DNA of 64,000 bases from Spirochaetota bacterium. Lineage in GTDB: Bacteria; Spirochaetota; UBA4802; UBA5550. A program made the position numbers and the translations under genes. This document shows, piece by piece, positions 1 through 64,000 of this stretch (position 1 is its first letter; the number at the start of each line of letters is the position of its first letter). The stretch covers positions 2,592,001-2,656,000 of the forward strand of contig OY760686.1 of NCBI GenBank assembly GCA_963663865.1. The letters run 5' to 3'. Under the pieces are notes generated by a model that saw nothing but the letters and a program-made list of their open reading frames with translations, was not told the origin of the DNA and did no database searches.

Positions 1-910
1 ACTGAGTTGACACAACCGGCACACCGCATGCCATAGCTTCAACGATCACGTTCCCAAACCCCTCCCATCTGCTTGAAAGTACAAATACTGAAGCCCTTGA
101 AAAATACTTATACGGGTTATTGACCCATCCAGGCATCATAACATCGTTAGCAAACTCTTCGGGCACCATTCTCTCAAGCTCACTCCTCATTTCGCCCTCT
201 CCAAGTATCAACAACCTGCATTTCATCTTTTTCCTGAGTTCCAAAAAAGCTCTTACCAATAACTCATGATTCTTCTGGTAGGACATTCTTCCGGCAGTTA
301 TTATTACAGGCGCCTCAGAAAAAAAACTAATTTCCCTGTCATCCAGCTTCTCATCTTTTTTTTCTTTTAGCACTTCTAAATCAACCGGATTGTATATGAC
401 ATCTATAAGCTTTTCAGAAAAGCCACTTGCAACAAGCTCACCCTTCAAACCTTTTGAAACTGCAATTATACCGTTTGACCTGCTTCCAAGTTTCTGATTA
501 AAATATTGTGATATTTTTCCACATATGCCCATGTCAGAGGTTTTTTGTAAAACGGCGTTGTGATAGGCAATGATTACCGGAATACGGATCCTGAAAAAAA
601 ACTTAATGATCAACACAACCATGTTTGATATAAATGAATGAGCAAATAGAAGATCATATTCGCCTTTTTTTATCTCCTTTTTCAACACATATATTCTTTT
701 AAAAAATCCTGTAAGTGTTTTAAGGAAACTGCGGCTTGTGGCAGATTTTAAATCAATTTTTTTTCCGTAAAAATCATGAAGGAAAAAAAAACGGAATAGC
801 GCTATCGACAAGTCATATCTTCCTGAAAGTTTTTTACTGATTATTGACAAAAGGCGTTGAATACCTCCATCTCCCATGTCAGAATAGACAAAAAGAATTT
901 TTTTTGACAT
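1..910 (-). CDS. Glycosyltransferase family 4 (GT-B fold), partial, runs off window edge
   Basis: Manual translation from ATG at 910: MSKKILFVYSDMGDGGIQRLL...; near the edge it reads SSRWEGFGNVIVEAMACGVPVVST, the GT4 EX7E motif. Absent from the ORF track because it is truncated. Confidence 0.9.
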   Translation of the reverse strand, partial: MSKKILFVYSDMGDGGIQRLLSIISKKLSGRYDLSIALFRFFFLHDFYGKKIDLKSATSRSFLKTLTGFFKRIYVLKKEIKKGEYDLLFAHSFISNMVVLIIKFFFRIRIPVIIAYHNAVLQKTSDMGICGKISQYFNQKLGSRSNGIIAVSKGLKGELVASGFSEKLIDVIYNPVDLEVLKEKKDEKLDDREISFFSEAPVIITAGRMSYQKNHELLVRAFLELRKKMKCRLLILGEGEMRSELERMVPEEFANDVMMPGWVNNPYKYFSRASVFVLSSRWEGFGNVIVEAMACGVPVVSTQ

Positions 911-1174
911 TGATATCCAGTCCAGCGATCAGATAAGTTTTTAATCGATTATTTTTTCTTAATTCTGATATTTTGAAAAATCGTAATCAATTCACGCATA
1001 TATAAAATTATATTGCAAAAACCTGTCAACACTAATACACAGTTGCCATCTTTTATCAGAGATTAAACGGTACTCCCTTCTGAATTATTAACGACAAATA
1101 TTTAACATTTATTTCCTCTGCACAATCAATATTTACGATATTCTATAATATCATCTTTATACACAAATAGTAAC

Positions 1175-1203
1175 TTGACATTCAACTGACTCAATAATAG
1201 CAT
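1175..1203 (+). promoter_or_regulatory. Putative sigma70 promoter for the OM barrel gene
   Basis: TTGACA-N17-TAGCAT in an AT-rich intergenic region. Confidence 0.45.
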
Positions 1204-1264
1204 ATATATATATATATTTTATAATATATTATATTTATTATAAATAGATCATCGGAGCTTGCAA

Positions 1265-1912
1265 ATGAAGAGATCTTTTATTCTAATACTATTTTTAAAA
1301 TTTATCTGTTCAAATCTTTATTCTCAGGATTCATCTAAAGACAACCATAAGTATTATTTTGAATTAAGTTCAGGTTATGGATATATGAACGCAGACGGAG
1401 TAGACGCAAAAGGCCCTGCTGGTTCCAGTTCCAGATTCAACCCCACATCAGCCGACGGAGGAGCATCATCCTTTTCAGCATTTTTAGGAATCCAAATGAA
1501 AAGTTTTTATTATATCGGCTTTAGGATTACCTGTACTGATTTCAAGAGTAGTAACACTATAGCATCGGAAACATCAAAATATACCATAGACTATGCCTAT
1601 AAACTGTATTCATTTGATTTTGCCCTCATAAACTTCAATTTTGATTCTGGCATTTATCTCAAAAGCGGATTAGGCGCAACAAGAGCAATAGACACAGAAG
1701 CATATGATGAAAACTCAGGCATGATGTCTTCAGTATTTTTTGAAGCTGGGTATAAATACTTTATAACAGACAATATTGCCATTGGCGTGGCATACTGTTT
1801 CGATTACAAATATGGTGGATATGACGGTTCCTGCGACTGTTATGAGTGTTCTCCATTTATTGACGATGCAACCATAAACTCACTGAAGCTGAACATCACA
1901 TATTCATTTTGA
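1265..1912 (+). CDS. Outer-membrane beta-barrel protein (OmpA/OmpW-like 8-strand type)
   Basis: Signal peptide, alternating aromatic beta-strands, C-terminal LNITYSF BAM signal; likely start ATG 1265. Confidence 0.7.
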   Translation: MKRSFILILFLKFICSNLYSQDSSKDNHKYYFELSSGYGYMNADGVDAKGPAGSSSRFNPTSADGGASSFSAFLGIQMKSFYYIGFRITCTDFKSSNTIASETSKYTIDYAYKLYSFDFALINFNFDSGIYLKSGLGATRAIDTEAYDENSGMMSSVFFEAGYKYFITDNIAIGVAYCFDYKYGGYDGSCDCYECSPFIDDATINSLKLNITYSF

Positions 1913-1937
1913 CTCCCTTCTGAGACAAACACTTACC

Positions 1938-3215
1938 TCAATACCTCTCCGGCCACAGCCTCTTGAGCCTCTCGGCTATGGCCTTCTCGCTGCCTTCCTC
2001 GCCCGGGCGGTAGAACACCTCGCCTCTGACCTCTTCCGGCAAGTAGTCCTCTTTCACGAAGTGGCCGTCAAAGTCGTGCGGATACTTATAGCCCTTGTGG
2101 TATCCCATGTTCTTCATCAGCTTTGTGGGCGCGTTTCTTATGTGCATCGGCACCTCGCCGTCGCCTTTCGCGGCGCGGGCCTTCGCGGCGTTTATACCCA
2201 TGTAAGAGGCATTGCTCTTGGGACAGGAAGCCAGAAAAGCAGCGCATTGACCCAGAACAATCTCGGCCTCGGGAAGCCCGATGTTTTTAACCGCGGTGTA
2301 CGTTGAAACGGCAAGATTCAGGGCCGCGGGCGAGGCGTTGCCGATGTCCTCAGACGCGAGAATAACCATGCGCCTCGCAATAAAGAGAGGGTCCTCGCCA
2401 GCCAGAATCATTCTCGCCATGTAAAAGAGGGCCGCGTCAGGGTCTGAACCGCGAAGCGACTTGATAAAAGCGGATATTGTGTCATAATGTTTATCGCCGC
2501 TCTTGTCGTAATAGAGCATCGAGTTTTTAACCGCTTCCTCGATGTTGTCAGCCGTAATGGCGCTTCCGTCTGAAACGGACCAGGCGGTCTCAAGAATATT
2601 GAGCATCCTTCTGGCGTCACCACCGGCAAGCGAGGTGAGCGTCTTTTTGATCCCATCCTCAAACTCAACCGCGGAATCCTTAAAAAGTATATCGCGTTCA
2701 AGCGCCATGTCAAGAATGCGTCCAAGCTCCTCTTCAGAGAGCCTGTTGAGCCTTACGACCCTCGTACGCGACAAAAGCGGAGATATAACGCTGAACGACG
2801 GGTTCTCAGTGGTAGCTCCGATAAGAACAATGTCTCCCGACTCCACGGCGCCGAGCACCGCGTCCTGCTGGGCCTTGTTAAAACGGTGAATCTCGTCTAT
2901 GAACAGCAGAGTCTGCTTCCCGTACATACGGTTATCACGGCCCTTCTCTATAACCTTGCGGACATCAGCGACGCCCGCCGATATAGCGCTCAGAGAGTAG
3001 TACTCCATTGAGCACGACCCCGCGATAAGCCCGGCAAGAGTAGTCTTTCCCGTCCCTGGCTCTCCCCACAGAATCAGCGAGTAGGGCTTCTTCGTTTCGA
3101 TGACTGTCCTGACTATCTTGCCTTGCGACATGACATGCCCCTGGCCGATGAACTCATCAATTGAAGCCGGCCGGCACCGTTCTGCAAGAGGACTCAGGTC
3201 TTCAGATCTCTGCAT
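1938..3215 (-). CDS. rarA: Replication-associated recombination protein A (AAA+ ATPase, MgsA/RarA)
   Basis: PLAERCRP, Walker A GEPGTGKT, FIDEIHRFNKAQQD, SAFIKSLRGSDPDA, GYKYPHD. Confidence 0.97.
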   Translation of the reverse strand: MQRSEDLSPLAERCRPASIDEFIGQGHVMSQGKIVRTVIETKKPYSLILWGEPGTGKTTLAGLIAGSCSMEYYSLSAISAGVADVRKVIEKGRDNRMYGKQTLLFIDEIHRFNKAQQDAVLGAVESGDIVLIGATTENPSFSVISPLLSRTRVVRLNRLSEEELGRILDMALERDILFKDSAVEFEDGIKKTLTSLAGGDARRMLNILETAWSVSDGSAITADNIEEAVKNSMLYYDKSGDKHYDTISAFIKSLRGSDPDAALFYMARMILAGEDPLFIARRMVILASEDIGNASPAALNLAVSTYTAVKNIGLPEAEIVLGQCAAFLASCPKSNASYMGINAAKARAAKGDGEVPMHIRNAPTKLMKNMGYHKGYKYPHDFDGHFVKEDYLPEEVRGEVFYRPGEEGSEKAIAERLKRLWPERY

Positions 3216-3242
3216 AGGAAAAACTCCCAAAAGGAATAGCGC

Positions 3243-3273
3243 AAAAAAAAGACGGCAAAAATTGCCGCCTTTT
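3243..3273 (-). terminator. Intrinsic terminator after rpsU
   Basis: AGGCGGCAA-TTT-TTGCCGTCT hairpin followed by a T run on the minus strand. Confidence 0.7.
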
Positions 3274-3305
3274 CGGTACAGCCGGCAACTAACGCCGGAT
3301 TTTGA

Positions 3306-3539
3306 TCAGGACTTTTTGCCCCTGTTCTGCTGAGCAGCCATTCTGCGTATTTTCTTGAGTCTGCGTCGCTCTGCTTCTTCGCGCTTTCTCTTTTTCTCTA
3401 CGCTCGGCTTTTCGTAGTACCTTCTTCTTTTGAGCTCTTTGAAAATACCTTCGAAAGCCATCTTTTTCTTAAGATTCTTAAACGCTTTCTCAATATCGCC
3501 GCTGACCTCAACCTCTAAAGGGCTCGTCATGAACATCAC
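3306..3539 (-). CDS. rpsU: 30S ribosomal protein S21
   Basis: EGIFKELKRRRYYEKPSVEKKRK motif; exact start uncertain (3539/3536/3530). Confidence 0.95.
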   Translation of the reverse strand: MMFMTSPLEVEVSGDIEKAFKNLKKKMAFEGIFKELKRRRYYEKPSVEKKRKREEAERRRLKKIRRMAAQQNRGKKS

Positions 3540-3617
3540 ATCCTTTTTATAATATTTTTGACATTAGACAACTCACTGTCCATATCTGTCAACCCATTAA
3601 TATCACGGCTTTATGAC

Positions 3618-3699
3618 GGGCGTCTCCCCGGCAGAGCCGGGGCCGCGCTTTCGCCTTAAAAACCCCATGACGGGGTTTCCGGCTCAATCGCTGACGCTC
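3618..3699. repeat. GC-rich multi-hairpin intergenic element (REP-like)
   Basis: CCCCGGC-AGA-GCCGGGG and AAACCCC-ATGAC-GGGGTTT hairpins enclosed by GGGCGTC/GACGCTC. Confidence 0.45.
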
Positions 3700-3804
3700 A
3701 GCATATTGAAAATCCTGCCAGATACTCTTTACAGATTTATTTTATTGACTAAAAATCGCAAAAAGATTTAAGCTAAATAAAACCAGTATGACAGACGGAC
3801 AATA

Positions 3805-4986
3805 ATGAACATAAAAAACTCAATAACCTCATCAGCTAAAACTCTCACCAAGAACAAGATGCGTTCAGGCCTGACAAGCATAGGAATCATAATAGGAGTC
3901 TCATCTGTAATTGTAATGATAGGCCTCGGCAGCAGCGCGCAGATTGCGGTGCGCGACAAGGTCTGGAGCTACGGCGCCAACGCCATGTCCATAACAGCGA
4001 AGCCGTACCAGTTCATGCCTAACGACATCAATGTATTCCTCAAAACCTTTCCTCAGATAAAATACATTTCGCCTGTATGCTTCGAACGCAACATAGCAGT
4101 CAGATACAAACAGAACAAGCAGAGGGCCAGGCTCTTCGGCGTTGACAATGACTTTTTCGCAATCAAAGAACGAAAGGTCACCATGGGCAGACAGTTCTCT
4201 TCGGACGAGGTTAGAAGAAACGCCAAGGTTGCAATTGTGGGTTCAAACATCGTCCGGGAGCTGTTCGCGGGTGTCAATCCCATCGAAAAGCAAATCGTAA
4301 TCAACGACGTACCCTACAAGGTCATAGGCATTCTGGAAGAGATGGGCGAATCCTTCACCGGAAACGACTACGATAATGAGATAATAGTCCCCTTCACCAC
4401 CGCTAACGCTAAGATATGGAACCGCTTAACCATTCCCGAGTTCTACGTCTCTGTCCGCAGCGAGAACCAGATAATGGATACCAAAAAGCAGATTCACGCC
4501 TATCTCAGGCAGAAGTACCATGTACCCGACAGCCGCGATGACGACTTCAAAGTTGTCACCAGCGCGGAGAAGCTCAAGATGGCAGACGACATATCAGGCG
4601 CGTTGAGCATTCTGCTTGCCGGAATCGCTTCGATCTCGCTTTTCGTCGGAGGAGTGGGCATCATGAACATCATGCTCGTCTCAGTAACCGAAAGAACGCG
4701 TGAAATCGGAATACGCATGGCCATAGGTGCCAAGAGGCGCGACATACTGATGCAGTTTCTTGTTGAGTCGGTAATGCTCAGCTCAGGCGGGGGCATAGTC
4801 GGAATCACAATAGGCCTCGGAGTCTACTACGGCATAACTGTTATGGTAGAGTGGCCCTTCATCTTCTCGGTGTTTTCGGTATTCATATCGGTAGTCTTCG
4901 CGAGCGGGGTTGGCATGTTCTTCGGCTACTACCCGGCAAAGAAGGCCTCCGGGCTCAAACCGATTGACGCCCTCAAGTTCGAGTAG
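3805..4986 (+). CDS. MacB/FtsX-family ABC transporter permease (no fused ATPase)
   Basis: MRSGLTSIGIIIGVSSV N-terminal TM, periplasmic domain, GGVGIMNIMLVSVTERTREIGIRMAIGA, PIDALKFE. Confidence 0.93.
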   Translation: MNIKNSITSSAKTLTKNKMRSGLTSIGIIIGVSSVIVMIGLGSSAQIAVRDKVWSYGANAMSITAKPYQFMPNDINVFLKTFPQIKYISPVCFERNIAVRYKQNKQRARLFGVDNDFFAIKERKVTMGRQFSSDEVRRNAKVAIVGSNIVRELFAGVNPIEKQIVINDVPYKVIGILEEMGESFTGNDYDNEIIVPFTTANAKIWNRLTIPEFYVSVRSENQIMDTKKQIHAYLRQKYHVPDSRDDDFKVVTSAEKLKMADDISGALSILLAGIASISLFVGGVGIMNIMLVSVTERTREIGIRMAIGAKRRDILMQFLVESVMLSSGGGIVGITIGLGVYYGITVMVEWPFIFSVFSVFISVVFASGVGMFFGYYPAKKASGLKPIDALKFE

Positions 4987-4995
4987 GCGCCCGGC

Positions 4996-6405
4996 CTAAA
5001 AGCCGAGCGCACCGATCTCTGAACGCACAAGAGCAATCTGTCTGCTTACCTCTTCTGAGGCTGTGCTGCCTGCAGAGAGCTTCCTCTCGGTTGACTCCTC
5101 CGGGCTCAAAATTCCGGCGGCGTCTGCTTCAAAGGCGTCAGAAAATTCAGCCAGCTTATCTATTGTCAGAGTGAAAAAGTCAGCTCCCGTTTCCTCGCAG
5201 TGTTTCACAAGGCTGCCCACAATTTCATGTGACTTTCTAAACGGCACACCTTTTCGGGCAAGATAGTCAGCAAGGTCAGTCGCGGTTGAGAAGTTCTTAT
5301 AGACGGCCTTTTTCATATTTTCACGGTTTACAGTAACGTTTTTAAGCATTTCAGTCATTCCCTCAAGTGACAGCTTGACTGTGTCAACCGAGTCGAAGAG
5401 AGGTTCCTTGTCTTCCTGCATATCCCTGTTATAGGTCATTGGAAGCCCTTTTAATATTGTAAGCATTGCCGTAAGATTGCCGTTCAGCCTTCCCGTCTTG
5501 CCGCGTATCAGCTCGGCCAGGTCGGGATTGCGCTTCTGCGGCATAATCGACGATCCCGTAGTAACACTGTCAGCAAGCCTGATGAACGAAAATTCTGACG
5601 ACGACCAGAGGATAATATCCTCACACAGACGTGAAAGATGGGTTCCCAGAACCGAAGCAAAATAGAGATAGTCGAGAATAAAGTCGCGGTCGCTTACAGC
5701 GTCCATTGAGTTCATCATGATTTCGGAAAAGCCGAGTTCCTGCCTTAAAAACTCCCTGTCAGTGGGGTAATTTACACCCGCCATGGCTCCGGCCCCAAGC
5801 GGCATCTTCATGGCCGCTTTTTGCGCGGCGGCGAGCCTGTCAGTGTCCCTCAGAAACTTCCACGAATACGCAAGCAGATGATGGCTGAAACGGACCGGCT
5901 GCGCGACCTGCATATGTGTATAACCAGGCATAATAGCATCGGTATTTTTTTCAGCGAGTTCAACCAGAGCCTCAATGAGCCCCTTCAAGAGAGCTCCCGT
6001 TTCAGCGGTTTCATCACGCAGATAGAGGCGCATATCGACGGCAACCTGATCGTTTCGGGACCGTGCGGTATGGAGTTTTCTTCCGGCGTCACCAATCTCT
6101 TCGGTCAGCCTTGATTCAATGTTCATGTGGATATCTTCAAGTGAAGAGGAAAATACGAACTCGCCGTCTTCAATCTGCGCTTTAATTTTGGCAAGGCCCG
6201 TCCGGATATCTTCCAGTTCGCTGTCCGAAAGAATTCCTATACGGTTGAGCATCGAAGCGTGAGCAAGCGAACCTCTTATATCCTGGCCGTACAGGCGTTT
6301 GTCATAGTGAATAGAGGCCGACAGCCTCTCCGTAATACCTGATGACGCGGCGGCAAAGCGTCCGCCCCATAGTTTGCCGGATTTGTTTTTGTTGTCAGCA
6401 GACAT
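4996..6405 (-). CDS. argH: Argininosuccinate lyase
   Basis: KLWGGRF, HTARSRNDQ, GSSIMPQKRNPD. Confidence 0.98.
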   Translation of the reverse strand: MSADNKNKSGKLWGGRFAAASSGITERLSASIHYDKRLYGQDIRGSLAHASMLNRIGILSDSELEDIRTGLAKIKAQIEDGEFVFSSSLEDIHMNIESRLTEEIGDAGRKLHTARSRNDQVAVDMRLYLRDETAETGALLKGLIEALVELAEKNTDAIMPGYTHMQVAQPVRFSHHLLAYSWKFLRDTDRLAAAQKAAMKMPLGAGAMAGVNYPTDREFLRQELGFSEIMMNSMDAVSDRDFILDYLYFASVLGTHLSRLCEDIILWSSSEFSFIRLADSVTTGSSIMPQKRNPDLAELIRGKTGRLNGNLTAMLTILKGLPMTYNRDMQEDKEPLFDSVDTVKLSLEGMTEMLKNVTVNRENMKKAVYKNFSTATDLADYLARKGVPFRKSHEIVGSLVKHCEETGADFFTLTIDKLAEFSDAFEADAAGILSPEESTERKLSAGSTASEEVSRQIALVRSEIGALGF

Positions 6406-6489
6406 AATAGCCTCTCGAATACAGGTTATGGAACCGCGGCGCGGCGGTTCGTAACATAGAGAATTCCATCAAACTTCACGTCAAGGGGA

Positions 6490-7494
6490 TTACTGCTTAA
6501 TGTCGACTTTTGAAAGCAGAATGTCAATATACGCTGACAGATCCGAGAGGGCCTCGCGTATCTCATATTCGAGAATATCGGCAAGGCTTATCATGTCGCT
6601 GTTTTCCATAGCCTCAATAACTGAGTTGAGCATGTCCTGAATCGTACGGTTCTTATCCTCAAGCGTAACGCCGTCAATTTCGATATCAGAGAGCTGAATT
6701 CCAAAAACGGGCACAAACTGGCTGCTTGACCTCGTAAAGTTAAATATAAACTCGATGAAGCCGTTAAGCTTTTCAACAGCTTCAGCGTCCTTCCCGGCCT
6801 GAAGCGCCGCAGCAATCTGTTCAATATTTTCAAGCTCGCCCTCAAGGCTGTTCGATATCGACGCCATCGACTCCATCAGAACGTCCGGAGAGTCGATGCT
6901 TCTGAGAATGAGCGACCTCATTTCGCCGCTTATCAGTATATGCCTCAGAAAATCGCGAATCTCCGAAAAGAGCCCGATGTCCCTGGAAAGCTTTGTCCTG
7001 AAGTCATCTTCTGAGCTGACACCCGCAAGTGAGTCTCTGAGCCCTCTCAGCTCATCAAGGTACCTTGAAACCGGCACATCCTTCACCCGGAACATCTCGG
7101 GGTCAATCCCGAGCAGATTAAGGGTCGACCGCATTACATCGCTCACCCAGTCTATTCCGGACGCCAGGTCGCGCGCTGTCTCAAGGCCGCTTCCTGCTCC
7201 TTCGGCTATTCTTCCGGCAAATTGTGATATCCTGTCGCAGTAGCGCCCGGCCTCCTGAAGCGCTGAGATCACAACATCAGCCCTTGACCGCAGCTGGCAG
7301 TTGAGAGTGTCAACATTCTCAATGATCTCTACAGGTGAATCGTCGGGCATATACTCCTTTCCGTCAACGCTGTATCCGGAAAGAACGAGATCCCTCTGGC
7401 CGGCCCATTTAGTAATGGAATCCACCACAGCTGCCACGGTTATCTCCTCATCCAGCTCAAAATCCACCGGATGTCCGTTTATCTGTACTTTCAT
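6490..7494 (-). CDS. Hypothetical helical protein downstream of fliD
   Basis: 334-aa ORF 12 nt after fliD; ends with a DMISLADILEYEI segment of the kind seen in flagellar-locus hypotheticals. Confidence 0.75.
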   Translation of the reverse strand: MKVQINGHPVDFELDEEITVAAVVDSITKWAGQRDLVLSGYSVDGKEYMPDDSPVEIIENVDTLNCQLRSRADVVISALQEAGRYCDRISQFAGRIAEGAGSGLETARDLASGIDWVSDVMRSTLNLLGIDPEMFRVKDVPVSRYLDELRGLRDSLAGVSSEDDFRTKLSRDIGLFSEIRDFLRHILISGEMRSLILRSIDSPDVLMESMASISNSLEGELENIEQIAAALQAGKDAEAVEKLNGFIEFIFNFTRSSSQFVPVFGIQLSDIEIDGVTLEDKNRTIQDMLNSVIEAMENSDMISLADILEYEIREALSDLSAYIDILLSKVDIKQ

Positions 7495-7506
7495 CTCAAT
7501 ATCCCT

Positions 7507-9534
7507 TTACTTTGAATTTCCTCCTGAATTACCCATCTGCTGGTTCATCCAGTTCTTCTGCGAATTCGCTCCCGATATGGCCCTTTCCATCGCGCCAAAC
7601 TTGGCCCGCAGCTTCGCTTCATGTTTTTTCAGGTGGTCCTCGTGGCGCGCGATCCTTTCGTTCGAGATTCTTATGTTTTCGTTCTCAAGGTCAATCTTGC
7701 TTGATATTACATTTCTTCCAAAGCCCACATAGGCCTTCAGCATTTCCTCAAGCGCGTACGCCATGCCTGAATCAATTCTTGTATCAGCGTCGGTGTCCGA
7801 TCCGAAAAACAGCTTAACACCCTCCGGATTTTCAACAATGACCTTCTTGAGCTCGGCCTCATCCACGACAAGTTTACCTGTTTTTATAGTCTCCCATGCC
7901 GCGTTTACCTTACCCGTTGAAACGCCGATTTGCGGAAGAATTTTTATCTGCCTGTCAGCGCTGTTCGGATAGGCCCCGTTGACTATTCTTTTTACTGTGC
8001 TTTCAATTCTGATAACCGACATATCAGATGAAAAAATTCCGCGCTCCGAATTGCCCTGGCTCTTACTCTCACCGGGCTTCGAGACTTCTTCTGTCTTTAC
8101 AAGCTGCCTGTTAAGGTCAATGTACTTGTTATAGGCTTCGACAAATTTTTTAATTTTATCAATCGATTTCTCAGCATCCGCCTCAATCTTTACATCAACG
8201 GGTCTCTCAGACGCCTGCCTGAGGTTCATTGTAACACCCTTGATGATGTCGTTCAGATCGCTGTTTCTGTCCCTTTTAATCTCAATGCCGTCAAGTTTGA
8301 CAACCGCATCCTCAGCCGGAGCTATCTGATTCTTGATCTCATAGGTCTTGTCATCCTTAACGGGGGTTGATATAGCGGCATTAGAAAATACTGACTTCCC
8401 CTTGTTGGAGTAAAAGAAGACACGCGATATCTTTCTGCCTTCAAAGTCAGCTCCGATTGGCATCTGCTGCCGTCCCTCAGCTTTTTCGTCTATAATATAT
8501 CTCTTCTCGTTTCTGACACCGGCTTCATCAGTGTAGACGACTCCGACACCGGCCGCGCTGTCATACTCCTTCTCAGGGGGTTTCTTTTCCTCTTCTCTGA
8601 TCCGTGAAACATTATATCCCTTTAGTTCAATGCCCTTGACTACAATGCGCTCATCCGGGCCCATTATCACCCTCGAAGGAACAGGCTCATCCTTTTTCTC
8701 TTCAACAGGGCGTTTGAAGTCAAATGCCAGAACCGTGTCCTTTTTCACGTCGGCCTGAACAGGCAGAGCGTACTCCTGCCACAGCATCCCGTCAATAGTC
8801 ACTGACTTTCCGTCCTCTGAAACGGCAAGGCTCCCGTCCTGGCCCTCACCCGCAACCGAGCCGGCATATGGCGAAAAATACCTTCTGTCAAAGATGAGCC
8901 CGGCTGTCTTCTGGTCAGTAATTTTCTCGCCGGATGCAAGCCCGATCTCCCTTAGAAAGCCGAGATCACCCTCAACTCCAATTTTGCCCTTTACCCCCTG
9001 AACTTTTGACTCAATGGAAAGGACAAACTTATCTCCGCCGATTCTAATTACAGAGGTGGAAACCGACTCGCCCGCCACCTCGTCTATCCTGTCCTTCAGC
9101 GACGTAATTTTTCCGCCCTTGAACTTTATGCTGTGCTCTTCGCCGTTCACTTTCAGAACAATCTTTCCGGCCTTGAGCTTCCTGTCTTCTTCTATTTGAT
9201 CGGTGGTAATCTTGTGAGTAGAGGCAAGTTTAACGACTTCAACCTTTCTTATACCCGGGTCAGCAAGCTTAGAAGCTGTCACCTCAAGCACTGACGTATC
9301 GCTTGAAATCGCCTTCTTCTCGTCGTAAGAAGCCCTGAAACCGTAAAGGTCGCGGGCCGAATCGCTGAGCTCTTTCAGGCTGTCATTAAGGAAACCAAGG
9401 GCCTTCTTCCTGTCATTGCTCTCAGCAATTTCATATTGGAGTTTTTTAATAGGGCGGGCCTCAACCTCCATCAGTTTGGTGATTATGGCATCTGTATCCA
9501 TGCCAGAGGCTACACCGCCGATTGAAACAGGCAT
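7507..9534 (-). CDS. fliD: Flagellar filament cap protein FliD (large, with central insertion)
   Basis: GGVASGMDTDAIITKLMEVE N-terminus; C-terminal coiled coil KFGAMERAI; follows flaG. Confidence 0.96.
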   Translation of the reverse strand: MPVSIGGVASGMDTDAIITKLMEVEARPIKKLQYEIAESNDRKKALGFLNDSLKELSDSARDLYGFRASYDEKKAISSDTSVLEVTASKLADPGIRKVEVVKLASTHKITTDQIEEDRKLKAGKIVLKVNGEEHSIKFKGGKITSLKDRIDEVAGESVSTSVIRIGGDKFVLSIESKVQGVKGKIGVEGDLGFLREIGLASGEKITDQKTAGLIFDRRYFSPYAGSVAGEGQDGSLAVSEDGKSVTIDGMLWQEYALPVQADVKKDTVLAFDFKRPVEEKKDEPVPSRVIMGPDERIVVKGIELKGYNVSRIREEEKKPPEKEYDSAAGVGVVYTDEAGVRNEKRYIIDEKAEGRQQMPIGADFEGRKISRVFFYSNKGKSVFSNAAISTPVKDDKTYEIKNQIAPAEDAVVKLDGIEIKRDRNSDLNDIIKGVTMNLRQASERPVDVKIEADAEKSIDKIKKFVEAYNKYIDLNRQLVKTEEVSKPGESKSQGNSERGIFSSDMSVIRIESTVKRIVNGAYPNSADRQIKILPQIGVSTGKVNAAWETIKTGKLVVDEAELKKVIVENPEGVKLFFGSDTDADTRIDSGMAYALEEMLKAYVGFGRNVISSKIDLENENIRISNERIARHEDHLKKHEAKLRAKFGAMERAISGANSQKNWMNQQMGNSGGNSK

Positions 9535-9724
9535 TTTACTCCTCCAGAGCAGCTTATTACATTAAGATAACCCTACACACACTTATCGTCAAATCCGCCG
9601 ATTAAAAACAGCACTTTAAGGAGACATAAATGCTTTTTTTCAGGGGGGATATCGGCCTATTTCAAACCGATGTTCAAGGTCTACGGCCCCGGCTTCAGCC
9701 AGCTGCCGGTAATTGACAGCCCTG

Positions 9725-9780
9725 AAAAACAAAAGACCGCTAAGGCTCACAAAATCTGTTTGTGAACTTTAGCGGTCTTT
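9725..9780 (-). terminator. Long hairpin/terminator between flaG and fliD
   Basis: AAAGACCGCTAA/TTAGCGGTCTTT outer stem plus TCACAAA/TTTGTGA inner stem, followed by T-rich tail on minus strand. Confidence 0.7.
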
Positions 9781-9827
9781 CGAAGACATGTCTGTTCCTC
9801 CGGACTCAGAAAATCCGGATAAGCAGT

Positions 9828-10160
9828 TTATCTTGACTCATCCACCAGCATTCCAATATAGTCCTGAATGCTTTCAAGAAGCTTAACGGCGTCCTTTGCC
9901 GGAATCTCCCTGACGACCTCGGATGTCTCCGTGTCTATAATCTTCATGATAACGCTGTTAGCCTTGTCGTTATACGTAAAGCTGATCCTGTCATTGTAGC
10001 TTTTTACTGAACGATTCAGCGTCTCGACTACCGCGGCAACATCACCACTGGCTGAAGAATGCTTTCCATCCTCAGAACCGCTATGGTGATGAGCGTTTTC
10101 ATGATGCCCGTTGTAGACCTTAATTCTGTCTACAGTATCCAGTATACCAGTGATATTCAT
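9828..10160 (-). CDS. flaG: Flagellar protein FlaG
   Basis: ISFTYNDKANSVIMKIIDTETSEVVREIP...GMLVDE signature; between flagellin and fliD. Confidence 0.95.
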   Translation of the reverse strand: MNITGILDTVDRIKVYNGHHENAHHHSGSEDGKHSSASGDVAAVVETLNRSVKSYNDRISFTYNDKANSVIMKIIDTETSEVVREIPAKDAVKLLESIQDYIGMLVDESR

Positions 10161-10164
10161 GATG

Positions 10165-10178
10165 CAACCTCCTTGTTG
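10165..10178 (-). promoter_or_regulatory. CsrA-type site overlapping the flaG Shine-Dalgarno
   Basis: CAAC-AAGGAG-GTTG hairpin contains ACAAGGAGGT, matching the ACANGGANGU consensus. Confidence 0.6.
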
Positions 10179-10189
10179 TATCCCTCCTC

Positions 10190-10237
10190 AAAAAAGAAAA
10201 AGATTCCCCTTTCCGCTCTCCCAAGCGGAAAGGGGGA
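10190..10237 (-). terminator. Intrinsic terminator after the second flagellin
   Basis: CCCCTTTCCGCT-TGGGAG-AGCGGAAAGGGG hairpin followed by AATCTTTTTCTTTTTT. Confidence 0.8.
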
Positions 10238-10279
10238 CGGAGCATGCCGCACTGCATGAGCATCTCCCTAAACCGGTCC

Positions 10280-11125
10280 TCATTCCAAAAGCTTCATAAT
10301 AAGCTTTGGCTTAAAATTAGCTTGAGCCAGCATCGCAGTACCAGTCTGAACGAGGATCTGGTCCCTTGTGTACTCAACCATCTGAGCAGCCATGTCCACA
10401 TCACGGACCCTTGAGTCCGCGGCCATCATATTTTCATATGAGAGCGTCAGTGCTGAGATCGCATTCTCCATCCTGTTGTAATAGGCCCCAAGATCTGCCC
10501 TCTGGCGATTTAGTCTCTCAAGAGCTAAATCAACATACCCGATCATTGAGTTTGCCTGTCCAACAGTTGAAATTGACCTCTTACTGTTGTTCTCATCCAG
10601 CAGATTCAAAGCCTGAGCCGAAATAGTACTAATGTACACGCGGATCCTCTGATGACTGTTAGCACCCACGTGAAAGAACATGCTTCCGACCTTGCTGCCT
10701 TTGGCGAAGGTCCCTGTGAGCATCTTCATTCTGTTGAACTCAGCCGATGTGGCGATGCGGTCAATCTCTTCAATCAGCTGGGATACCTCAACCTGAATCT
10801 GCATGCGGTCCGGGTTAGAGTATATTCCGTTTGCGGACTGAATTGAAAGCTGCCTTATCCTTTGAAGCATATCATTAACCTGCTGAAATGACCCCTCCGC
10901 AACCTGGATGAAAGAAAGCCCGTTTTGGGAATTCTTTTCAGCCTGGATCAGGCCGTTGATCTGGGTACGCATCTTTTCAGATACCGCCAGACCAGAAGCA
11001 TCATCTCCAGCCCGGTTAATAGCCTCACCGGAAGCAAGCTTTTCGATTGATTTGTCCATACGTGCCGCCACACTCTGCATCTGTCTGTTAGCGAAAATGG
11101 CGCTCATGTTGTGATTGATTCTCAT
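10280..11125 (-). CDS. flaB: Flagellin (spirochaete FlaB class), downstream copy
   Basis: [46 protein letters not shown]. Confidence 0.97.
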   Translation of the reverse strand: MRINHNMSAIFANRQMQSVAARMDKSIEKLASGEAINRAGDDASGLAVSEKMRTQINGLIQAEKNSQNGLSFIQVAEGSFQQVNDMLQRIRQLSIQSANGIYSNPDRMQIQVEVSQLIEEIDRIATSAEFNRMKMLTGTFAKGSKVGSMFFHVGANSHQRIRVYISTISAQALNLLDENNSKRSISTVGQANSMIGYVDLALERLNRQRADLGAYYNRMENAISALTLSYENMMAADSRVRDVDMAAQMVEYTRDQILVQTGTAMLAQANFKPKLIMKLLE

Positions 11126-11442
11126 AGAAACCCTCCCTTGATTTTTTCTGAACCACCGCTTCTATGATTTTTAAATGGCCCAGGTTTTCATCCGCACCAT
11201 CTTGACGCGGAAGGGACTTGCGAAAGTCCGAAGGTTGTCTCCTTGTAATGCCGCCTGAACTGCCCATAATCCAGACAACACCGGCCCCGGTTTTCCGGCA
11301 GCCGGTGATGCCCTCCCCTGATCATCACAAGCTGCCGGAAATGTCCGGCCTCTGTCCGCTGTAATACAACAGCGGCAGCATTGCTATCTGGGCAGTCACC
11401 GCAAATGGAGGTGAGAGAATCAATCGAGTTTTCAAAGAACCT
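11113..11442 (-). ncRNA. Candidate structured cis-regulatory leader of the downstream flagellin
   Basis: At least five internal stems plus a closing helix pairing 11402-11425 with the SD/start region 11113-11140; boxA at its 5' end. Confidence 0.6.
11428..11442 (-). promoter_or_regulatory. rrn-type boxA (NusB/NusE site)
   Basis: AGGTTCTTTGAAAAC; contains GTTCTTTGAAAAC, the Bacillus-type rRNA boxA. Confidence 0.6.
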
Positions 11443-11474
11443 GCACTAAAGCTTATTCGCAGTTTTCGTTTTCA

Positions 11475-12326
11475 TCAGCCGGCCAGTAGCCTTAAAGCTG
11501 TCTGGTTTTGTATATTAGCCTGGGCGAGCATCGCCGTACCGCTCTGAACAAGAACCTGATTTTTGGTGAAGTCTACCATTTCTTCAGCCATATCAGCATC
11601 TCTTATCCTGGACTCAGCGGCTTGAATGTTCTCAAACGCGGTCATGAGTCCTTTAGCGGTCATATCCAGCCTGTTGTAGTACGCACCGAGGTCTGCTCGC
11701 TGCTTGGAAAGTACCTGCAGGGCATTATCAAGAACTCCAATGGCTTCATTGGCTCCGCCAGGAGAGGAAAGCGAAAGGGATATTCTCCCTGTACCATCTG
11801 AAAACTTGAATGCCTGAGCAGTCATAGTTCCAATGTAAACTCTTTCTCTCTGGTTCTGGTTTGCACCGAGATGGAACCACATACTTGCCTTCGGATTAAT
11901 TTTTGAAAATTCTCCTGTAAGTACCTTGAATCTGTTAAACTCAGCAGTCGAAGCTACCCTGTTGACCTCGTCGACAAGAGCCGAAACCTCAACCTGAATA
12001 AGTTGACGGTCTGTGTTGGAATAAATTCCGTTAGCGGACTGAATTGAGAGTACCCTTATCCTCTGGATAATTGAAGCAGTCTGATTCAGATAGCCTTCAG
12101 CCGTCTGAACAAAAGACATACCGTCTTCGGTATTTCTCGCAGCCTGTCTCAAACCTTGAATCTGAGTCCTCATTTTTTCAGAAACCGCAAGACCGGAAGC
12201 GTCGTCTCCTGCCTTGTTGATTCTTTCGCCTGAAGCGAGCTTTTCCATGCTGCTCTGCACATTCCAGGTCGTAAACTTCAAAGTCCTGTTGGCATTAATT
12301 GCACTCATGTTGTGATTAATTATCAT
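11475..12326 (-). CDS. flaB: Flagellin (spirochaete FlaB class), upstream copy
   Basis: True start [14 protein letters not shown] at 12326 with AAGGAG SD; [18 protein letters not shown]; [10 protein letters not shown]. Confidence 0.97.
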
Positions 12327-12357
12327 TTTACACTCCTTTGTTTCTCTGTTTCTGTGT

Positions 12358-12371
12358 TGGCTTCCTTGCCA
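12358..12371 (-). promoter_or_regulatory. CsrA-binding hairpin in the flagellin leader
   Basis: TGGC-AAGGAA-GCCA, GGA in a hexaloop about 20 nt upstream of the SD, the typical flagellin CsrA arrangement. Confidence 0.7.
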
Positions 12372-12494
12372 GTATGGTCGAGGGCATAACCACATTTTTC
12401 AGCAGGTTGGGCAGTGCCCGGTTCCAGGCTTGTATCTGGGCTCATACAAACTTGCAACCTCGACTACACTCCCCGGACAGCAACTGATGAAAAC

Positions 12495-12508
12495 GTTTTC
12501 AAAGATCC
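12495..12508 (-). promoter_or_regulatory. rrn-type boxA in the leader of the upstream flagellin
   Basis: GGATCTTTGAAAAC, 7 nt after an AGCAGGGA-GTAA-TCCCTGCT GNRA hairpin (12516-12535). Confidence 0.6.
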
Positions 12509-12539
12509 GCGAATAAGCAGGGATTACTCCCTGCTCGAA

Positions 12540-12567
12540 ATGTCGTCACCTCTGGCCGTCAGGTTTA
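12540..12567 (-). promoter_or_regulatory. Putative sigma28 (FliA) promoter of the flagellin operon
   Basis: TAAA-N16-GACGACAT vs consensus TAAA-N15/16-GCCGATAA; predicted start falls at the 5' GNRA hairpin. Confidence 0.6.
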
Positions 12568-12752
12568 GCTCTATTATTGACAGTATAGCCCATTCTACAT
12601 TGTATAATGGATATTATGACGTATTTATGGCTTGTTTTGGCTATTTTTTAGCTTTTTTATGTTTTTTGATGTTTTTTGATGTTTTCCCGCATTTTTTTAT
12701 AAAAATGGGGGTGAATAAGGCGACAATAGCTACAACTGTTTATTGCTGTCGC

Positions 12753-13568
12753 CTAACGGGCTGACTGAAGCCTTTTTTTCAGGGTTGAAATCTGCTCCTT
12801 CCACATGCGGGCATAGTCAGTCCCCCATCTTTCGGGGGTAATTACGAGTTCAGCTTCACTCAGCTGTAAACCTGCCTCTCTGACGTTTCCGTTTTCAAGA
12901 AGGGCTTCTGCGTAGTGGATTCTATTTTGAGGAAAATCAGGAAAAAGCTCTACTGAGCGGGAAAGCATTTCGAGAGCATAGTCAATATCTCCAAAGCCTG
13001 TCGGCCACGCAGGAGCTTTCAGGTAGAGCATTCCCCCCACCCTTAACGGTCCTCCGCTGTCAATTGACTGATCTGTTACGGCATAATCAATAGCCTCCTT
13101 CATCGAAGAGAGCCTTCCTATCGCCGGGAGGCCTCTGATGGACAGCACTATGCCGCTGTTGACAGCATAGTAATACGCAGCTTCCCGCGACCCGCGCATC
13201 GCTCCGGCAGCCTCGGCGGCTTCAGCTCCGGCTTCAGCCGCCTTCAGTCGAAGATCATCATCTTTCTCTGATTCAGCGCACATGTAGGCGGCCCTTGACA
13301 TCGCAAGTGCCGCTGAGGTACTCCGGGCATCTTCCGCGCGCAGATACGAAGCAATCCTGTAAGCCTCGTACTTCCTGTCGAGGGATCGCGGCCTCTCCGA
13401 GTAGGCATGTACATAATCAATCAAAGCCTTTTTGTCAGAAATGGCTGAAATTATCACCCTGTCATTTGAATTGAGTTCGAACTTTATGTTCCCTGATCCT
13501 GAAGAACAGGCCGCAAAAATCATGGGAACAATACACAGAAATCTACTTATACCTGGCAATAACCTCAT
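12753..13568 (-). CDS. TPR-like helical lipoprotein, BstC / TRAP TatT-like
   Basis: Start ATG 13568 with GGGAGG SD; lipobox IFAAC; GGPLRVGGMLYLKAPAWPTGFGD motif; third gene of the MMPL triad. Confidence 0.75.
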   Translation of the reverse strand: MRLLPGISRFLCIVPMIFAACSSGSGNIKFELNSNDRVIISAISDKKALIDYVHAYSERPRSLDRKYEAYRIASYLRAEDARSTSAALAMSRAAYMCAESEKDDDLRLKAAEAGAEAAEAAGAMRGSREAAYYYAVNSGIVLSIRGLPAIGRLSSMKEAIDYAVTDQSIDSGGPLRVGGMLYLKAPAWPTGFGDIDYALEMLSRSVELFPDFPQNRIHYAEALLENGNVREAGLQLSEAELVITPERWGTDYARMWKEQISTLKKRLQSAR

Positions 13569-14391
13569 TGAGCCTCCCTGCAGCCGTTCTGACAAAGCGT
13601 TGAATTCCAAAGTTTCTGCAAACATCGCGGCCCTCGTCGAGTCCGCACATGGCCTCTACCGCGTCGAGCACCCTGCCCTCGACCTTTGCCGCTGCCGGCG
13701 ATTCAGCTGCCATGAGTCCGAGAGTCGGAACCGGCTCAGATATGTACACGGCCTTAATGTCGTCTGACATCCTCAGCTTTGAAAGGCTGGCATACTGCAT
13801 TTCGTTTAGAATTACAGCATCAATTTTTCCTTCTCCAAGCTGCCTCAACGCTGAAAGGGGCCTGAGAGTCGGTTTGCAATTAAAATACTTCGCGCAGGAC
13901 AATCTTCCTCCAAAAACAACTGAATCCAAAAAGCGGGCGTCCTCATAGAGAACATTGCCGCTCAGAACCTTTCCTTTCAGAGCTGAAAGAGCATCATATT
14001 TCCCCTTCTTCACGACTACATAGTAACACCCTGAATCCTTTCCGTCAATGCTCATAAGGGCAAGCGGTTTAAGCTTAAGAGCGCTTCGGTTCGCAAGAAA
14101 GAAAGACGTCGGCCCCAGGACATAGGCCCCTTTACTTTCAGACACGTAGCGGGCCGCATGCGCCGTGTCGGTGAAATACCGTCCCTCTATCATCTTCCTG
14201 CTCAGGCCGGCCTTTTCGGCAAGGTGGTCAAGGAACTGCCCAATCATCTTCTGTCCCTCACCGCCCGCGGATGGACCGCCGGGAAACACTATGGCAAAAC
14301 GCAGCGTGCCGGCCTCCAGAGCGGCGGACGGACAGACCTGGATAACCGCCATGAAAGAGATCACAGTCATCACAAAAAGCTTAATCCTCAA
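13543..14391 (-). CDS. Periplasmic binding protein, PhnD-like (BstB-like)
   Basis: Signal peptide; YYVVVKKG, LKGKVLSG and ALRQLGEGKIDAVIL segments typical of PBP2 phosphonate-binding folds. Confidence 0.7.
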   Translation of the reverse strand: MRIKLFVMTVISFMAVIQVCPSAALEAGTLRFAIVFPGGPSAGGEGQKMIGQFLDHLAEKAGLSRKMIEGRYFTDTAHAARYVSESKGAYVLGPTSFFLANRSALKLKPLALMSIDGKDSGCYYVVVKKGKYDALSALKGKVLSGNVLYEDARFLDSVVFGGRLSCAKYFNCKPTLRPLSALRQLGEGKIDAVILNEMQYASLSKLRMSDDIKAVYISEPVPTLGLMAAESPAAAKVEGRVLDAVEAMCGLDEGRDVCRNFGIQRFVRTAAGRLNEVIARYK

Positions 14392-17083
14392 CTTGCCCCT
14401 CCCTGCCGTTTCGGAGAAACAGCAAATCGATAACAGATGGAAGCACGTACAACGAAGAAATCATGGACAGCATTATACCGAAAAAAAGAAGCACCCCGAA
14501 GGTTGAAACCCCCTGATGCCTCGCGAACACAATGCTACCAAGCCCGCTTACTGTCGTCAGCGCCGCGAAAGCCACAGCCCGCCCGTCGGTGTGAGACGAG
14601 ACAAACGCAGAGTGTTCCGGGGATTCTCTCCACCGGTGTACGATATGAACTCCGTACACGACCCCGAGCCCGAGCAGAAGCGGCAGCGCGGCAATATTTG
14701 CGACATTATATGATATATTCAATATATACATCAGGGACTGCATCCACAGCATGCCGGTCATAAGCGGAATTAATGCAAGAAACATTGACCCTACACTTTT
14801 CAAGTCAACAGCAAGAATGACGAGTACCATCAAAACAGCATATATCATTGCCTGAAATACAGCTAACGCAGCCTGCCTGACAAATACTCTGTGAGTAACG
14901 GGGAAGCCGGTTATGTTAGGAACCCTGGCCTTTACCTCAGCTACAAACCTGTCAAGGGCGCTTACGTCCCAAATAGACTCCCGCGGGTAAACAAGCAGTG
15001 CATACTCCCCCTTTTCACTTTTCAGCTGCGAGATCATGTCAGGGGGAACATCCTCTTCTGTAATTTCATTGAGACTCATCCATTTCCCCAGAAGCTGCGA
15101 ACCCCTTTGTAGATCCCTGAACAGGGTTTTTTCAAAGTCCCGTGTTCTTCCAAGTGCGGCCGAACTGTTGTCACCGGTTATAGCAGACCGAACTTTCTCC
15201 ATTGATACGATAAGCGCGTCAAGCGTCGTTACCAGATCTGACCTGCCGCCAGCGAAGGCGTCTTCAAGGGCATTCTGAAAAAATGGCAGGAGTTCCTCAA
15301 ACACAGCTTTGTAGTCCCTGCCGGAATATTCGCCTGCCGTATGCGGAATTTGGAAATTTCTCAAATAAGCTGAGTACTTTTTGATAATAGCTTGCTTTTC
15401 CTTTTGATCGGGAGGCACGAGCTGTGCGGCAGACTCGACTCGCGCTACAACAGTAAGCTTTTCGAGAGCTTCGGATATCTGTCTTACCTCCTGAAGGCTT
15501 TCAGCTCTCACAGCGGCAAACGACATTTTCATGTCGCTTGACTCCTCCATTTTTATCTGATATACAGTTGACTCGGTATCCTTTGGAAGAAGCGACAGCG
15601 CGTTATAGTCCATACCAATGTTAAAGAGAGAATACACCCCGAAACACATACCTGCAGCACTGACTGACACTATCGCCCATAGAACAGACCGCCGCTTTGG
15701 GGCCCGCGCAGCAATGTCGTCATCCTCGGTTTCATAGTGCCTCTGCTCAATTTTTACATTGAGAAGAAGGGCCGGCATCATGAGCAAAGTAACCACGAGC
15801 ACAATTATTATGCCAGTCCCGGCGGTCAGCCCCAGTTCAGAGTATCCGGAGAAATCCGAAAACGATATCGCAAGAAAAGCCAGTCCGGTAGTAATTCCGC
15901 CGGTAATTACCCCTCTGCCGGTACGGACTACCGCCGCCATGACTGACTCTTCAATGCTCTTTCCATTTCCCAGCTCTTCTTCTGTACGCCTTATAAAGTA
16001 TATTCCGAAATCTATCCCAATGCCAAAAAGGACCGCAAGAAACGCTGAGCTTATCAGATTCAGACGTTCAATAGAAAGCGATATAACTCCAAGGGTAATT
16101 GCCATGCCGCACGCTAACGGAATCAATGACAGTACCGTTTTCCTTATAGATGCAAAGCCGAATAGAAGTATAATGAGTACGAGAAATATCGAAAATGATC
16201 CCGCGCGCGTGACGTCGCTGAACACAGTTTCTGTTTCAGTTAGAACATGGGCCGGCATCCCTGTTATTGAACACTTCACCTTTTCCTTCAGGCCCGGATA
16301 AGTCTCGTAAACTCTCATACAGGCCGCCCGAATACCGCCAATAAGAGGCCGAAGATAAGAAATCTCATCACTCGCACCCCGAGGCTGAACCTTGATGAAG
16401 AGCATATTAAAATCTTTTGAGAACAGATAGCCTTCACTCTTAACCAGCCTGGCAGTTTCAGTGCCAGGCGCCATAAGAGAATCCAATGGCGATATACTGT
16501 TCCTGGCCGGATCTGCCATCCAGGAGTTCCACTCATCAAATACAGCTATAAGGGCTCCAAGCGCGAAGAGCTGAACATCCGGTGAAAGCGGCATTGCAGG
16601 ATTGGATATTCCCCGCTTCATAAGTTCAAGGACTTCGTACAGGTTATTTGTGGATGAAGCTTTACGGACAATCCCCGGATTTTGCTCAAGGGCTTCAAGC
16701 CCTCTCTTGAGGTCATTTAATGGAATAAACAGAGGCGCATTCTGAATAAAAAAATCGATGTTGCTTCTGTAAAAAACAGACCTGACATATTTTTTCTCTT
16801 TAGCTATTTCATCCGCAAAGTACTTTGCCGAGGATTTAAGAGAATCCGGACTGCCCTCAAGAACAACGATAATGCTGTCTGAAAGACCAAACTCGTTCAT
16901 GAAGTCAAGGTATTGGGACTGGGCCGGGTGATCTGCTGGAAGGAGTTCCTTCTGGGATGACGAAATTTTTATCCCCGGAATAAAAAAAGCCATTACAGCC
17001 GAAAGCACAAACACAGCTGCAATGACAACCCTTCCCTTTTTTAGAGCCAGGGTGAACAGCATTTGCATTATTCTACTCTGCAT
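14381..17083 (-). CDS. MMPL/RND transporter, HpnN/BstA-like
   Basis: 900 aa, two repeats each with a large periplasmic loop and TM bundle; LFGIGIDFGIYF and LLLGLGVVYGVHIVHRWR motifs. Confidence 0.9.
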   Translation of the reverse strand: MQSRIMQMLFTLALKKGRVVIAAVFVLSAVMAFFIPGIKISSSQKELLPADHPAQSQYLDFMNEFGLSDSIIVVLEGSPDSLKSSAKYFADEIAKEKKYVRSVFYRSNIDFFIQNAPLFIPLNDLKRGLEALEQNPGIVRKASSTNNLYEVLELMKRGISNPAMPLSPDVQLFALGALIAVFDEWNSWMADPARNSISPLDSLMAPGTETARLVKSEGYLFSKDFNMLFIKVQPRGASDEISYLRPLIGGIRAACMRVYETYPGLKEKVKCSITGMPAHVLTETETVFSDVTRAGSFSIFLVLIILLFGFASIRKTVLSLIPLACGMAITLGVISLSIERLNLISSAFLAVLFGIGIDFGIYFIRRTEEELGNGKSIEESVMAAVVRTGRGVITGGITTGLAFLAISFSDFSGYSELGLTAGTGIIIVLVVTLLMMPALLLNVKIEQRHYETEDDDIAARAPKRRSVLWAIVSVSAAGMCFGVYSLFNIGMDYNALSLLPKDTESTVYQIKMEESSDMKMSFAAVRAESLQEVRQISEALEKLTVVARVESAAQLVPPDQKEKQAIIKKYSAYLRNFQIPHTAGEYSGRDYKAVFEELLPFFQNALEDAFAGGRSDLVTTLDALIVSMEKVRSAITGDNSSAALGRTRDFEKTLFRDLQRGSQLLGKWMSLNEITEEDVPPDMISQLKSEKGEYALLVYPRESIWDVSALDRFVAEVKARVPNITGFPVTHRVFVRQAALAVFQAMIYAVLMVLVILAVDLKSVGSMFLALIPLMTGMLWMQSLMYILNISYNVANIAALPLLLGLGVVYGVHIVHRWRESPEHSAFVSSHTDGRAVAFAALTTVSGLGSIVFARHQGVSTFGVLLFFGIMLSMISSLYVLPSVIDLLFLRNGREGQVED

Positions 17084-17107
17084 AAGCAGCCCCTACAGCA
17101 GCGACCA

Positions 17108-19666
17108 TCAGGCCCAGATTACCGAAAAATCCGGATCGTACTTCCTCGAAAGCCCGTCACGATGAGGAAGCACCCTTACCGTAAAGGCGAACTGACCCGA
17201 CTGAAGACACAGCATACTGCCCTCATATTCGTAGTTGCCACGGCCGTCTGTCCCGGCGTACATCATTGGAACAGCAACACCGTCGACAATAGTGTCAAAT
17301 CCGTTCACTGAACCGAAGTAGAGCTCAACCAGCAGATCTTCCGGTGAGAGGTCGCCGGGCCGGACAATGGCCCTGACCTTAACCTTTGATCCGACTACCG
17401 CTTCCTTCTGCAAATCCGAGCTTATCTCACGGACAGAAACCTTTTCCCATACTGCAGCAGTCTTTTTCTTCCAGGAGCAAACGTCTCTGGCAAGTTCATG
17501 CCTGTTCGCTGAAAAAGTCCCGTGGTTGGATAAAGCCGTCATGTAGTAATCTTCGACATAGCTCTTAACCATACGGTTCGTGTTGAAAACAGGAATCAGC
17601 TTTCTCATTGAAGCGCGCATCCTGTTAAGCCAGTCGCAGGGCAGGCCGTCACCCCGCCGGCTATAGAAAAGAGGCTTTACATCGTTTTCAAGAAGATTGT
17701 AAACAGAAAGACTCTCAACCTCATCCTGATAGTTGTGATCGTCATAAACCTCGCCTTTTCCAATTGCCCAGCCGATATCAGGCTCATAAGCCTCGTCCCA
17801 CCAGCCGTCAAGAACGCTTATATTCAACCCACCATTCGGAATGACTTTCATTCCGCTCGTTCCTGAAGCCTCTTTCGGCCGAACAGGGTTGTTCAGCCAG
17901 ATATCAACTCCCTGCACCATGTAGCGGGCAATATTAATATCGTAGTCTTCAAGGAAGACAACCCTGTTTCTAAAGCGGTCATCTCCGCACAGGTGAATGA
18001 CCTGCCGAATGAGTTCCTTTCCCATATTGTCTCTCGGATGGGCCTTTCCGGCAAAGATTATCTGGACGGGCTTGCCCCTGTCGTTAAGGATCGCGTCGAG
18101 TCTGTCCAAATCACGGAAAAGAAGGTTTGCCCTTTTGTATGTCGCAAACCTCCTCGCGAACCCGATAGTAAGCGCATCAGGATCAAGAACAGAGCTGGAT
18201 CTTTCTGCCTCTTTGACTGTGGCACCCCTTGCAAGAAGCTGTTCCTTCAGCTTTTTCCTGGCGAAGCTGACAAGTCTCTCGCGCGATCTTTCCCTGCAGC
18301 GCCACAGTTCGAAGTCGGGGATGCTGTCTATGCGGGCCCATATACCAGTGTCAGCAGGACTCTCAATCCACCTCGGACCTAGATACCGGTTGAAAAGCCT
18401 CATCATCTCATCAGATGTCCAGGAAAGCGTCTGTATTCCGTTTGTGATATGACCAATAGGAACCTCATGCTCAGGAATTCCCTTCCATATGTTCTTCCAC
18501 ATATTTCTCGAAACGTGTCCATGAAGCTTTGAAACGCCGTTACAGCCGGCGGCGGTCTTCAGCGCAAGTACCGTCATGCAGAAAGTTTCCTTTCTGTCGG
18601 CAGGGTCTTCACGCCCAAGCGCGAGAAACTCTTCAGCAGACAGCCCCATCTCGCCAAAAATATGAGAAAAATATCCCGTTACCATTGTCGGGTCAAATCT
18701 GTCATTTCCTGCCGGTACTGGAGTATGAGTAGTAAAGACATTTGTTGAAGTCACAAACTCAAATGCCTCCCTGAAGGATATGCTATTCGATTTCATAATC
18801 TCTCTGATTCTCTCAATAGACAGAAATGCCGCATGACCTTCATTCATGTGAAATACCGATATGTCTTCACCGAGCGCCTTAAGGGCCCTTACGCCCCCGA
18901 TGCCGAGTAGCATCTCCTGTTTGATTCTCATCTCAATGTCGCCGCCGTATAGACCGTCAGTAATGGTTCTGTCCTCAGCGCTGTTGAGGTCAATGTTTGT
19001 ATCAAGAAGATAGAGCTTTATCCTCCCGATTTTTACCAGCCATACCTTTGCAAAAACATCGCGTCCTGGGAAATCGACGGCAACCACGACATTCTCTCCG
19101 TTTTCATTGACTACAGATGTGAGTGGGGAATTGTAAAAGTCAACTTCAGGAAAACGCTCCTGCTGCCAACCATCCATATTCAGATATTGATGGAAATAAC
19201 CGAACCTGTACAGCAGTCCAACTCCGCAAAGCGGAACACCGAGTTCGCTTGAGGACTTCAGATGATCACCGGCGAGAACGCCAAGGCCTCCCGAATAAAT
19301 CGGAAGGCACTCATGAATACCGAACTCAGCGGAAAAATAAGCTATTGAGTTATGTCCCAGGCTGTCAAAGTTTTCTTCAAACCATGATTTGATTTCAAGA
19401 TGTCGGTTAAGCTCGATGTCTACCTTTTCCATATGGGCAAGAAAACTCTCTGATTCTGCCGCCTCATCGAGCTGTGCCTGCGAAACAGCGCCCAGAAGCC
19501 TGACAGGATTGTGACCGCATTCTCTCCAGAGATCTACATCAAGCCTCCTGAAAAGTTCAATGGCCTCAAAGTTCCAGACCCACCAGAGGTTCATCGCTAT
19601 ACGGCTAAGCGGTTTCAGTTTCTCCGGCAAATAGGGTACAACCTGAAATTTATTAATCCGGGCCAT
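17108..19666 (-). CDS. glgP: Alpha-glucan (glycogen) phosphorylase
   Basis: AYFSAEFG...YSGGLGVLAGDHLKS, HMNEGH, PLP site EASGTSGMK. Confidence 0.97.
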   Translation of the reverse strand: MARINKFQVVPYLPEKLKPLSRIAMNLWWVWNFEAIELFRRLDVDLWRECGHNPVRLLGAVSQAQLDEAAESESFLAHMEKVDIELNRHLEIKSWFEENFDSLGHNSIAYFSAEFGIHECLPIYSGGLGVLAGDHLKSSSELGVPLCGVGLLYRFGYFHQYLNMDGWQQERFPEVDFYNSPLTSVVNENGENVVVAVDFPGRDVFAKVWLVKIGRIKLYLLDTNIDLNSAEDRTITDGLYGGDIEMRIKQEMLLGIGGVRALKALGEDISVFHMNEGHAAFLSIERIREIMKSNSISFREAFEFVTSTNVFTTHTPVPAGNDRFDPTMVTGYFSHIFGEMGLSAEEFLALGREDPADRKETFCMTVLALKTAAGCNGVSKLHGHVSRNMWKNIWKGIPEHEVPIGHITNGIQTLSWTSDEMMRLFNRYLGPRWIESPADTGIWARIDSIPDFELWRCRERSRERLVSFARKKLKEQLLARGATVKEAERSSSVLDPDALTIGFARRFATYKRANLLFRDLDRLDAILNDRGKPVQIIFAGKAHPRDNMGKELIRQVIHLCGDDRFRNRVVFLEDYDINIARYMVQGVDIWLNNPVRPKEASGTSGMKVIPNGGLNISVLDGWWDEAYEPDIGWAIGKGEVYDDHNYQDEVESLSVYNLLENDVKPLFYSRRGDGLPCDWLNRMRASMRKLIPVFNTNRMVKSYVEDYYMTALSNHGTFSANRHELARDVCSWKKKTAAVWEKVSVREISSDLQKEAVVGSKVKVRAIVRPGDLSPEDLLVELYFGSVNGFDTIVDGVAVPMMYAGTDGRGNYEYEGSMLCLQSGQFAFTVRVLPHRDGLSRKYDPDFSVIWA

Positions 19667-19686
19667 TTACTCCTCCTTTGACCTTA

Positions 19687-20412
19687 TCAAGCAGCAGGCA
19701 GCTGAATAGTAATAATTGTTCCGTCTCCATCAACCGACTCAGCATTAATAAAGCCCCTGTTTCTCTCAACAAGGGCTTTCGCGGCGGCAAGCCCTGAACC
19801 GGAATGCCCCTCGCGGGTTGTGAAGCATGGTTCGAAAATTCTACTGATGATGTATCCGTCTATTCCTTCACCGCTATCTTTGATTGTTACTGCAGCGTAT
19901 TTTCTCCCTTCCCCTTCTCCCGAAAATTTAATTTCAAAGTCCAGCTTTCCCCCGTCAGGCATTGCATCTAGCGCATTCTGTATAACATACTCAAAAACGC
20001 GGGATATCTGCCGTCTGTCGGCAAAAACACTTTCCTTCCCTTGTGAACTGTTGATATTGACTTCAATGCTATCGGGGACATTAAGAGATGAAACCACCTC
20101 TCTTAGAATTTCGTTTACACTTATATTTTCACAGGACGGCCTGCCGGGAGCAGAAAAAGCGCTCATTTTCTGGACAATGCTTCTGATCTGGACTGCGGCC
20201 TTTTCTGCATCTGTAATATTTTCCAGAAGATCAGCTCTGAAAGGATCTATAACCATTCTGGCGAGCGACAGATTACCTATAAGCGCTGTAAGAGAATTGT
20301 TAAGGTCGTGAACCATCCCGCCAATGCTTACTCCTATTGACTCAAAAGGCTTTAATTCTTCCAATCTTTCTTTGAGATATTCCAGCATATTCCCGCCGCT
20401 TTCAATGCTCAT
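19687..20412 (-). CDS. Histidine kinase core (HisKA + HATPase), no sensor domain
   Basis: H-box HDLNN, N-box QNALDAM, DSGEG, FEPCFTT. Confidence 0.88.
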   Translation of the reverse strand: MSIESGGNMLEYLKERLEELKPFESIGVSIGGMVHDLNNSLTALIGNLSLARMVIDPFRADLLENITDAEKAAVQIRSIVQKMSAFSAPGRPSCENISVNEILREVVSSLNVPDSIEVNINSSQGKESVFADRRQISRVFEYVIQNALDAMPDGGKLDFEIKFSGEGEGRKYAAVTIKDSGEGIDGYIISRIFEPCFTTREGHSGSGLAAAKALVERNRGFINAESVDGDGTIITIQLPAA

Positions 20413-20485
20413 TTATGCACCCCCGCTTAGCCCGGCATAGGTACTGCTTTAAATTTTAATCTTTTTTCAGTTATTATTGTTAAAA

Positions 20486-21691
20486 TTATACAGACACGTC
20501 ACTCAGATTTCCGGTAAATTCAAATCCGATAAGGATGATATCATCATTTTGATCATTTTTATTTCTGAATGCTCCCGCCCTTTCTATTATCCTGTCAACG
20601 GCCGTGTCAATATCCAAATAAGAAGTGTCTTTAATAATTTCGCTCAGTCCATCGTACCCGAGTTCTTTACCGCAGTTATTGACAGTCTCATTTATTCCGT
20701 CTGTATAGAGATAGAATCTGTCACCCGGCTTCAGCCTGATTTTTCTTGTCTCAAAACTGACATTGTCAAACAGACCAAGCGGCCTGCCTGATGGAGCTTC
20801 ATATTCGACATTCCCTGTATCTCTGTAATGCACAGCCATCGGACAATGTCCGCCTCTCGCAAAAACCAGATCCGCTCCGTCAGCTTCCGGCTCAATGTAA
20901 CCATAAATTGCAGTCAGAAAATATGGGCCCATCCCGAAGGAAACATCTCCATTGAGGCTTTTAAGAAATTCTGAAGGAGTCACCCGCTTCTCAGGGAATA
21001 TCCTGCCAATCGCCGATTTAACCATGGCAAGGAAGAGAGCCGCAGACAGGCCGTGACCTGTTACATCTCCTATAAAAAAACCGAGTCTTCCTTCTTCAGG
21101 CATAAACGCCAGAAGGTCGCCGCCTATTGACTCTTGAGGAATATATCTGTATGAAATGCGGAGCCCCGGCATTGCGGGCGGATTTTGCGGAAGAAGCTGC
21201 TTTATCACATCACGAGCGTATCGGATGTCCTTCTCATATATCCTGTTTCTTGCTTTGAGCTTCTCCTCGCTTTCTTTGAGAGCCTCAAGCGCCATTTTCC
21301 TGACAGTAACATCCTCCTTGATTGCAAGAAAGTGAGTAATGTTTCCGCAGCCGTCCCGGAAAGCTGAAATCGAAGCCTGCTCCCAGTATAAGGACCCATC
21401 CTTTTTCCTGTTTAAAAACTCGCCGCGCCATATCCGCCCATTGAGAATTTCATCCCACATATCCCGGTAAAGTGAATTATCATGATACCCGGACTTCAGT
21501 ATTGAAGGATTCTTGCCATACGCCTCTTCAGCTGAATAGCCTGTGAGTTCTGTAAATCTTGGATTTACATACTCAATAAGCCCGTCCTTATCGGTAATAA
21601 CAACAGTCGCAGGGCTCTGCTCAATTATCGCCATCAATACCTCGGGCAAGTCCTCAAACGAGCAGTAATCTGAGGCATCATTTTTCAGCAT
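20486..21691 (-). CDS. PAS-domain PP2C/SpoIIE (RsbU-like) phosphatase
   Basis: PAS/PAC (YVNPRFTELTGYS...KEDVT) plus IGGD, GDVTGHG, YTDGI, DDIIL. Confidence 0.93.
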   Translation of the reverse strand: MLKNDASDYCSFEDLPEVLMAIIEQSPATVVITDKDGLIEYVNPRFTELTGYSAEEAYGKNPSILKSGYHDNSLYRDMWDEILNGRIWRGEFLNRKKDGSLYWEQASISAFRDGCGNITHFLAIKEDVTVRKMALEALKESEEKLKARNRIYEKDIRYARDVIKQLLPQNPPAMPGLRISYRYIPQESIGGDLLAFMPEEGRLGFFIGDVTGHGLSAALFLAMVKSAIGRIFPEKRVTPSEFLKSLNGDVSFGMGPYFLTAIYGYIEPEADGADLVFARGGHCPMAVHYRDTGNVEYEAPSGRPLGLFDNVSFETRKIRLKPGDRFYLYTDGINETVNNCGKELGYDGLSEIIKDTSYLDIDTAVDRIIERAGAFRNKNDQNDDIILIGFEFTGNLSDVSV

Positions 21692-21706
21692 AGTTTCTCC
21701 AGAATA

Positions 21707-23311
21707 TCATATACTGTTTGAAAGTTCTTTTAAAGAATTAAGGACCTGCATGGCCCTGCCGCTGTCGATTGCCTCTGAGGCAGTATGAACTCCCTCTTCA
21801 ATAGAGACTCCCTTGTAAGCCGCAATTGCAAATCCAGCATTAAGGCATACTATATCCCTTTTGGGGCCGGTCGCCCCTGACAATATTGATAGAATAATCT
21901 CTGCGTTCTCAGCTGAATTTCCGCCCACTACATCTTTCAAAGAGCATTGGGTCATGCCCACGTCCTCAGGCTTGAAATCGTAAACCCTCACTCCGCCCTG
22001 AGTTATCTCAGCAATTCTCGTCGGCGCTGATAGAGATATCTCATCAAGCCCGTCCGAAGAGTTTACCACATAACCTTTAACAATACCAATATTTTTTAAA
22101 ACCTGGCCGATTTTTTCTACAAGTTCAGAAGAATATACCCCCATGACCTGATACCTTGCTCCTGCCGGATTCGTTAATGGTCCAAGAAGATTAAAAACTG
22201 TCCTGATGCCCATCTCCCTTCTGGCAGTAACAGCATGCTTCATTGCCGGATGAAGTTTCGGCGCAAAAAGAAAACCGATTCCCGTTTTTTCTATGCACTC
22301 CTCGACCTGTTTTGGAGTAAGGTCAATATTGACATTGAGCGCCTCCAGAACATCAGCGCTTCCTGACTTGCTTGAAACGCTTCTGTTCCCGTGCTTTGCC
22401 ACCTTTACTCCCGCGGCTGCCGCGACAAAAGCCGAAGCAGTGGATATATTAAATGTTCCGGACCCGTCACCTCCGGTTCCGCATGTATCAAGCACATCTC
22501 CAACTTCCGGATTTATCTTAACGCTCTTCTCCCTCATCACATTCGCGAAAGCGGTAATCTCCTCAGCCGTTTCTCCTTTTATACGGAGAGCGGTTAAAAA
22601 AGAAGCTATCTGTACGTCAGTGCATCGGCCTTCCATTATCTCAACCATCACGGTATTGGCTTCATGATTGGACATGTCTTCACCGGCTATAAGCCTTTCT
22701 ACTGCTTTGCGTATAATTGCTCCATTCTCAAGCGGCTTTTTACTGTATGTGTACGAGATAAAGTTCTTAAGAAGATTTTTGCCTTCTTCAGTAAGAATTG
22801 ATTCCGGATGGAACTGAACTCCTTCTGTGAGGTGAGATCTGTGGGCTGCTCCCATTATTTCACCGTCTTCACTCTCGGCCGTTATCTCAAGATCAGCTGG
22901 AATTGTTGAGGCGTCGATTACCAGGGAATGATATCTTGTTGCAGTAAAGTTGTTATTCAGATTAGCAAAGACTCCCTTCCCTCTGTGACTGATATGAGCT
23001 GTTTTACCGTGCATCAACGTAGCTGCCGGAATAATATCCGCTCCAAACGCGTAACCAATTGCCTGATGGCCGAGGCATACACCTAAAATCGGAATTTTAC
23101 CCGAGAATTTTCTGATAGCATCAACGCACACACCCGCATCTTCAGGACGTCCCGGTCCGGGAGAAATAATAATATGCGAAGGGCCCATGGCCTCAATAGA
23201 ATCAAGCGTAAGCGCGTCATTTCTTACTACTTCAACCTTTTGATTTAGCTCTTCAAGGTATTGTTTTAGATTATAAGTAAAGGAATCATAGTTGTCTATA
23301 AGTAAAATCAT
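21707..23311 (-). CDS. trpGD: Bifunctional anthranilate synthase component II / anthranilate phosphoribosyltransferase (TrpG-TrpD fusion)
   Basis: [23 protein letters not shown] followed by [23 protein letters not shown]. Confidence 0.96.
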
Positions 23312-24789
23312 TTTATTTCTCCGGAAAGTTCTACGGCTTTTGTAAGAACCCGCATTTTATGTATCGTCTCGTAATATTCTTTTTCAGGAACCGAGTCGGC
23401 TACGATTCCGGCCCCTGCCTGAAGATATAAATTTCCGTTTTTTACAACAAAAGTCCGTATCGTTATACAGCTGTCAAAATTTCCGTTGTAAGAAAAATAT
23501 CCTATAAGACCAGAGTAAATACCTCTCCTGTCGGGCTCCAGGCTGGAAATTATTTCCATGGCCCTTATTTTAGGAGCCCCGGAAACAGTACCTGCCGGGA
23601 ATGTTGCCTTTATTAAATCAAACATATCGTACTCGCCTGAAAGTCTTCCGGTAACATTTGATACAATATGCATAACGTGAGAATAGTACTCTACGACCTT
23701 GAGGTCTTCAGTGCGCACTGTCCCGCCCGTGCAAACACGCCCGATATCATTTCTCGCTAGATCGACAAGCATTATATGTTCAGCAAGCTCCTTCTCATCA
23801 GACAGAAGATCCTTTTCCAGCTCCCTGTCCTCTTCCTGAGTCTTCCCGCGGGGCCTGGTGCCGGCGATAGGCCTTATATTTACGCGGCCTTCATTAAGCT
23901 GAACATGAATCTCTGGAGAAGATCCGATTACCTCAACATCATCGTATTTGAGATAGAACATATATGGAGAGGGATTGATTATGCGCAGGCTTCTGTACAG
24001 ATTAAAGGAGTCCCCGGACACCGGCACTCTCAATCTTTGCGAAAGGACGAGCTGAAAAATATCACCCGCGTAAATATAATCCTTAACCTTCTCTACGGAT
24101 TTCTCAAAGCTTTCCTTTGAATAATTTGACTTATATCCCGGTCCGCCTTTAACAGTAAAGGGAACTGCCGGCTCAGCAGCCCTGGTAATTGAATCCACCA
24201 TTGATTCAATTTGTCTGACCGACCGGCTGTATATTTCTTGAGGATCATCCCCCTCATTAATCCTCAAGGATGAAACCAGATAAAGTCTATGACTCAAATT
24301 GTCATAGACCGCCATTGAATCGGCAAGCATCAGGGCGAAGTCTCTGTCCCCTGTTTCTTTTTGCTTTGTCATATCGATTTTTTCGAAGTAGCGTACCGTG
24401 TCGTATCCTATATAACCAACTGCTCCGTTTACAAACGGAGGGAGTTCAGGGTTTGTATACGCTACTGTCTTTTCAAAATACTTCCTGGCAAACTCAAGAG
24501 GATTGGACAACTCTTCTTTTTCTACAGTATTACCATCTTTTACAAGGCTCACTATACCGTTACTGCAGATGATAATACTGTCCGAGCTGCCCATGAATGA
24601 GTAGCGGCCCATATGTTCACCGCTGACAGCGCTTTCAAGCAGGAATTGATATCGCCCCTTTCTCAGCTTTTGGAAAAGCGATATCACCGAATGTGTATCA
24701 CCCAGAATTTCCGCGTAGACCGGTATGAGATTATATTGATTGCTGAGCGAACAATACTCATCTTTCTGAGGATGTATCTTTATTGTCAT
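23308..24789 (-). CDS. trpE: Anthranilate synthase component I
   Basis: [48 protein letters not shown]. Confidence 0.96.
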
Positions 24790-24917
24790 ATTTCCACCGC
24801 CTGATATTTACGAACCAGTGAACGGTATCATTTCGGCCCATGGATTTTCAACAATATTTTTAGAGGATAAGAGGTTTTTGCGGGAATGTTTCTATATATA
24901 GAATCACCAATACTTCA

Positions 24918-26843
24918 TTATTCAACAGAGTTAAGAAGTGAATGAATATCTTCTCCATCTTCCGGATACGTCGCAGTCATAAATCCGACAAGCAGCTGTG
25001 ACTGCCCGGAACCTGCGCTGAGTACAATTTTGTTCCTTACCGAGTTGGCGAATGGAACTGCGAACTGACGGTCCTTCCCCGGCAGAACTATGAGGAACCT
25101 GTTTCTGTCAACCCGGACTGAAAAATCTCCATCTGATAGCCGGGCTTTAATGATTTTTTCCATGAGTTCGAGAGTCGACACTGCCTTTTCCTTCCCGGCT
25201 GACTGAATATATCTTTTATAATTCTTAATAGTAATCTGGACAATTGTAAGCGGAAGGCCGAGTCTTCCGCAGTCTACTATTGCTTCCCCAAGTCTTCGGT
25301 AAACTGAGGCCATACTGTCTATATATTTTCCGCTATCAGTATCACGTTCAGATAGCGACGCGGAAAAGTTTATTAAAAATCTGACAATAGATTTAAGCTT
25401 TTCTTCCACCATCCTCATTTCTGTTCCCTCAAGAAGACGAAAAACTGCAACAAAGCCTTCCAGAGATTTGCCTATTGAAAATGGAAATGCTTTTAAAAAC
25501 TGCATCTTCACCGCGCTGTCCCGGCCAAATGCGCTTTCAACGGCCTCGGATTCCTGCGAATTTTCGATATAGAGGATGCCCCCTGAGGAAAGAGAGTTTA
25601 TAATTTTGGAGCTGCTATTCAAGATGATCTTCTTATCTCTGATATTAACAAAATCTTCAACTTCAGAGAAGAAAGAATAGTAGTTTCCCTCTGCCCGGTT
25701 TTTCAAATATACTGAGAAAGAGACAATTCCCATCTTTTCAAATTCATCTCTAACAATTGTTTCAGCCTGACGGAAATTCTCTGTTCCAAGCATAAGCTCC
25801 TGAAATCTATCAGCATATTTTGATGCAGATATTGACTTCTTCAGCTCTTGTATTTCCTGCTTCATTTTCTCTTCAAAATAAAATTTCCCAAAAACACCTG
25901 CCGCAGCCTCACAAATAATTGCTATCATCTCCCTTTCAGAATCACTGTAAGAATCGAGTGTCACCTTGTCTCCAAGCAGAAGCGCCGCAAGAGGTCTTGA
26001 ATCCTTGATTATCGGGAAAATATATCTCGCATCTATTGAAATAAAATCAAGGTAATCCTTGAGTTTACCCTTCTCACTGCTGTAATCATTGATATCAAGC
26101 ATGGTTCCGACGGATATTGCCCTTTCCATAAGTCCGTCAGAACTCCTAAACACCAGGCCATTTGAATCAATATTGACACCTCTGCTCATTACCAGATGCC
26201 AGCTGTCCGAGTCAAGAAGCTCCGGCACTATTACACTACAGGTAGAGGCGCCGGTCTGGCCCATAGCAGCGAAAAGAATAGCATCACACAGCTCATCTGT
26301 GTTCGCGGCCCTGAATATCTCCCGTTCTATCTCTGCGGCAAGTACCGGATCGGCACCGGGAGACTCAACTTTATTCGGCACTTCATCGTCCACATCAGAA
26401 GCATTAATGCCGTTCACAGAACCGGCTCCAGCAGGCTGAAAGCTATTTGATTTTACAGGATCATCCGCCCTTTCAGTACTTTCATCGACTATTTCAATAG
26501 ATCTGACAGCTCCTCCCTTGATTTCAGAAAGAACCATTTCCTCAAGCTCACCAGTATATTTTTCATCTTCCTGGATATTCATTTCCTCTTCATCATCGGC
26601 AAGATCGTGATCGTATGATTCATCATACCCGGTTTGAGGAATCTCCTTTAAATCAGAAGCGTCAAGCATTACGATATCTTCTTCATTTGTCACTGCGGAC
26701 TGATGCTCATTCCCGTTCGATAGACCGTCATACTCTTCCGCAAACTCGGTCTCTGCCGGACCGGTGATCCTGTCCATCAAAGTCTGACGCCCCTGCCTGT
26801 TCAGCCCCTTTTTGTATTCAAGCGCTTTTTCTAAAAGTCCCAT
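24918..26843 (-). CDS. Acidic N-terminus + GAF domain(s) + degenerate GGDEF domain protein
   Basis: GAF-like middle region; C-terminal GGDEF fold with the active site replaced by RVDRNRF. Confidence 0.75.
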   Translation of the reverse strand: MGLLEKALEYKKGLNRQGRQTLMDRITGPAETEFAEEYDGLSNGNEHQSAVTNEEDIVMLDASDLKEIPQTGYDESYDHDLADDEEEMNIQEDEKYTGELEEMVLSEIKGGAVRSIEIVDESTERADDPVKSNSFQPAGAGSVNGINASDVDDEVPNKVESPGADPVLAAEIEREIFRAANTDELCDAILFAAMGQTGASTCSVIVPELLDSDSWHLVMSRGVNIDSNGLVFRSSDGLMERAISVGTMLDINDYSSEKGKLKDYLDFISIDARYIFPIIKDSRPLAALLLGDKVTLDSYSDSEREMIAIICEAAAGVFGKFYFEEKMKQEIQELKKSISASKYADRFQELMLGTENFRQAETIVRDEFEKMGIVSFSVYLKNRAEGNYYSFFSEVEDFVNIRDKKIILNSSSKIINSLSSGGILYIENSQESEAVESAFGRDSAVKMQFLKAFPFSIGKSLEGFVAVFRLLEGTEMRMVEEKLKSIVRFLINFSASLSERDTDSGKYIDSMASVYRRLGEAIVDCGRLGLPLTIVQITIKNYKRYIQSAGKEKAVSTLELMEKIIKARLSDGDFSVRVDRNRFLIVLPGKDRQFAVPFANSVRNKIVLSAGSGQSQLLVGFMTATYPEDGEDIHSLLNSVE

Positions 26844-28148
26844 TTAAACCCCAAGTTCATTTAGAACATTGACATATATATCAAAATACTCAGAATCGGC
26901 AAACTGCCGCACAATGTCCTCAGGAAGTTTCTCAAAAAGACCATCAAGATATTTAAGCAAGCGTCGGATATCATTCTGCTTATTATCGGGAAACTCACGG
27001 ACAAACCGGTCGATATCAAGCTCATCATCAATAATAACTATGCGGTCAGTAATATCATCAAAGACTTGAACTTTCTCAATAGAAACCTTACTTTCAGCAT
27101 CGGCCTCAATTTTTATATCCGAATCTACCGTTGCATAATCCCGGTACTCCTGGAGAAGACGCGTAATCTCACCGATGTCCTCCTCATAAATATATGCGCC
27201 TTGAGAAGAGACCTCCTCCTCGATAGAAGCTTTCTCTTCATTTAGTAGGCTTTCGTTATCCGGCAGCTCATATTTGACATTAATTGGACCCTCTTTCTGA
27301 CGTTCAGGCTCTGCGCCGCTCGACAACTCCGCACTGCCCATAATCGCTTCATGAAAAGCGTCGAGCTCCTCCGCGTCCATTCCAGTTACAACACTGTCCG
27401 GAACCGAATTTGAAGGATCCAGTTGATGGTACTCGTCTATCCTGGTCATGTAATCGGATATTCCATCACCAAGCACTGCATCATCTATAAATAATAAATC
27501 GTCGTCCCGATAAAAAAGCTCGTGATTATCTCTGCGCCGTTCAACGTCAACGTTTTCCAATTCAGACGCTGCATCTGTTCGTGGTTCATTTTCAACCACG
27601 GCATTTTTTACGGCGCTGCGATGAGCAATCTCCTCTTCTTCTTCATTTTTTTCCCGGGAATAGTCCTCCTGCCCGCTTTCTTCGATAATTCTGATATCAA
27701 TATTTTCAACCTCAGCCTGGGAATCTTCTTCAACGAATTCAGATTCAGAAGGCTTACTTGCAATATCAGGAGCTAAACCATCTTCCATCATAAAGCTGAT
27801 ATTTTCAGCCTCTTGAATCAGATCATCCTCTGAAAGCAGAAGCGTTTCATCTGCTATTCTTTCTGCCTCAATGAGATTAATTCTTCCAATACGTCCAAGG
27901 TTAAAATCTGTCGGGATTCTCTCCATGTACTCTTCCGGAAGACGTATTGTTATTTCCTTCTCCTGCTGAACATCAATATCTTCGACTAAATCAGTTTGAC
28001 GATTTGACCGTGGTAAAACGCTTTCTCTGTCTGAATTCGAAAAACGCAACGATCCCCTGATGCCTCCTGTAAGAAGCGCCGGTCTTTCAAATTCATCAAC
28101 AATAATTGATGAATAGCTTTCAGTTGTATTTGCATTCTCTTTTGTCAA
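26844..28148 (-). CDS. Highly acidic hypothetical protein with conserved-looking C-terminal helical domain
   Basis: D/E-rich body; C-terminus LLKYLDGLFEKLPEDIVRQFADSEYFDIY; stop directly abuts the next gene. Confidence 0.75.
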   Translation of the reverse strand: MTKENANTTESYSSIIVDEFERPALLTGGIRGSLRFSNSDRESVLPRSNRQTDLVEDIDVQQEKEITIRLPEEYMERIPTDFNLGRIGRINLIEAERIADETLLLSEDDLIQEAENISFMMEDGLAPDIASKPSESEFVEEDSQAEVENIDIRIIEESGQEDYSREKNEEEEEIAHRSAVKNAVVENEPRTDAASELENVDVERRRDNHELFYRDDDLLFIDDAVLGDGISDYMTRIDEYHQLDPSNSVPDSVVTGMDAEELDAFHEAIMGSAELSSGAEPERQKEGPINVKYELPDNESLLNEEKASIEEEVSSQGAYIYEEDIGEITRLLQEYRDYATVDSDIKIEADAESKVSIEKVQVFDDITDRIVIIDDELDIDRFVREFPDNKQNDIRRLLKYLDGLFEKLPEDIVRQFADSEYFDIYVNVLNELGV

Positions 28149-28379
28149 TTTTGATATCCGGCCTAAAACATTATTAATTCACATCATATTTTTTTCATTA
28201 AAAATATAACTTATAATTCCTTTATCAAAACACAACAGTCCACCGCAATATAATCCAGCACAACCGCACCTGTTATATCATGTTCTGAGGGACAGACACA
28301 TACCGCCCTGGCCCATACTAAATATAAAGGAAAAAGCCTACTTATCACGTTAATTATCGGAAGAAATTGCCGGCGTGCA

Positions 28380-28410
28380 TAAAAAAAAAGGATGCTGAGT
28401 GCATCCTTTT
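28380..28410 (-). terminator. Terminator of the atp operon
   Basis: AAAAGGATGC-ACTCA-GCATCCTTTTTTTTTT. Confidence 0.85.
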
Positions 28411-28419
28411 GCTGGTTTA

Positions 28420-28823
28420 CTATCTTAAGGCTACTTTAAGCCTTGCCTTTAATTTTTGCTGTTCAATTTTCAAAAGCATTGATTCTTTTGATAGACTCGG
28501 AAGCTCCGCATCTTTCCTTCCTAAATCATCAAGTTTAAGCCTCAGACCCTCAGCATCGAGATCGCTTTTCTTATGTGCATTTTCTGCAAGCACTGTGACC
28601 GTATTATCCCTTACGTCAACAATGCCGCCTTCAATAACATAATAATCGGTTTCGGACTGATCCATCAGTCTCACTTCCCCTATACCCAGCTCAGATATAA
28701 GCGGAGAATGGCCCGGCAGAAAACCTATCTCTCCATCATGAGCCGCAAGAACAGCAAACTCAACCTGTCCTTCGAAAAGCACCCTTTCAGGAGTTATTAT
28801 TGAACAGTCAAGTTTTAATGCCA

Positions 28824-28824
<1 letters not shown>
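28420..28824 (-). CDS. atpC: ATP synthase F1 epsilon
   Basis: IITPER, DGEIGFLPGHSPLI, operon position. Confidence 0.95.
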
Positions 28825-30260
<1,436 letters not shown>

Positions 30261-30286
30261 TTAATAAAAAACATTAACATTGCTTC

Positions 30287-31168
30287 TCATTCAAGCCCGG
30301 CTGCTCCGCCGACTATTTCTGAAATCTCATTTGTAATTTTTGCCTGTCTTACCCGGTTGTACTTAAGAGTAAGCTTTCTTATCATATCATTTGAAGCATC
30401 AGTAGCGTTTTTCATTGATACTCGCCTTGCAAAATTTTCAGAGAATACAGTCTCCAGTAAAAAAGTAAAAATTCTGACTTTTATATACAGCGGCAAAATA
30501 TAAGAAAATATTCTGGCCGGATTCGGCTCAAAGTAGCAGTCAGTGCTCGCTGAGGGTATCGCATCAGCATCAAGATCGACATCAGGTGTGACAGGGAACA
30601 GTTTTACGACAGCAGGCTTTTGTGAGGTAGGTGAAATATACTTTGAATAAACAACGTATATTTCATGAAACTCCCCACTCAGAAAATATCCTTTCAGCTC
30701 ATCTCCAAGCCGAGCCGCATCGTCAAATGCCACAGCATCGTCAGGATTTTCAACCGACTTGAAAACCTCAATGTTTTTGAACGAGTAAAAACTCATCCCC
30801 TTCTTGCCAATCACGTAGGTCGAAACTTCGAGACCTTCCCTCTGCAGCCTGAGCTTCAATTCTGAAGCCTCTCTGAGTATCGCGCTGTTAAAACCGCCGC
30901 AAAGCCCCCGATTGCCGACTATCTCTACGACAAGAGCTCTGGCGGGATTCTGTATAGTACTCAGCAGAGGATCACTGAAATCACGGCCAACTACTCCGAG
31001 CAGATTCATCATAACAGAATTAAGTTTCCCCTCATAAGGCCTTGACTTGTCAATTCTGCCCTGGAGCTTCTTCATCTTTGCGCTGGAAACCATCTCCATC
31101 GTCCCGGTAATCTTGCGGGTATTTTTTATGGAGTTAATTCTATTCTTTATGTCTCGCTGATTTGCCAC
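30287..31168 (-). CDS. atpG: ATP synthase F1 gamma
   Basis: RINSIKNTRKIT, RGLCGGFN, RQAKITNEISEIVGGA. Confidence 0.98.
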   Translation of the reverse strand: MANQRDIKNRINSIKNTRKITGTMEMVSSAKMKKLQGRIDKSRPYEGKLNSVMMNLLGVVGRDFSDPLLSTIQNPARALVVEIVGNRGLCGGFNSAILREASELKLRLQREGLEVSTYVIGKKGMSFYSFKNIEVFKSVENPDDAVAFDDAARLGDELKGYFLSGEFHEIYVVYSKYISPTSQKPAVVKLFPVTPDVDLDADAIPSASTDCYFEPNPARIFSYILPLYIKVRIFTFLLETVFSENFARRVSMKNATDASNDMIRKLTLKYNRVRQAKITNEISEIVGGAAGLE

Positions 31169-31194
31169 GTTTCATTCCTGTTTTACAATATACT

Positions 31195-32706
31195 CTACAG
31201 CCTGCTAAGATATTCGTTCACAAAAGCAGATATGACTTCCTTAAGCTTCTCAGGCTCCTTCAGCTCTCCTGTACCTTCAATCTCTTCGAGAATACCACTG
31301 TTTGTTCTCTCAAGCATATCCAGAAATGCCTTTTCAAAATCCTTGACATTTTCAACAGGAACTTCGTCAAGCAGCCCCTGAGTACCGGCAAATATTATCG
31401 CGACCTGTTTACCGAGTCCCATAGGAACATATTGGCCCTGCTTCAAAATCTCAACAAGCCTCATCCCCCGGTCGAGCTGTCTCTGAGTAACTTCGTCGAG
31501 TTCTGTTCCCATCTGGGCAAAGGCCTCAAGGGCCCGGTACTGCGCCAGGTCAAGACGAAGGGAACCGGCATACTTCTTCATTGCCCTCACCTGAGCATTT
31601 CCGCCTACCCTTGAAACCGATATTCCAACATCCACGGCAGGTCTGATGCCAGATGCAAAGAGATTAGGAAGCAGATAAATCTGTCCGTCAGTAATCGAAA
31701 TTACATTCGTAGGTATGTAAGCAGATACCTCGCCCTCCTGTGTCTCAATAATTGGAAGAGCGGTCAGACTTCCACCCCCAAGCTCATTTGAAAGCTTGGC
31801 TGAACGCTCAAGCAGCCGGGAATGGCAATAGAAGATATCTCCAGGATAGGCTTCCCGTCCAGGCGGCCTTCTCAGGAGAAGAGAAATCTCTCTATACGCG
31901 TTCGCCTGTTTCGTAAGGTCATCGTAAACGCAAAGGGTGTGTCCTCCCTTTTCGTACATAAAGTATTCGGCCATCGCAGTTCCCGCGTACGGAGCAATAT
32001 ACTGAAGCGGCGAGGGGTCAGACGCGTTAGCAGCAACCACTATTGTATAATCCATTGCTTCATATTCGGTAAGTTTCTCCACAACCGAAGCGACAGTAGA
32101 TGCTTTTTGTCCAACTGCAACATATACGCAAATAACGCCCTTGCCTTTTTGATTTATTATTGTATCAATTGCTATTGCAGTTTTTCCTGTTTTCCTGTCT
32201 CCAATTATGAGCTCACGCTGTCCACGCCCGATAGGAGTCATGGAATCAACGGCCTTAACACCTGTCTGTAAAGGCTCTTTAACAGGCTGTCTGTCAGCAA
32301 TTCCAGGCGCGTAAAACTCAACTGGTCTCATATTGTCTGTCTGAATAGGGCCTTTTCCGTCCAATGGCTCACCAAGTGGAGTAACAACACGTCCGAGCAA
32401 AGCATTCCCGACTGGAACAGCAAGAATAGTACCAAGCCTCTTTACATTGTCACCCTCATGAATCGTCGTAAAATCACCAAGTACAGCCGCTCCGATACTG
32501 TCCTCTTCAAGGTTTAGAACCATTCCCTGGGCACCGTTCTCAAACTCAAGCATCTCCCCTGCCATAGCGTTTCTTAATCCGTAAATTCTGGCAGTTCCGT
32601 CAGCAACCTGAATAACGGTGCCGACTTCAGAGACATCCAGGCTGTCCTTAAAGCCTTCTATTTCTTTCCTGAGAATCGATTTTATCTCTTCTGTCTTAAT
32701 CTTCAT
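31195..32706 (-). CDS. atpA: ATP synthase F1 alpha
   Basis: [29 protein letters not shown]. Confidence 0.99.
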
Positions 32707-33265
32707 AGGTTGCTTCGCTCCTCACCTCACTATTTAACAAACTCTGTCTCATCCTCTTCAAACTGTTAGATAAAGAAGCATCAATAAGGATGTCACCTGA
32801 CTTAATTATAATTCCGCCGATAATATTTTCATCAATCTCCTGGGTAATATCGACTTTTGATTTCCAGATTTTTTCCAGCTGTGCGCCGAGGGACGCAATG
32901 ACTTCATTATTCAGCCTGTCACTCGTTATAAGTCTAACTCTCTTGATACTGTTTTTGTCATCAAGTATGTCGCGCATCGCCGAGTTTATATCAACGATAA
33001 TACCCTGCCTGTCTTTCTCAATTAAGAGAGAAAGAAAATTAACCGTCATAGCAACTGAAGTTTTCCCCAGAGACTTCTCAATAAAGGCTGTCTTGGCTGC
33101 AGAGGAAAAGGAAGGAGACAGCATAAAGTCCCTGAATTCAACAGATTCCTCGAAAAATCCTGAAACTGCGCCTATTTCCTGGAACACCTCATCATGCACC
33201 CCGGCGTTCAGCGCTGCTTCGTATAATGATTCAGCATATACTCTGGCTATATCGTTTGATGCCAC
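32696..33265 (-). CDS. atpH: ATP synthase F1 delta
   Basis: [20 protein letters not shown]...DASL. Confidence 0.95.
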
Positions 33266-33295
33266 ATTACTTTCCTGATATTGATATTAAACTCA

Positions 33296-33808
33296 TTACT
33301 GTCGAAAGGCGCCAATCTTACTCACCGCCTCTTCAACCAGTCCCTTCTGGTCATCAGGATTCAGGTTTTTCCGAATTATCCTCGAAGCAACCTCAGTTGA
33401 AATAACCACGATGTCCTTTCGTATTTCCTGAAGAGCGTTTTCTTTGGCAATTTGGAGCTCCCGCTTTACTTTTTCAGAAAGCGCACGCGACTCCGCTCCG
33501 GCTTTTTCAAGGATTTCTGCCTTAATCCTTTCCGCCTCTTCCCGTGCACGCGAAATAATCGCGTCAGCTTCCCCTTTAGCGGCTCCAAGAATTGCATTGT
33601 TATCCTCAAGCACTTTCTCTGCTTTCTGCCTTGTTCTATCAGCAGTCTCTATGTCGTTTCTGACCTTCTCCGCCCTCGAATCCAGTGCCCTCACTATGGG
33701 CTTCCAGGCTGCCTTCCAGAGAATGAGGAGAAGGACCGCAAACGTTATTACTGTCCAGAGAAGCAGCCCCGGATCGACTTTAAGCAGTCCCTCTTTTATC
33801 GCATCCAT
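33296..33808 (-). CDS. atpF: ATP synthase F0 subunit b
   Basis: DPGLLLWTVITF...AWKPI TM plus coiled coil. Confidence 0.95.
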   Translation of the reverse strand: MDAIKEGLLKVDPGLLLWTVITFAVLLLILWKAAWKPIVRALDSRAEKVRNDIETADRTRQKAEKVLEDNNAILGAAKGEADAIISRAREEAERIKAEILEKAGAESRALSEKVKRELQIAKENALQEIRKDIVVISTEVASRIIRKNLNPDDQKGLVEEAVSKIGAFRQ

Positions 33809-33833
33809 TTATTTAACCCGCTAATCCCCGGCC

Positions 33834-34124
33834 TTATTGCTGGGCCTGTGCTTCAGTTTGCTGCTGAGGCTGGACAGGAGCTGCAGCAGGTTCTGGCGAC
33901 TTGGTAGCGAGCATAAACGTAATAACTAGCGCAAAAAAAGTGAAACCCTCAATAAGCGCCGCTGCAATAATCATTGAGGTTCTCAAATCACCGCTCATTT
34001 CCGGCTGCCTTGCCATTCCTTCGATAGCTCCTGACGCTAAACGCCCGATTCCAAGTGCGGCACCGAAAACCACAAGACCAGCTCCAAGACCGGCTCCAAG
34101 ATACGCAAAACCTAAATATTCCAT
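33834..34124 (-). CDS. atpE: ATP synthase F0 subunit c (proton type) with P/A/Q-rich tail
   Basis: ARQPE loop, ALIEG carboxylate. Confidence 0.97.
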   Translation of the reverse strand: MEYLGFAYLGAGLGAGLVVFGAALGIGRLASGAIEGMARQPEMSGDLRTSMIIAAALIEGFTFFALVITFMLATKSPEPAAAPVQPQQQTEAQAQQ

Positions 34125-34176
34125 CCTTTTCCTCCTGATAACTTATATGCTTTAATATTCACTAATAAACTCAAAA

Positions 34177-35043
34177 TTAATGCGAATGCATTGACTCTCC
34201 AATAAACATAGCCGAAAGCGCTGTAAAAATATAAGCCTGAATAAATCCTACCAGCAGTTCGAGAAGATAAATCATAAGCGCACCCGCCACTGAACCTATA
34301 CCAACAAAATAGCTCTGAAACATCATTACAAGATATAGAAAAATAATGATTACTATATGGCCTGCCGTCATATTTGCGAAAAGTCGCACAGTAAGTGAAA
34401 ACGGCTTTATGACAAGACTCATGAGCTCAATCACCCAGAGTAATGGAAACAGGGGCGCCGGAATTCCCCCGGGCACAATGCCCCGCACTATCCACAGCGG
34501 ACCGTTTTTAACGAAACCAACAACGATAATGCCTAAAAGCGTAAAAAGAGCAAGCCCACCGGTAACAGCAAGGTTACCGGTCGCCGTTGCCGATCCGGGC
34601 AGCAGACCCAATAGATTTGCGAAAAGAATAAAAAAGAAAACCGTACAAAAATACGGCATAGCCTTACGTCTCACCGGCCCATGGAAATTCGGCTCAACTA
34701 TTTCATCATGAATATAAGAGATAAGAACCTCCCACATATTCACCCATCTTGACCGTGACCCCATGGAGTCGCGCTTGATCTTTCTTGAGAGAGGCACAAA
34801 TATGACCACACAAAGAAGCGCTGCAATCCAGAGCATTACAACCCACTTGGTTATGCGCATGTCGAATATTCCAAAGAGCTTCTCTGAAAGATACTTCTCA
34901 TTTATAGCTCCGATGAAACCGCCCGTCAGAACGTGGTCTGTGAGGTGATGCATAACCACATCATATATGGATTCACCGCCCTCACCGGATGAGCTCGCGG
35001 TTGAGGTAATAAAACCCGATATTCTGTTCAGAAAAAGCACCAT
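34177..35043 (-). CDS. atpB: ATP synthase F0 subunit a
   Basis: SLTVRLFANMTAGH, ELLVGFIQAYIFT. Confidence 0.97.
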   Translation of the reverse strand: MVLFLNRISGFITSTASSSGEGGESIYDVVMHHLTDHVLTGGFIGAINEKYLSEKLFGIFDMRITKWVVMLWIAALLCVVIFVPLSRKIKRDSMGSRSRWVNMWEVLISYIHDEIVEPNFHGPVRRKAMPYFCTVFFFILFANLLGLLPGSATATGNLAVTGGLALFTLLGIIVVGFVKNGPLWIVRGIVPGGIPAPLFPLLWVIELMSLVIKPFSLTVRLFANMTAGHIVIIIFLYLVMMFQSYFVGIGSVAGALMIYLLELLVGFIQAYIFTALSAMFIGESMHSH

Positions 35044-35161
35044 CTGATACCCCGATAATCAAGACGCGAATTATAAAAAACGCTATACCTAAATCTCAAA
35101 AAATTAACTAATCAAACAATTATAATCCTGATATTTTATGTAAATACTTTTTTAAAAAAAA

Positions 35162-35428
35162 TTAAAGCCATTTCGTTCTGTCCTTATCCAGGTCTTCACG
35201 CACATCCCCGCTGCTCTTTTTTGGCGGCAGTAGACGCTTAAGCAGGTTATAAAAACCGAGCACCACACCAACAAAGGCCCCAACCGCAACAAATAGAGGA
35301 CTACTCCCCTTTACTGAATCGAGATAATATCCTCCATAAACAAAGATAAGAACCGTTACTGCAAGCTGCAACCCTACAGAAATATACCTCATCCCCTCGC
35401 CCGGAGAAGAACCGTGCCCGTTCTTCAT
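35162..35428 (-). CDS. AtpZ/AtpI-family small membrane protein (ATPase gene 1)
   Basis: GLQLAVTV...GGYYLD...SSPLF two-TM pattern; first gene of the atp operon. Confidence 0.85.
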   Translation of the reverse strand: MKNGHGSSPGEGMRYISVGLQLAVTVLIFVYGGYYLDSVKGSSPLFVAVGAFVGVVLGFYNLLKRLLPPKKSSGDVREDLDKDRTKWL

Positions 35429-35492
35429 AAAACACCTCTTGAGCATTATAAACCGGTTCGCCTGTCTTTGTCAAGACTCAATGTAATTTTAA

Positions 35493-35520
35493 TCAAACAC
35501 TTCCAGCCTATTGCCGATAC
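35493..35520 (+). promoter_or_regulatory. Putative sigma28 promoter upstream of the HicB-like gene
   Basis: TCAA-N16-GCCGATAC. Confidence 0.5.
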
Positions 35521-35577
35521 TTAAAACGTCAGACAATGATTTTATGACGCCTCCAATACATCGACCAGGAAGCAGGA

Positions 35578-35829
35578 ATGAAAGTATCTATCAATATTAT
35601 TGAACAGGGAAACGAATTTATAGCCAATTGTCCCGAGCTCGACATAAACTGCTACGGCCAGAACAAAAATGAAGCGGTTAGAAGAATACAAAACGTCATC
35701 AGATTCTATGTCGATTCCGCACGCGAACTTGGGCTTGAAATTGAGGATTTGAACGAAATAAAAATCGAAGGAGAAAGTCTTTTCAAGCCTGACAGAACAT
35801 CAAACCAGGCAACTTTCGTCATTAATTAA
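35578..35829 (+). CDS. Stand-alone HicB-like protein
   Basis: FIANCPELDINCYGQNKNEAVRRIQNVI matches the HicB N-terminal fold pattern; no hicA neighbour. Confidence 0.75.
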   Translation: MKVSINIIEQGNEFIANCPELDINCYGQNKNEAVRRIQNVIRFYVDSARELGLEIEDLNEIKIEGESLFKPDRTSNQATFVIN

Positions 35830-35857
35830 AAAAGCCGGAGTCATAAACCCCGGCTTT
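35828..35857. terminator. Bidirectional terminator between convergent genes
   Basis: AAAAAAGCCGGAG...CCCCGGCTTT. Confidence 0.75.
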
Positions 35858-35902
35858 ATAATCTTTTCAGCTGTTTCTTAATACGAACTGGATAAACTTG
35901 CT

Positions 35903-37351
35903 TTATTTCTTTGTGTCTGCTTTTTTAGGGCGCTTATTCTCTTTCTTTTCCTTCTTTTCATCCTTAACAAGATACTTCTCGTTTATTGAGAATTTATACT
36001 TTTTCAACATAGCATCTTCCCAATCTGTTCTCTTTTTCATTCTTGTTTTGGATATAAGCGAGTCGGAAAGCTGTGCTTTCATATCAGCATAAGACTTGAT
36101 AGGAGTTTTCAACTTGGGATCTGTAACTCTTTTCTGCGTATTTTTCATTCTCTCAACGTAAGTATTGTACTCGTCTCGAATGTCTTTTTCGGTAATATTG
36201 ACGCCGCCCATAACTGCATCGTTTCTGTACGCAGCGTAGACAGCAGTGTTTTTGAACGACTCCCATCTATCCAGATACTTCTTGTCTTTATCCATACCCT
36301 TCTTCAGAGCTTCACGTGACATGTATCTTTCATAGAATAACCTGTCGGCAAACTGCCTTTTCATCTGTGTTGTCCGCTGCTCAGGCTTATTGACTACAGA
36401 GGTAGGCTTGGCTTTTTCAAGATAATCAATGAGCTTGTTAAAATCCCCAACTGTCAGCTTGAAATCACCTACAGAAAAGAGCAGATCTGCAGCTTTATTG
36501 AAGTTAGCCGTTTTAACATTATTTACAAGATCCTTGGAGTTTCTCAGATCTTCCATGTATTTTGAAATTGCAGCAGTCTGCAGTCTTGTTTTAAACCTTG
36601 CTGCCTGCTTTTCATCATCGAAAGAACCATCTATATTTTTATCAGTCAGGTTCTTCTTCTCTTTAAGCTTCACTATATAGTAACCAGTAGCAACCTTTAC
36701 CGGCTCCTTCGTGTACTCGCCTTTTTTTAGAGCATTTGCAGCGTCAAATACTTCCTGCTCTCTCATCCCTTTGATGATAAAGCCAATTTCTCCGCCCTTT
36801 TTTGCTGTGTAGTCGTCTGAGTTTTTCTTGGCCACTTCTTTGAAATCAGCCCCGCCTGCGAGCTCTCCGAGAATTTTGTTAACCTTTTCAAGCTTCTCGC
36901 TGAAAGCCTTTTTCAACTCAGCATCGGAAAGCTTAACTCTTTTGCCTTTTACAATCTTGTAGTTATCAACCTTTACTTTAATGAGGTCAATATCTACAGC
37001 CGGCTCATCGTAAGTTAGAATATCTTTAAGGTTTTTCCTGTAGTATTCAGCCAGGAGACTGAGCTTGACATAGGAAAGATAGGTTTTAAAACCTTCTGTT
37101 GATGTGAATCCGGTCTTATCAGCTTCCATAATTCCGATTTTTTCAAGCATCATTTCATTGATTCTGTTTATCTGAGATTGAGCTGTTCTGAATACGAGTT
37201 TTTCTGAAAGGCCGCGGCTTGAATACCAATCTTCGAATTCTCCGCGTGTTATCTTTCCACCGTCATATGTTGCCATCACATCGCTGTCCATCTTACAGCC
37301 GATGCCCGCAACTAACAGCGCTGCTGCTAGAACCGACAAATACTTCTTCAT
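35903..37351 (-). CDS. Parvulin (PpiC) peptidyl-prolyl isomerase lipoprotein, PrsA/SurA-like
   Basis: Lipobox AGIGC; FKEVAKKNSDD...KGGEIGF...PVKVATGYYIVK. Confidence 0.88.
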   Translation of the reverse strand: MKKYLSVLAAALLVAGIGCKMDSDVMATYDGGKITRGEFEDWYSSRGLSEKLVFRTAQSQINRINEMMLEKIGIMEADKTGFTSTEGFKTYLSYVKLSLLAEYYRKNLKDILTYDEPAVDIDLIKVKVDNYKIVKGKRVKLSDAELKKAFSEKLEKVNKILGELAGGADFKEVAKKNSDDYTAKKGGEIGFIIKGMREQEVFDAANALKKGEYTKEPVKVATGYYIVKLKEKKNLTDKNIDGSFDDEKQAARFKTRLQTAAISKYMEDLRNSKDLVNNVKTANFNKAADLLFSVGDFKLTVGDFNKLIDYLEKAKPTSVVNKPEQRTTQMKRQFADRLFYERYMSREALKKGMDKDKKYLDRWESFKNTAVYAAYRNDAVMGGVNITEKDIRDEYNTYVERMKNTQKRVTDPKLKTPIKSYADMKAQLSDSLISKTRMKKRTDWEDAMLKKYKFSINEKYLVKDEKKEKKENKRPKKADTKK

Positions 37352-37507
37352 TACTTACTCCTTGATAGTGAAGGTTTTTTTAGCTGGTATCCCTTGCTAC
37401 GGGTATGACATAAAAATGTCAATTTGAATTTATATATAACCCGAAATTTGAGGACCGCTATGTTGGATTAATCTGAGTTACAGGGTGATGAATATGTTAC
37501 AAAAAAA

Positions 37508-38617
37508 TCATATCTGAGCTCTAACTGACAGCTGAGCGTTGATATCGCTTCCATTAGTCAGGTCAACCGCGGATTCAAAAACAATCCTGACTACAATTGC
37601 ATCCAATTCAATCCCGAGGATATAGTACGGTTTTATGATGCCCGGACTGTATCGGTGTGTGGACAGCCCCTGAATACTGTCTACGGGATTATTGGTTACG
37701 GAAAGAAACTCTCCGGAAGTCGTCACAACGTCGCCTTCAGCATTGAGCTCAAGATTAAGTCCCCCGTAACTGAAAGCCAGGCCAAATCCTGTGTAGGCGT
37801 TAAAAATACCGAGAAATTCTCCATACACAAGCGTCTGAGCGCTTATTGAGGTGAGAAACCATTTGAAATAGGCCGAATAAGTCGATTCGAAATCCAGCGG
37901 AAGAGCTACTTCGCTACCGGCGGCATCTACATGAGCGGTATAAGAATACGTGTACTGGCCTGAAAACTTAATATTACCGTACATGACATCACCCCCCGCT
38001 GAAAGAGTCAACCCGCCAAAATTAAATATTCCGGGAAGAAAAGTCTTCCTTTTTAGTGCAGCATACCTCAGTCTACCGCCAAAGGAGTAAATGTTAAAGC
38101 TCTCCAGCTTGACCTCATCCCTGTCAACAGGGGGACGGTACATTCCAGTGCTGAAGGCAAAAGCCTTACCGATGAGGTCCAGATTAGAACTGAGGCCTAT
38201 ACCGAAGCTCACAGCGGGATTTACTGCAAAAGCCGGATATTCGCCCTGCTCAGACTCATACTGGTCGTCAAAGAATCTCATATTAGACATCCCGCCGGTC
38301 ACGCCGGCTGACAGGAACAGCCTGCCTGGACCGCCGAGGTTGGAGTCTCCGACAGCGTAACCTCCAAGGTTGGCAAGCGCATAGGCATTAGCCATTGCCG
38401 GACCGTAGTCAGCACAAAGCGACTCGAACTCGGCCACAGTCTCCTGAATTCCAAGATCTGTCAGATTCCCGTATCCGCTTGAGGTTATCTCTGTCTTCGC
38501 GGCAGCATCTAAGGCAGCACATATTATCAATATTGCCGCTGCAGCTGTCACGCGAAAACGTTTTTTTATTGGACTTTCCGCCATAATATGATTTTCGTCA
38601 GGAGCAGGAAATAACAT
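37508..38617 (-). CDS. Outer-membrane beta-rich protein, Lsa36-like spirochaete family
   Basis: Signal peptide, AMANAYALAN helix followed by amphipathic beta-strands; start uncertain. Confidence 0.55.
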   Translation of the reverse strand: MLFPAPDENHIMAESPIKKRFRVTAAAAILIICAALDAAAKTEITSSGYGNLTDLGIQETVAEFESLCADYGPAMANAYALANLGGYAVGDSNLGGPGRLFLSAGVTGGMSNMRFFDDQYESEQGEYPAFAVNPAVSFGIGLSSNLDLIGKAFAFSTGMYRPPVDRDEVKLESFNIYSFGGRLRYAALKRKTFLPGIFNFGGLTLSAGGDVMYGNIKFSGQYTYSYTAHVDAAGSEVALPLDFESTYSAYFKWFLTSISAQTLVYGEFLGIFNAYTGFGLAFSYGGLNLELNAEGDVVTTSGEFLSVTNNPVDSIQGLSTHRYSPGIIKPYYILGIELDAIVVRIVFESAVDLTNGSDINAQLSVRAQI

Positions 38618-38630
38618 TAAAGAATATGGA

Positions 38631-39413
38631 TTATCCTTCGATATTCATTTCTATTTGCGCATATGCTGAATGATTATGTATTGATTCCATGTTCTCGGAT
38701 TCAACTGAAAAACTCACAATTCCCTTCAGTTTTCTCAGCTCAACCGCCGCGTTTCTTACAATGTCTTCAACAAAAACCGGATTTTCATAAGATTTTTCAG
38801 TGATATACTTCTCATCTTCCCGTTTGAGTATTGAATATATCTCAGAGCTGCCTGATTTTTCAGCTATTGAGACAACGTCCTCAATCCATATACGCTCCTT
38901 TGCCTGGATAGTCACGGAAAGATAGGACCTCTGATTATGGGCTCCATAGCTTGATATTTCTTTGGAGCATGGACATAGTGAAAGCACTGGCACCCTCACA
39001 GTAAGAGCATAGTAATCGTGGTCGGAGTTTGCTGTAAGTCTGCACTGGTACTCCATTTTGGCTTTTTCCCCGGACACCGGGGCTTCCTTAGTCATAAAGA
39101 ACGGAAATTCTATCTCGAAATGCGCTGTTTCTGCGGCAAGCTCCAGCTTCATATCAGCCAATATGCTTTTAATGTTCAGTGTACTGATCCCTTTTCTATA
39201 ACGGTTAAGAATCTCTATAAAACGGCTCATATGCGTCCCTCTGAAATGATGAGGGAGGTTAACATACATATTAACCTTTGCTACTGTGTGCTGTTCCCCG
39301 TCCGCCCTGTCCAGCACAACAACAGGATATGAAATATCCTTTACTCCTACTTTATTAATCGCCAAATTCCTGTGGTCAGGTTCTGACTGAATATCTCTGA
39401 GTTTTTTTTTCAT
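38631..39413 (-). CDS. folE2: GTP cyclohydrolase IB
   Basis: GTHMSRF, LCPCSKEIS, AHNQRS, NPVFVED, ESIHNH. Confidence 0.97.
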   Translation of the reverse strand: MKKKLRDIQSEPDHRNLAINKVGVKDISYPVVVLDRADGEQHTVAKVNMYVNLPHHFRGTHMSRFIEILNRYRKGISTLNIKSILADMKLELAAETAHFEIEFPFFMTKEAPVSGEKAKMEYQCRLTANSDHDYYALTVRVPVLSLCPCSKEISSYGAHNQRSYLSVTIQAKERIWIEDVVSIAEKSGSSEIYSILKREDEKYITEKSYENPVFVEDIVRNAAVELRKLKGIVSFSVESENMESIHNHSAYAQIEMNIEG

Positions 39414-40195
39414 TATTTCACCGATCCCCCGGCCTCAAGCTTTGTTAAAATCAGCGGGCCGTTTTCCGTAACTGCAACAGTATGCTCATACTGTACAGCC
39501 GTTGAACCGTCTTCAGTCTCAATCTCCCATATGTCATCATTTTTTTTAAGAGCCGCCACTCCAGAGGTCAAAATAGGCTCAATAGCGAGGACAAGTCCGG
39601 GCCTCATCTCAATATCCTGCCCGCTATTTCTGTAAGAAGGCACTGCAGGCGGTTCGTGCAATGCAAAGCCGACACCATGTCCGGTCAGATTACGAATAAC
39701 GCTAAATCCTCCGGATTCCGCTTCATCTTCAATAGCGTTTCCTATGTCGGATATTCTGTTGCCCGGAAGCAGCACTGATACTGCACGATTAAGGGCCTTC
39801 TCACAGCAACAGGCCAGATCAAGTGTGCGTTGTTCAGCGCCATCCACAATAAAGGTTCTGCAGGAATCACTGAAATATCCGTTCAGGGATATGCCTATAT
39901 CCACCTTGACTGCATCCCCTCTCTTGATTGTACGCTTTTTGGATGGAACGCCGTGAACAGCCACTTCATTTATTGAAATACAGCTTGCAAATCCGTAATC
40001 CCTTAATGTCTTGAAGGCGGCCCTTGCTCCCAGTCTCACAATCTGTTCATCTATCAGGGAATCAAGCTCCCAGGTTGTCATACCTGCAAGGTCAATCCGT
40101 GAGAGGCTTTCAAAAACCCGGGCTGATACGCGTCCCGCCTCACGGATGCGCATTATCTCGTCCTTCGTCTTCAGCCTTATTCCCGAAGCTTTCAC
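39413..40195 (-). CDS. map: Methionine aminopeptidase type I
   Basis: CISINEVAVHGVP, GHGVGFALHE, AIEP, QYEHT. Confidence 0.96.
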   Translation of the reverse strand: MKASGIRLKTKDEIMRIREAGRVSARVFESLSRIDLAGMTTWELDSLIDEQIVRLGARAAFKTLRDYGFASCISINEVAVHGVPSKKRTIKRGDAVKVDIGISLNGYFSDSCRTFIVDGAEQRTLDLACCCEKALNRAVSVLLPGNRISDIGNAIEDEAESGGFSVIRNLTGHGVGFALHEPPAVPSYRNSGQDIEMRPGLVLAIEPILTSGVAALKKNDDIWEIETEDGSTAVQYEHTVAVTENGPLILTKLEAGGSVK

Positions 40196-40213
40196 GCGCA
40201 GACACTGAAGCTA

Positions 40214-41302
40214 CTAATTTTCCGCTTCAGCCGATACCTCCGCGGTTTTCTTTGGCGTTTTAGCGTTTGCCTGTCCATCGGGCTTTTCTTCTTCTTTTAC
40301 AAGGCCGGTGGCAATTTTCACCTGTCTCTCGACAGTCTCCGCTATTTTCGGATTTTCCCTGAGATAGTTTTTCGCGTTTTCCCGCCCCTGGCCTATCCGC
40401 TCCTCACCATAGGAGTACCAGGTTCCCGCCTTCTTAATGATATCGAACTGCACGCCAAGATCAAGCACTCCGCCTTCCCTTGATATTCCAGAGTTGAACA
40501 ATATGTCAAATTCAGCCTGCCTGAATGGCGGCGCTACCTTGTTTTTTACAACCTTTACCCTGACTCTGTTTCCGATAGCTTCGTCTCCGTTTTTAAGCGT
40601 CTCAATCCTGCGGATGTCAAGCCTCACAGAGGAATAAAACTTCAGGGCGTTGCCGCCAGTTGTTGTTTCAGGAGAGCCGAACATAACACCGATCTTGTAT
40701 CTGATCTGGTTAATGAAAACAACGGATGTTTTTGATTTCGCTATCACGCCGGTAAGCTTTCTAAGAGCCTGACTCATCAGCCTTGCCTGAAGTCCCATGT
40801 GAGCATCACCCATATCACCGTCAATCTCGGCCTTTGGAACAAGCGCGGCTACTGAATCGACTACGATTATATCAACAGCCCCTGACCTTACAAGGGCCTC
40901 TGTGATTTCAAGCGCCTCTTCACCAGTGTCGGGCTGGGATACGAGCAGATCATCAGTCTTAACCCCGAGTTTCGCGGCATACTGAGGATCAAGAGCGTGT
41001 TCTGCATCAACAAATGCAGCGACTCCGCCCTTCATCTGAGCCTGGGCAACCGCATGAAGCGTAAGAGTAGTCTTTCCTGATGATTCAGGGCCGTAAATTT
41101 CAATCACCCTGCCCCTTGGCAGTCCTCCGATTCCAAGAGCTACGTCCAGTTCGAGAGATCCTGTGGATATTGACGGAATCTGGACCTTAGACGACTCATC
41201 CCCGAGCCTCATGATTGATCCCTTTCCGAACTGTTTTTCAATCTGCATTATAGCCGAATCAAGCGCCTGTGTCTTCTGATTCAGCTCCTTCTGGTCTGCC
41301 AT
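40214..41302 (-). CDS. recA: Recombinase A
   Basis: [31 protein letters not shown]. Confidence 0.99.
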
Positions 41303-41550
41303 TACATAACTCCTTGTGTTAATAATTATATTCTAAGTCCGTATTTCAGATAAACGTTTCATGCCAGCGAGCTGTTAAATCTTATGTCTCATTCAAACTC
41401 ATTTTTTCCATACTTTACTTGCCGACAATCAGAGAAACAGCTATTTATGGAAATTACACTTTTTAATATTGATATTTTTCAATCTTACAGCAAAAAAGCA
41501 AGTGTTATTTAAGACCTATTTTAGATGTAGCCTGGCCTGAAATTATCTGA

Positions 41551-41679
41551 TCAGTTCCTTGCTCTACGGTCCTTTCTGTTCACCGGAATTGCGATCAAAA
41601 CAGATGTTCTATTATTAGCAAAAATGACCCTGAATAGCAGACATAACCCTGAGACCCATAGTATTATAAATGAACTCAT
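41551..41679 (-). CDS. Unannotated 42-aa small membrane protein
   Basis: MSSFIILWVSGLCLLFRVIFANNRTSVLIAIPVNRKDRRARN; GGAGG SD 6 nt upstream; sigma28-like promoter upstream. Confidence 0.6.
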   Translation of the reverse strand: MSSFIILWVSGLCLLFRVIFANNRTSVLIAIPVNRKDRRARN

Positions 41680-41713
41680 TATCAACCTCCGTTATATACT
41701 ACATATACATATA

Positions 41714-41740
41714 GTATCGGCCAACTGTCAAGAATATTTA
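41714..41740 (-). promoter_or_regulatory. Putative sigma28 promoter
   Basis: TAAA-N15-GCCGATAC, near-consensus; overlaps a TTGACA at 41726-41731. Confidence 0.55.
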
Positions 41741-41762
41741 CTATATTTATGTGTAGCTATAC

Positions 41763-41788
41763 AAAAAGGGCCCCAGAAGGGGCCCTTT
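41763..41788 (-). terminator. Terminator after leuA
   Basis: AAAGGGCCCC-TTCT-GGGGCCCTTTTT. Confidence 0.85.
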
Positions 41789-41807
41789 GGAAGTTTTGAA
41801 TCACTTT

Positions 41808-43388
41808 TTAAAGCGCGACATTGTGAATGCCCTTATCCCTCACTCCGGATTTTTTCATGTACTCAATTTTATTAAGGGCGTCAACAAAGCATACAATTCC
41901 GGCGATTGAAATATCAACATGCTTTCCGGTTCCGAAGACCCTTATCTGTCTTCCGTCATGCTCCTCAACTACGGTAGCAGAAACCTCCGAGAGGGCATCC
42001 GAACCGCCTGTAATGGCCACAAGATTAAAAGACTCTATGTAGGCTGCTGTGTTCGTAATTTTTTTAACGGCATTAACACCGGCGTCAACACCTCCGTTTC
42101 CGTGGGCAACCTCAAAAAGGTCTTCCCTTTTCTCGTAATGATCCCTCAGAGTAACAAGCGTCATGGGCGGCGAAAACATACCAGTGGAGATTTGTACATT
42201 CTGTACCTTATAACGCCTTCTCTGCTCTTCCTTGTTCATTGATTCGCCTATCAAAGCAATGAGATCTTCATCAAAAACCTGCTTTTTCTTGTCGGCCAGC
42301 GCCTTGAAGTATTTGAAGAACCTGTCAATTTCCTCTGATGAAAGTTCAAATCCAAGCTCGTTAAGCCTGTTTAGTACCGCGTGCCTTCCTGAATGCTTGC
42401 CGAGAACAAGTGAAGACCTGTTTATTCCGACATCTTCCGGCTTCATTATCTCGTAGGTCATGGCGTTCTTGAGTACTCCATCCTGGTGTATACCCGACTC
42501 ATGCGAGAAGGCGTTTGCCCCTACAATTGCCTTGTTCGGCTGCACTGACACCCCAGTGATACTGGTCAGCAGCTTGCTGGTAGTCATTATCTGTTTTGTG
42601 TTTATGCCTGTAGTGAGATTGAAGATATCGCTTCTTGTCTTGATAGCCATGACGACCTCTTCCATCGCGGTGTTTCCGGCCCTCTCTCCTATTCCGTTTA
42701 CGGTACACTCAACCTGCCTCGCACCGGCTTCAATTGCGGAAAGCGCGTTAGCTCCAGCAAGCCCGAGGTCGTTGTGACAGTGTACGGATATTACCGCCTT
42801 ATCAATATTAGGTACATTTTGTTTCAGGTAGCTGATAATCTTGAAAAATTCTGTTGGTATGGTATATCCTACCGTGTCAGGAATATTAACAGTGGTAACA
42901 CCAGCGTCAATAACAAGCTCAACCATCTTCGCGAGATATGCAAGATCGCTTCTTGTAGCGTCCATTGGGGAAAACTCAATGTTGCTCAAATACTTTTTAG
43001 CGTGTTTTACAGCAGCTACCGCGAGTTCGAGAACCTCTTCACGCGTCTTCTTCAGCTGGTACTCGATGTGAATATCGGAACTCGAAATAAAGGTGTGTAT
43101 CCTTGGATTTTTTGCACCCTTCAGAGCCTCCCAGGCAGCGTCTATGTCCTTGAAATTTGCCCTGGCAAGGCCGGCAACCTGGGCATTCTTAACCTTTGCC
43201 GATATCTTCTGTACCGCCTCAAAATCGCCATCGGAAATCACCGGGAAGCCGGCTTCAATTACATCAACGCCGAGCTTCTCAAGCTGCTCAGCGAATAAAA
43301 GCTTTTCCTCTATATTCATGCTGAATCCAGGGGATTGTTCCCCATCGCGCAATGTTGTATCAAAAATTATTATTCTTTCTCCGGACAT
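41808..43388 (-). CDS. leuA: 2-isopropylmalate synthase
   Basis: FDTTLRDGEQSPG, HCHNDLG, HESGIHQDG, LGKHSGR; start MSGERIII at 43388 with AGGAGG SD. Confidence 0.97.
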   Translation of the reverse strand: MSGERIIIFDTTLRDGEQSPGFSMNIEEKLLFAEQLEKLGVDVIEAGFPVISDGDFEAVQKISAKVKNAQVAGLARANFKDIDAAWEALKGAKNPRIHTFISSSDIHIEYQLKKTREEVLELAVAAVKHAKKYLSNIEFSPMDATRSDLAYLAKMVELVIDAGVTTVNIPDTVGYTIPTEFFKIISYLKQNVPNIDKAVISVHCHNDLGLAGANALSAIEAGARQVECTVNGIGERAGNTAMEEVVMAIKTRSDIFNLTTGINTKQIMTTSKLLTSITGVSVQPNKAIVGANAFSHESGIHQDGVLKNAMTYEIMKPEDVGINRSSLVLGKHSGRHAVLNRLNELGFELSSEEIDRFFKYFKALADKKKQVFDEDLIALIGESMNKEEQRRRYKVQNVQISTGMFSPPMTLVTLRDHYEKREDLFEVAHGNGGVDAGVNAVKKITNTAAYIESFNLVAITGGSDALSEVSATVVEEHDGRQIRVFGTGKHVDISIAGIVCFVDALNKIEYMKKSGVRDKGIHNVAL

Positions 43389-43602
43389 CACTTTCCTCCT
43401 TATCATCGACGTGCTGATAGTCTCAGTCGATATTTTGTTAAATTTTTTAAACAAGTTTTAATATTCGTTTTTCAACAATTTTAAAGACATCAACTATGTC
43501 TTCCGGTTGCATTTTTTCTCAAATTATGAGATAAATCACCAACAGCTTTTGAGCATACATGAGAATTCAGCTTTCATTCCCCTTCACCTCCTGCGAAAGC
43601 AT

Positions 43603-43635
43603 AAAAAAAGCCGCCCCGGTTCCGGGACGGCTTTT
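43603..43635 (-). terminator. Attenuator terminator of the leu leader
   Basis: AAAAGCCGTCCCGG-AA-CCGGGGCGGCTTTTTTT. Confidence 0.9.
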
Positions 43636-43657
43636 GATCTTTCGACTTACTCAGGCA

Positions 43658-43729
43658 TCACGAACCGGCTCCACGTTTTGCGGGGAGTAGAAGGAGGCCG
43701 AGAAGAAGATTATTACTCATTTTTTTCAT
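43658..43729 (-). CDS. leuL: Leucine attenuator leader peptide
   Basis: MKKMSNNLLLGLLLLPAKRGAGS: 7 Leu in 8 codons, AAGGA SD, followed by a terminator upstream of leuA. Confidence 0.85.
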   Translation of the reverse strand: MKKMSNNLLLGLLLLPAKRGAGS

Positions 43730-43787
43730 TCGTTCGTTCCTTCAGTCCATAATGATTATCAAACACCTATACTAAAGCTTCATTTTG

Positions 43788-44387
43788 TCAAGAAAAATAT
43801 TTTACCCTGCCCTCTATAGGGCTGAATGTCTTCTCACCCGGCTCTGACTGCGGTTTCCCGAATACGAGCTGAGAATATAGACGCCAGCTTTCAGGTAGAT
43901 TCCATTCACGGGCGACCTCCGTGTCAATCAGCGGGTTGTAGTGCTGCAGTGACGCCCCGAACCCCTCATCTTCAAGGGCTGTCCATGCTATATACTGGGT
44001 CATTCCGGACGATTGAAGCGAAAAAAACGGAAACGCATCGGCATAAAGCGGAAAGTCCGCCTGAAGCTTCTTAACGACTTGCTGATCTTCAAAGAAAAGT
44101 ATGGTGCCAGCTCCGTTTTTAAAGCCCTGCAGTTTTTTTTCAGTTTGTTCAAAAGCATCTTCAGGAACAACTTTTTTAAGTACAGACACAACAATGTCCC
44201 AGAGCCTGGAGTGATTTTTCCCAAGCAGTATGACCGCCCTTGCGCTCTGGGAATTAAAGGCGGATGGTGCGTGTGTAACTGAATGCTCCACTATCTCCCT
44301 GACCCTCTCAGGAGAAACAACCATCTCATTGTTTATATCGTAATAGCTTCTTCTGTTTTCTACCGCTTCCTTAAATGACTTAACCAT
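43788..44387 (-). CDS. Nitroreductase family protein (Frm2/Hbn1-like)
   Basis: RRSYY, PSAFNSQSAR, GASLQHYNPLID. Confidence 0.93.
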   Translation of the reverse strand: MVKSFKEAVENRRSYYDINNEMVVSPERVREIVEHSVTHAPSAFNSQSARAVILLGKNHSRLWDIVVSVLKKVVPEDAFEQTEKKLQGFKNGAGTILFFEDQQVVKKLQADFPLYADAFPFFSLQSSGMTQYIAWTALEDEGFGASLQHYNPLIDTEVAREWNLPESWRLYSQLVFGKPQSEPGEKTFSPIEGRVKYFS

Positions 44388-44573
44388 AATGTTCCTCCTT
44401 TCCGAGATATTACTCTCTTAGATATATATTTGATAAAAATGTTAAATTTTTCTTATCACAAAAGTTAATATCCCGCCACAAAAATATTATAGAATAGTGA
44501 AAACTTAATTTGCTTGCAAAAATAGTGTCTGATGTTCTATTGATTGGCTGCGCATTGACATGGAGGAACAACG

Positions 44574-44819
44574 ATGAAGATTGCCACTGAAATCGACACT
44601 ATGATGCTGGAGCTTACAAGAAACGGGACAGCCCCCCGCTATCTTGTTATAGGTATAAACCAGTTTGAGCGGCTGGTACTTGAGGTTGCCGACAAAGGTC
44701 AGGACATTAAAAACAGTATGCAGTACATGGGGTGTGATATTATTATCACTCAAAGCGACATTATTGAACTGGCTGCCGACGCGGCTACTCAGATGAGGCG
44801 TCTTTCCGGAAGGCATTAA
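44574..44819 (+). CDS. Small hypothetical protein
   Basis: 81 aa, GGAGG SD, protein-like composition. Confidence 0.7.
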   Translation: MKIATEIDTMMLELTRNGTAPRYLVIGINQFERLVLEVADKGQDIKNSMQYMGCDIIITQSDIIELAADAATQMRRLSGRH

Positions 44820-44844
44820 GATATTTTGGTTAACTCAGTCATCT

Positions 44845-45425
44845 GGCAGAGGGCCTGCCTGTCTTTTTTCACACTGAGAGTGTGAGACCTTTTTTCGTTA
44901 CTTTCTTTTTTCGATCCAAAAAAGAAAGTAACCAAAGAAAAAGGGATCTCCTGCGCGGAGGGCGATGGGACATCCATGTCCAAAGAATTAGTCACTGTGA
45001 AATAATATATTGAGAGATTGCTTTATTTAGTCAGGCTCCTTTGGAGCCGGAAAGCGCAGCGTCCTGCTGCGCTTGAGTAAGTAATTCTCTGATTACACGT
45101 AGTAATTGATTTTATATTTCCGCCATTGTGTTCCCCGAAGGCTTTTCCGCCGTCCTGGCGGCCATCGGCACTAAAACATCCTGTTTGTCGGAATATCTCG
45201 CAGTCGGCCGCGGGATAATGCGCTGCGTTTATTTGAGCACCCGGTAGAGCCTCCCAATTTGGGCGGCTCTACCTCGCCGTGACACGCAGCGCCCCGCGTG
45301 TGAATGATATGCGCCCCGCGCGTAAATGTGAGTACGCTCCGTACAAAAAAACATTCATGAAGTGAAAAGAAAGTCTTCGCAGAGCAGTTTTTTGACTCCT
45401 TTTCTTATAAAAGAAAAGGAGTGAG
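44845..45425. repeat. Structured intergenic repeat, copy 1 (GTAG-type REP hairpin plus GGA hairpins)
   Basis: Ends match the reverse complement of 61195-61622: GCCTGCCTGTCTTTTT..CAC.CTGAGAG and GCACCCGGTAGAGCC.CCCAATTTGGGCGGCT..TACCTC.CCGTGACACGCAGCGC. Confidence 0.8.
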
Positions 45426-45427
45426 AA

Positions 45428-46858
45428 TCAGTACCTGTAATGCTCAGGCTTATACGGTCCCTCAGGGTTTACCCCGATGTAGTCAGCCTGTTCCTTACTA
45501 AGAACAGTAAGCTTTACACCAAGCTTGGGCAGGTGAAGCCTGGCCACCTCCTCGTCAAGCTCCTTCGGAAGAGTATAAACCTTAACGTCATGGTTCTGAG
45601 TTGCAAGCGCAATCTGAGCAAGAGCCTGGTTGGTAAAGCTGTTGCTCATTACAAAGCTCGGATGTCCGGTAGCGCATCCCAGGTTCACAAGACGGCCCTC
45701 AGCCAGAATGATAATCGAACGGCCGGATTTGAGACGCCACCTGTCAACCTGGGGCTTGATGGTATCCTTAACACAATCGGCACTGTCTTCAAGGTATGCC
45801 ATATCAATCTCGTTGTCAAAGTGGCCTATATTGCAGACAATAGCACCCTCTTTCATTTTTTCCATGTGCCCGCCGGTAATAACCCTGAGATTGCCGGTAG
45901 CTGTTACAAAGATATCAGCCTCTCCTACTGCATCGTCCATAGTAACCACTTCGTACCCTTCCATAGCAGCCTGAAGTGCACAGATAGGATCTATCTCAGT
46001 TACGAGCACCCGCGCCCCAAATCCCCTCATTGACTGAGCGCATCCCTTACCGACATCTCCATAACCGCATACTACAACGATTTTTCCAGCGACCATAATG
46101 TCGGTAGCGCGCTTGATTCCATCAGCAAGCGACTCCCGGCATCCGTACAAATTGTCAAACTTGGATTTTGTAACCGAGTCGTTTACATTGATAGCCGGGA
46201 ATAGAAGCTCTCCGGTTTTATACATATGATACAGCCTGTGTACACCAGTCGTTGTTTCTTCAGAAACACCTTTGATTGAAGAAGCTATCTTCGTCCACTT
46301 GTCAGGAACATGCTTCAGACTTTCACGCACCCTTCCCATGACTATGGCAAATTCCTTGTTGTCGATTTTCTTTTCGAGTATTGAGGGATCCTTTTCAGCT
46401 TTTACACCCTGATGAACAAGCATTGTAGCATCGCCCCCGTCATCAACAATCAGATCTGGACCGGACCCATCAGGCCATGTCATGGCCTGTTCTGTACACC
46501 ACCAGTACTCCTCAAGAGTTTCGCCTTTCCAGGCAAAAACCTTTGCAGTTCCGGCCGCAACAATCGCCGCGGCGGCATGGTCCTGCGTCGAAAAGATATT
46601 GCACGATGCCCATCGCACATCAGCTCCCAATTCCTTCAGCGTCTCTATCAGCACCGCTGTCTGGATAGTCATATGAAGGCTGCCCATGACTTTGAGCCCC
46701 TTCAGAGGTTTCTGCGGGCCGTACTTCCTGCGTACAGCCATAAGGCCCGGCATCTCATCCTCCGCGAGTCCAATCTCCTTGCGTCCCCAATCAGCAAGTG
46801 ACATATCCGCTACTTTGTTTTCAAGTGAAGGATTAAGCTCCATAAATTTCTCTGACAT
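45428..46858 (-). CDS. ahcY: S-adenosylhomocysteine hydrolase
   Basis: [47 protein letters not shown]. Confidence 0.99.
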
Positions 46859-46885
46859 ATTATTCTCCTCGTACTTTATTTGATT

Positions 46886-47827
46886 TTATTGCACTTTTAC
46901 CGCGTGAAAGAAATTAGCTGTAAGCGCACCCGCAGCCGGCAGCTGTTCTGCTTTGATAATATCCATATTCGCGGTTTTTATCCAGCCTTTAATCTCATCT
47001 ATTTCAAAACCGAGCCTCCTGTGCCGGAAGACTGTCCGCATCCTCTCATCGTTGTGCGAATTGAGATCAATGATAAAAAGACTCCCCTTACCGCTCAGTG
47101 CCCTGCACGCCTCCTCGATGGCTCTCGCCGGCTCATCAAGATAATGAAGCACCATAGAAATAATCACGACATCCGCCTCACCGTCTCTTACAGGCAGGTG
47201 TTCAAGTTCGCCGATTCTGAATTCCGCGCGTTCTTTACCGGCAAACCTCTTCCTGGCAACGGCTATCATGGCGTCAGAGCTGTCTATTCCGATGACCCGC
47301 GACGCTTGAGCGTACATCTGTTCAAGAAGGCCCCCCGTCCCGCACCCCAGGTCAGCGATTATCCTGTTTTTTTCAATCAAGGGGAGGATAATGGCTGCTG
47401 CGTCAAGGCTGCCCACCATCTTCTTCCTGACATCGTCCCATTCGGGAGCTATGTCTTCGAAGTACATCGCCTTCTCCTTGCCGCGCGCACTGATGACCGC
47501 CCGCAGCCTGGCCCTGTCAGCTTCGAAGTGCTCTTCATTTTCAAGCAGCTCACTGCACAGGGCTGCGGGCGCGGCAGAGCCGCTCCCCGCTTCCGCGGGG
47601 TCATCAGCGCGCGCCGCTCTGTAAAAAACCCATAGCCCGTCCCTTCGCGATTCAAGAAGCCCGCTCTCGGCAAGTATCTTCAGGTGCCTCGATATGCGGC
47701 TCTGTCCCATGTCAAGCACCGTGGTTATTTCGTAAACGTTGAGCTCAGACAGACTCAGTATGTTCATGAGCCTTATCCTGGTTTCGTCCGCGAGAGCCTT
47801 GAATATTAAAAGTGGATTCATTTTCAT
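46886..47827 (-). CDS. sahR: ArsR-HTH + SAM methyltransferase-domain regulator (SahR-like)
   Basis: KALADETRIRL...GQSRISRHLKIL HTH; ADLGCGTG motif; immediately upstream of ahcY. Confidence 0.88.
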   Translation of the reverse strand: MKMNPLLIFKALADETRIRLMNILSLSELNVYEITTVLDMGQSRISRHLKILAESGLLESRRDGLWVFYRAARADDPAEAGSGSAAPAALCSELLENEEHFEADRARLRAVISARGKEKAMYFEDIAPEWDDVRKKMVGSLDAAAIILPLIEKNRIIADLGCGTGGLLEQMYAQASRVIGIDSSDAMIAVARKRFAGKERAEFRIGELEHLPVRDGEADVVIISMVLHYLDEPARAIEEACRALSGKGSLFIIDLNSHNDERMRTVFRHRRLGFEIDEIKGWIKTANMDIIKAEQLPAAGALTANFFHAVKVQ

Positions 47828-47833
47828 ATTACT

Positions 47834-47853
47834 ATATAAGGATATATTGATAT
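47834..47853. promoter_or_regulatory. SahR operator (autoregulatory)
   Basis: ATATAAGGATATATTGATAT, a 20-bp imperfect palindrome resembling ATATCAA-N6-TTGATAT, 6 nt from the sahR start. Confidence 0.7.
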
Positions 47854-47993
47854 AATAACAAAATACCCCTTACCGTCAACAATTATTTTCAAAATTCTCC
47901 TGCGCTCCATACAATTCGCACATTATCGGCTTCTTTGTCTTGACTTGACCGAAAATATATGCTTAACGTCTTAAAAAAGTCAGGGTTAAAAAA

Positions 47994-48734
47994 ATGATGA
48001 TGACCTTCCTCCTCGCTTTCCTGTTGACCGCAGGGTCCGTAAGTGCTGAAACGGCGCGCGACATTGTGAAAAAAGCTGATGAGCTTATCAGGTCAAAGAG
48101 CTCCTATTCTGTAGTGGAAATGACCATTGTTAAACCCGGCTGGTCACGCACGATGTCTATGAAGCTGTGGGCGCTTGAGCCCGACTACGCCCTCATATAT
48201 GTTTCATCACCCGCCAGAGACAAAGGAACTGTGACCCTGAAGAGAAAAAACGAAGTGTGGAACTGGCTGCCTTCCGTCCAGCGCGTTATAAAAATACCGC
48301 CGTCTATGATGCTTCAGTCCTGGATGGGCTCCGATTTCACAAATGACGACCTGGTACGGGAATCATCCGTTGTAAACGACTACACCCACTCCCTTATCGG
48401 CGAAGAGACCATGAACGGATATAAATGTCACAAGATAAAAATGACTCCAAAACCAGAGGCGGGGGTTGTGTGGGGCAAAATCATCGTATGGATTTCGAAG
48501 GACAGATACCTCCAAACAAAGGCTGACTACTACAGCGAGGACGGCAAAAAGGTTAAGACCTTTACGGGCAGCATGGAAAGAAAAATGGGCGGAAGAAGCA
48601 TATTCGCAAAGTGGGAAATGATTCCGGAGAACAAGCCGGGAAACAGGACAATCCTTGAATATAAGGAAATTATTTTTAACTATAAAGTCAGGCAGTCGTA
48701 TTTCTCAGAGCAGAACATGAAGCGGGTCAGATAG
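47994..48734 (+). CDS. Outer-membrane lipoprotein-sorting protein (LolA-like)
   Basis: PARDKGTVTLK, WNWLPS, QSWMGSDFTNDDL. Confidence 0.9.
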   Translation: MMMTFLLAFLLTAGSVSAETARDIVKKADELIRSKSSYSVVEMTIVKPGWSRTMSMKLWALEPDYALIYVSSPARDKGTVTLKRKNEVWNWLPSVQRVIKIPPSMMLQSWMGSDFTNDDLVRESSVVNDYTHSLIGEETMNGYKCHKIKMTPKPEAGVVWGKIIVWISKDRYLQTKADYYSEDGKKVKTFTGSMERKMGGRSIFAKWEMIPENKPGNRTILEYKEIIFNYKVRQSYFSEQNMKRVR

Positions 48735-48736
48735 AA

Positions 48737-49957
48737 ATGAAAACCCTGTTCACTCTGGCATGGCGCAACATCTGGAGAAACAAACGCAGAACTCTGATCG
48801 CGTCAGCCTCGGTCTTTTTCGCGGTTTTGCTGAGCCTCGTTATGAGGTCCATGCAGCAGGGATACTACGACTACATGATCGACGCATCCGTAAGAACTTA
48901 CACCGGCCATATTCAGATTCACGGCAGAGACTACTGGGAGAAGAGGTCTTTAGAGGAAAGCATGACCGTGTCATCGGACCTTGAAGCCTCGATACGTTCA
49001 CTTGATGCGGTTGAACAGACTGTTCCAAGGCTTGAATGCTTTGCCCTGCTTGCTAAAGAAAAATCGACAAGAGTGGCAATGATTTCCGGGATTGTTCCTG
49101 ACCTGGAAAACAGGCTCACCGGACTTAAAGGCAAGCTTGTTGAGGGAAACTATCCTGATATAAACTCAAAGGGAATACTTCTCGGAGAAGGGCTTGCCCG
49201 CCGCCTCAGGGCAAAAACTGGCGATGAGATTGTCATTTACGGCCAGGGCTATCACGGAGTCACAGCCGCGGCGCTCGTTCCGGTCGAAGGCATCGTCAAA
49301 TTTCCGATTCCCGATCAAAACAGGACATTTTCGTATATGGCACTTCCCGAAGCCCAGTGGATATTCAGCGCTTTCGACCGGATTACTTCAATCTCGATAA
49401 TGGCAAAAAGTACCGACGCGATACCCGGCATAACATCTGCCCTGAAGAAAAAGCTCTCCGATCAGTATGAAGTCATGTCCTGGAAGGAGCTGACACCGGA
49501 GCTGGTTCAAGCCATTGAGATCGACAACGCTCAGGGCCTCATCATGTCAGGCATTCTATATCTCGTGATTGCCTTTGGTGTTTTCGGCACGGTAATGATG
49601 ATGACAACTGAGAGACTCAGAGAGTTCGGCATACTCATTTCAGTCGGCATGATGAAGAGCAGGCTCATATTCGTTGCCTTTCTGGAAACCCTGTTCGTGT
49701 CGTTCATGGGCGTCATCGCTGGAAGCATTTCCGGGCTTCCGCTGATTGTTTACTACTCGAACAATCCGATAACACTTTCAGGCGAATACGCTGAAGCGAT
49801 TCTTGCTTTCGGTTTCGATCCGATAATCCCCTTTGCGTTGAATGGCGGCATCTTTCTTTCACAGGCAGCAGTTGTGCTGATAATTGCTCTGTTTTCAGGT
49901 CTCTATCCCTTAAATTTCATCAGAAAAATTAAACCCGCTGAAGCGGTAAGGGGCTGA
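48737..49957 (+). CDS. FtsX/LolE-like ABC permease
   Basis: LAWRNIWRNKRRT, ERLREFGILISVGM. Confidence 0.92.
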   Translation: MKTLFTLAWRNIWRNKRRTLIASASVFFAVLLSLVMRSMQQGYYDYMIDASVRTYTGHIQIHGRDYWEKRSLEESMTVSSDLEASIRSLDAVEQTVPRLECFALLAKEKSTRVAMISGIVPDLENRLTGLKGKLVEGNYPDINSKGILLGEGLARRLRAKTGDEIVIYGQGYHGVTAAALVPVEGIVKFPIPDQNRTFSYMALPEAQWIFSAFDRITSISIMAKSTDAIPGITSALKKKLSDQYEVMSWKELTPELVQAIEIDNAQGLIMSGILYLVIAFGVFGTVMMMTTERLREFGILISVGMMKSRLIFVAFLETLFVSFMGVIAGSISGLPLIVYYSNNPITLSGEYAEAILAFGFDPIIPFALNGGIFLSQAAVVLIIALFSGLYPLNFIRKIKPAEAVRG

Positions 49958-49958
49958 C

Positions 49959-51173
49959 ATGCTTTTCACCCTCGCCTGGAGAAATATCTGGCGCAACAGA
50001 AAGAGAAGCCTAATCCTATATGCCGGAATATCATCAGGCCTTCTTCTGGGGCTCTTCTCCTGCGCCATGATGTTTGGAATGGGAGAAACATTTATCAGGT
50101 CATCAATCGACAGGGACCTTGGCCACGCCCAGATTCATACCCGGGAATATGCCTCAGACAGACAGCCTGAACTTTATATTCGCAGCTACAGGAAAATACT
50201 GAAATCTCTCACCGGCTTTGCAGAAATATCAGCCGCCGCGCCGAGAACTATAATCGAAGGCATGGCTGCTTCTGCCGCATCTTCTACAGGAATAAGTATA
50301 ATCGGGATAGAGCCGTCACTTGAAAAGAAAGTGACATCCATTCACAAAAATATTATTTCCGGCGGCTACCTGGACAGCGGTTCAGATGACAGCATTGTCG
50401 TGGGCCGCAAGCTGGCTGAATCACTCAATATCGCAAATGGTTCAAAGGTTGTCCTCAGTTTTCCCGATCTTGAAGGCAACATAATCTATGCCGCATTCAG
50501 AATTAAGGGCATTTTTAAGACCGACTCTTCTTCTTTCGACAAAACGCACGTTTTCATAAAAGCTTCTGAGCTGTTTTCCCTTCTCGGTTCGGAGGAAATC
50601 TGCCACGCTATCATAATAAAGTCATCATCAGCGGCTGAGGCTGAAAAAGCGCTCATAAGGCTTAAAACATCCTTGCAGGACCTGTCAGTGAGGGGATGGA
50701 AAGAGCTTGCGCCTGAACTAAAGATGATCGATGAGATGATTGCAACACAGCTCAATATCTTCCTCGGCATCATCCTGCTCGCCCTTCTTTTCGGCATCAC
50801 AAACACAATGCTCATGTCCGTGTTGGAGAGAATCCGTGAAATAGGCGTGCTTATGGCAATCGGCATGAAGCGAAGCCGGGTTTTTCTGATGATAATCATG
50901 GAAACAGTTACTCTGTCGCTCGCCGGAGGGGCAACAGGAATGCTTCTCGCTTTAATAGCGGTTAATGCCACCGGAATAACAGGCATAGATCTCTCGGCTT
51001 TTTCTGAAGGCCTGTCTTCGTGGGACATCAGCCCCATTATCTATCCTGTACTGCCGGGTTTCTTCTACGCATCAATAACGATAATGACAATTGTTACCGC
51101 AGTAACAGCCGCTGTTTACCCGGCGGCAAAGGCCGTTCGGTTAAACCCGTCAGCGGTAATTAGAACATCATAG
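49959..51173 (+). CDS. FtsX/LolE-like ABC permease
   Basis: LAWRNIWRNRKRS, ERIREIGVLMAIGM. Confidence 0.92.
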   Translation: MLFTLAWRNIWRNRKRSLILYAGISSGLLLGLFSCAMMFGMGETFIRSSIDRDLGHAQIHTREYASDRQPELYIRSYRKILKSLTGFAEISAAAPRTIIEGMAASAASSTGISIIGIEPSLEKKVTSIHKNIISGGYLDSGSDDSIVVGRKLAESLNIANGSKVVLSFPDLEGNIIYAAFRIKGIFKTDSSSFDKTHVFIKASELFSLLGSEEICHAIIIKSSSAAEAEKALIRLKTSLQDLSVRGWKELAPELKMIDEMIATQLNIFLGIILLALLFGITNTMLMSVLERIREIGVLMAIGMKRSRVFLMIIMETVTLSLAGGATGMLLALIAVNATGITGIDLSAFSEGLSSWDISPIIYPVLPGFFYASITIMTIVTAVTAAVYPAAKAVRLNPSAVIRTS

Positions 51174-51872
51174 GTGGACGGTATGGCACTTATCAAGCTT
51201 TCAAAGGTATCCAGAATCTATGACGGCTCCTCAGTCCCCGTCAAAGCATTGAGCGGCATCAACCTTTCAGTAAACAGAGGAGAATTTACTTCAATAGTAG
51301 GTCCGTCCGGTTCAGGAAAAACAACCCTTCTTAACATTATTGGAGGTTTAGACACTCCGAGCTCCGGTACCGTTTTTATTGAAGGCACCGACATCTCCTC
51401 TTTTTCAGCCGGAAAGCTGGTCGAGTTCAGACTCAGACATATAGGTTTTGTATTTCAGGCATACAATCTGATTCCCGTTTTCACTGCCAGGGAGAATATC
51501 GAGTTCATAATGCTTCTGCAGGGACGTCCGGAGGCTGAAAGGCGGGCAAGGGCTATCGAGCTTCTGAAGGCTGTGGGACTGGCACGCCGTTCAGAGAGCA
51601 GGCCGGCAGAGCTTTCCGGGGGCGAACAGCAGCGAGTCGCCGTGGCCAGGGCTCTTGCTTCAAAGCCTTCGTTCATTCTTGCTGATGAGCCGACTGCCAA
51701 TCTTGACACAAAAACCGCATCATCTCTCCTTGACATCATGGAAGAACTTAACAGCAAAAGCGGTACTACTTTCATCTTCTCAACTCACGATCCGAGGGTA
51801 ATCGCGAGAGCTGGCCGTGTTATCACACTTCAGGACGGCAAAATAATTCACCCTGCAAAACGCAAAAAATGA
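51174..51872 (+). CDS. ABC ATP-binding protein (LolD/MacB-like)
   Basis: GPSGSGKT, LSGGEQQR, ADEPT; likely start ATG 51183. Confidence 0.95.
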   Translation: MDGMALIKLSKVSRIYDGSSVPVKALSGINLSVNRGEFTSIVGPSGSGKTTLLNIIGGLDTPSSGTVFIEGTDISSFSAGKLVEFRLRHIGFVFQAYNLIPVFTARENIEFIMLLQGRPEAERRARAIELLKAVGLARRSESRPAELSGGEQQRVAVARALASKPSFILADEPTANLDTKTASSLLDIMEELNSKSGTTFIFSTHDPRVIARAGRVITLQDGKIIHPAKRKK

Positions 51873-53035
51873 AAGCGGCCCCGATTCTGTTTTTACTTTT
51901 TTTTGCAGTCTCATCGCTCTCCGCTAATGCCGATACAGTCGAGCTTGGCGGAAACATAAAATACTTATTTTCCTATTCGGATATTAAAAAACCGGACAAT
52001 CAGTTCTACGACCACATCCTGCAGACCCGCGTCAATTTGCATATTTACCCCTCTGAAAACCTAAAAGCAGCGGTTGAGGGGCGGGTCAGAGGTTACTACG
52101 GCGACACAGTTGAAGCTGCTCCGAATTTCACTGAAAACCTGAGCCGCGGCAATGATTTTGTTGAGCTCGACAGGGTTCTTTACGACGGCGACAGTTCGTC
52201 CCTGCTTGCAGAAGTAGACAGGCTTTACGCCGATTGGACCCAGTGCAGTTTTCAACTGACTGCCGGCCGCCAGCGCATAGCCTGGGGCTCTTGCCTCGTA
52301 TGGAATCCCATCGACATTTTTAACCCGGCCTCCATCCTTGACTTCGATTACGAGGAGGGCCCATCGGTTGATTCATTGAGGCTCCAGTTCTACACCGGCC
52401 CCGTGTCAAGGATTGAAGCGGTCTACTCTCCCTCTGATTCTCCTGACAGGGCATCGGCGGCAGGCCTTGCCTCAATTAACTTTATGGATTATGATTTTAC
52501 TATCACCGCAGGTTCAAAAAAAAAGCGCTGGTTCGCCGGTGGGGGATGGGCCGGCGATGTTTACGGCGCGGGGTTCCGGGGCGAGATACTGGTTACTGAA
52601 AGCAGGAGAATTGAGCTGCCTCTTTTTGACACAACTTATGGCTCCACTAAACCGTCAGTAAGCGCCGCTGTCTCAGGCGACTATACGTACAGCTCATCGC
52701 TATACGTGCATACCGAGGTCCTTTACAACAGCGTTGGGACCTCGAATAACGCGGCCATATACTCAGAAGCCGCCGCTGAGCTCGGGCATCTCTCCGCCGA
52801 TAAATGGTCGGTCTATCAGGAATTCTCTTATGACTTCCACCCGCTTTTGCGGGGCAGCGTTTACGGAATATTCAAGCCGCTGGACCGTTCGCTTACGCTG
52901 GTTCCTTCATTAAACTACTCATTTATAACAAACCTGGATATTATGCTGCTCGCGATGTTCTTCCAGGGAGAAGAACTCTCAGAGTACGGTGACGGGCGGG
53001 CTCTCTACTACCTGAGACTGAAGTATTCCTTCTAA
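51869..53035 (+). CDS. Outer-membrane beta-barrel protein of the Lol-like operon
   Basis: Signal peptide, VDRLY...AGRQRIAWG...NPIDIFNP, C-terminal LKYSF. Confidence 0.8.
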   Translation: MKAAPILFLLFFAVSSLSANADTVELGGNIKYLFSYSDIKKPDNQFYDHILQTRVNLHIYPSENLKAAVEGRVRGYYGDTVEAAPNFTENLSRGNDFVELDRVLYDGDSSSLLAEVDRLYADWTQCSFQLTAGRQRIAWGSCLVWNPIDIFNPASILDFDYEEGPSVDSLRLQFYTGPVSRIEAVYSPSDSPDRASAAGLASINFMDYDFTITAGSKKKRWFAGGGWAGDVYGAGFRGEILVTESRRIELPLFDTTYGSTKPSVSAAVSGDYTYSSSLYVHTEVLYNSVGTSNNAAIYSEAAAELGHLSADKWSVYQEFSYDFHPLLRGSVYGIFKPLDRSLTLVPSLNYSFITNLDIMLLAMFFQGEELSEYGDGRALYYLRLKYSF

Positions 53036-55197
53036 GGCCGTCCTCCCTTTGACACAACCCTGTTTCGTCCTCCCCGCTTTGCCCTGTAAAGCCTGTTGTC
53101 CGCAAGGTTTATTATTGATTCAGCCGTAATTGTATCAGAATCAAATTCATTTGAAGTTGCGACCCCGCAGCTTGCGGTAAATGTGATATTCCTGCCCCTG
53201 TAATCTGCCGCTGAAGCCCTTACTTTATCAAGTATTCTTTCACAGAGTAATACGGCTGTATCTCTGTCTACACCGGAAACAGCTATTACAAATTCCTCTC
53301 CCCCGTAGCGGGCAGCAACATCATAGGGCCTCACTCCGCTTTTTAGTATAGAAGCGAATAGCTGAAGCACCGCATCACCCGCGGCGTGGCCGAAAGCGTC
53401 GTTAAGGTTCTTAAAGAAGTCTATATCAAATATTGCCACAGCAAAGGGCTTGCCTCCCCTTCTGTGGCTGTGAAGAATCTCCTCCATGCGTTTCATGAGA
53501 TACCTGCGGTTATTAAGTCCTGTCAACGGATCGGTTATGGATATTCTGACGAGTTCATCCTCAAGCCTCTTCCTCTTTAGAGAATCACCGAGGATATTTG
53601 CCATGACCTTCAAGTACGGAAGCTTCATCTCATCCCATAGCATTATCCTGTCCAGACACTCAAAGCCGAGAAACCCGGAAAGCCTGCCGTCAAGCAGAAC
53701 TGGAACACAGAGAATCGAACGGACACCCATTTGCCTCAGCATTTCACTGTCAGTCTTCGCTCCTGCCGGGGAATTGCAGGTATCCGGTATCTGTACATGC
53801 TTTCTTTTAATTAGTGCCGCACCGAGATAGGGGAACTCATCGACATATATCTTCTTCTTTTTCTGCACCGGACGCTTCATAATACCTGGAGCATTCCACT
53901 CATAGTAACTGTCAATAACAAGCGAATCGCTCTGCACATGGTTAAAATAGCAGCGGTCAACGCCGAAGAAATCACCGGCTCCGGCAACAAGGCCCTTTGC
54001 TTTCCTGGCGAAGTTGCCTGAAGAAACATTTATAAAGCTTGATGAAATTCCGGCGAGCAGTCTCTGTACCCCGGTCTGGAAAAGGAGCTCAGCCTCTGCC
54101 TGTTTCAGGGACGTAATATCCTGCACAATGCCTGCCGTATGGACTGGCTTTCCTGCTTCATCGTATTCAGTTCTGCTTCTCTCCCTGAACCACTTGAGCT
54201 TACCGGCAGGAGTGAGAAGCCTGTGCTCTATATCGTAAACCGAACCATCCCTTATTGAACCAAGCCACTTTCGGTTTACTTCATCTCTGTCATCAGGGTA
54301 AACCATGCCAAGAAAATCAGTGTAGCTCAGTGACTGTACTTTCTCAGGCAGCTCAAAGATTTCACTTACATTTTCACTCCAGACTATACTCTGGTCCCTG
54401 TGATAGTAGTCCCACCTTCCCATCTTTGCCATGCTGCCCGCCTCGACAAGCATCTGGCGGTTCTTTTCGAGATCGGCGGTCTCCTGCACCCTCTGAGTAA
54501 TGTCTCTTGCTGCAGCGTATATAATCTTTCCGTATGAGTTAGACCTCCACTCAAGATACCTGTACGAACCGTCAGCGCACCTGTATCTATTCACAAAGTT
54601 AAGTACCCTGTGCCTGTCCTTTAGTCTGGAAACAGCTTTAATTGTTGGTGCATAGTCCTCAGGGTGTACTAGATCCAGAAAGTTTATCTTCATTAGTTCT
54701 TCAAGCGTATACCCGGTAACACTTTCCCATTCACGATTTAGCTTGACAAACCAGCCGTTCATATCAGCAATACAAAGAAGGTCAAGGTTGACCTGAAAAA
54801 AACGTTCCAGTTCCTGTTCCTTCTCTTTCTCTGAGGTTATATCAACGAAAACCGTTATGAAGAAACCAGGCTCAGGAGAATAGGCATTTACCTTGTACCA
54901 CTTCCCCAGAGGCTCGAAATACTGCTCAAAGTCAATATTCTCTCCATAAACTGCGACCCTGCCGTAAACATCTATCCATTGAAACTCTGATTCTCCAATG
55001 CCCGGAATAATTTCGAGGGCTTTTTTCCCGCATACTGACTGAGCATTCAGACCGGTTATCCTCTCAAACTCGGAGTTAACCCTCAGTATTATGTAATCTG
55101 AGGGTCTACCCTGTTCATCAAATACAATCTGATGAAGAGCGTATGCAAACGGAGCCTTCTCAATGACTTCCATGTAATTCAGATCATCCACAGACAA
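53032..55197 (-). CDS. PAS-PAS-PAS-GAF diguanylate cyclase
   Basis: Three PAS segments, GAF, DPLTGL, DIDFFK, RPYD I-site, GGEEF. Confidence 0.93.
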   Translation of the reverse strand: MSVDDLNYMEVIEKAPFAYALHQIVFDEQGRPSDYIILRVNSEFERITGLNAQSVCGKKALEIIPGIGESEFQWIDVYGRVAVYGENIDFEQYFEPLGKWYKVNAYSPEPGFFITVFVDITSEKEKEQELERFFQVNLDLLCIADMNGWFVKLNREWESVTGYTLEELMKINFLDLVHPEDYAPTIKAVSRLKDRHRVLNFVNRYRCADGSYRYLEWRSNSYGKIIYAAARDITQRVQETADLEKNRQMLVEAGSMAKMGRWDYYHRDQSIVWSENVSEIFELPEKVQSLSYTDFLGMVYPDDRDEVNRKWLGSIRDGSVYDIEHRLLTPAGKLKWFRERSRTEYDEAGKPVHTAGIVQDITSLKQAEAELLFQTGVQRLLAGISSSFINVSSGNFARKAKGLVAGAGDFFGVDRCYFNHVQSDSLVIDSYYEWNAPGIMKRPVQKKKKIYVDEFPYLGAALIKRKHVQIPDTCNSPAGAKTDSEMLRQMGVRSILCVPVLLDGRLSGFLGFECLDRIMLWDEMKLPYLKVMANILGDSLKRKRLEDELVRISITDPLTGLNNRRYLMKRMEEILHSHRRGGKPFAVAIFDIDFFKNLNDAFGHAAGDAVLQLFASILKSGVRPYDVAARYGGEEFVIAVSGVDRDTAVLLCERILDKVRASAADYRGRNITFTASCGVATSNEFDSDTITAESIINLADNRLYRAKRGGRNRVVSKGGRP

Positions 55198-55361
55198 ACT
55201 TCTCCTGGGGAAAGATTAAGCGAATTATTAACATTATAGTTCTGTATTGTATCAGGTAAAGCGGCAAAAAGCAAGAAAAATGAGGAAGCAGCCGGGGAAC
55301 AGTCACAAAACTCTGTCTAACCCGGCCGCATTTTAATTATAAGCCTATTAAGGGGCTTTAA

Positions 55362-56612
55362 TCAAAGATCGGAAAAGTCAAGTGTTGCAAAATAGTCATC
55401 TATTGTTTCAGCGCGGCGAATCCGGACAACTGAACCGTCCTCTTTGAGAAGCAGCTCCGCCGACCTCAGCTTACCGTTGTAATTAAAACCCATCGCGTGG
55501 CCGTGCGCGCCTGCATCGTGAATAACAACAATATCGCCTATCTCCATTTCCGGGAGTTTTCTGTCTATGGCGAACTTATCGTTGTTCTCACATAGCGAAC
55601 CGGTGACATCACAGACTTTTACAGCCGGAGCGTCTTCCTTTCCGGCGACGGTGATATGATGGTACGCGCCATAGAGAGCCGGCCTCATCAGATGTGCCAT
55701 GCATGCGTCAAGCCCTACGTACTCCTTATATGTGCTTTTTTTATGCAGCACGCTGCTCACCAGATAACCGTAGGGTCCGGTTATCATACGGCCGCTTTCC
55801 ATGAAAATCTTTAAAGGTTGAAGTCCCGCCTTTACGATCATCTCTTCGTAAGCCTTCCGAATCTCTTCGCCGACATACTCGATATTGACCGGCTCCTGCT
55901 CGGGCCTGTAAGGAATACCGAAACCTCCGCCAAGGTTTACAAACTCAAAGCTGATCTCAAGTTTATTTGATATCTCTGCAACAAGCTCAAAAAGCATTTT
56001 AGCTGTATCGACAAAGTAATCATTATCAAGCTCGTTAGATGCAATCATGGTATGAAGTCCGAAGCGCGTCACCCCACAGTCACGCAGCTTTTTATATCCT
56101 TCAAAAAGCTGGTCGCGGGTAAAGCCATACTTGGCCTCTTCGGGCTTTCCAATTATGTGATTACCGCCTCTTAAAGGCCCGGGATTATATCTGAAGCAGC
56201 CTATCCGGGGTTTTCCCGCGTTTTCAATCAGAAAATCAATGTGTGATATGTCGTCAAGATTGATTATCGCACCCAGCTCCATAGCCTTTATATATTCAGA
56301 TGCAGGTGTATCGTTGGAAGTAAACATGATGTACTCGCCTGATATCCCGGTTTTTTCGGAAAGCAGAAGTTCCGGAAGCGAGCTGCAGTCCGCTCCAAAG
56401 CCCTCTTCCTTCAGGAGCTTCATCAGATACGGATTTGGCGCTGCCTTTACCGCAAAAAACTCCCTGAATTCAGGGGCCCATGAAAAAGCTTTAACCAGAC
56501 GCCGTGCATTTTCTCTTATTGCCTTTTCATCATAAATGTGAAATGGGGTGGGATATTTTCTTATTATATCTTTAAGCTGCTCAATTGTAAAAGGTAGTTT
56601 CTTTTCTGCCAT
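55362..56612 (-). CDS. lysA: Diaminopimelate decarboxylase
   Basis: TPFHIYDE, FFAVKA (PLP Lys), NLGGGFG, ESGR, CENND, HGHAMGFNYNG; start 56612 with AAGGAG SD. Confidence 0.93.
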   Translation of the reverse strand: MAEKKLPFTIEQLKDIIRKYPTPFHIYDEKAIRENARRLVKAFSWAPEFREFFAVKAAPNPYLMKLLKEEGFGADCSSLPELLLSEKTGISGEYIMFTSNDTPASEYIKAMELGAIINLDDISHIDFLIENAGKPRIGCFRYNPGPLRGGNHIIGKPEEAKYGFTRDQLFEGYKKLRDCGVTRFGLHTMIASNELDNDYFVDTAKMLFELVAEISNKLEISFEFVNLGGGFGIPYRPEQEPVNIEYVGEEIRKAYEEMIVKAGLQPLKIFMESGRMITGPYGYLVSSVLHKKSTYKEYVGLDACMAHLMRPALYGAYHHITVAGKEDAPAVKVCDVTGSLCENNDKFAIDRKLPEMEIGDIVVIHDAGAHGHAMGFNYNGKLRSAELLLKEDGSVVRIRRAETIDDYFATLDFSDL

Positions 56613-56799
56613 GATTCTCTCCTTGTATGTATTTTCAGGCAAACGCCAATGCTATATTAACCGATAATCGGGATTATTAAGCTGAACCGGTTAAGTCCGA
56701 TTTAAAATCATCATTCCCTTGCCTGACTCATATAGAAGGGAAAATATGGAGGATATGTGTCAACCAATTAACAGCTTGAGGCTTTGAAATGTTGCAGGA

Positions 56800-57210
56800 T
56801 TAAAACAGTTTTGCAATACGGTTCGGATCATTATCCTTCTCCGGTACATAATCCCACATTGGACCGGGGGATTTATGTTTTATAACATCTTTGTTTATTA
56901 CTCTTAGTAAAATAAAAAAAGGAGAAAGAAGCGTATAAAAGGCGGCTGCAAAAACAAAGTACAAAATTGTATTACCCAGATATCTTAACAGCGTATTCAC
57001 AAGAATATAAGTGAATAAGAGCAGCCTGGGATATAGAACAGCAAAGAGCAGGTGAAAAACAATGACTGCGGCAAGTGCAATTCGTAGAATACTCGGATAA
57101 TCTCTGATATATGCAACGGCTGAAAGCAGCAGCATTCCAGCTGCGAAAGAAAAACCGAACAGCCTGAGCTCCCTGATGGTCTTCAATCCTTTATATGACT
57201 TTTCTTCCAT
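56800..57210 (-). CDS. SxtJ-like membrane protein
   Basis: ELRLFG N-terminus, TM helices, YPRLL...FYTLLSPF; overlaps the end of the carbamoyltransferase. Confidence 0.75.
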   Translation of the reverse strand: MEEKSYKGLKTIRELRLFGFSFAAGMLLLSAVAYIRDYPSILRIALAAVIVFHLLFAVLYPRLLLFTYILVNTLLRYLGNTILYFVFAAAFYTLLSPFFILLRVINKDVIKHKSPGPMWDYVPEKDNDPNRIAKLF

Positions 57211-59003
57211 TCCTCAATCCCTCTATTCACCGGCTGCTCATCTTTAAACAGTATATAATTCCCCATGACAAGCACATCAATATGTGTTCCCATAAAACAC
57301 ATATAAGCATCAGCTGGAGAATTTACAACTGGCTCGCCTCTCACATTAAACGAAGTGTTAATTAAAACAGGACATCCAGTGAGCTTATAAAACTCCTTCA
57401 ACAGGCCGTAAAAGACCGGGTTCTCTTTTTCTGACACGGTCTGGATTCTCGCTGAACCGTCAACATGTGTAACAGCAGGTATAACTGAGCGCCGTACTTT
57501 TAGAAGTTCGATCCAGGTTTTTCCAGTACAGTCAGCATCAACGAGTTTATCCTTTATTACCCCTGCTGTAAAAAGCATATACGGTGAGGGGCTATTAATA
57601 TCAAAATAATCTGAAACATGTTCCTCAAGGATGGAGGGAGCAAACGGCCTGAACGATTCACGGAATTTTATTTTCAAATTCATAACCGACTGCATTTCAG
57701 TTGACCGAGCATCACCAAGAATTGACCTGTTTCCAAGAGCACGCGGGCCGAATTCAGACCTTCCCTGGAACCAGCCAACCACCTTTTGAGAATCAATAAG
57801 CCTCGCTGTTTCCTCATATACTTCCTGGAGCTCCATCCTTCTATAAACCGCTTTGAATGAATCAAGAGCTGACTTAATGTCATCATCAGTATAATCAGGC
57901 CCAAGATAAGATCCTTTTTGAAAATCATGCACACCGTCCGCAGACCGTGATTTATTAAGGTAGCAGTAATAGGCATACATAGCGGCTCCGAGTGAGCCGC
58001 CGGCATCTCCGGAAGCAGGCTGAACCCATATCGAATCATAACCTGATTCCTTAAGTATTCTCCTGTTGCTGACACAGTTTAGCCCGACACCTCCCGCAAT
58101 GCATAGATTGCTTTCTCCGGTCAACCGCCTCGCATACGATGCCATCTTAACCAGAATTTCACTTATTAATTCCTGAACAGAGGAAGCAACATCCATATAA
58201 AACTGATCCGGCACCATATCAGCCTTGAGGGCCGGTCTTCCGAAGAGCTTCTCAAAGCGTCTATTAATCATACGCAACCCGGAAATATAGCCGAAATAAC
58301 GTTCATTAAGAAGAAACGAGCCATCCTCAGAAACATTGACAAGTTCACGTTTAATCAAATCAAGGTAAACAGGACGGCCGTATGGCGCCAGCCCCATAAG
58401 CTTGTACTCACCGGAGTTCACTCTGAAACCGCAATAATATGTAAAGGCTGAATACAAAAGTCCTATAGAGTGAGGGAAGCTGATTTTTTTCATCATCTTA
58501 ATTGAGTTTCCGTCTCCCTTTCCGATCATTGTGGTTGTCCACTCTCCGGCCCCGTCAACAGTCAGAATTGCCGCTTTCTCATAGGGGGATGGCAAAAAGG
58601 CTGAAGCTGCATGGGACTGATGATGTTCTGTAAACAATATCAGCTTCGAGGAATCCTTTAAACCAAGCTCGTTTCTTATTGTGCTTTCAACCCAGAGTTT
58701 ATCTTTAAGCCATGCGGGCACAGCTTTGAGAAACGATCGGATACCCTTAGGAGCTGTGTGGATATAGCTTGCCAGTATTCTGTCGAACTTGAGTACAGGT
58801 TTATCATAAAAAACAATGTGATCAACTTCTTCAATAGTTATACCGGCTGAACTGAGGCAGTAACTAATCGCTCTCGAAGGAAACGAAGAATCCCCCTTGA
58901 TCCTCGAAAATCGTTCCTCCTGGACGGCTGCAAGAATCACCCCTTCCTTTATTAACGCCGACGCCGAATCATGATAAAAAGCAGAAATCCCTAAAATGTA
59001 CAA
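57183..59003 (-). CDS. O-carbamoyltransferase (NodU/CmcH/SxtI family)
   Basis: ILGISAFYHDSA, QEERF, EHHQSHAASAF, GEYKLMGLAPYG, GPRALGNRSI, NTSFNVRGEP; likely TTG start at 59003. Confidence 0.96.
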   Translation of the reverse strand: MYILGISAFYHDSASALIKEGVILAAVQEERFSRIKGDSSFPSRAISYCLSSAGITIEEVDHIVFYDKPVLKFDRILASYIHTAPKGIRSFLKAVPAWLKDKLWVESTIRNELGLKDSSKLILFTEHHQSHAASAFLPSPYEKAAILTVDGAGEWTTTMIGKGDGNSIKMMKKISFPHSIGLLYSAFTYYCGFRVNSGEYKLMGLAPYGRPVYLDLIKRELVNVSEDGSFLLNERYFGYISGLRMINRRFEKLFGRPALKADMVPDQFYMDVASSVQELISEILVKMASYARRLTGESNLCIAGGVGLNCVSNRRILKESGYDSIWVQPASGDAGGSLGAAMYAYYCYLNKSRSADGVHDFQKGSYLGPDYTDDDIKSALDSFKAVYRRMELQEVYEETARLIDSQKVVGWFQGRSEFGPRALGNRSILGDARSTEMQSVMNLKIKFRESFRPFAPSILEEHVSDYFDINSPSPYMLFTAGVIKDKLVDADCTGKTWIELLKVRRSVIPAVTHVDGSARIQTVSEKENPVFYGLLKEFYKLTGCPVLINTSFNVRGEPVVNSPADAYMCFMGTHIDVLVMGNYILFKDEQPVNRGIEEWKKSHIKD

Positions 59004-59013
59004 TTCCTTAACC

Positions 59014-59172
59014 CTAGAAAAGAGAGTAAATAAACGGAGCAACCGCGTTAGACTGCGAAACCAGAATGGCGACTGCGATTACGCCGAGCACAATAAATAC
59101 TGGAAGGAGCCATAGCTTTTTGTTTTCTTTTACATATTCCACGAATTCTTTCATTAGTCTCATCTTAGACAT
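59014..59172 (-). CDS. SxtK-like / DUF5989 small membrane protein (not in ORF track)
   Basis: MSKMRLMKEFVEYVKENKKLWLLPVFIVLGVIAVAILVSQSNAVAPFIYSLF; KKxWLxP and APFIYxLF signature. Confidence 0.88.
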   Translation of the reverse strand: MSKMRLMKEFVEYVKENKKLWLLPVFIVLGVIAVAILVSQSNAVAPFIYSLF

Positions 59173-59181
59173 ATACTAACC

Positions 59182-61002
59182 TCATTCCCCCGGTTTCCCA
59201 TATCTCGTATTTATTTGATTAAGAACACGGTACATTTTATGGTATTTGAGATATTGACTCATTTCCAGGTAAAGATCCTCCCTCTTCCCGGATAATAAAT
59301 ATGCATGAATATATAACTCAACAACATTCATTCCCGAAAAAGGAGTCTGGCTGCTGTAATAAGCAAGTTTCCTCAATTGGTCAACGTCACCAACATATTG
59401 CTGATAATATGAGCGAAAGTATTCCGCCACCTTCGGCTTGTCCTTTTTGTTTATGTAGTGAAGAACGACAGAACCAAAAGGGATTTTAAAATCTCCCGAT
59501 TTAGGTATAAGCTTACTCAGCTCTCTGGTTTTAAGAATATCATTCCCAATCAATTTTTTTTGATAATCAAATAACTGATAGGGATTCATCATTTGGGAAA
59601 AAGGAGGACGTTTAAGCAGCCTGTTGACCTGCAGGTACGGAACAAGCTCATCCAGATCGGTAAAATGAATACCTTTCCTAACTTCAGCTATATTTTTAAA
59701 ATATGAAGTAATCTTTTTCCTGTAGACATCCTCAACTTGAAAGACATCGAAAATTTTCTCTGCAAGAATTCCTGCAAGTACTCTCTGTCCCTCATGATTA
59801 AAGTGCAAGTGATCAATAAAAATCTTATTGCCGAATGCGTTAACACCAAGAATTTTCTCAAAAATATTTGATGTGTTAATTAAATAAAAATTATCGGGTT
59901 TTGTTTTACTTTTTCCATATTTGAGTAAAGATTTAGCGAAAACACTCCTCGCCCTGAAAGGTGCAATATCAAGATCTTTTGCCTCAATGAGCTTATTTAT
60001 TTGGGAAGTCCCTTCCAGAATCTTTACCGCTATTGCGTTCAAGTAGACAATATTTGCGTTTTTCCCGTATTCCTCTCCTTCTCCCTTTGCAAGAAATTCT
60101 TTGATTTTCTTTTTACTATTACTTTTAATTGCACTTATATATTCCTTAATAAAAACACTAAACTGCTTATCATCCTTGCCCGCAAAAGGAGGCATATCAA
60201 GATAATTTGATACCGGTTCAAACACTATAACAGGAATTTTTTTATCTTCGGCTGCCCTGACAACAGCATCAATATTTGCAATAAAATCAGATGCAGCTTC
60301 CTTATCTGTAGTCAAATCGCTTTCGATTCGTACATTGCTAAACCGCTCCTCCATAAACGTTGTATGTTCATTCATATCCCCGCTTCCGGCTTTACGATCT
60401 TGTTCAAAAAGCCCGTAAAGAAACTGAAATATTTTCAACTCCTTTACCTTGAGGCTTAACAGTCTCAGGTTATGCCACCCGGAGGTCGTCTGACTTATCG
60501 TTCCATAGTATTCATTGTGACCGGAATAAAGAGCAATAAAATCAGGCGAATAATCCAAAGCCTTGATGGCTGCATCTCTTACGTAATAACTGCTCATCGC
60601 GGCATAACCGAGGTTTACAATCTGAACGTCTTTATATTTCCCGGTTGATTTCAGAGCTGCCTCAGTGATCTTGCTGAAAGATTGATTAGATTTATATGGA
60701 TATCCTTCTGCCGTTGAACCGCCGATCACAATACCTCTTAACATTCCGGCTTCTTTCTCAGCTTTGAATATATTTTTTATCTGTCCGGCTTTATATGGTA
60801 TTTTGGAACCATAGTATTTTATTAAAAAATCGGGATTATCTACATAAACTTCCTGCATATCAGGAAGTTTAACAAAAGGCTCAGTATCATATCCGTAATC
60901 AAAAAGACGCAAAACAGCCTCGACTGTTAACAGCAACAACAGTATTCCCGCAAGAAATACAATATTAAAATAGAATTTTTTCAAAAATGAATACTCAGCC
61001 AT
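59182..61002 (-). CDS. Membrane-anchored SGNH/GDSL hydrolase-like protein
   Basis: N-terminal TM, GGSTAEG (block I), NLG, YSGHNE (block III), DHLH (block V). Confidence 0.85.
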   Translation of the reverse strand: MAEYSFLKKFYFNIVFLAGILLLLLTVEAVLRLFDYGYDTEPFVKLPDMQEVYVDNPDFLIKYYGSKIPYKAGQIKNIFKAEKEAGMLRGIVIGGSTAEGYPYKSNQSFSKITEAALKSTGKYKDVQIVNLGYAAMSSYYVRDAAIKALDYSPDFIALYSGHNEYYGTISQTTSGWHNLRLLSLKVKELKIFQFLYGLFEQDRKAGSGDMNEHTTFMEERFSNVRIESDLTTDKEAASDFIANIDAVVRAAEDKKIPVIVFEPVSNYLDMPPFAGKDDKQFSVFIKEYISAIKSNSKKKIKEFLAKGEGEEYGKNANIVYLNAIAVKILEGTSQINKLIEAKDLDIAPFRARSVFAKSLLKYGKSKTKPDNFYLINTSNIFEKILGVNAFGNKIFIDHLHFNHEGQRVLAGILAEKIFDVFQVEDVYRKKITSYFKNIAEVRKGIHFTDLDELVPYLQVNRLLKRPPFSQMMNPYQLFDYQKKLIGNDILKTRELSKLIPKSGDFKIPFGSVVLHYINKKDKPKVAEYFRSYYQQYVGDVDQLRKLAYYSSQTPFSGMNVVELYIHAYLLSGKREDLYLEMSQYLKYHKMYRVLNQINTRYGKPGE

Positions 61003-61194
61003 TTCGAAATCACCTTGATTTTCCCGAATAATCAGAAATTATTTTTTACAGCCCCAATACAAAGAATTCATAAAACATAGGAAATTTAAATCAAGTACAT
61101 TTTAACTCCAATAATTGTGAATTAAGTTTTTAACAATATAACCCATGTCATCCCAGGCGACTGGACTGAACCCTTAAAACTGTTGTGACAAAGG

Positions 61195-61682
61195 TCTCTT
61201 CCCACTTTTCTTATAGAAATAAAATTGTGAAAAGAAATAGTTGTCAATGTTCCGGCCTTCGGCTTCCCGACTCATCTTGTAATCCGCGAGCGCTGCGTGT
61301 CACGGTGAGGTAAGCCGCCCAAATTGGGCGGCTCTACCGGGTGCAGGAAGCTAATGTCGGTTGAATCAATATGATGCGGAATTAAGAAACTGCAGGCACA
61401 TTGCTTCAAAAGCTCAACCAGTGCGATTTGCAATGAGGCAAATCGCCCGGGCGCCTTTTCATCAGGATGATGATAAAGGCGTTGAAACAGTTTGGTAACA
61501 GCGACAGCCAAGCCTTTCCGGCGCCTGAGGAACGGCTTTTTCCCGCCGCTTTTTGGCCGGTCAAAAAGCGGCAAAAGAAGTGCCTCGCTCTCAGCGTGAA
61601 AAAGACAGGCAGGCTCCCTGCCATTAAACGCGTGTCGCACAACACAGCGTCGAAAGAAAACCCCGTGCGCTCCGCACAAAAA
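61195..61682. repeat. Structured intergenic repeat, copy 2 (inverted relative to copy 1)
   Basis: 61284-61344 and 61580-61622 are near reverse complements of 45237-45298 and 44845-44886. Confidence 0.8.
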
Positions 61683-61718
61683 GGAGCCATGTTTCGTTAT
61701 TCCATCTTTTATAGTCCA

Positions 61719-61751
61719 ATATCGTTCGTTTATGGTCCTATATCGTTCGTT
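61719..61751 (+). promoter_or_regulatory. Direct-repeat operator candidate (LytTR-like spacing)
   Basis: ATATCGTTCGTT twice with a 21-bp period. Confidence 0.45.
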
Positions 61752-61974
61752 CGTGAATTATTTTTTTTGCTCGTGAATATTATTCGATTATTTATCTTCC
61801 CAAACGTTATAATAATAAATGCCTTTTTGATTCCATTGATATGTGTTTTTACAAACACCAAGCTTATATTTTTAAGTAGTCCTGCTATTATCAATTGACA
61901 TGATCACAAGGGTATCTAATATAATGCTTTCAACAAATCAACTGGATAAAAAAACCACAGGAGTTCACAACGGC

Positions 61975-62613
61975 ATGAAAAGAATGACAAAGATTCTCAC
62001 TGTACTGACTGCCCTTTCACTCAGCTTTAGCGCCTGCGAAAGCGACAGCGGGATGTCAGAAGATGAAGTGATCACTAAAGCACTTGAGCCGTTATCAAAC
62101 AGCCTGATGTACGCAGTTGAAACCTCAATAATGCAGAAAAAATCTACTACCCTCGATTATTCAGGTACTGTGATCATGGATTACAGCGAAGCCGGTTTTA
62201 CAACCGAGGGAAGTATTACTTATTCAGTGTACTTAGAATATGGCGACACCTCATATGATATTCATAGCTCCGACATTGAACTCTTCTCAAACTACACATC
62301 AAATTACAACAATTATCAAAACGGCGGATTAACCGTAGACGGCATTATTACTGTATCATATGAGATGATGGGAAGCGCGAATTATCAAAGTACCAATCCA
62401 ATATCAGATGCCTCGGGAACTACTACCCTGACTCTGAACGGTTCGCTGCTCGTAACAGGAGATGAGACTGCAACTATTGCCTTCAACGACTTCACTTTCA
62501 ATATCACTATTAATAACAACTCTGAAAATGCTGAAACCTCCGGCTCAGTCTTGTATAATGGGGAGTTGATAAATACCGATGATATCCAGATTGGAGATAC
62601 CGAATCTGAATAA
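61975..62613 (+). CDS. Beta-rich lipoprotein of unknown function
   Basis: MKRMTKILTVLTALSLSFSAC lipobox; AGGAG SD; S/T/N/G-rich. Confidence 0.8.
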   Translation: MKRMTKILTVLTALSLSFSACESDSGMSEDEVITKALEPLSNSLMYAVETSIMQKKSTTLDYSGTVIMDYSEAGFTTEGSITYSVYLEYGDTSYDIHSSDIELFSNYTSNYNNYQNGGLTVDGIITVSYEMMGSANYQSTNPISDASGTTTLTLNGSLLVTGDETATIAFNDFTFNITINNNSENAETSGSVLYNGELINTDDIQIGDTESE

Positions 62614-62695
62614 AAACAAGAAAAAGTAGTATTTTTCGATTATAACAAACAGTTAAAATTTATACACAATAAACGACAAATTCTTCCACGCACAA

Positions 62696-62720
62696 CAAAA
62701 CCCGCATTGAGCGGGTTTTG
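62696..62720. terminator. Bidirectional terminator
   Basis: CAAAACCCGC-ATTGA-GCGGGTTTTG. Confidence 0.8.
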
Positions 62721-62764
62721 CTATGCCATATTTCAGTTTTTAGAGATAAATTATCTCTTATAAT

Positions 62765-64000
62765 TTATTTCTTCAGGTACTCCCTTATTCTTGCAGCTAC
62801 AGCTTCCGATGTCATTCCAAGATGCCCGGCAAGGACCTCTGCCGGAGCTGATATTCCGTAGTCATCAACAGTTATAAACAACGCGCGGCATCCCGCATAA
62901 CGCTCCCAGCCTGTTCTGCACCCTGCCTCAACAACAGCGACAGGCACATCCTCAGGAATAACCGATGAGCGGTAGGCCTCATCCTGTTTATCGAAGATAT
63001 ACCATGATGGAAACGAAACAACCCTTGCTTTGATGCCCTGACCAGCAAGTATTTCGGACGCTTCCATTGAGACATGGACCTCCGAGCCGCTGGCAAGTAT
63101 CGTTATATCGGGATTGCCTTCAGTATCATGGATGACGTAGGCCCCCTTTTCAAGGTCTTTCGCGCTGCTGTTTTTGCGGTCTATGGATGGAACATCCTGT
63201 CTGGTAAGGATGAGCATTGTCGGTCCGTCTGTCCTTTTCAGCGCGGATATCCACGCTTCAACCGTTTCTGACGCGTCAGCCGGGCGGATAACATTCAGAT
63301 TCGGAATAACGCGGGCCGCAGAAAGATGCTCCACCGGCTGATGCGTGGGCCCATCTTCCCCTACGTAAAACGAGTCGTGAGAAAAAACATAGATAGACTG
63401 CAAGTGGCTTAACGCCGCCATTCTCACGGCCGGCCTCATGTAGTCCATGAACACAAAGAATGTGGCGCTGAATGGAATAAAGCCGCCGTAACAGGCTATT
63501 CCGTTCTGTATGGCGCCCATGGCATGTTCCCTCACACCGAAATGGATATTGCGGCCGAGAGTGTTGCGCCCGGACTCTGAGTATCCCGCTATAAAGGTCT
63601 TGTTGCTCGGACCCAGGTCAGCGATCCGCCGATGAAGTGAGGCAGCTTTTCAAACAGAACCTCCATAACCTTCCCGCTCGCGGTCCTTGTCGCAATTTTG
63701 CCTCCGGCTTTAAACTCGGGCATCGCACCGCGCAGTGACTCAGCATCAAGTGCGGAAAAGCAGCTATCCCACTTCCTTTTGATATCGCCCTTTACTTTCC
63801 CTTCAAAAAGCTTCTTCCAGGAATCATAGCAGGCCTTCTGCTCCTGTTTTACTGAGCTGAATATTTCGTATACTCTTTCAGGCACATTGAAGCAGACATC
63901 ACCGTCACAGCCGATGCTCTCCTTAGCACATTTCACCTCGTCTTCTCCGAGAGGAGCGCCGTGGCAGGCCTCGCTGCACTGCTTGTTCGGGCTGCCCTTT
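62765..64000 (-). pseudogene. tkt: Transketolase, 5'-partial, with a 1-nt deletion frameshift at ~63623 (possible sequence error)
   Basis: HGAPLG, ATRTASG, GGS|ADL, HFGVREHAM, GEDGPTHQP split over two frames. Confidence 0.85.

What the first reader, a model, noticed from the sequence alone, without database searches (positions are those of the whole stretch)
11113..11442. Second boxA followed by a long-range anti-SD/anti-start arm closing a ~310-nt structured leader
Seen: right after boxA (GGUUCUUUGAAAAC) the mRNA reads GAUUGAUUCUC-UC-ACCUCCAUUUG (11425-11402). GAUUGAUUCUC is a perfect 11-nt complement of GAGAAUCAAUC (11123-11113, from the G of the AUG of the downstream flagellin), and CCUCC(A)UUUG pairs with the SD region CAAGGGAGG. 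The enclosed region is densely paired: ACUGCCCA/UGGGCAGU (11396-11389 with 11266-11259), hairpins at 11356-11375, 11293-11340 (10-bp plus 6-bp stems), 11214-11229 and 11191-11211, and an overlapping GUUGUCU/AGACAAC stem that could be a switch or pseudoknot. I do not recognise it as a known riboswitch. Inference: a novel translational control element that keeps the second flagellin off until a ligand, protein or cleavage event opens it, again with boxA placed at the arm to be delivered.
Basis: partly seen in the sequence, partly recalled or inferred. Interest (0 to 1): 0.85.

Follow-up and report, generated by a model that had tools for sequence, protein, structure and literature searches.

The report
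boxA-led structured flagellin leader RNA
Between two flagellin genes of an uncultured spirochaete lies a conserved, roughly 315-base folded RNA that starts with the ribosomal-RNA "boxA" signal and ends by pairing with the next gene's start codon, which looks like a new kind of switch for flagellin synthesis.

Summary
The 11-nt arm 11425-11415 is a perfect complement of 11123-11113, which runs from the G of the flagellin-2 AUG. The leader folds far better than shuffles (z -5.5), is single-copy in its genome, and matches no Rfam family.

Homologous leaders precede the same flagellin paralogue across one Spirochaetota order: 55 distinct sequences and 16 of 16 sampled order genomes, against 1 of 134 elsewhere in the phylum. 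All 55 keep 6-13 contiguous arm/start base pairs, with compensatory changes.

The motif is a genuine boxA look-alike. Its 14-mer is identical to the one in both rRNA leaders of the same genome, and three relatives carry near-identical rRNA boxAs. The enclosed domain has about nine helices with strong covariation and an invariant Shine-Dalgarno-like GGGAGGG loop.

Best reading: a new cis-regulatory leader that sequesters the ribosome-binding site, with a Nus-factor loading site at its 5' edge. The function and the trigger are inferred, not shown. boxA-led flagellin leaders also occur upstream of other flagellin paralogues and in Treponema-like genomes.

The parts
11475..12326 (-). Flagellin-1 CDS (FlaB-type, begins MIINHN). 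Its stop codon at 11477-11475 lies 35 nt before the boxA.
   Evidence: Flagellin_N and Flagellin_C Pfam domains. In 54 of 55 related loci the upstream gene is a flagellin ending 12-55 nt before the boxA.
11427..11441 (-). boxA-like element GGTTCTTTGAAAACT, a putative NusB/NusE loading site.
   Evidence: The 14-mer at 11440-11427 is identical to the motif about 100 nt upstream of both 16S genes of the same genome. Only 8 loose matches exist genome-wide. Relatives' rRNA leaders carry G(T/C)TCTTTGAAAACTG 88-97 nt before 16S. The element is present in 29 of 30 first-round loci.
11415..11425 (-). P1 5' strand: the anti-start arm GATTGATTCTC.
   Evidence: 100% complement of 11123-11113. The arm core GAUUCUCA is kept in relatives, with 43-50 of 50 rows canonical per pair and 6-13 contiguous bp in 55 of 55 leaders.
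11402..11412 (-). Anti-SD tract ACCTCCATTTG.
   Evidence: Pairs with CAAGGGAGG in the duplex fold. A pyrimidine tract is present in most relatives (mean -13.6 against -9.1 kcal/mol for shuffles; 27 of 55 below the 5% level).
11389..11396 (-). 5' strand of the long-range/pseudoknot pairing (ACTGCCCA).
   Evidence: 8-nt perfect complement of 11266-11259. A2 columns 63-68 with 201-206 are 95% paired; 4 pairs vary on one side and 1 on both sides.
11293..11340 (-). P4: an 18-bp hairpin whose loop carries the SD-like GGGAGGG (11317-11311).
   Evidence: 97.9% of cells paired, and 14 of 18 pairs have changes on both sides. The loop GGGAGGG is invariant or nearly so in the 29 BLAST-found leaders.
11253..11276 (-). 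P5 hairpin (GTCTGGA / TTCAGGC). Its conserved loop TATGGGCAG is the partner of 11396-11389.
   Evidence: Column pair 194/209 reads GC 34, UA 10, GU 4, UG 2. Column pair 195/208 reads GC 40, AU 5, GU 5.
11231..11244 (-). P6: AAGG-AGACAA-CCTT, which contains a GGA motif.
   Evidence: 99% paired. Two closely related rows carry GGGG/CCCC.
11148..11229 (-). Three 3' hairpins with the spacer GAAAACC: P7 11229-11214, P8 11211-11191, and P9 11183-11148 with an A-rich loop.
   Evidence: MFE fold. The same three-hairpin layout appears in single-sequence folds of 51 of 55 leaders, although the stem sequences differ.
11131..11139 (-). Shine-Dalgarno AAGGGAGGG of flagellin-2.
   Evidence: Position relative to the ATG. 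AGGGAGG is conserved in all aligned leaders.
11113..11125 (-). Start codon ATG (11125-11123) and the P1 3' strand (11123-11113, codons 1-5).
   Evidence: Both AGA-to-AGG codon changes are matched by U-to-C in the arm (2 of 2). The -1 base covaries with the arm (13 of 23 paired against 6.9 +/- 1.6 expected, 0 of 2000 shuffles).
10280..11125 (-). Flagellin-2 CDS (FlaB-type, begins MRINHN), the regulated gene.
   Evidence: Flagellin_N and Flagellin_C Pfam domains.
10206..10235 (-). Intrinsic-terminator-like hairpin after flagellin-2 (13-bp stem followed by a T run).
   Evidence: No such site lies between flagellin-1 and the leader.

Best explanation
This is a lineage-specific cis-regulatory RNA of about 315 nt (window 11441-11113, minus strand). 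It sits between two tandem flaB-type flagellin genes.

It has three parts:
1. At its 5' edge, an rRNA-type boxA. This is inferred to load NusB/NusE and the Nus complex onto the elongating polymerase.
2. Directly after it, a bipartite arm. Across about 290 nt the arm pairs with the start codon and first codons (P1) and with the Shine-Dalgarno sequence of flagellin-2.
3. Enclosed between them, a domain of about 250 nt with roughly nine helices. It includes a loop-to-5'-strand pseudoknot and a hairpin that presents an SD-like GGGAGGG loop.

Shown: the sequence elements, their conservation and the base-pair covariation.

Inferred:
- The closed form blocks ribosome entry, so flagellin-2 is translationally off by default.
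- boxA protects the long untranslated spacer from Rho, and/or keeps the 5' arm tethered to the polymerase so that P1 closes as soon as the ribosome-binding site is made.
- A trans factor acting on the enclosed domain opens or locks the gate. The leading candidate is the CsrA/FliW system; a ligand or a nuclease are alternatives.
For: Structure:
- Fold z-score -5.5.
- On 50 leaders, 96.4% of cells are paired, against 28-44% when the partners are slid. 21 pairs have double changes against 8.3 in shuffles, 0 of 500 shuffles as high.
- The 3' part forms three hairpins in 51 of 55 leaders.

RBS sequestration:
- The arm/RBS duplex averages -27.3 against -12.8 kcal/mol for shuffles. 51 of 55 leaders have at most 2 of 200 shuffles as low.
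- 55 of 55 leaders have 6-13 contiguous bp.
- Compensatory changes occur at the AGA/AGG codon (2 of 2) and at position -1, where four Watson-Crick pair types appear.

boxA:
- The 14-mer is identical to that in both rRNA leaders of the same genome.
- rRNA leaders of 3 of 3 relatives examined carry the same core.
- NusB and Rho are encoded.
- Published work shows boxA regulating a non-rRNA gene (PMC5725501, abstract and section 13) and Nus/SuhB acting as an RNA chaperone that forms a loop between boxA and RNAP (PMC6614797, passages).

Context:
- The gene order is flagellin-flagellin-flaG-fliD.
- No terminator lies before the leader and a strong one follows flagellin-2.
- fliW-csrA is present.

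Distribution:
- 16 of 16 sampled genomes of the order, against 1 of 134 elsewhere in the phylum.
- Single copy in the genome.

Not coding: the internal ORF varies from 7 to more than 55 aa.
Against: - There are no data on expression, RNA 5' ends, binding or probing. Metatranscriptome contigs show only that 11290-11022 occurs contiguously in an RNA library at depth 2, which could be DNA carry-over.
- The P1 3' strand is coding, so its conservation is not independent evidence. The sequences are related, so covariation counts overstate the number of events.
- The loop motifs in loci L032-L073 were selected by the search pattern.
- The anti-SD half is significant in only 27 of 55 leaders.
- The pseudoknot has one doubly compensated pair.
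- boxA itself could pair with the SD (UUCUUUG with CAAGGGA, 95% canonical, no covariation), so the motif might be conserved for that reason.
- The GGA motifs are not the canonical AAGGAU hairpins seen in front of two other flagellin genes of this genome.
Confidence: 0.6

Rival explanations
1. The leader is mainly a CsrA/FliW-responsive element of the hag/flaB type. CsrA binds the GGA motifs in the P4 loop, in P6 and at the SD, and FliW relieves it when flagellin is exported. On this view boxA and P1 are accessory.
For: fliW and csrA are adjacent in the genome. GGA-containing motifs lie in a hairpin loop (GGGAGGG), in AAGGAG and in the SD. Two other flagellin genes of this genome have textbook AAGGAUG hairpins plus an SD. 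A Treponema-like boxA leader carries such a hairpin. CsrA sites near the flaB SD are reported in T. denticola (PMC9481697, passage).
Against: The motifs here are GGGAGGG and AGGGAGG, not the AAGGAU type. About 170 nt separate the P4 loop from the SD. A 250-nt domain of nine helices with a pseudoknot is far more than CsrA sites need. This reading is not exclusive of the main one.
Confidence: 0.25
2. It is a riboswitch. The enclosed domain is an aptamer for a small molecule, and ligand binding stabilises or opens P1.
For: The element has a multi-helix domain, a pseudoknot and invariant unpaired nucleotides (the loops UAUGGGCA and CAUGAUG, the spacer GAAAAACC), and its closing helix doubles as the expression platform. 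No known riboswitch family matches.
Against: There is only one gene association (one flagellin paralogue) and no metabolic or transport genes to hint at a ligand. The range is a single order. There is no ligand candidate.
Confidence: 0.15
3. P1 plus the anti-SD helix is an RNase III-type processing stem. Like the stem next to boxA that flanks 16S rRNA, it would cut the bicistronic flagellin transcript and so set the ratio of the two flagellins.
For: The layout matches rRNA operons: boxA lies just 5' of one strand of a long-range helix. The arm/RBS duplex has about 20 paired positions with internal loops. No terminator or recognisable promoter lies between the two flagellin genes. Nus factors are linked to RNase III processing (PMC6614797, passage).
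Against: Cleavage in P1 would cut inside codons 1-5 and destroy the flagellin-2 message. No cleavage data exist, and I did not search for RNase III.
Confidence: 0.12
4. The boxA-like motif acts as DNA (an operator or promoter element), or only as an RNA strand that pairs with the SD. On this view it is not a Nus-factor site.
For: A -10-like box (GAGTAAG, TATTAC) lies 6-12 nt upstream in many loci. UUCUUUG can pair with CAAGGGA.
Against: The same 14-mer sits in both rRNA leaders, where boxA is expected. No CodY-type regulator is encoded. The motif precedes three different flagellin leader types whose downstream sequences are unrelated.
Confidence: 0.08

Closest known systems
rRNA operon leader: boxA, the Nus antitermination/chaperone complex and the 16S processing stem
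   Same: The boxA sequence is identical to this genome's own rRNA leaders. boxA lies a few bases 5' of one strand of a long-range helix that closes a large structured domain.
   Different: The enclosed RNA is an mRNA leader, not rRNA, and the 3' strand of the helix is a ribosome-binding site. No boxC is evident. Nus binding and RNase III cleavage are untested.
E. coli suhB boxA (Baniulyte et al. 2017, PMC5725501)
   Same: A boxA in front of a protein-coding gene. There it represses translation and sets up Rho termination (abstract).
   Different: That boxA lies within about 50 nt of the start codon (section 13). Here it lies 315 nt upstream and is brought next to the start only by the P1 fold. 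'flagell' occurs 0 times in that paper's main text, and I could not see its supplements.
CsrA-FliW control of flagellin mRNAs (B. subtilis hag as recalled; spirochaete flaB, PMC9481697 and PMC12327847 from the search listing)
   Same: The target is a flagellin mRNA, GGA motifs lie in a hairpin loop and at the SD, and fliW-csrA is present.
   Different: Known CsrA leaders are short with two sites. This one is about 315 nt with about ten helices, a pseudoknot, an intrinsic anti-RBS helix and a boxA.
Translational riboswitches and RNA leaders that sequester the SD
   Same: A conserved structured domain whose closing helix hides the SD and start codon.
   Different: There is no known ligand and no Rfam match. 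The anti-RBS strand is 290 nt away and is preceded by boxA.
Flagellar-gene RNA motifs in Rfam (Termite-flg, flg-Rhizobiales; names recalled)
   Same: Candidate structured RNAs upstream of flagellar genes.
   Different: No Rfam family matched 10900-12800 even at E up to 10, other than three chance snoRNA/miRNA rows.

Membership tests
rRNA-type boxA (NusB/NusE site) | Sequence matches the boxA of the organism's own rRNA leaders | tested here: met
   GTTCTTTGAAAACT is identical in the flagellin-2 leader and in both rRNA leaders. Relatives' rRNA leaders share TCTTTGAAAACTG.
rRNA-type boxA (NusB/NusE site) | Nus factors and Rho are encoded | tested here: met
   NusB domain at E 7.7e-37. Rho RNA-binding domain at E 2.5e-35. 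I did not search for NusA, NusG, NusE or SuhB.
rRNA-type boxA (NusB/NusE site) | The motif is transcribed and bound by NusB/NusE, with an effect on elongation or folding | not testable with these tools
   RNA-library contigs cover only 11290-11022. There are no binding data.
Any Rfam 15 family | Covariance-model match at or above the gathering score | tested here: not met
   0 matches in the whole window. There was no relevant match at E up to 10.
CsrA-regulated flagellin leader | GGA in a hairpin loop plus GGA overlapping the SD | tested here: inconclusive
   GGGAGGG in the P4 loop and AAGGGAGGG at the SD both contain GGA. They are about 170 nt apart and are not of the AAGGAU type seen at two other flagellin genes.
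CsrA-regulated flagellin leader | csrA and fliW are present in the genome | tested here: met
   Adjacent genes at G000:C1 2131805-2132365.
Riboswitch | Conserved multi-helix fold with covariation, plus an expression platform | tested here: met
Riboswitch | Specific small-molecule ligand | not testable with these tools
   No ligand candidate follows from the gene context.
suhB-type boxA translational repression | boxA within about 50 nt of the start codon | tested here: not met
   boxA lies 315 nt upstream of the ATG. It is adjacent only in the folded form.
Dispersed repeat or mobile element | Several copies in the genome | tested here: not met
   One place in the 3.16-Mb genome. There is one R1 locus per genome; the second hits are the same hairpin on the other strand.

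The most novel reading that the evidence does not exclude
Spirochaete flagellin mRNAs have captured the rRNA transcription antitermination/chaperone machinery. A boxA-bound Nus complex rides with RNA polymerase through a long untranslated spacer. It then delivers the adjacent anti-RBS arm to the ribosome-binding site the moment that site is transcribed, so the on/off decision for each flagellin paralogue is made co-transcriptionally. The same design (boxA, then a 5' anti-SD arm closing a structured domain) recurs with unrelated sequences in Treponema-like genomes. It would therefore be a phylum-wide principle of flagellin stoichiometry control.
Probability: 0.3. Interest if true: 0.9.

Novelty: new variant of a known kind. 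Interest (0 to 1): 0.72.

Why it matters
How spirochaetes set the ratios of their several FlaB flagellins is an open question. Known control rests on sigma factors and on CsrA/FliW.

A large, covariation-supported leader RNA with a built-in anti-RBS helix would add a new regulatory layer. It would also be a new structured RNA family that is absent from Rfam.

The boxA at its edge is the more general point. It would be a natural case of the Nus/boxA system acting on a structured mRNA leader with a long-range helix, which is the geometry for which the 'RNA chaperone/looping' model of rRNA folding was proposed. That model could then be tested on a small, reporter-friendly RNA.

The association of boxA with flagellin leaders also extends to Treponema-like genomes, which are experimentally tractable.

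Tried and rejected
- **Rfam:** nothing in the whole window at gathering score, and only chance snoRNA/miRNA rows at E up to 10.
- **Dispersed repeat:** rejected, since there is a single copy.
- **Small ORF starting at the invariant AUGGGCAG:** rejected. ORF lengths run from 7 to more than 55 aa with no conserved frame.
- **A local anti-start pairing in this genome** (UCAUAGAA 11167-11160 with UUCUAUGA 11129-11122): not conserved (mean -4.9 against -4.3 kcal/mol for shuffles; 9 of 55 leaders below 10 of 200 shuffles). I treat it as chance.
not conserved.
- **CodY-like operator reading of the motif:** no CodY HTH domain is encoded.
- **Sigma-70 promoter scan:** no hit on the minus strand inside the leader. 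My by-eye sigma-28 and -10 readings upstream of both boxAs are unverified.
- **An anti-start arm in the flagellin-1 leader and in the third boxA leader of this genome:** no significant arm/start duplex (140 of 200 and 30 of 200 shuffles as low).
- **A clean P3 helix flanking P4:** the alignment is too noisy and alternative pairings exist, so this is left open.
- **RNAalifold on the MAFFT alignments** missed the variable 3' hairpins. I used single-sequence folds instead.
- **Metatranscriptome contigs (X1, X2, X3, X5):** only short pieces, and none spans from flagellin-1 to flagellin-2. They say nothing about transcript ends, and the uncovered stretch 11291-11462 is not evidence of absence.
- **The one R1 hit outside the order (G088):** it lies on a 1.8-kb contig identical to L043 and may be a binning error.
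- **Literature:** searches for boxA+flagellin+NusB (2 reviews), boxA+antitermination+spirochete (0 papers) and RNA motif+flagellin+Spirochaet+covariation (nothing relevant) found no description of this element. Supplements of PMC5725501, which list boxA-associated genes, could not be seen.
Full report
**Setting**

On the minus strand the window carries, in order, flagellin-1 (12326-11475), a 349-nt spacer, flagellin-2 (11125-10280), flaG (10160-9828) and fliD (9534-7507). The ORFs come and the Pfam assignments. The finding concerns the spacer.

**Observation**

- GGTTCTTTGAAAAC lies at 11441-11428.
- GATTGATTCTC at 11425-11415 is a perfect complement of 11123-11113, which begins at the G of the ATG.
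- CCTCC..TTTG at 11411-11402 faces CAAGGGAGG.
- ACTGCCCA/TGGGCAGT pairs 11396-11389 with 11266-11259.
- The named hairpins are present.

The 370-nt RNA folds to -140 kcal/mol, against -110.4 +/- 5.4 for dinucleotide shuffles (z -5.5, 0 of 100 as low). The 11-bp closing helix appears in both the MFE and the centroid structures.

**Not a known family, not a repeat, not coding**

Rfam 15 gives no match in the window at gathering score, and only three chance rows at E up to 10 in 10900-12800. The spacer occurs once in the 3.16-Mb genome. The ORF that starts at the invariant AUGGGCAG has lengths from 7 to more than 55 aa among homologues and keeps no frame.

**Conservation**

- A BLAST-type search of 40 related genomes from seven families of one order found the block 11340-11090 at 70-79% identity. 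It matched over its whole length in 28 genomes and over part of it in 7 more, always in front of a flagellin that begins ATGAGAATCAATCAC.
- An exact-pattern scan of 185,579 species genomes found 42 further loci. All come from records labelled Spirochaetota/Spirochaetes or, by some submitters, Leptospirales, and nearly all are MAGs.
- Together these gave 67 leaders, 55 of them distinct.
- A covariance model of the P4-P6 core hit 16 of 16 sampled genomes of the order. Elsewhere in the phylum it hit 1 of 134, and that one hit is on a 1.8-kb contig that may be mis-binned.

**The closing helix**

- All 55 leaders have 6-13 contiguous base pairs between the 50 nt that follow boxA and the start region.
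- The duplex between the 40 nt after boxA and positions -22 to +20 averages -27.3 kcal/mol, against -12.8 for shuffled targets. 51 of 55 leaders have at most 2 of 200 shuffles as low. The duplex is bipartite, covering the start codon and the SD.
- The 3' strand is coding, so its constancy proves nothing. The evidence is that the non-coding arm follows it.
  - Both leaders with an AGG instead of an AGA second codon have C instead of U in the arm (column pair 33/368: UA 48, CG 2).
  - Variants of codons 3-5 (AUCGG, AUCAG) face matching arms in L018, L066 and L035.
  - Among the 23 leaders whose helix covers the A and U of the AUG, the free -1 base is paired in 13, with A-U, U-A, G-C and C-G all present. 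Shuffles give 6.9 +/- 1.6, and 0 of 2000 reach 13 (3 of the 55 leaders were left out because the arm motif was not found).
- The anti-SD half is weaker: -13.6 against -9.1 kcal/mol, with 27 of 55 leaders below the 5% level.

**The enclosed domain**

I used an alignment of 50 leaders. Five with long inserts were dropped (L005, L010, L014, L037, L067). The structure I named comprised P1, the pseudoknot, P4, P5 and P6.
- It has 96.4% of cells paired, against 28-44% when the partners are slid by 1-3 columns.
- It has 21 pairs with changes on both sides, against 8.3 +/- 1.6 in shuffles (0 of 500 as high).
- P4 is an 18-bp hairpin with double changes in 14 pairs. Its loop carries an SD-like GGGAGGG. 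This loop is invariant or nearly so in the 29 leaders found by BLAST. In the pattern-found loci the motif was required by the search, so their invariance does not count.
- P5 covaries strongly (GC 34, UA 10, GU 4, UG 2 at one pair). Its loop UAUGGGCAG is complementary to the conserved 5' ACUGYCC. That pairing is 95% canonical, mostly through one-sided Y-G changes, with one double change.
- Downstream of P6, single-sequence folds give the same three hairpins in 51 of 55 leaders although the stem sequences differ.
The hairpin at 11375-11356 lies in an insert peculiar to this genome.

**Is it a boxA?**

- In this genome GTTCTTTGAAAACT occurs about 100 nt upstream of both 16S genes and in the flagellin-2 leader. 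A looser 12-mer pattern has only 8 hits in 3.16 Mb: 2 at rRNA, 2 in flagellin leaders, 1 in an unrelated spacer and 3 inside or antisense to genes.
- In three relatives with an assembled 16S, the rRNA leader carries TTCTTTGAAAACTG or GCTCTTTGAAAACTG 88-97 nt before the 16S gene.
- NusB and Rho are encoded, and CodY is not.
- The E. coli rRNA boxA core and the gammaproteobacterial consensus printed in PMC6614797 and PMC5725501 share the CTCTTT core.
- So the label boxA is well founded as a sequence statement. Binding is untested.

**boxA and flagellin genes more widely**

- The flagellin-1 leader has GATCTTTGAAAAC at 12507-12495. A boxA-like motif lies 172-270 nt before the flagellin-1 ATG in 47 of 52 correctly anchored loci. 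Four of the five misses had under 180 nt of upstream sequence.
- A second tandem flagellin pair elsewhere in this genome has GCTCTTTGAAAAC about 20 nt after the first gene's stop and 163 nt before the second ATG.
- Two further flagellin genes lack boxA and instead have classic AAGGAUG hairpins plus an SD.
- Across 301 genomes of the phylum, the pattern 'boxA core, 120-320 nt, flagellin start' occurs in 51, while the reversed control pattern occurs in none. The 51 are this genome, 35 of 45 other genomes of the order, and 15 of 255 genomes outside it. The 15 include 11 of 28 in a family of 1.1-2.9-Mb, Treponema-like genomes.
- In those genomes the rRNA leader motif differs from the flaB-leader motif by one or two bases.
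- Their leaders are unrelated in sequence to this one. Even so, the MFE again closes a 5' anti-SD arm just after the boxA-like motif onto the SD. In L094 the duplex is -25.9 against -12.7 kcal/mol with 0 of 200 shuffles as low. L091 and L090 are weaker, at 15 and 33 of 200.
- The L094 gene starts with the 21 bases of a primer for T. denticola flaB3. That gene lies inside the flaB1 operon according to PMC9481697 (passages), so it is another intercistronic setting.

**Transcription context**

- In 54 of 55 loci the upstream gene is a flagellin whose stop lies 12-55 nt before the boxA.
- No terminator-like site lies there, no sigma-70-type promoter is found on this strand inside the leader, and a strong terminator follows flagellin-2.
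- The element is therefore most likely intercistronic, possibly with an additional promoter overlapping the end of flagellin-1. A -10-like box lies 6-12 nt before boxA, but that is my reading and is unverified.
- RNA-library contigs cover 11290-11022 without differences, at depth 2. This is a weak sign that the 3' half of the leader is transcribed together with the gene.

**Mechanism**

Shown: a conserved fold in which the start codon and usually the SD are paired with an arm placed 3-10 nt after an rRNA-type boxA.

Inferred:
- The closed form blocks initiation.
- boxA loads Nus factors, which shield about 300 nt of untranslated RNA from Rho and/or keep the arm at the polymerase so that P1 forms as the ribosome-binding site emerges. 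This is the looping/chaperone model described for rRNA (PMC6614797).
- Alternatively, the fold places a bulky Nus complex next to the RBS, as at suhB (PMC5725501).
- The trigger is unknown. My ranking is CsrA/FliW first, since the genes are present and GGA motifs lie in the P4 loop, P6 and the SD. A small ligand comes next, then nuclease processing of P1.

**Verdict**

This is a real, new structured leader RNA family with an unusual and well-supported boxA association. The function is plausible but untested.

Noticed in passing
window 12508-12495 (minus strand), with a hairpin at 12534-12517: The flagellin-1 leader also carries a boxA-like GGATCTTTGAAAAC 181 nt before its ATG, preceded by the hairpin GCAGGGA-GTAA-TCCCTGC. 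A boxA-like motif is conserved at this place in 47 of 52 related loci. No anti-start arm was detectable here (140 of 200 shuffles fold as low).
   Followed up: partly
window 12567-12540 (minus strand): By eye, TAAA-N16-GACGACAT resembles a sigma-28 promoter just upstream of the flagellin-1 leader. No tool verified this.
   Followed up: no
G000:C1 142892-144800 (outside the window): A second tandem pair of flagellin genes. The variant boxA GCTCTTTGAAAAC lies about 20 nt after the first gene's stop and 163 nt before the second ATG. Relatives share this third leader type, which contains TGCAAGCA...ATGGTTGC.
   Followed up: partly
G000:C1 upstream of 142892 and 2959583 (outside the window): These two flagellin genes lack boxA. 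They have short leaders with textbook CsrA-type AAGGAUG hairpin loops plus an SD. One has CCGATAT, a sigma-28-like -10 box.
   Followed up: no
L094, L091, L090, L097 (Treponema-like genomes, family f21 and others): GATCTTTGAAAA lies about 200 nt before a flaB start. The predicted folds close a 5' anti-SD arm onto the SD. L094 and L097 also carry a CAGCAAAGGAUGCUG hairpin. The rRNA leaders of these genomes carry GATATTTGA rather than the exact motif.
   Followed up: partly
window 10235-10206 (minus strand): A strong terminator-like hairpin (13 bp followed by a T run) lies between flagellin-2 and flaG. flaG-fliD may therefore be a separate or attenuated unit.
   Followed up: no
window 12690-12655 (minus strand): Two to three tandem copies of a 10-nt unit (ATCAAAAAAC) lie in the A-rich region upstream of the flagellin-1 leader.
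   Followed up: no
window 11167-11160 with 11129-11122: An 8-nt perfect complement between the P9 loop and the spacer/AUG in this genome only. It is not conserved in relatives.
   Followed up: yes

Follow-up and report, generated by a model that had tools for sequence, protein, structure and literature searches.

A conserved long-range RNA stalk carrying an rrn-type boxA brackets a flagellin mRNA in an environmental spirochete group

In the 64,000-nt stretch of spirochete DNA analysed here (the window), the flagellin gene at 12326-11475 (minus strand) is enclosed by a long-range RNA stalk that is conserved, has about 25–35 pairs and carries on its 5' strand a boxA of the type found in the host's own rRNA (rrn) operons. 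In this environmental spirochete group the ends of the flagellin mRNA pair around a boxA, and the transcript may be made and matured like rRNA. According to the prevailing view, boxA and the Nus complex serve rRNA, phages and a few repressive mRNA cases, and the leader-trailer helix is an rRNA-maturation device; here, in at least 52 species-level genomes, the two are combined around a highly expressed protein-coding mRNA. The original prediction knew of no such description for an mRNA, and our literature search likewise found none, though the supplementary boxA gene lists of PMC5725501 could hold cases that matter for novelty.

We read the minus strand throughout, and the stalk arms and first boxA (boxA1) lie where they had been placed originally; a second boxA (boxA2), beyond the 3' arm, is an addition. 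In transcript order, the features are:

12567-12540, minus strand: inferred sigma28-like promoter, with TAAA at 12567-12564, a 16-nt spacer and GACGACAT at 12547-12540; predicted start near 12535
12534-12517, minus strand: 5'-terminal hairpin GCAGGGA-GUAA-UCCCUGC, placed upstream of boxA as a boxB would be; its final two bases are also part of arm 1
12518-12507, minus strand: stalk arm 1a, GCTTATTCGCGG, 5' strand of helix 1, abutting boxA1
one nucleotide, minus strand: linker A, between arm 1a and boxA1
12505-12495, minus strand: boxA1, TCTTTGAAAAC, the same 11-mer as the genome's rrn leader boxA
12494-12482, minus strand: stalk arm 2a, GTTTTCATCAGTT, 5' strand of helix 2, partner of 11480-11468
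12481-12327, minus strand: rest of the ~180-nt untranslated leader, conserved in an alignment of 29 RNAs
12452-12421, minus strand: conserved leader element CTTGTAT..CCAG ATACAAG C CTGG
12370-12359, minus strand: GGCAAGGAAGCC hairpin, near-invariant across the 29-RNA alignment
12340-12333, minus strand: Shine-Dalgarno sequence CAAAGGAG, near-invariant across the same alignment
12326-11475, minus strand: first flagellin coding sequence, FlaB-type, 283 aa (Flagellin_N 132 bits, Flagellin_C 84 bits)
11480-11468, minus strand: stalk arm 2b, GGCTGATGAAAAC, containing GGC, the final sense codon, and TGA (11477-11475), the stop codon
11467-11463, minus strand: GAAAA spacer between arms 2b and 1b
11462-11451, minus strand: stalk arm 1b, CTGCGAATAAGC, partner of arm 1a (12518-12507)
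11438-11428, minus strand: boxA2, TCTTTGAAAAC, following the 3' arm
11426-11402, minus strand: anti-TIR, complementary to the Shine-Dalgarno sequence and AUG-AGA-AUC of the next flagellin (about 11141-11113)
11125-10280, minus strand: second flagellin coding sequence, 281 aa, 313 nt past boxA2
10235-10206, minus strand: intrinsic-terminator-like hairpin (13 pairs and a T run) after the second flagellin

On this strand, helix 1 has 12 pairs, one of them G.U, and helix 2 has 13 pairs, two of them U.G, in agreement with the collinear 12-bp and 13-bp helices and three G.U pairs originally described; an exact 12-nt core of helix 2 was also recovered by a repeat search of the window. The 53-nt 5' segment was compared with 12786 70-nt windows covering both strands of the 64 kb. 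The true partner was the best match (−46.0 kcal/mol, the segment's own opposite strand aside), closely followed by runners-up at −45.6 and −44.3 kcal/mol. With a duplex only marginally best in the window, the case against chance from this genome alone is moderate, and the decisive evidence is the comparison across genomes. A palindrome, GAAAACGTTTTC, present in two copies in the genome, forms a local hairpin peculiar to this genome; considered as a competitor of the stalk, it was set aside as too short.

Orthologs of the first flagellin show 78–88% identity in 29 relatives. A MAFFT alignment of the 29 full RNAs brought the coding sequence and both boxA copies into register and failed on the variable arms of the 3' untranslated regions, so we judged covariation by an alignment-free comparison of cognate and non-cognate arms. 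Taken over the whole stalk, cognate pairing averaged −31.2 kcal/mol in 52 unique orthologous loci, versus −19.9 kcal/mol (sd 0.64) for non-cognate pairing, a value reached in 0 of 10000 permutations; the cognate partner ranked best of 52 in 15 loci and among the top three in 32. Each helix behaved likewise, with −10.6 versus −6.2 kcal/mol for helix 1 (0/20000 permutations) and −14.9 versus −10.7 for helix 2 (0/5000), although these permutation figures, like the Wilcoxon ones, overstate significance because the related genomes are not independent loci. The stalk was weak or not cognate-specific in seven of the 52 (L019, L022, L026, L031, L053, L054 and L061). When the ~1.1-kb RNAs were folded without constraint, 25/29 loci formed 15 or more stalk pairs, versus just 7/29 with non-cognate tails swapped in. 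As a control, a group of 21 paralogous flagellin loci, which takes in 143916-144758 of this genome and has the leader boxA, showed no cognate-specific 5'-3' pairing (1734/5000 permutations).

The original prediction had argued from the G.U pairs for RNA pairing. This holds for the whole stalk, where the mRNA strand was more stable than the antisense in 46/52 loci, so that this is RNA pairing and not a DNA repeat, but helix 1 by itself showed no significant strand asymmetry (17 versus 12, p=0.27). The flanks of boxA1 were diverse (26 and 25 distinct 12-mers in the 29 loci, the 26 being those of arm 1a) around a motif that was itself exact in 21/29. Arm 2a positions +11 to +19 were paired in 25–27 of the 29 loci; since the position-wise pairing table was built from each sequence's own best duplex, it describes diversity, not significance. 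The stalk has a median of 32 predicted pairs. The 3' strand of helix 2 extends into the coding sequence or stop codon in 50/52 loci, and in 48 loci the median distance from the end of the 3' arm of helix 1 to boxA2 is 10 nt. By these alignment-free tests the arms covary, as the original prediction had proposed to check in relatives, and form a conserved, bipartite long-range stalk in the 52 loci. Complementarity of the leader-trailer type flanks the flagellin mRNA, and its pairing is kept by compensatory change and is specific to the RNA strand.

The motif TCTTTGAAAAC is the native leader boxA of both rrn operons of this genome (positions 5004 and 10459, ~96 nt before 16S). Here, as in two further genera, the rrn boxA lies ~91–96 nt before the 16S gene and is paired with the trailer in the leader-trailer helix. 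Genome-wide, the 11-mer occurs 12 times, versus ~2.2 expected from base composition. By our reading, six of the 12 exact copies lie outside genes, two of them in the rrn leaders and three in flagellin loci, and the same motif is found in three separate flagellin contexts. Another exact copy, at genome position 1505599, lies upstream of a TTGACA/TATATA promoter-like pair before a protease-like gene and was judged a chance occurrence. Among the 29 orthologous loci, boxA1 is exact in 21 and within one mismatch in 26; the arms abut it at 0–1 nt in most loci, and the flanking G at −2 is invariant in those where it is paired. The original prediction had boxA1 looped out between the helices. In most relatives this applies only to GAAA(AC), which bulges as in the rrn helix, the TCTTT half being paired (TCTTT paired in 17–24 of 29 loci, GAAA in 8–12).

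boxA2 with its flanks has 14 nt, GTTCTTTGAAAACT, in common with the rrn leader. In the 29 loci it is exact in 15, has one mismatch in six and two mismatches in eight, and lies 13–56 nt past the stop codon. Compared with the functional consensus GYTCTTTAANA, which the consulted text of PMC5725501 derives for gamma-proteobacteria, boxA2 (GTTCTTTGAAA) matches at 10 and boxA1 (GATCTTTGAAA) at 9 of 11 positions, the flanking G at −2 being counted; the host rrn boxA carries the same A-to-G difference from this gamma-proteobacterial sequence. boxA1 lies 179 nt and boxA2 313 nt from the respective start codons here (170–267 nt for boxA1 in relatives), both beyond the about 50 nt that characterises suhB-type elements. 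In the searched windows of loci titled Leptospira or Turneriella, 9/10 had no boxA within one mismatch, and the only one that did (L084) comes from a metagenome-assembled genome and belongs to the paralog group; as those flagellins may not be orthologs, this result limits only the known range of the element.

The predicted start region of the transcript is conserved as well. A −10-like element, [AGC]CGA[ATC]N, precedes boxA1 by 28–39 nt in 27/29 orthologous loci, 20/29 having the full sigma28 pattern TAA-N14-19, and the placement of the hairpin at the predicted sigma28 start agrees with the fixed distance at which it follows this element in the 27 loci. The hairpin stem shows two-sided changes between genera in the 29-RNA alignment (GGGA/TCCC, GGAGA/TCTCC, GGAA/TTCC), and the rrn leader likewise has a hairpin, GAGGGA...ATCCCTT, 22 nt before its boxA. 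Further down the first flagellin leader, a GGA in a hairpin loop and another at the Shine-Dalgarno sequence resemble CsrA sites. Together with the csrA and fliW genes encoded in the genome, they give this leader the features of a CsrA-type flagellin leader with predicted CsrA sites. Rfam yielded no family match, either for the window at gathering thresholds or for 10100-12700 at E<=1.

Downstream of the stalk, the anti-TIR sits directly beside boxA2 and was found in all 26 loci having a second flagellin (26/26; −19 to −36 kcal/mol), with one case of two-sided change (locus L027, GATCCTC/GAGGATC). A terminator search detected no candidate site in the spacer separating the flagellin genes and a strong one after the second; only 1/26 loci have a sigma28-like pattern in that spacer. 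The position of boxA2 and the anti-TIR segment after the stalk suggests that the two genes share one transcript, with a layout like 16S-spacer-23S. Among neighbouring genes, the products of the six scanned were flagellar, TPR-like and phosphonate-binding-like. Elsewhere, the genome encodes nusB (136.8 bits), rho (720.8 bits) and rnc for RNase III (253.2 bits), as well as fliA and the adjacent csrA and fliW. Reads from three metatranscriptome runs, recruited at 80% likeness, came from other organisms and covered mainly conserved coding parts; coverage was zero at 11376-11459 and 12384-12700, so that the arms were outside its reach.

We consider it somewhat probable that this structure is a pre-rRNA-like, putatively Nus/boxA-served leader-trailer stalk on the flagellin operon mRNA. 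A sigma28 transcript would begin at the 5' hairpin, and NusB-NusE on boxA1, together with NusA and NusG, would turn the polymerase Rho-resistant, as on rrn operons. Such a polymerase could cross both the untranslated leader of ~180 nt and a coding region possibly devoid of ribosomes under a CsrA block. Because the boxA-bound RNA would stay on the polymerase, the 5' arms would be held near the exit channel, where arms 2b and 1b, on emerging at the stop codon, would at once base-pair with them and close a helix like that of pre-16S RNA. Once closed, the stalk would pair and protect both ends of the flagellin mRNA, and RNase III would probably act within it, parting the first mRNA from the downstream part. 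About 10 nt past the stalk, boxA2 could reload the complex for the ~310-nt untranslated spacer and also present the anti-TIR to the start region of the second flagellin. Since ribosomes ending on the first gene would have to melt helix 2, closure of the stalk would be expected chiefly when the mRNA is untranslated. The pre-rRNA-like handling originally proposed is in this respect backed by its components (a conserved, covarying stalk on the mRNA strand, an rrn boxA within it, and genes for NusB, Rho and RNase III), while the handling itself stays putative. Some observations speak against it: boxA1 is half paired once the stalk closes, which could evict NusB and NusE instead of using them; the known mRNA boxA elements, in suhB and hisG, promote Rho termination according to the consulted text of PMC12360218; and helices of 12–13 pairs with a bulge are shorter than the rrn helix, RNase III cutting being unpredictable from sequence. 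A more far-reaching form appears to us possible though doubtful, in which the operon transcript is matured like a pre-rRNA by a helix that a Nus complex, loaded at boxA1 and staying on the polymerase, closes during transcription, RNase III cuts this helix and releases a discrete paired-end mRNA that is stable while untranslated under CsrA, and boxA2 re-arms the polymerase and delivers an anti-RBS strand to the start of the second flagellin; Nus would then be a programmable chaperone for the long-range folding of mRNAs, and not of rRNA alone.

Alternatively, boxA and stalk might be two independent devices, the former only guarding untranslated stretches from Rho and the latter working purely post-transcriptionally, either stabilising the mRNA by pairing its ends or switching decay according to translation, with neither tethering nor rRNA-like processing. 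The stalk is thermodynamically favoured in free folding (25/29 loci), so a chaperone is not required; the paralogs keep a leader boxA without a cognate stalk, so that boxA appears usable alone in the flagellin leaders of this clade; and the contact of helix 2 with the stop codon or coding sequence in 50/52 loci ties the stalk to translation. We nevertheless hold this reading to be unlikely, given that the arms abut boxA1 at 0–1 nt in most loci with the TCTTT half within the helix, that the layout is that of the host rrn leader-trailer helix, an exact juxtaposition not expected for unrelated devices, and that in a third case, the anti-TIR, the pairing segment is likewise directly beside a boxA. 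Less probable still is a repressive role as in suhB, in which Nus at boxA1 or boxA2 would lower translation or promote Rho termination, reinforced by the stalk or the anti-TIR. The sole characterised mRNA boxA elements act in this way, as far as the consulted text of PMC12360218 and PMC5725501 goes, and the segment right after boxA2 would sequester the Shine-Dalgarno sequence and AUG of the second flagellin, but the distances of 179 and 313 nt contrast with the 50-bp limit of the suhB-type search in the consulted text of PMC5725501, and a 5' hairpin, a leader-trailer helix and a second boxA past the stalk resemble the antiterminating rrn arrangement.

A slightly smaller chance still goes to the 11-mer being no Nus site here, that is, a bulge, internal loop or shape element for another RNA-binding protein, its identity with the rrn motif being convergent or irrelevant. 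The departures of boxA2 (one position) and boxA1 (two) from the published gamma-proteobacterial consensus would fit this idea, as would the two mismatches of boxA2 in 8/29 loci; its exact match to the rrn leader motifs of three genera, the 14 nt that boxA2 has in common with that leader, its recurrence in three separate flagellin contexts and its rrn-like placement in a long-range helix would not. Finally, the arms are also inverted repeats in DNA, and the match in the window is just marginally the best, so that one might think of a DNA-level feature inverting the flagellin gene or of a fortuitous match. We regard this as very improbable. With 26 distinct 12-mers in 29 loci, the arms change freely and in a compensating manner, so that a conserved recombinase site is ruled out; the mRNA strand gives the better pairing in 46/52 loci; all 52 share one gene orientation relative to the promoter-like element; and no recombinase was found among the six neighbouring proteins scanned. 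A 39.5-kb contig from a near-identical sequencing run, possibly the source assembly itself, is collinear with the locus, and on these grounds an invertible DNA switch is disfavoured. The permutation tests on helix 1, helix 2 and the whole stalk reject chance.

If the pre-rRNA-like reading is true, these flagellin operons would offer a natural mRNA system for testing the proposed role of the rrn antitermination complex as an RNA-looping chaperone, show how a CsrA-silenced mRNA could escape Rho termination and decay, and add a further layer to spirochete flagellin regulation. The results also suggest a search criterion, a boxA beside one strand of a covarying long-range helix, that could reveal more such mRNAs.

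Several known systems share part of this architecture. A boxA upstream of CRISPR arrays prevents Rho termination, Nus and boxA carrying polymerase through long untranslated RNA much as proposed here, although in a different clade and with neither a bracketing helix nor a coding region. In the hok mRNA of hok/sok, 5'-3' fold-back pairing controls stability and translation. Its ends pair across the whole length as in the flagellin mRNA, but it is a ~400-nt plasmid toxin mRNA without boxA, Nus factors or rRNA architecture. CsrA-FliW controls the flagellin mRNAs of Bacillus (hag), Campylobacter (flaA) and Borrelia (flaB), with which the present locus has in common a GGA hairpin, a GGA at the Shine-Dalgarno sequence and, in the genome, adjacent csrA and fliW; to our knowledge, the descriptions of those systems include no boxA and no leader-trailer stalk. 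For Treponema denticola flaB2, a start site 124 nt from the ATG has been reported, the consulted text of that source (PMC9481697) mentioning neither boxA nor stalk elements. The boxA in the suhB 5' untranslated region (Baniulyte et al. 2017, PMC5725501) and the intragenic one of hisG are, like ours, on mRNAs outside rrn operons and phages; as described in the consulted text of PMC5725501 and PMC12360218, they adjoin the ribosome-binding site or lie inside the gene, promote Rho termination and involve no long-range stalk. The boxA survey of PMC5725501 covers gamma-proteobacteria only, as far as its consulted text shows, and a search of its main text for 'flagell' gives 0 occurrences.

The closest counterpart is the pre-16S leader-trailer helix with the rrn antitermination complex (NusA/B/E/G, SuhB, S4), the roles of boxA, Nus factors and helix in rrn operons being established in the consulted text of PMC10250234 and PMC12360218. 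Unlike it, the flagellin stalk encloses an mRNA that is translated and has a CsrA-type leader; with a median of 32 predicted pairs it is also the shorter of the two, the GAAA(AC) of boxA bulges, and its 3' strand runs across the stop codon and must be opened by ribosomes. The likeness is known from sequence, Nus binding and processing being putative, and extends to the whole plan of the host rrn operon, with a hairpin, a boxA within the helix and a second boxA past it: the boxA is the same as in the host rrn leaders, it forms part of the 5' strand of a long-range helix around ~1–1.5 kb of RNA, a hairpin precedes it, a further boxA-like element follows the 3' strand, and the flagellin helix is kept by compensatory change.

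The long-range stalk predicted around the flagellin mRNA was confirmed on the minus strand, where the complements of two 5′ arms in the leader stand in collinear order at the flagellin stop codon and form 25 pairs, three of them G.U. A second boxA copy (boxA2), which the original prediction had not listed, extends this observation. The locus is laid out as follows:

12567-12564 and 12547-12540, minus strand: sigma28-like element (TAAA and GACGACAT), recognized from sequence
12534-12517, minus strand: hairpin GCAGGGA-GUAA-UCCCUGC, recognized from sequence
12518-12507, minus strand: 12-nt 5′ arm of helix 1, separated from boxA1 by a single A
12505-12495, minus strand: boxA1, TCTTTGAAAAC
12494-12482, minus strand: 13-nt 5′ arm of helix 2
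between stalk 5′ arm and CDS, minus strand: remainder of the leader, ~155 nt
12326-11475, minus strand: first flagellin CDS (Pfam Flagellin_N and Flagellin_C)
11480-11468, minus strand: 3′ arm of helix 2, GGCTGATGAAAAC, at the stop codon
between the GGCTGATGAAAAC and CTGCGAATAAGC arms, minus strand: GAAAA spacer
11462-11451, minus strand: 3′ arm of helix 1, CTGCGAATAAGC
11438-11428, minus strand: boxA2, second TCTTTGAAAAC copy, 12 nt past the stalk
11125-10280, minus strand: second flagellin gene, followed by flaG and fliD

A strong terminator-like hairpin is seen only downstream of the second flagellin. The leader also contains an element at 12421-12452 (-), CTTGTAT-GAGC-CCAG-ATACAAG-C-CTGG, almost invariant among relatives and without any match in Rfam, that could form an H-type pseudoknot; both sides of its first stem are altered in some relatives (e.g., CTTATAT/ATATAAG).

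The flagellin motif is, as had been supposed, the boxA of the host's own rRNA operons. The source genome has two tandem rrn operons (G000:C1:1-11200 (-), loci L001 and L002), both carrying GTTCTTTGAAAACTG in the leader, ~96 nt upstream of the 16S gene. This segment pairs almost fully with TACTACTCAGTTTTGAGAGAAC immediately downstream of 16S, so that the native boxA lies within the 16S leader-trailer helix. The same position and pairing were found in two other genera (four operons, in two of five genomes searched; no 16S was seen in the other three assemblies). The rrn leader also has a weaker TTTTTGATAAC further upstream, and past 16S and two tRNA-like stretches a boxA-like TCTTTTAAAAC (genome ~3059 and ~8514) stands ahead of the 23S side. 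Compared with the gamma-proteobacterial consensus GYTCTTTAANA as given in the consulted part of PMC5725501, boxA2 matches at 10/11 positions and boxA1 at 9/11, and an A-to-G departure is common to the flagellin boxA and the host's rrn boxA. Twelve copies of the 11-mer TCTTTGAAAAC are present in the genome, where base composition predicts ~2.2. Manual reading placed six of these outside genes: two in rrn leaders, three in flagellin loci and one elsewhere. The flagellin copies are boxA1, boxA2 and a third located between a further pair of flagellin paralogs; boxA1 had been screened out by our crude coding filter, being overlapped by a long stop-free frame. The copy elsewhere (G000:C1:1505599 (+), locus L120 2100-2110) is probably due to chance; it lies between genes in AT-rich DNA, ahead of a TTGACA/TATATA pair resembling a promoter and of a gene for a 649-aa HExxH-motif protein.

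To examine conservation, we searched 40 relatives, placed among uncultured Spirochaetota or 'Leptospirales' metagenome-assembled genomes, for their best flagellin match and obtained 29 loci in addition to the window's own; after removal of L024, in which only 175 nt of contig precede the gene, 29 remained, the window's own included. BoxA1 is exact in 21/29 and has at most one mismatch in 26/29, 170-267 nt upstream of the ATG; boxA2 (13-56 nt downstream of the stop) is exact in 15, with one mismatch in six and two in eight. The flanks of boxA1 are unconserved (26 and 25 distinct 12-mers in 29 loci) and nonetheless complementary to the 3′ region of their own genome.

We quantified this covariation without alignment, using RNAduplex to score the energy of each 5′ segment against the cognate 3′ segment of the same locus and against randomly reassigned ones. 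For the 29 loci, cognate and permuted means were -10.6 vs -6.2 kcal/mol for helix 1 (0/20000 permutations reaching the cognate value), -14.9 vs -10.7 for helix 2 (0/5000) and -31.6 vs -19.6 for the whole stalk (0/5000). Adding a second collection, minus eight records identical to earlier loci, gave 52 unique loci in which own partners again paired better (-31.2 vs -19.9 kcal/mol, sd 0.64; 0/10000). These permutation figures overstate significance because related genomes are not independent; kinship also works against the result, since close relatives improve the non-cognate controls. Out of 52 candidates, the cognate partner was the best in 15 loci and one of the top three in 32, and was beaten by ten non-cognates in seven (L019, L022, L026, L031, L053, L054 and L061). 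When the ~1.1-kb RNAs were folded freely, the first 71 nt made 15 or more pairs with the tail in 25/29 loci; swapping tails between loci reduced this to 7/29. In the consensus stalk, the helix 1 5′ arm abuts boxA, whose TCTTT half is mostly paired with an AAAGA-like run (17-24/29 loci) and whose GAAA part is mostly unpaired (paired in just 8-12/29). Helix 2 begins directly after boxA in 25-27/29 loci, its 3′ strand extends to the CDS or stop codon in 50/52, and the helix 1 3′ arm ends a median of 10 nt upstream of boxA2.

Could the stalk be a chance match or a DNA feature? In a scan of the 64-kb window the true 3′ partner was the top match only narrowly, so the single-genome observation alone would be unconvincing; the cognate signal across 52 loci speaks against chance. 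The preference for RNA pairing over a DNA inverted repeat was borne out, the stalk being more stable on the mRNA strand in 46/52 loci (means -31.2 vs -25.65; Wilcoxon p ~3e-9, for related and hence non-independent genomes). An inversion switch is countered by the varying arms, the single orientation in all loci and the lack of a recombinase among the six neighbours scanned. BoxA and stalk might also be independent devices: a paralogous flagellin group, the negative control of the cognate test, retains the leader boxA with no cognate signal in 21 loci (-26.15 vs -25.86; 1734/5000 permutations reach it). The 11-mer could alternatively act as a repressive, suhB-like boxA or be bound by a non-Nus protein.

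The paralogs have features of their own. The third flagellin-associated boxA (G000:C1:143755 (+), between paralogs 142892-143731 and 143916-144758) lies 24 nt past one stop and 160 nt ahead of the next ATG, and loci L073-L098 have a common (A)GGGAATAC motif in the 3′ UTR, ~40-60 nt past the stop and just before an intrinsic terminator.

Downstream of boxA2, a segment of ~25 nt (11402-11426 (-), the anti-TIR) is complementary to 11113-11141 (-), ~290 nt away, which comprises the Shine-Dalgarno AGGGAGG and AUG-AGA-AUC of the second flagellin. This complementarity occurs in all 26 loci possessing that gene (distance 270-446 nt), with one two-sided change (L027), and looks like a long-range translational lock. 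A sigma28-like pattern lies upstream of the first flagellin in 27/29 loci and between both genes in just 1/26, which makes it plausible that they share one transcript. Between them, at 11300-11375 (-), the hairpins GCCGG-acattt-CCGGC and GATGAT-caggggagggc-ATCAC (the latter with GGA in its loop), also present in relatives, suggest a structured, probably CsrA-type leader. Ahead of the first flagellin, a GGCAAGGAAGCC hairpin (12359-12370 (-)) and CAAAGGAG at the Shine-Dalgarno (12333-12340 (-)) are almost invariant in relatives, an arrangement that we take to be CsrA-site-like; csrA and fliW are neighbours at genome 2131805-2132365.

The rRNA-like reading of this mRNA is supported for its architecture, a conserved, mRNA-strand-specific stalk around the native boxA, whereas for the mechanism we infer that the transcript may be served by the rrn-type boxA/Nus system. 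The genome encodes nusB, rho, rnc, csrA, fliW and fliA. The consulted parts of two studies describe boxA as recruiting NusB/NusE and the rrn complex as resistant to Rho (PMC12360218), and leader-trailer helices as bracketing rRNAs and being indispensable for making the 30S subunit (PMC10250234). By analogy, boxA1 would shield the untranslated leader, and also the coding region while CsrA holds it ribosome-free; at the stop codon the tethered 5′ arms would close onto their 3′ partners, and the closed stalk might be processed and/or protect both mRNA ends. As terminating ribosomes must open helix 2, a closed stalk would mark untranslated mRNA. BoxA2 would re-arm the polymerase and present the anti-TIR.

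No such arrangement was found in the portions consulted of the literature on boxA with flagellin or Nus, suhB/NusB, spirochetes, or mRNA leader-trailer helices, nor was it mentioned in those of a T. denticola flagellin promoter study (PMC9481697). The systematic boxA survey covered gamma-proteobacteria, its main text containing 'flagell' 0 times (PMC5725501), and no Rfam family matches the flagellin boxA/stalk region. The flagellin boxA stalk is a new arrangement of known parts, with predicted Nus binding and processing. It is a shortened copy of the leader-trailer helix of the host's rrn operons, where boxA is paired too.
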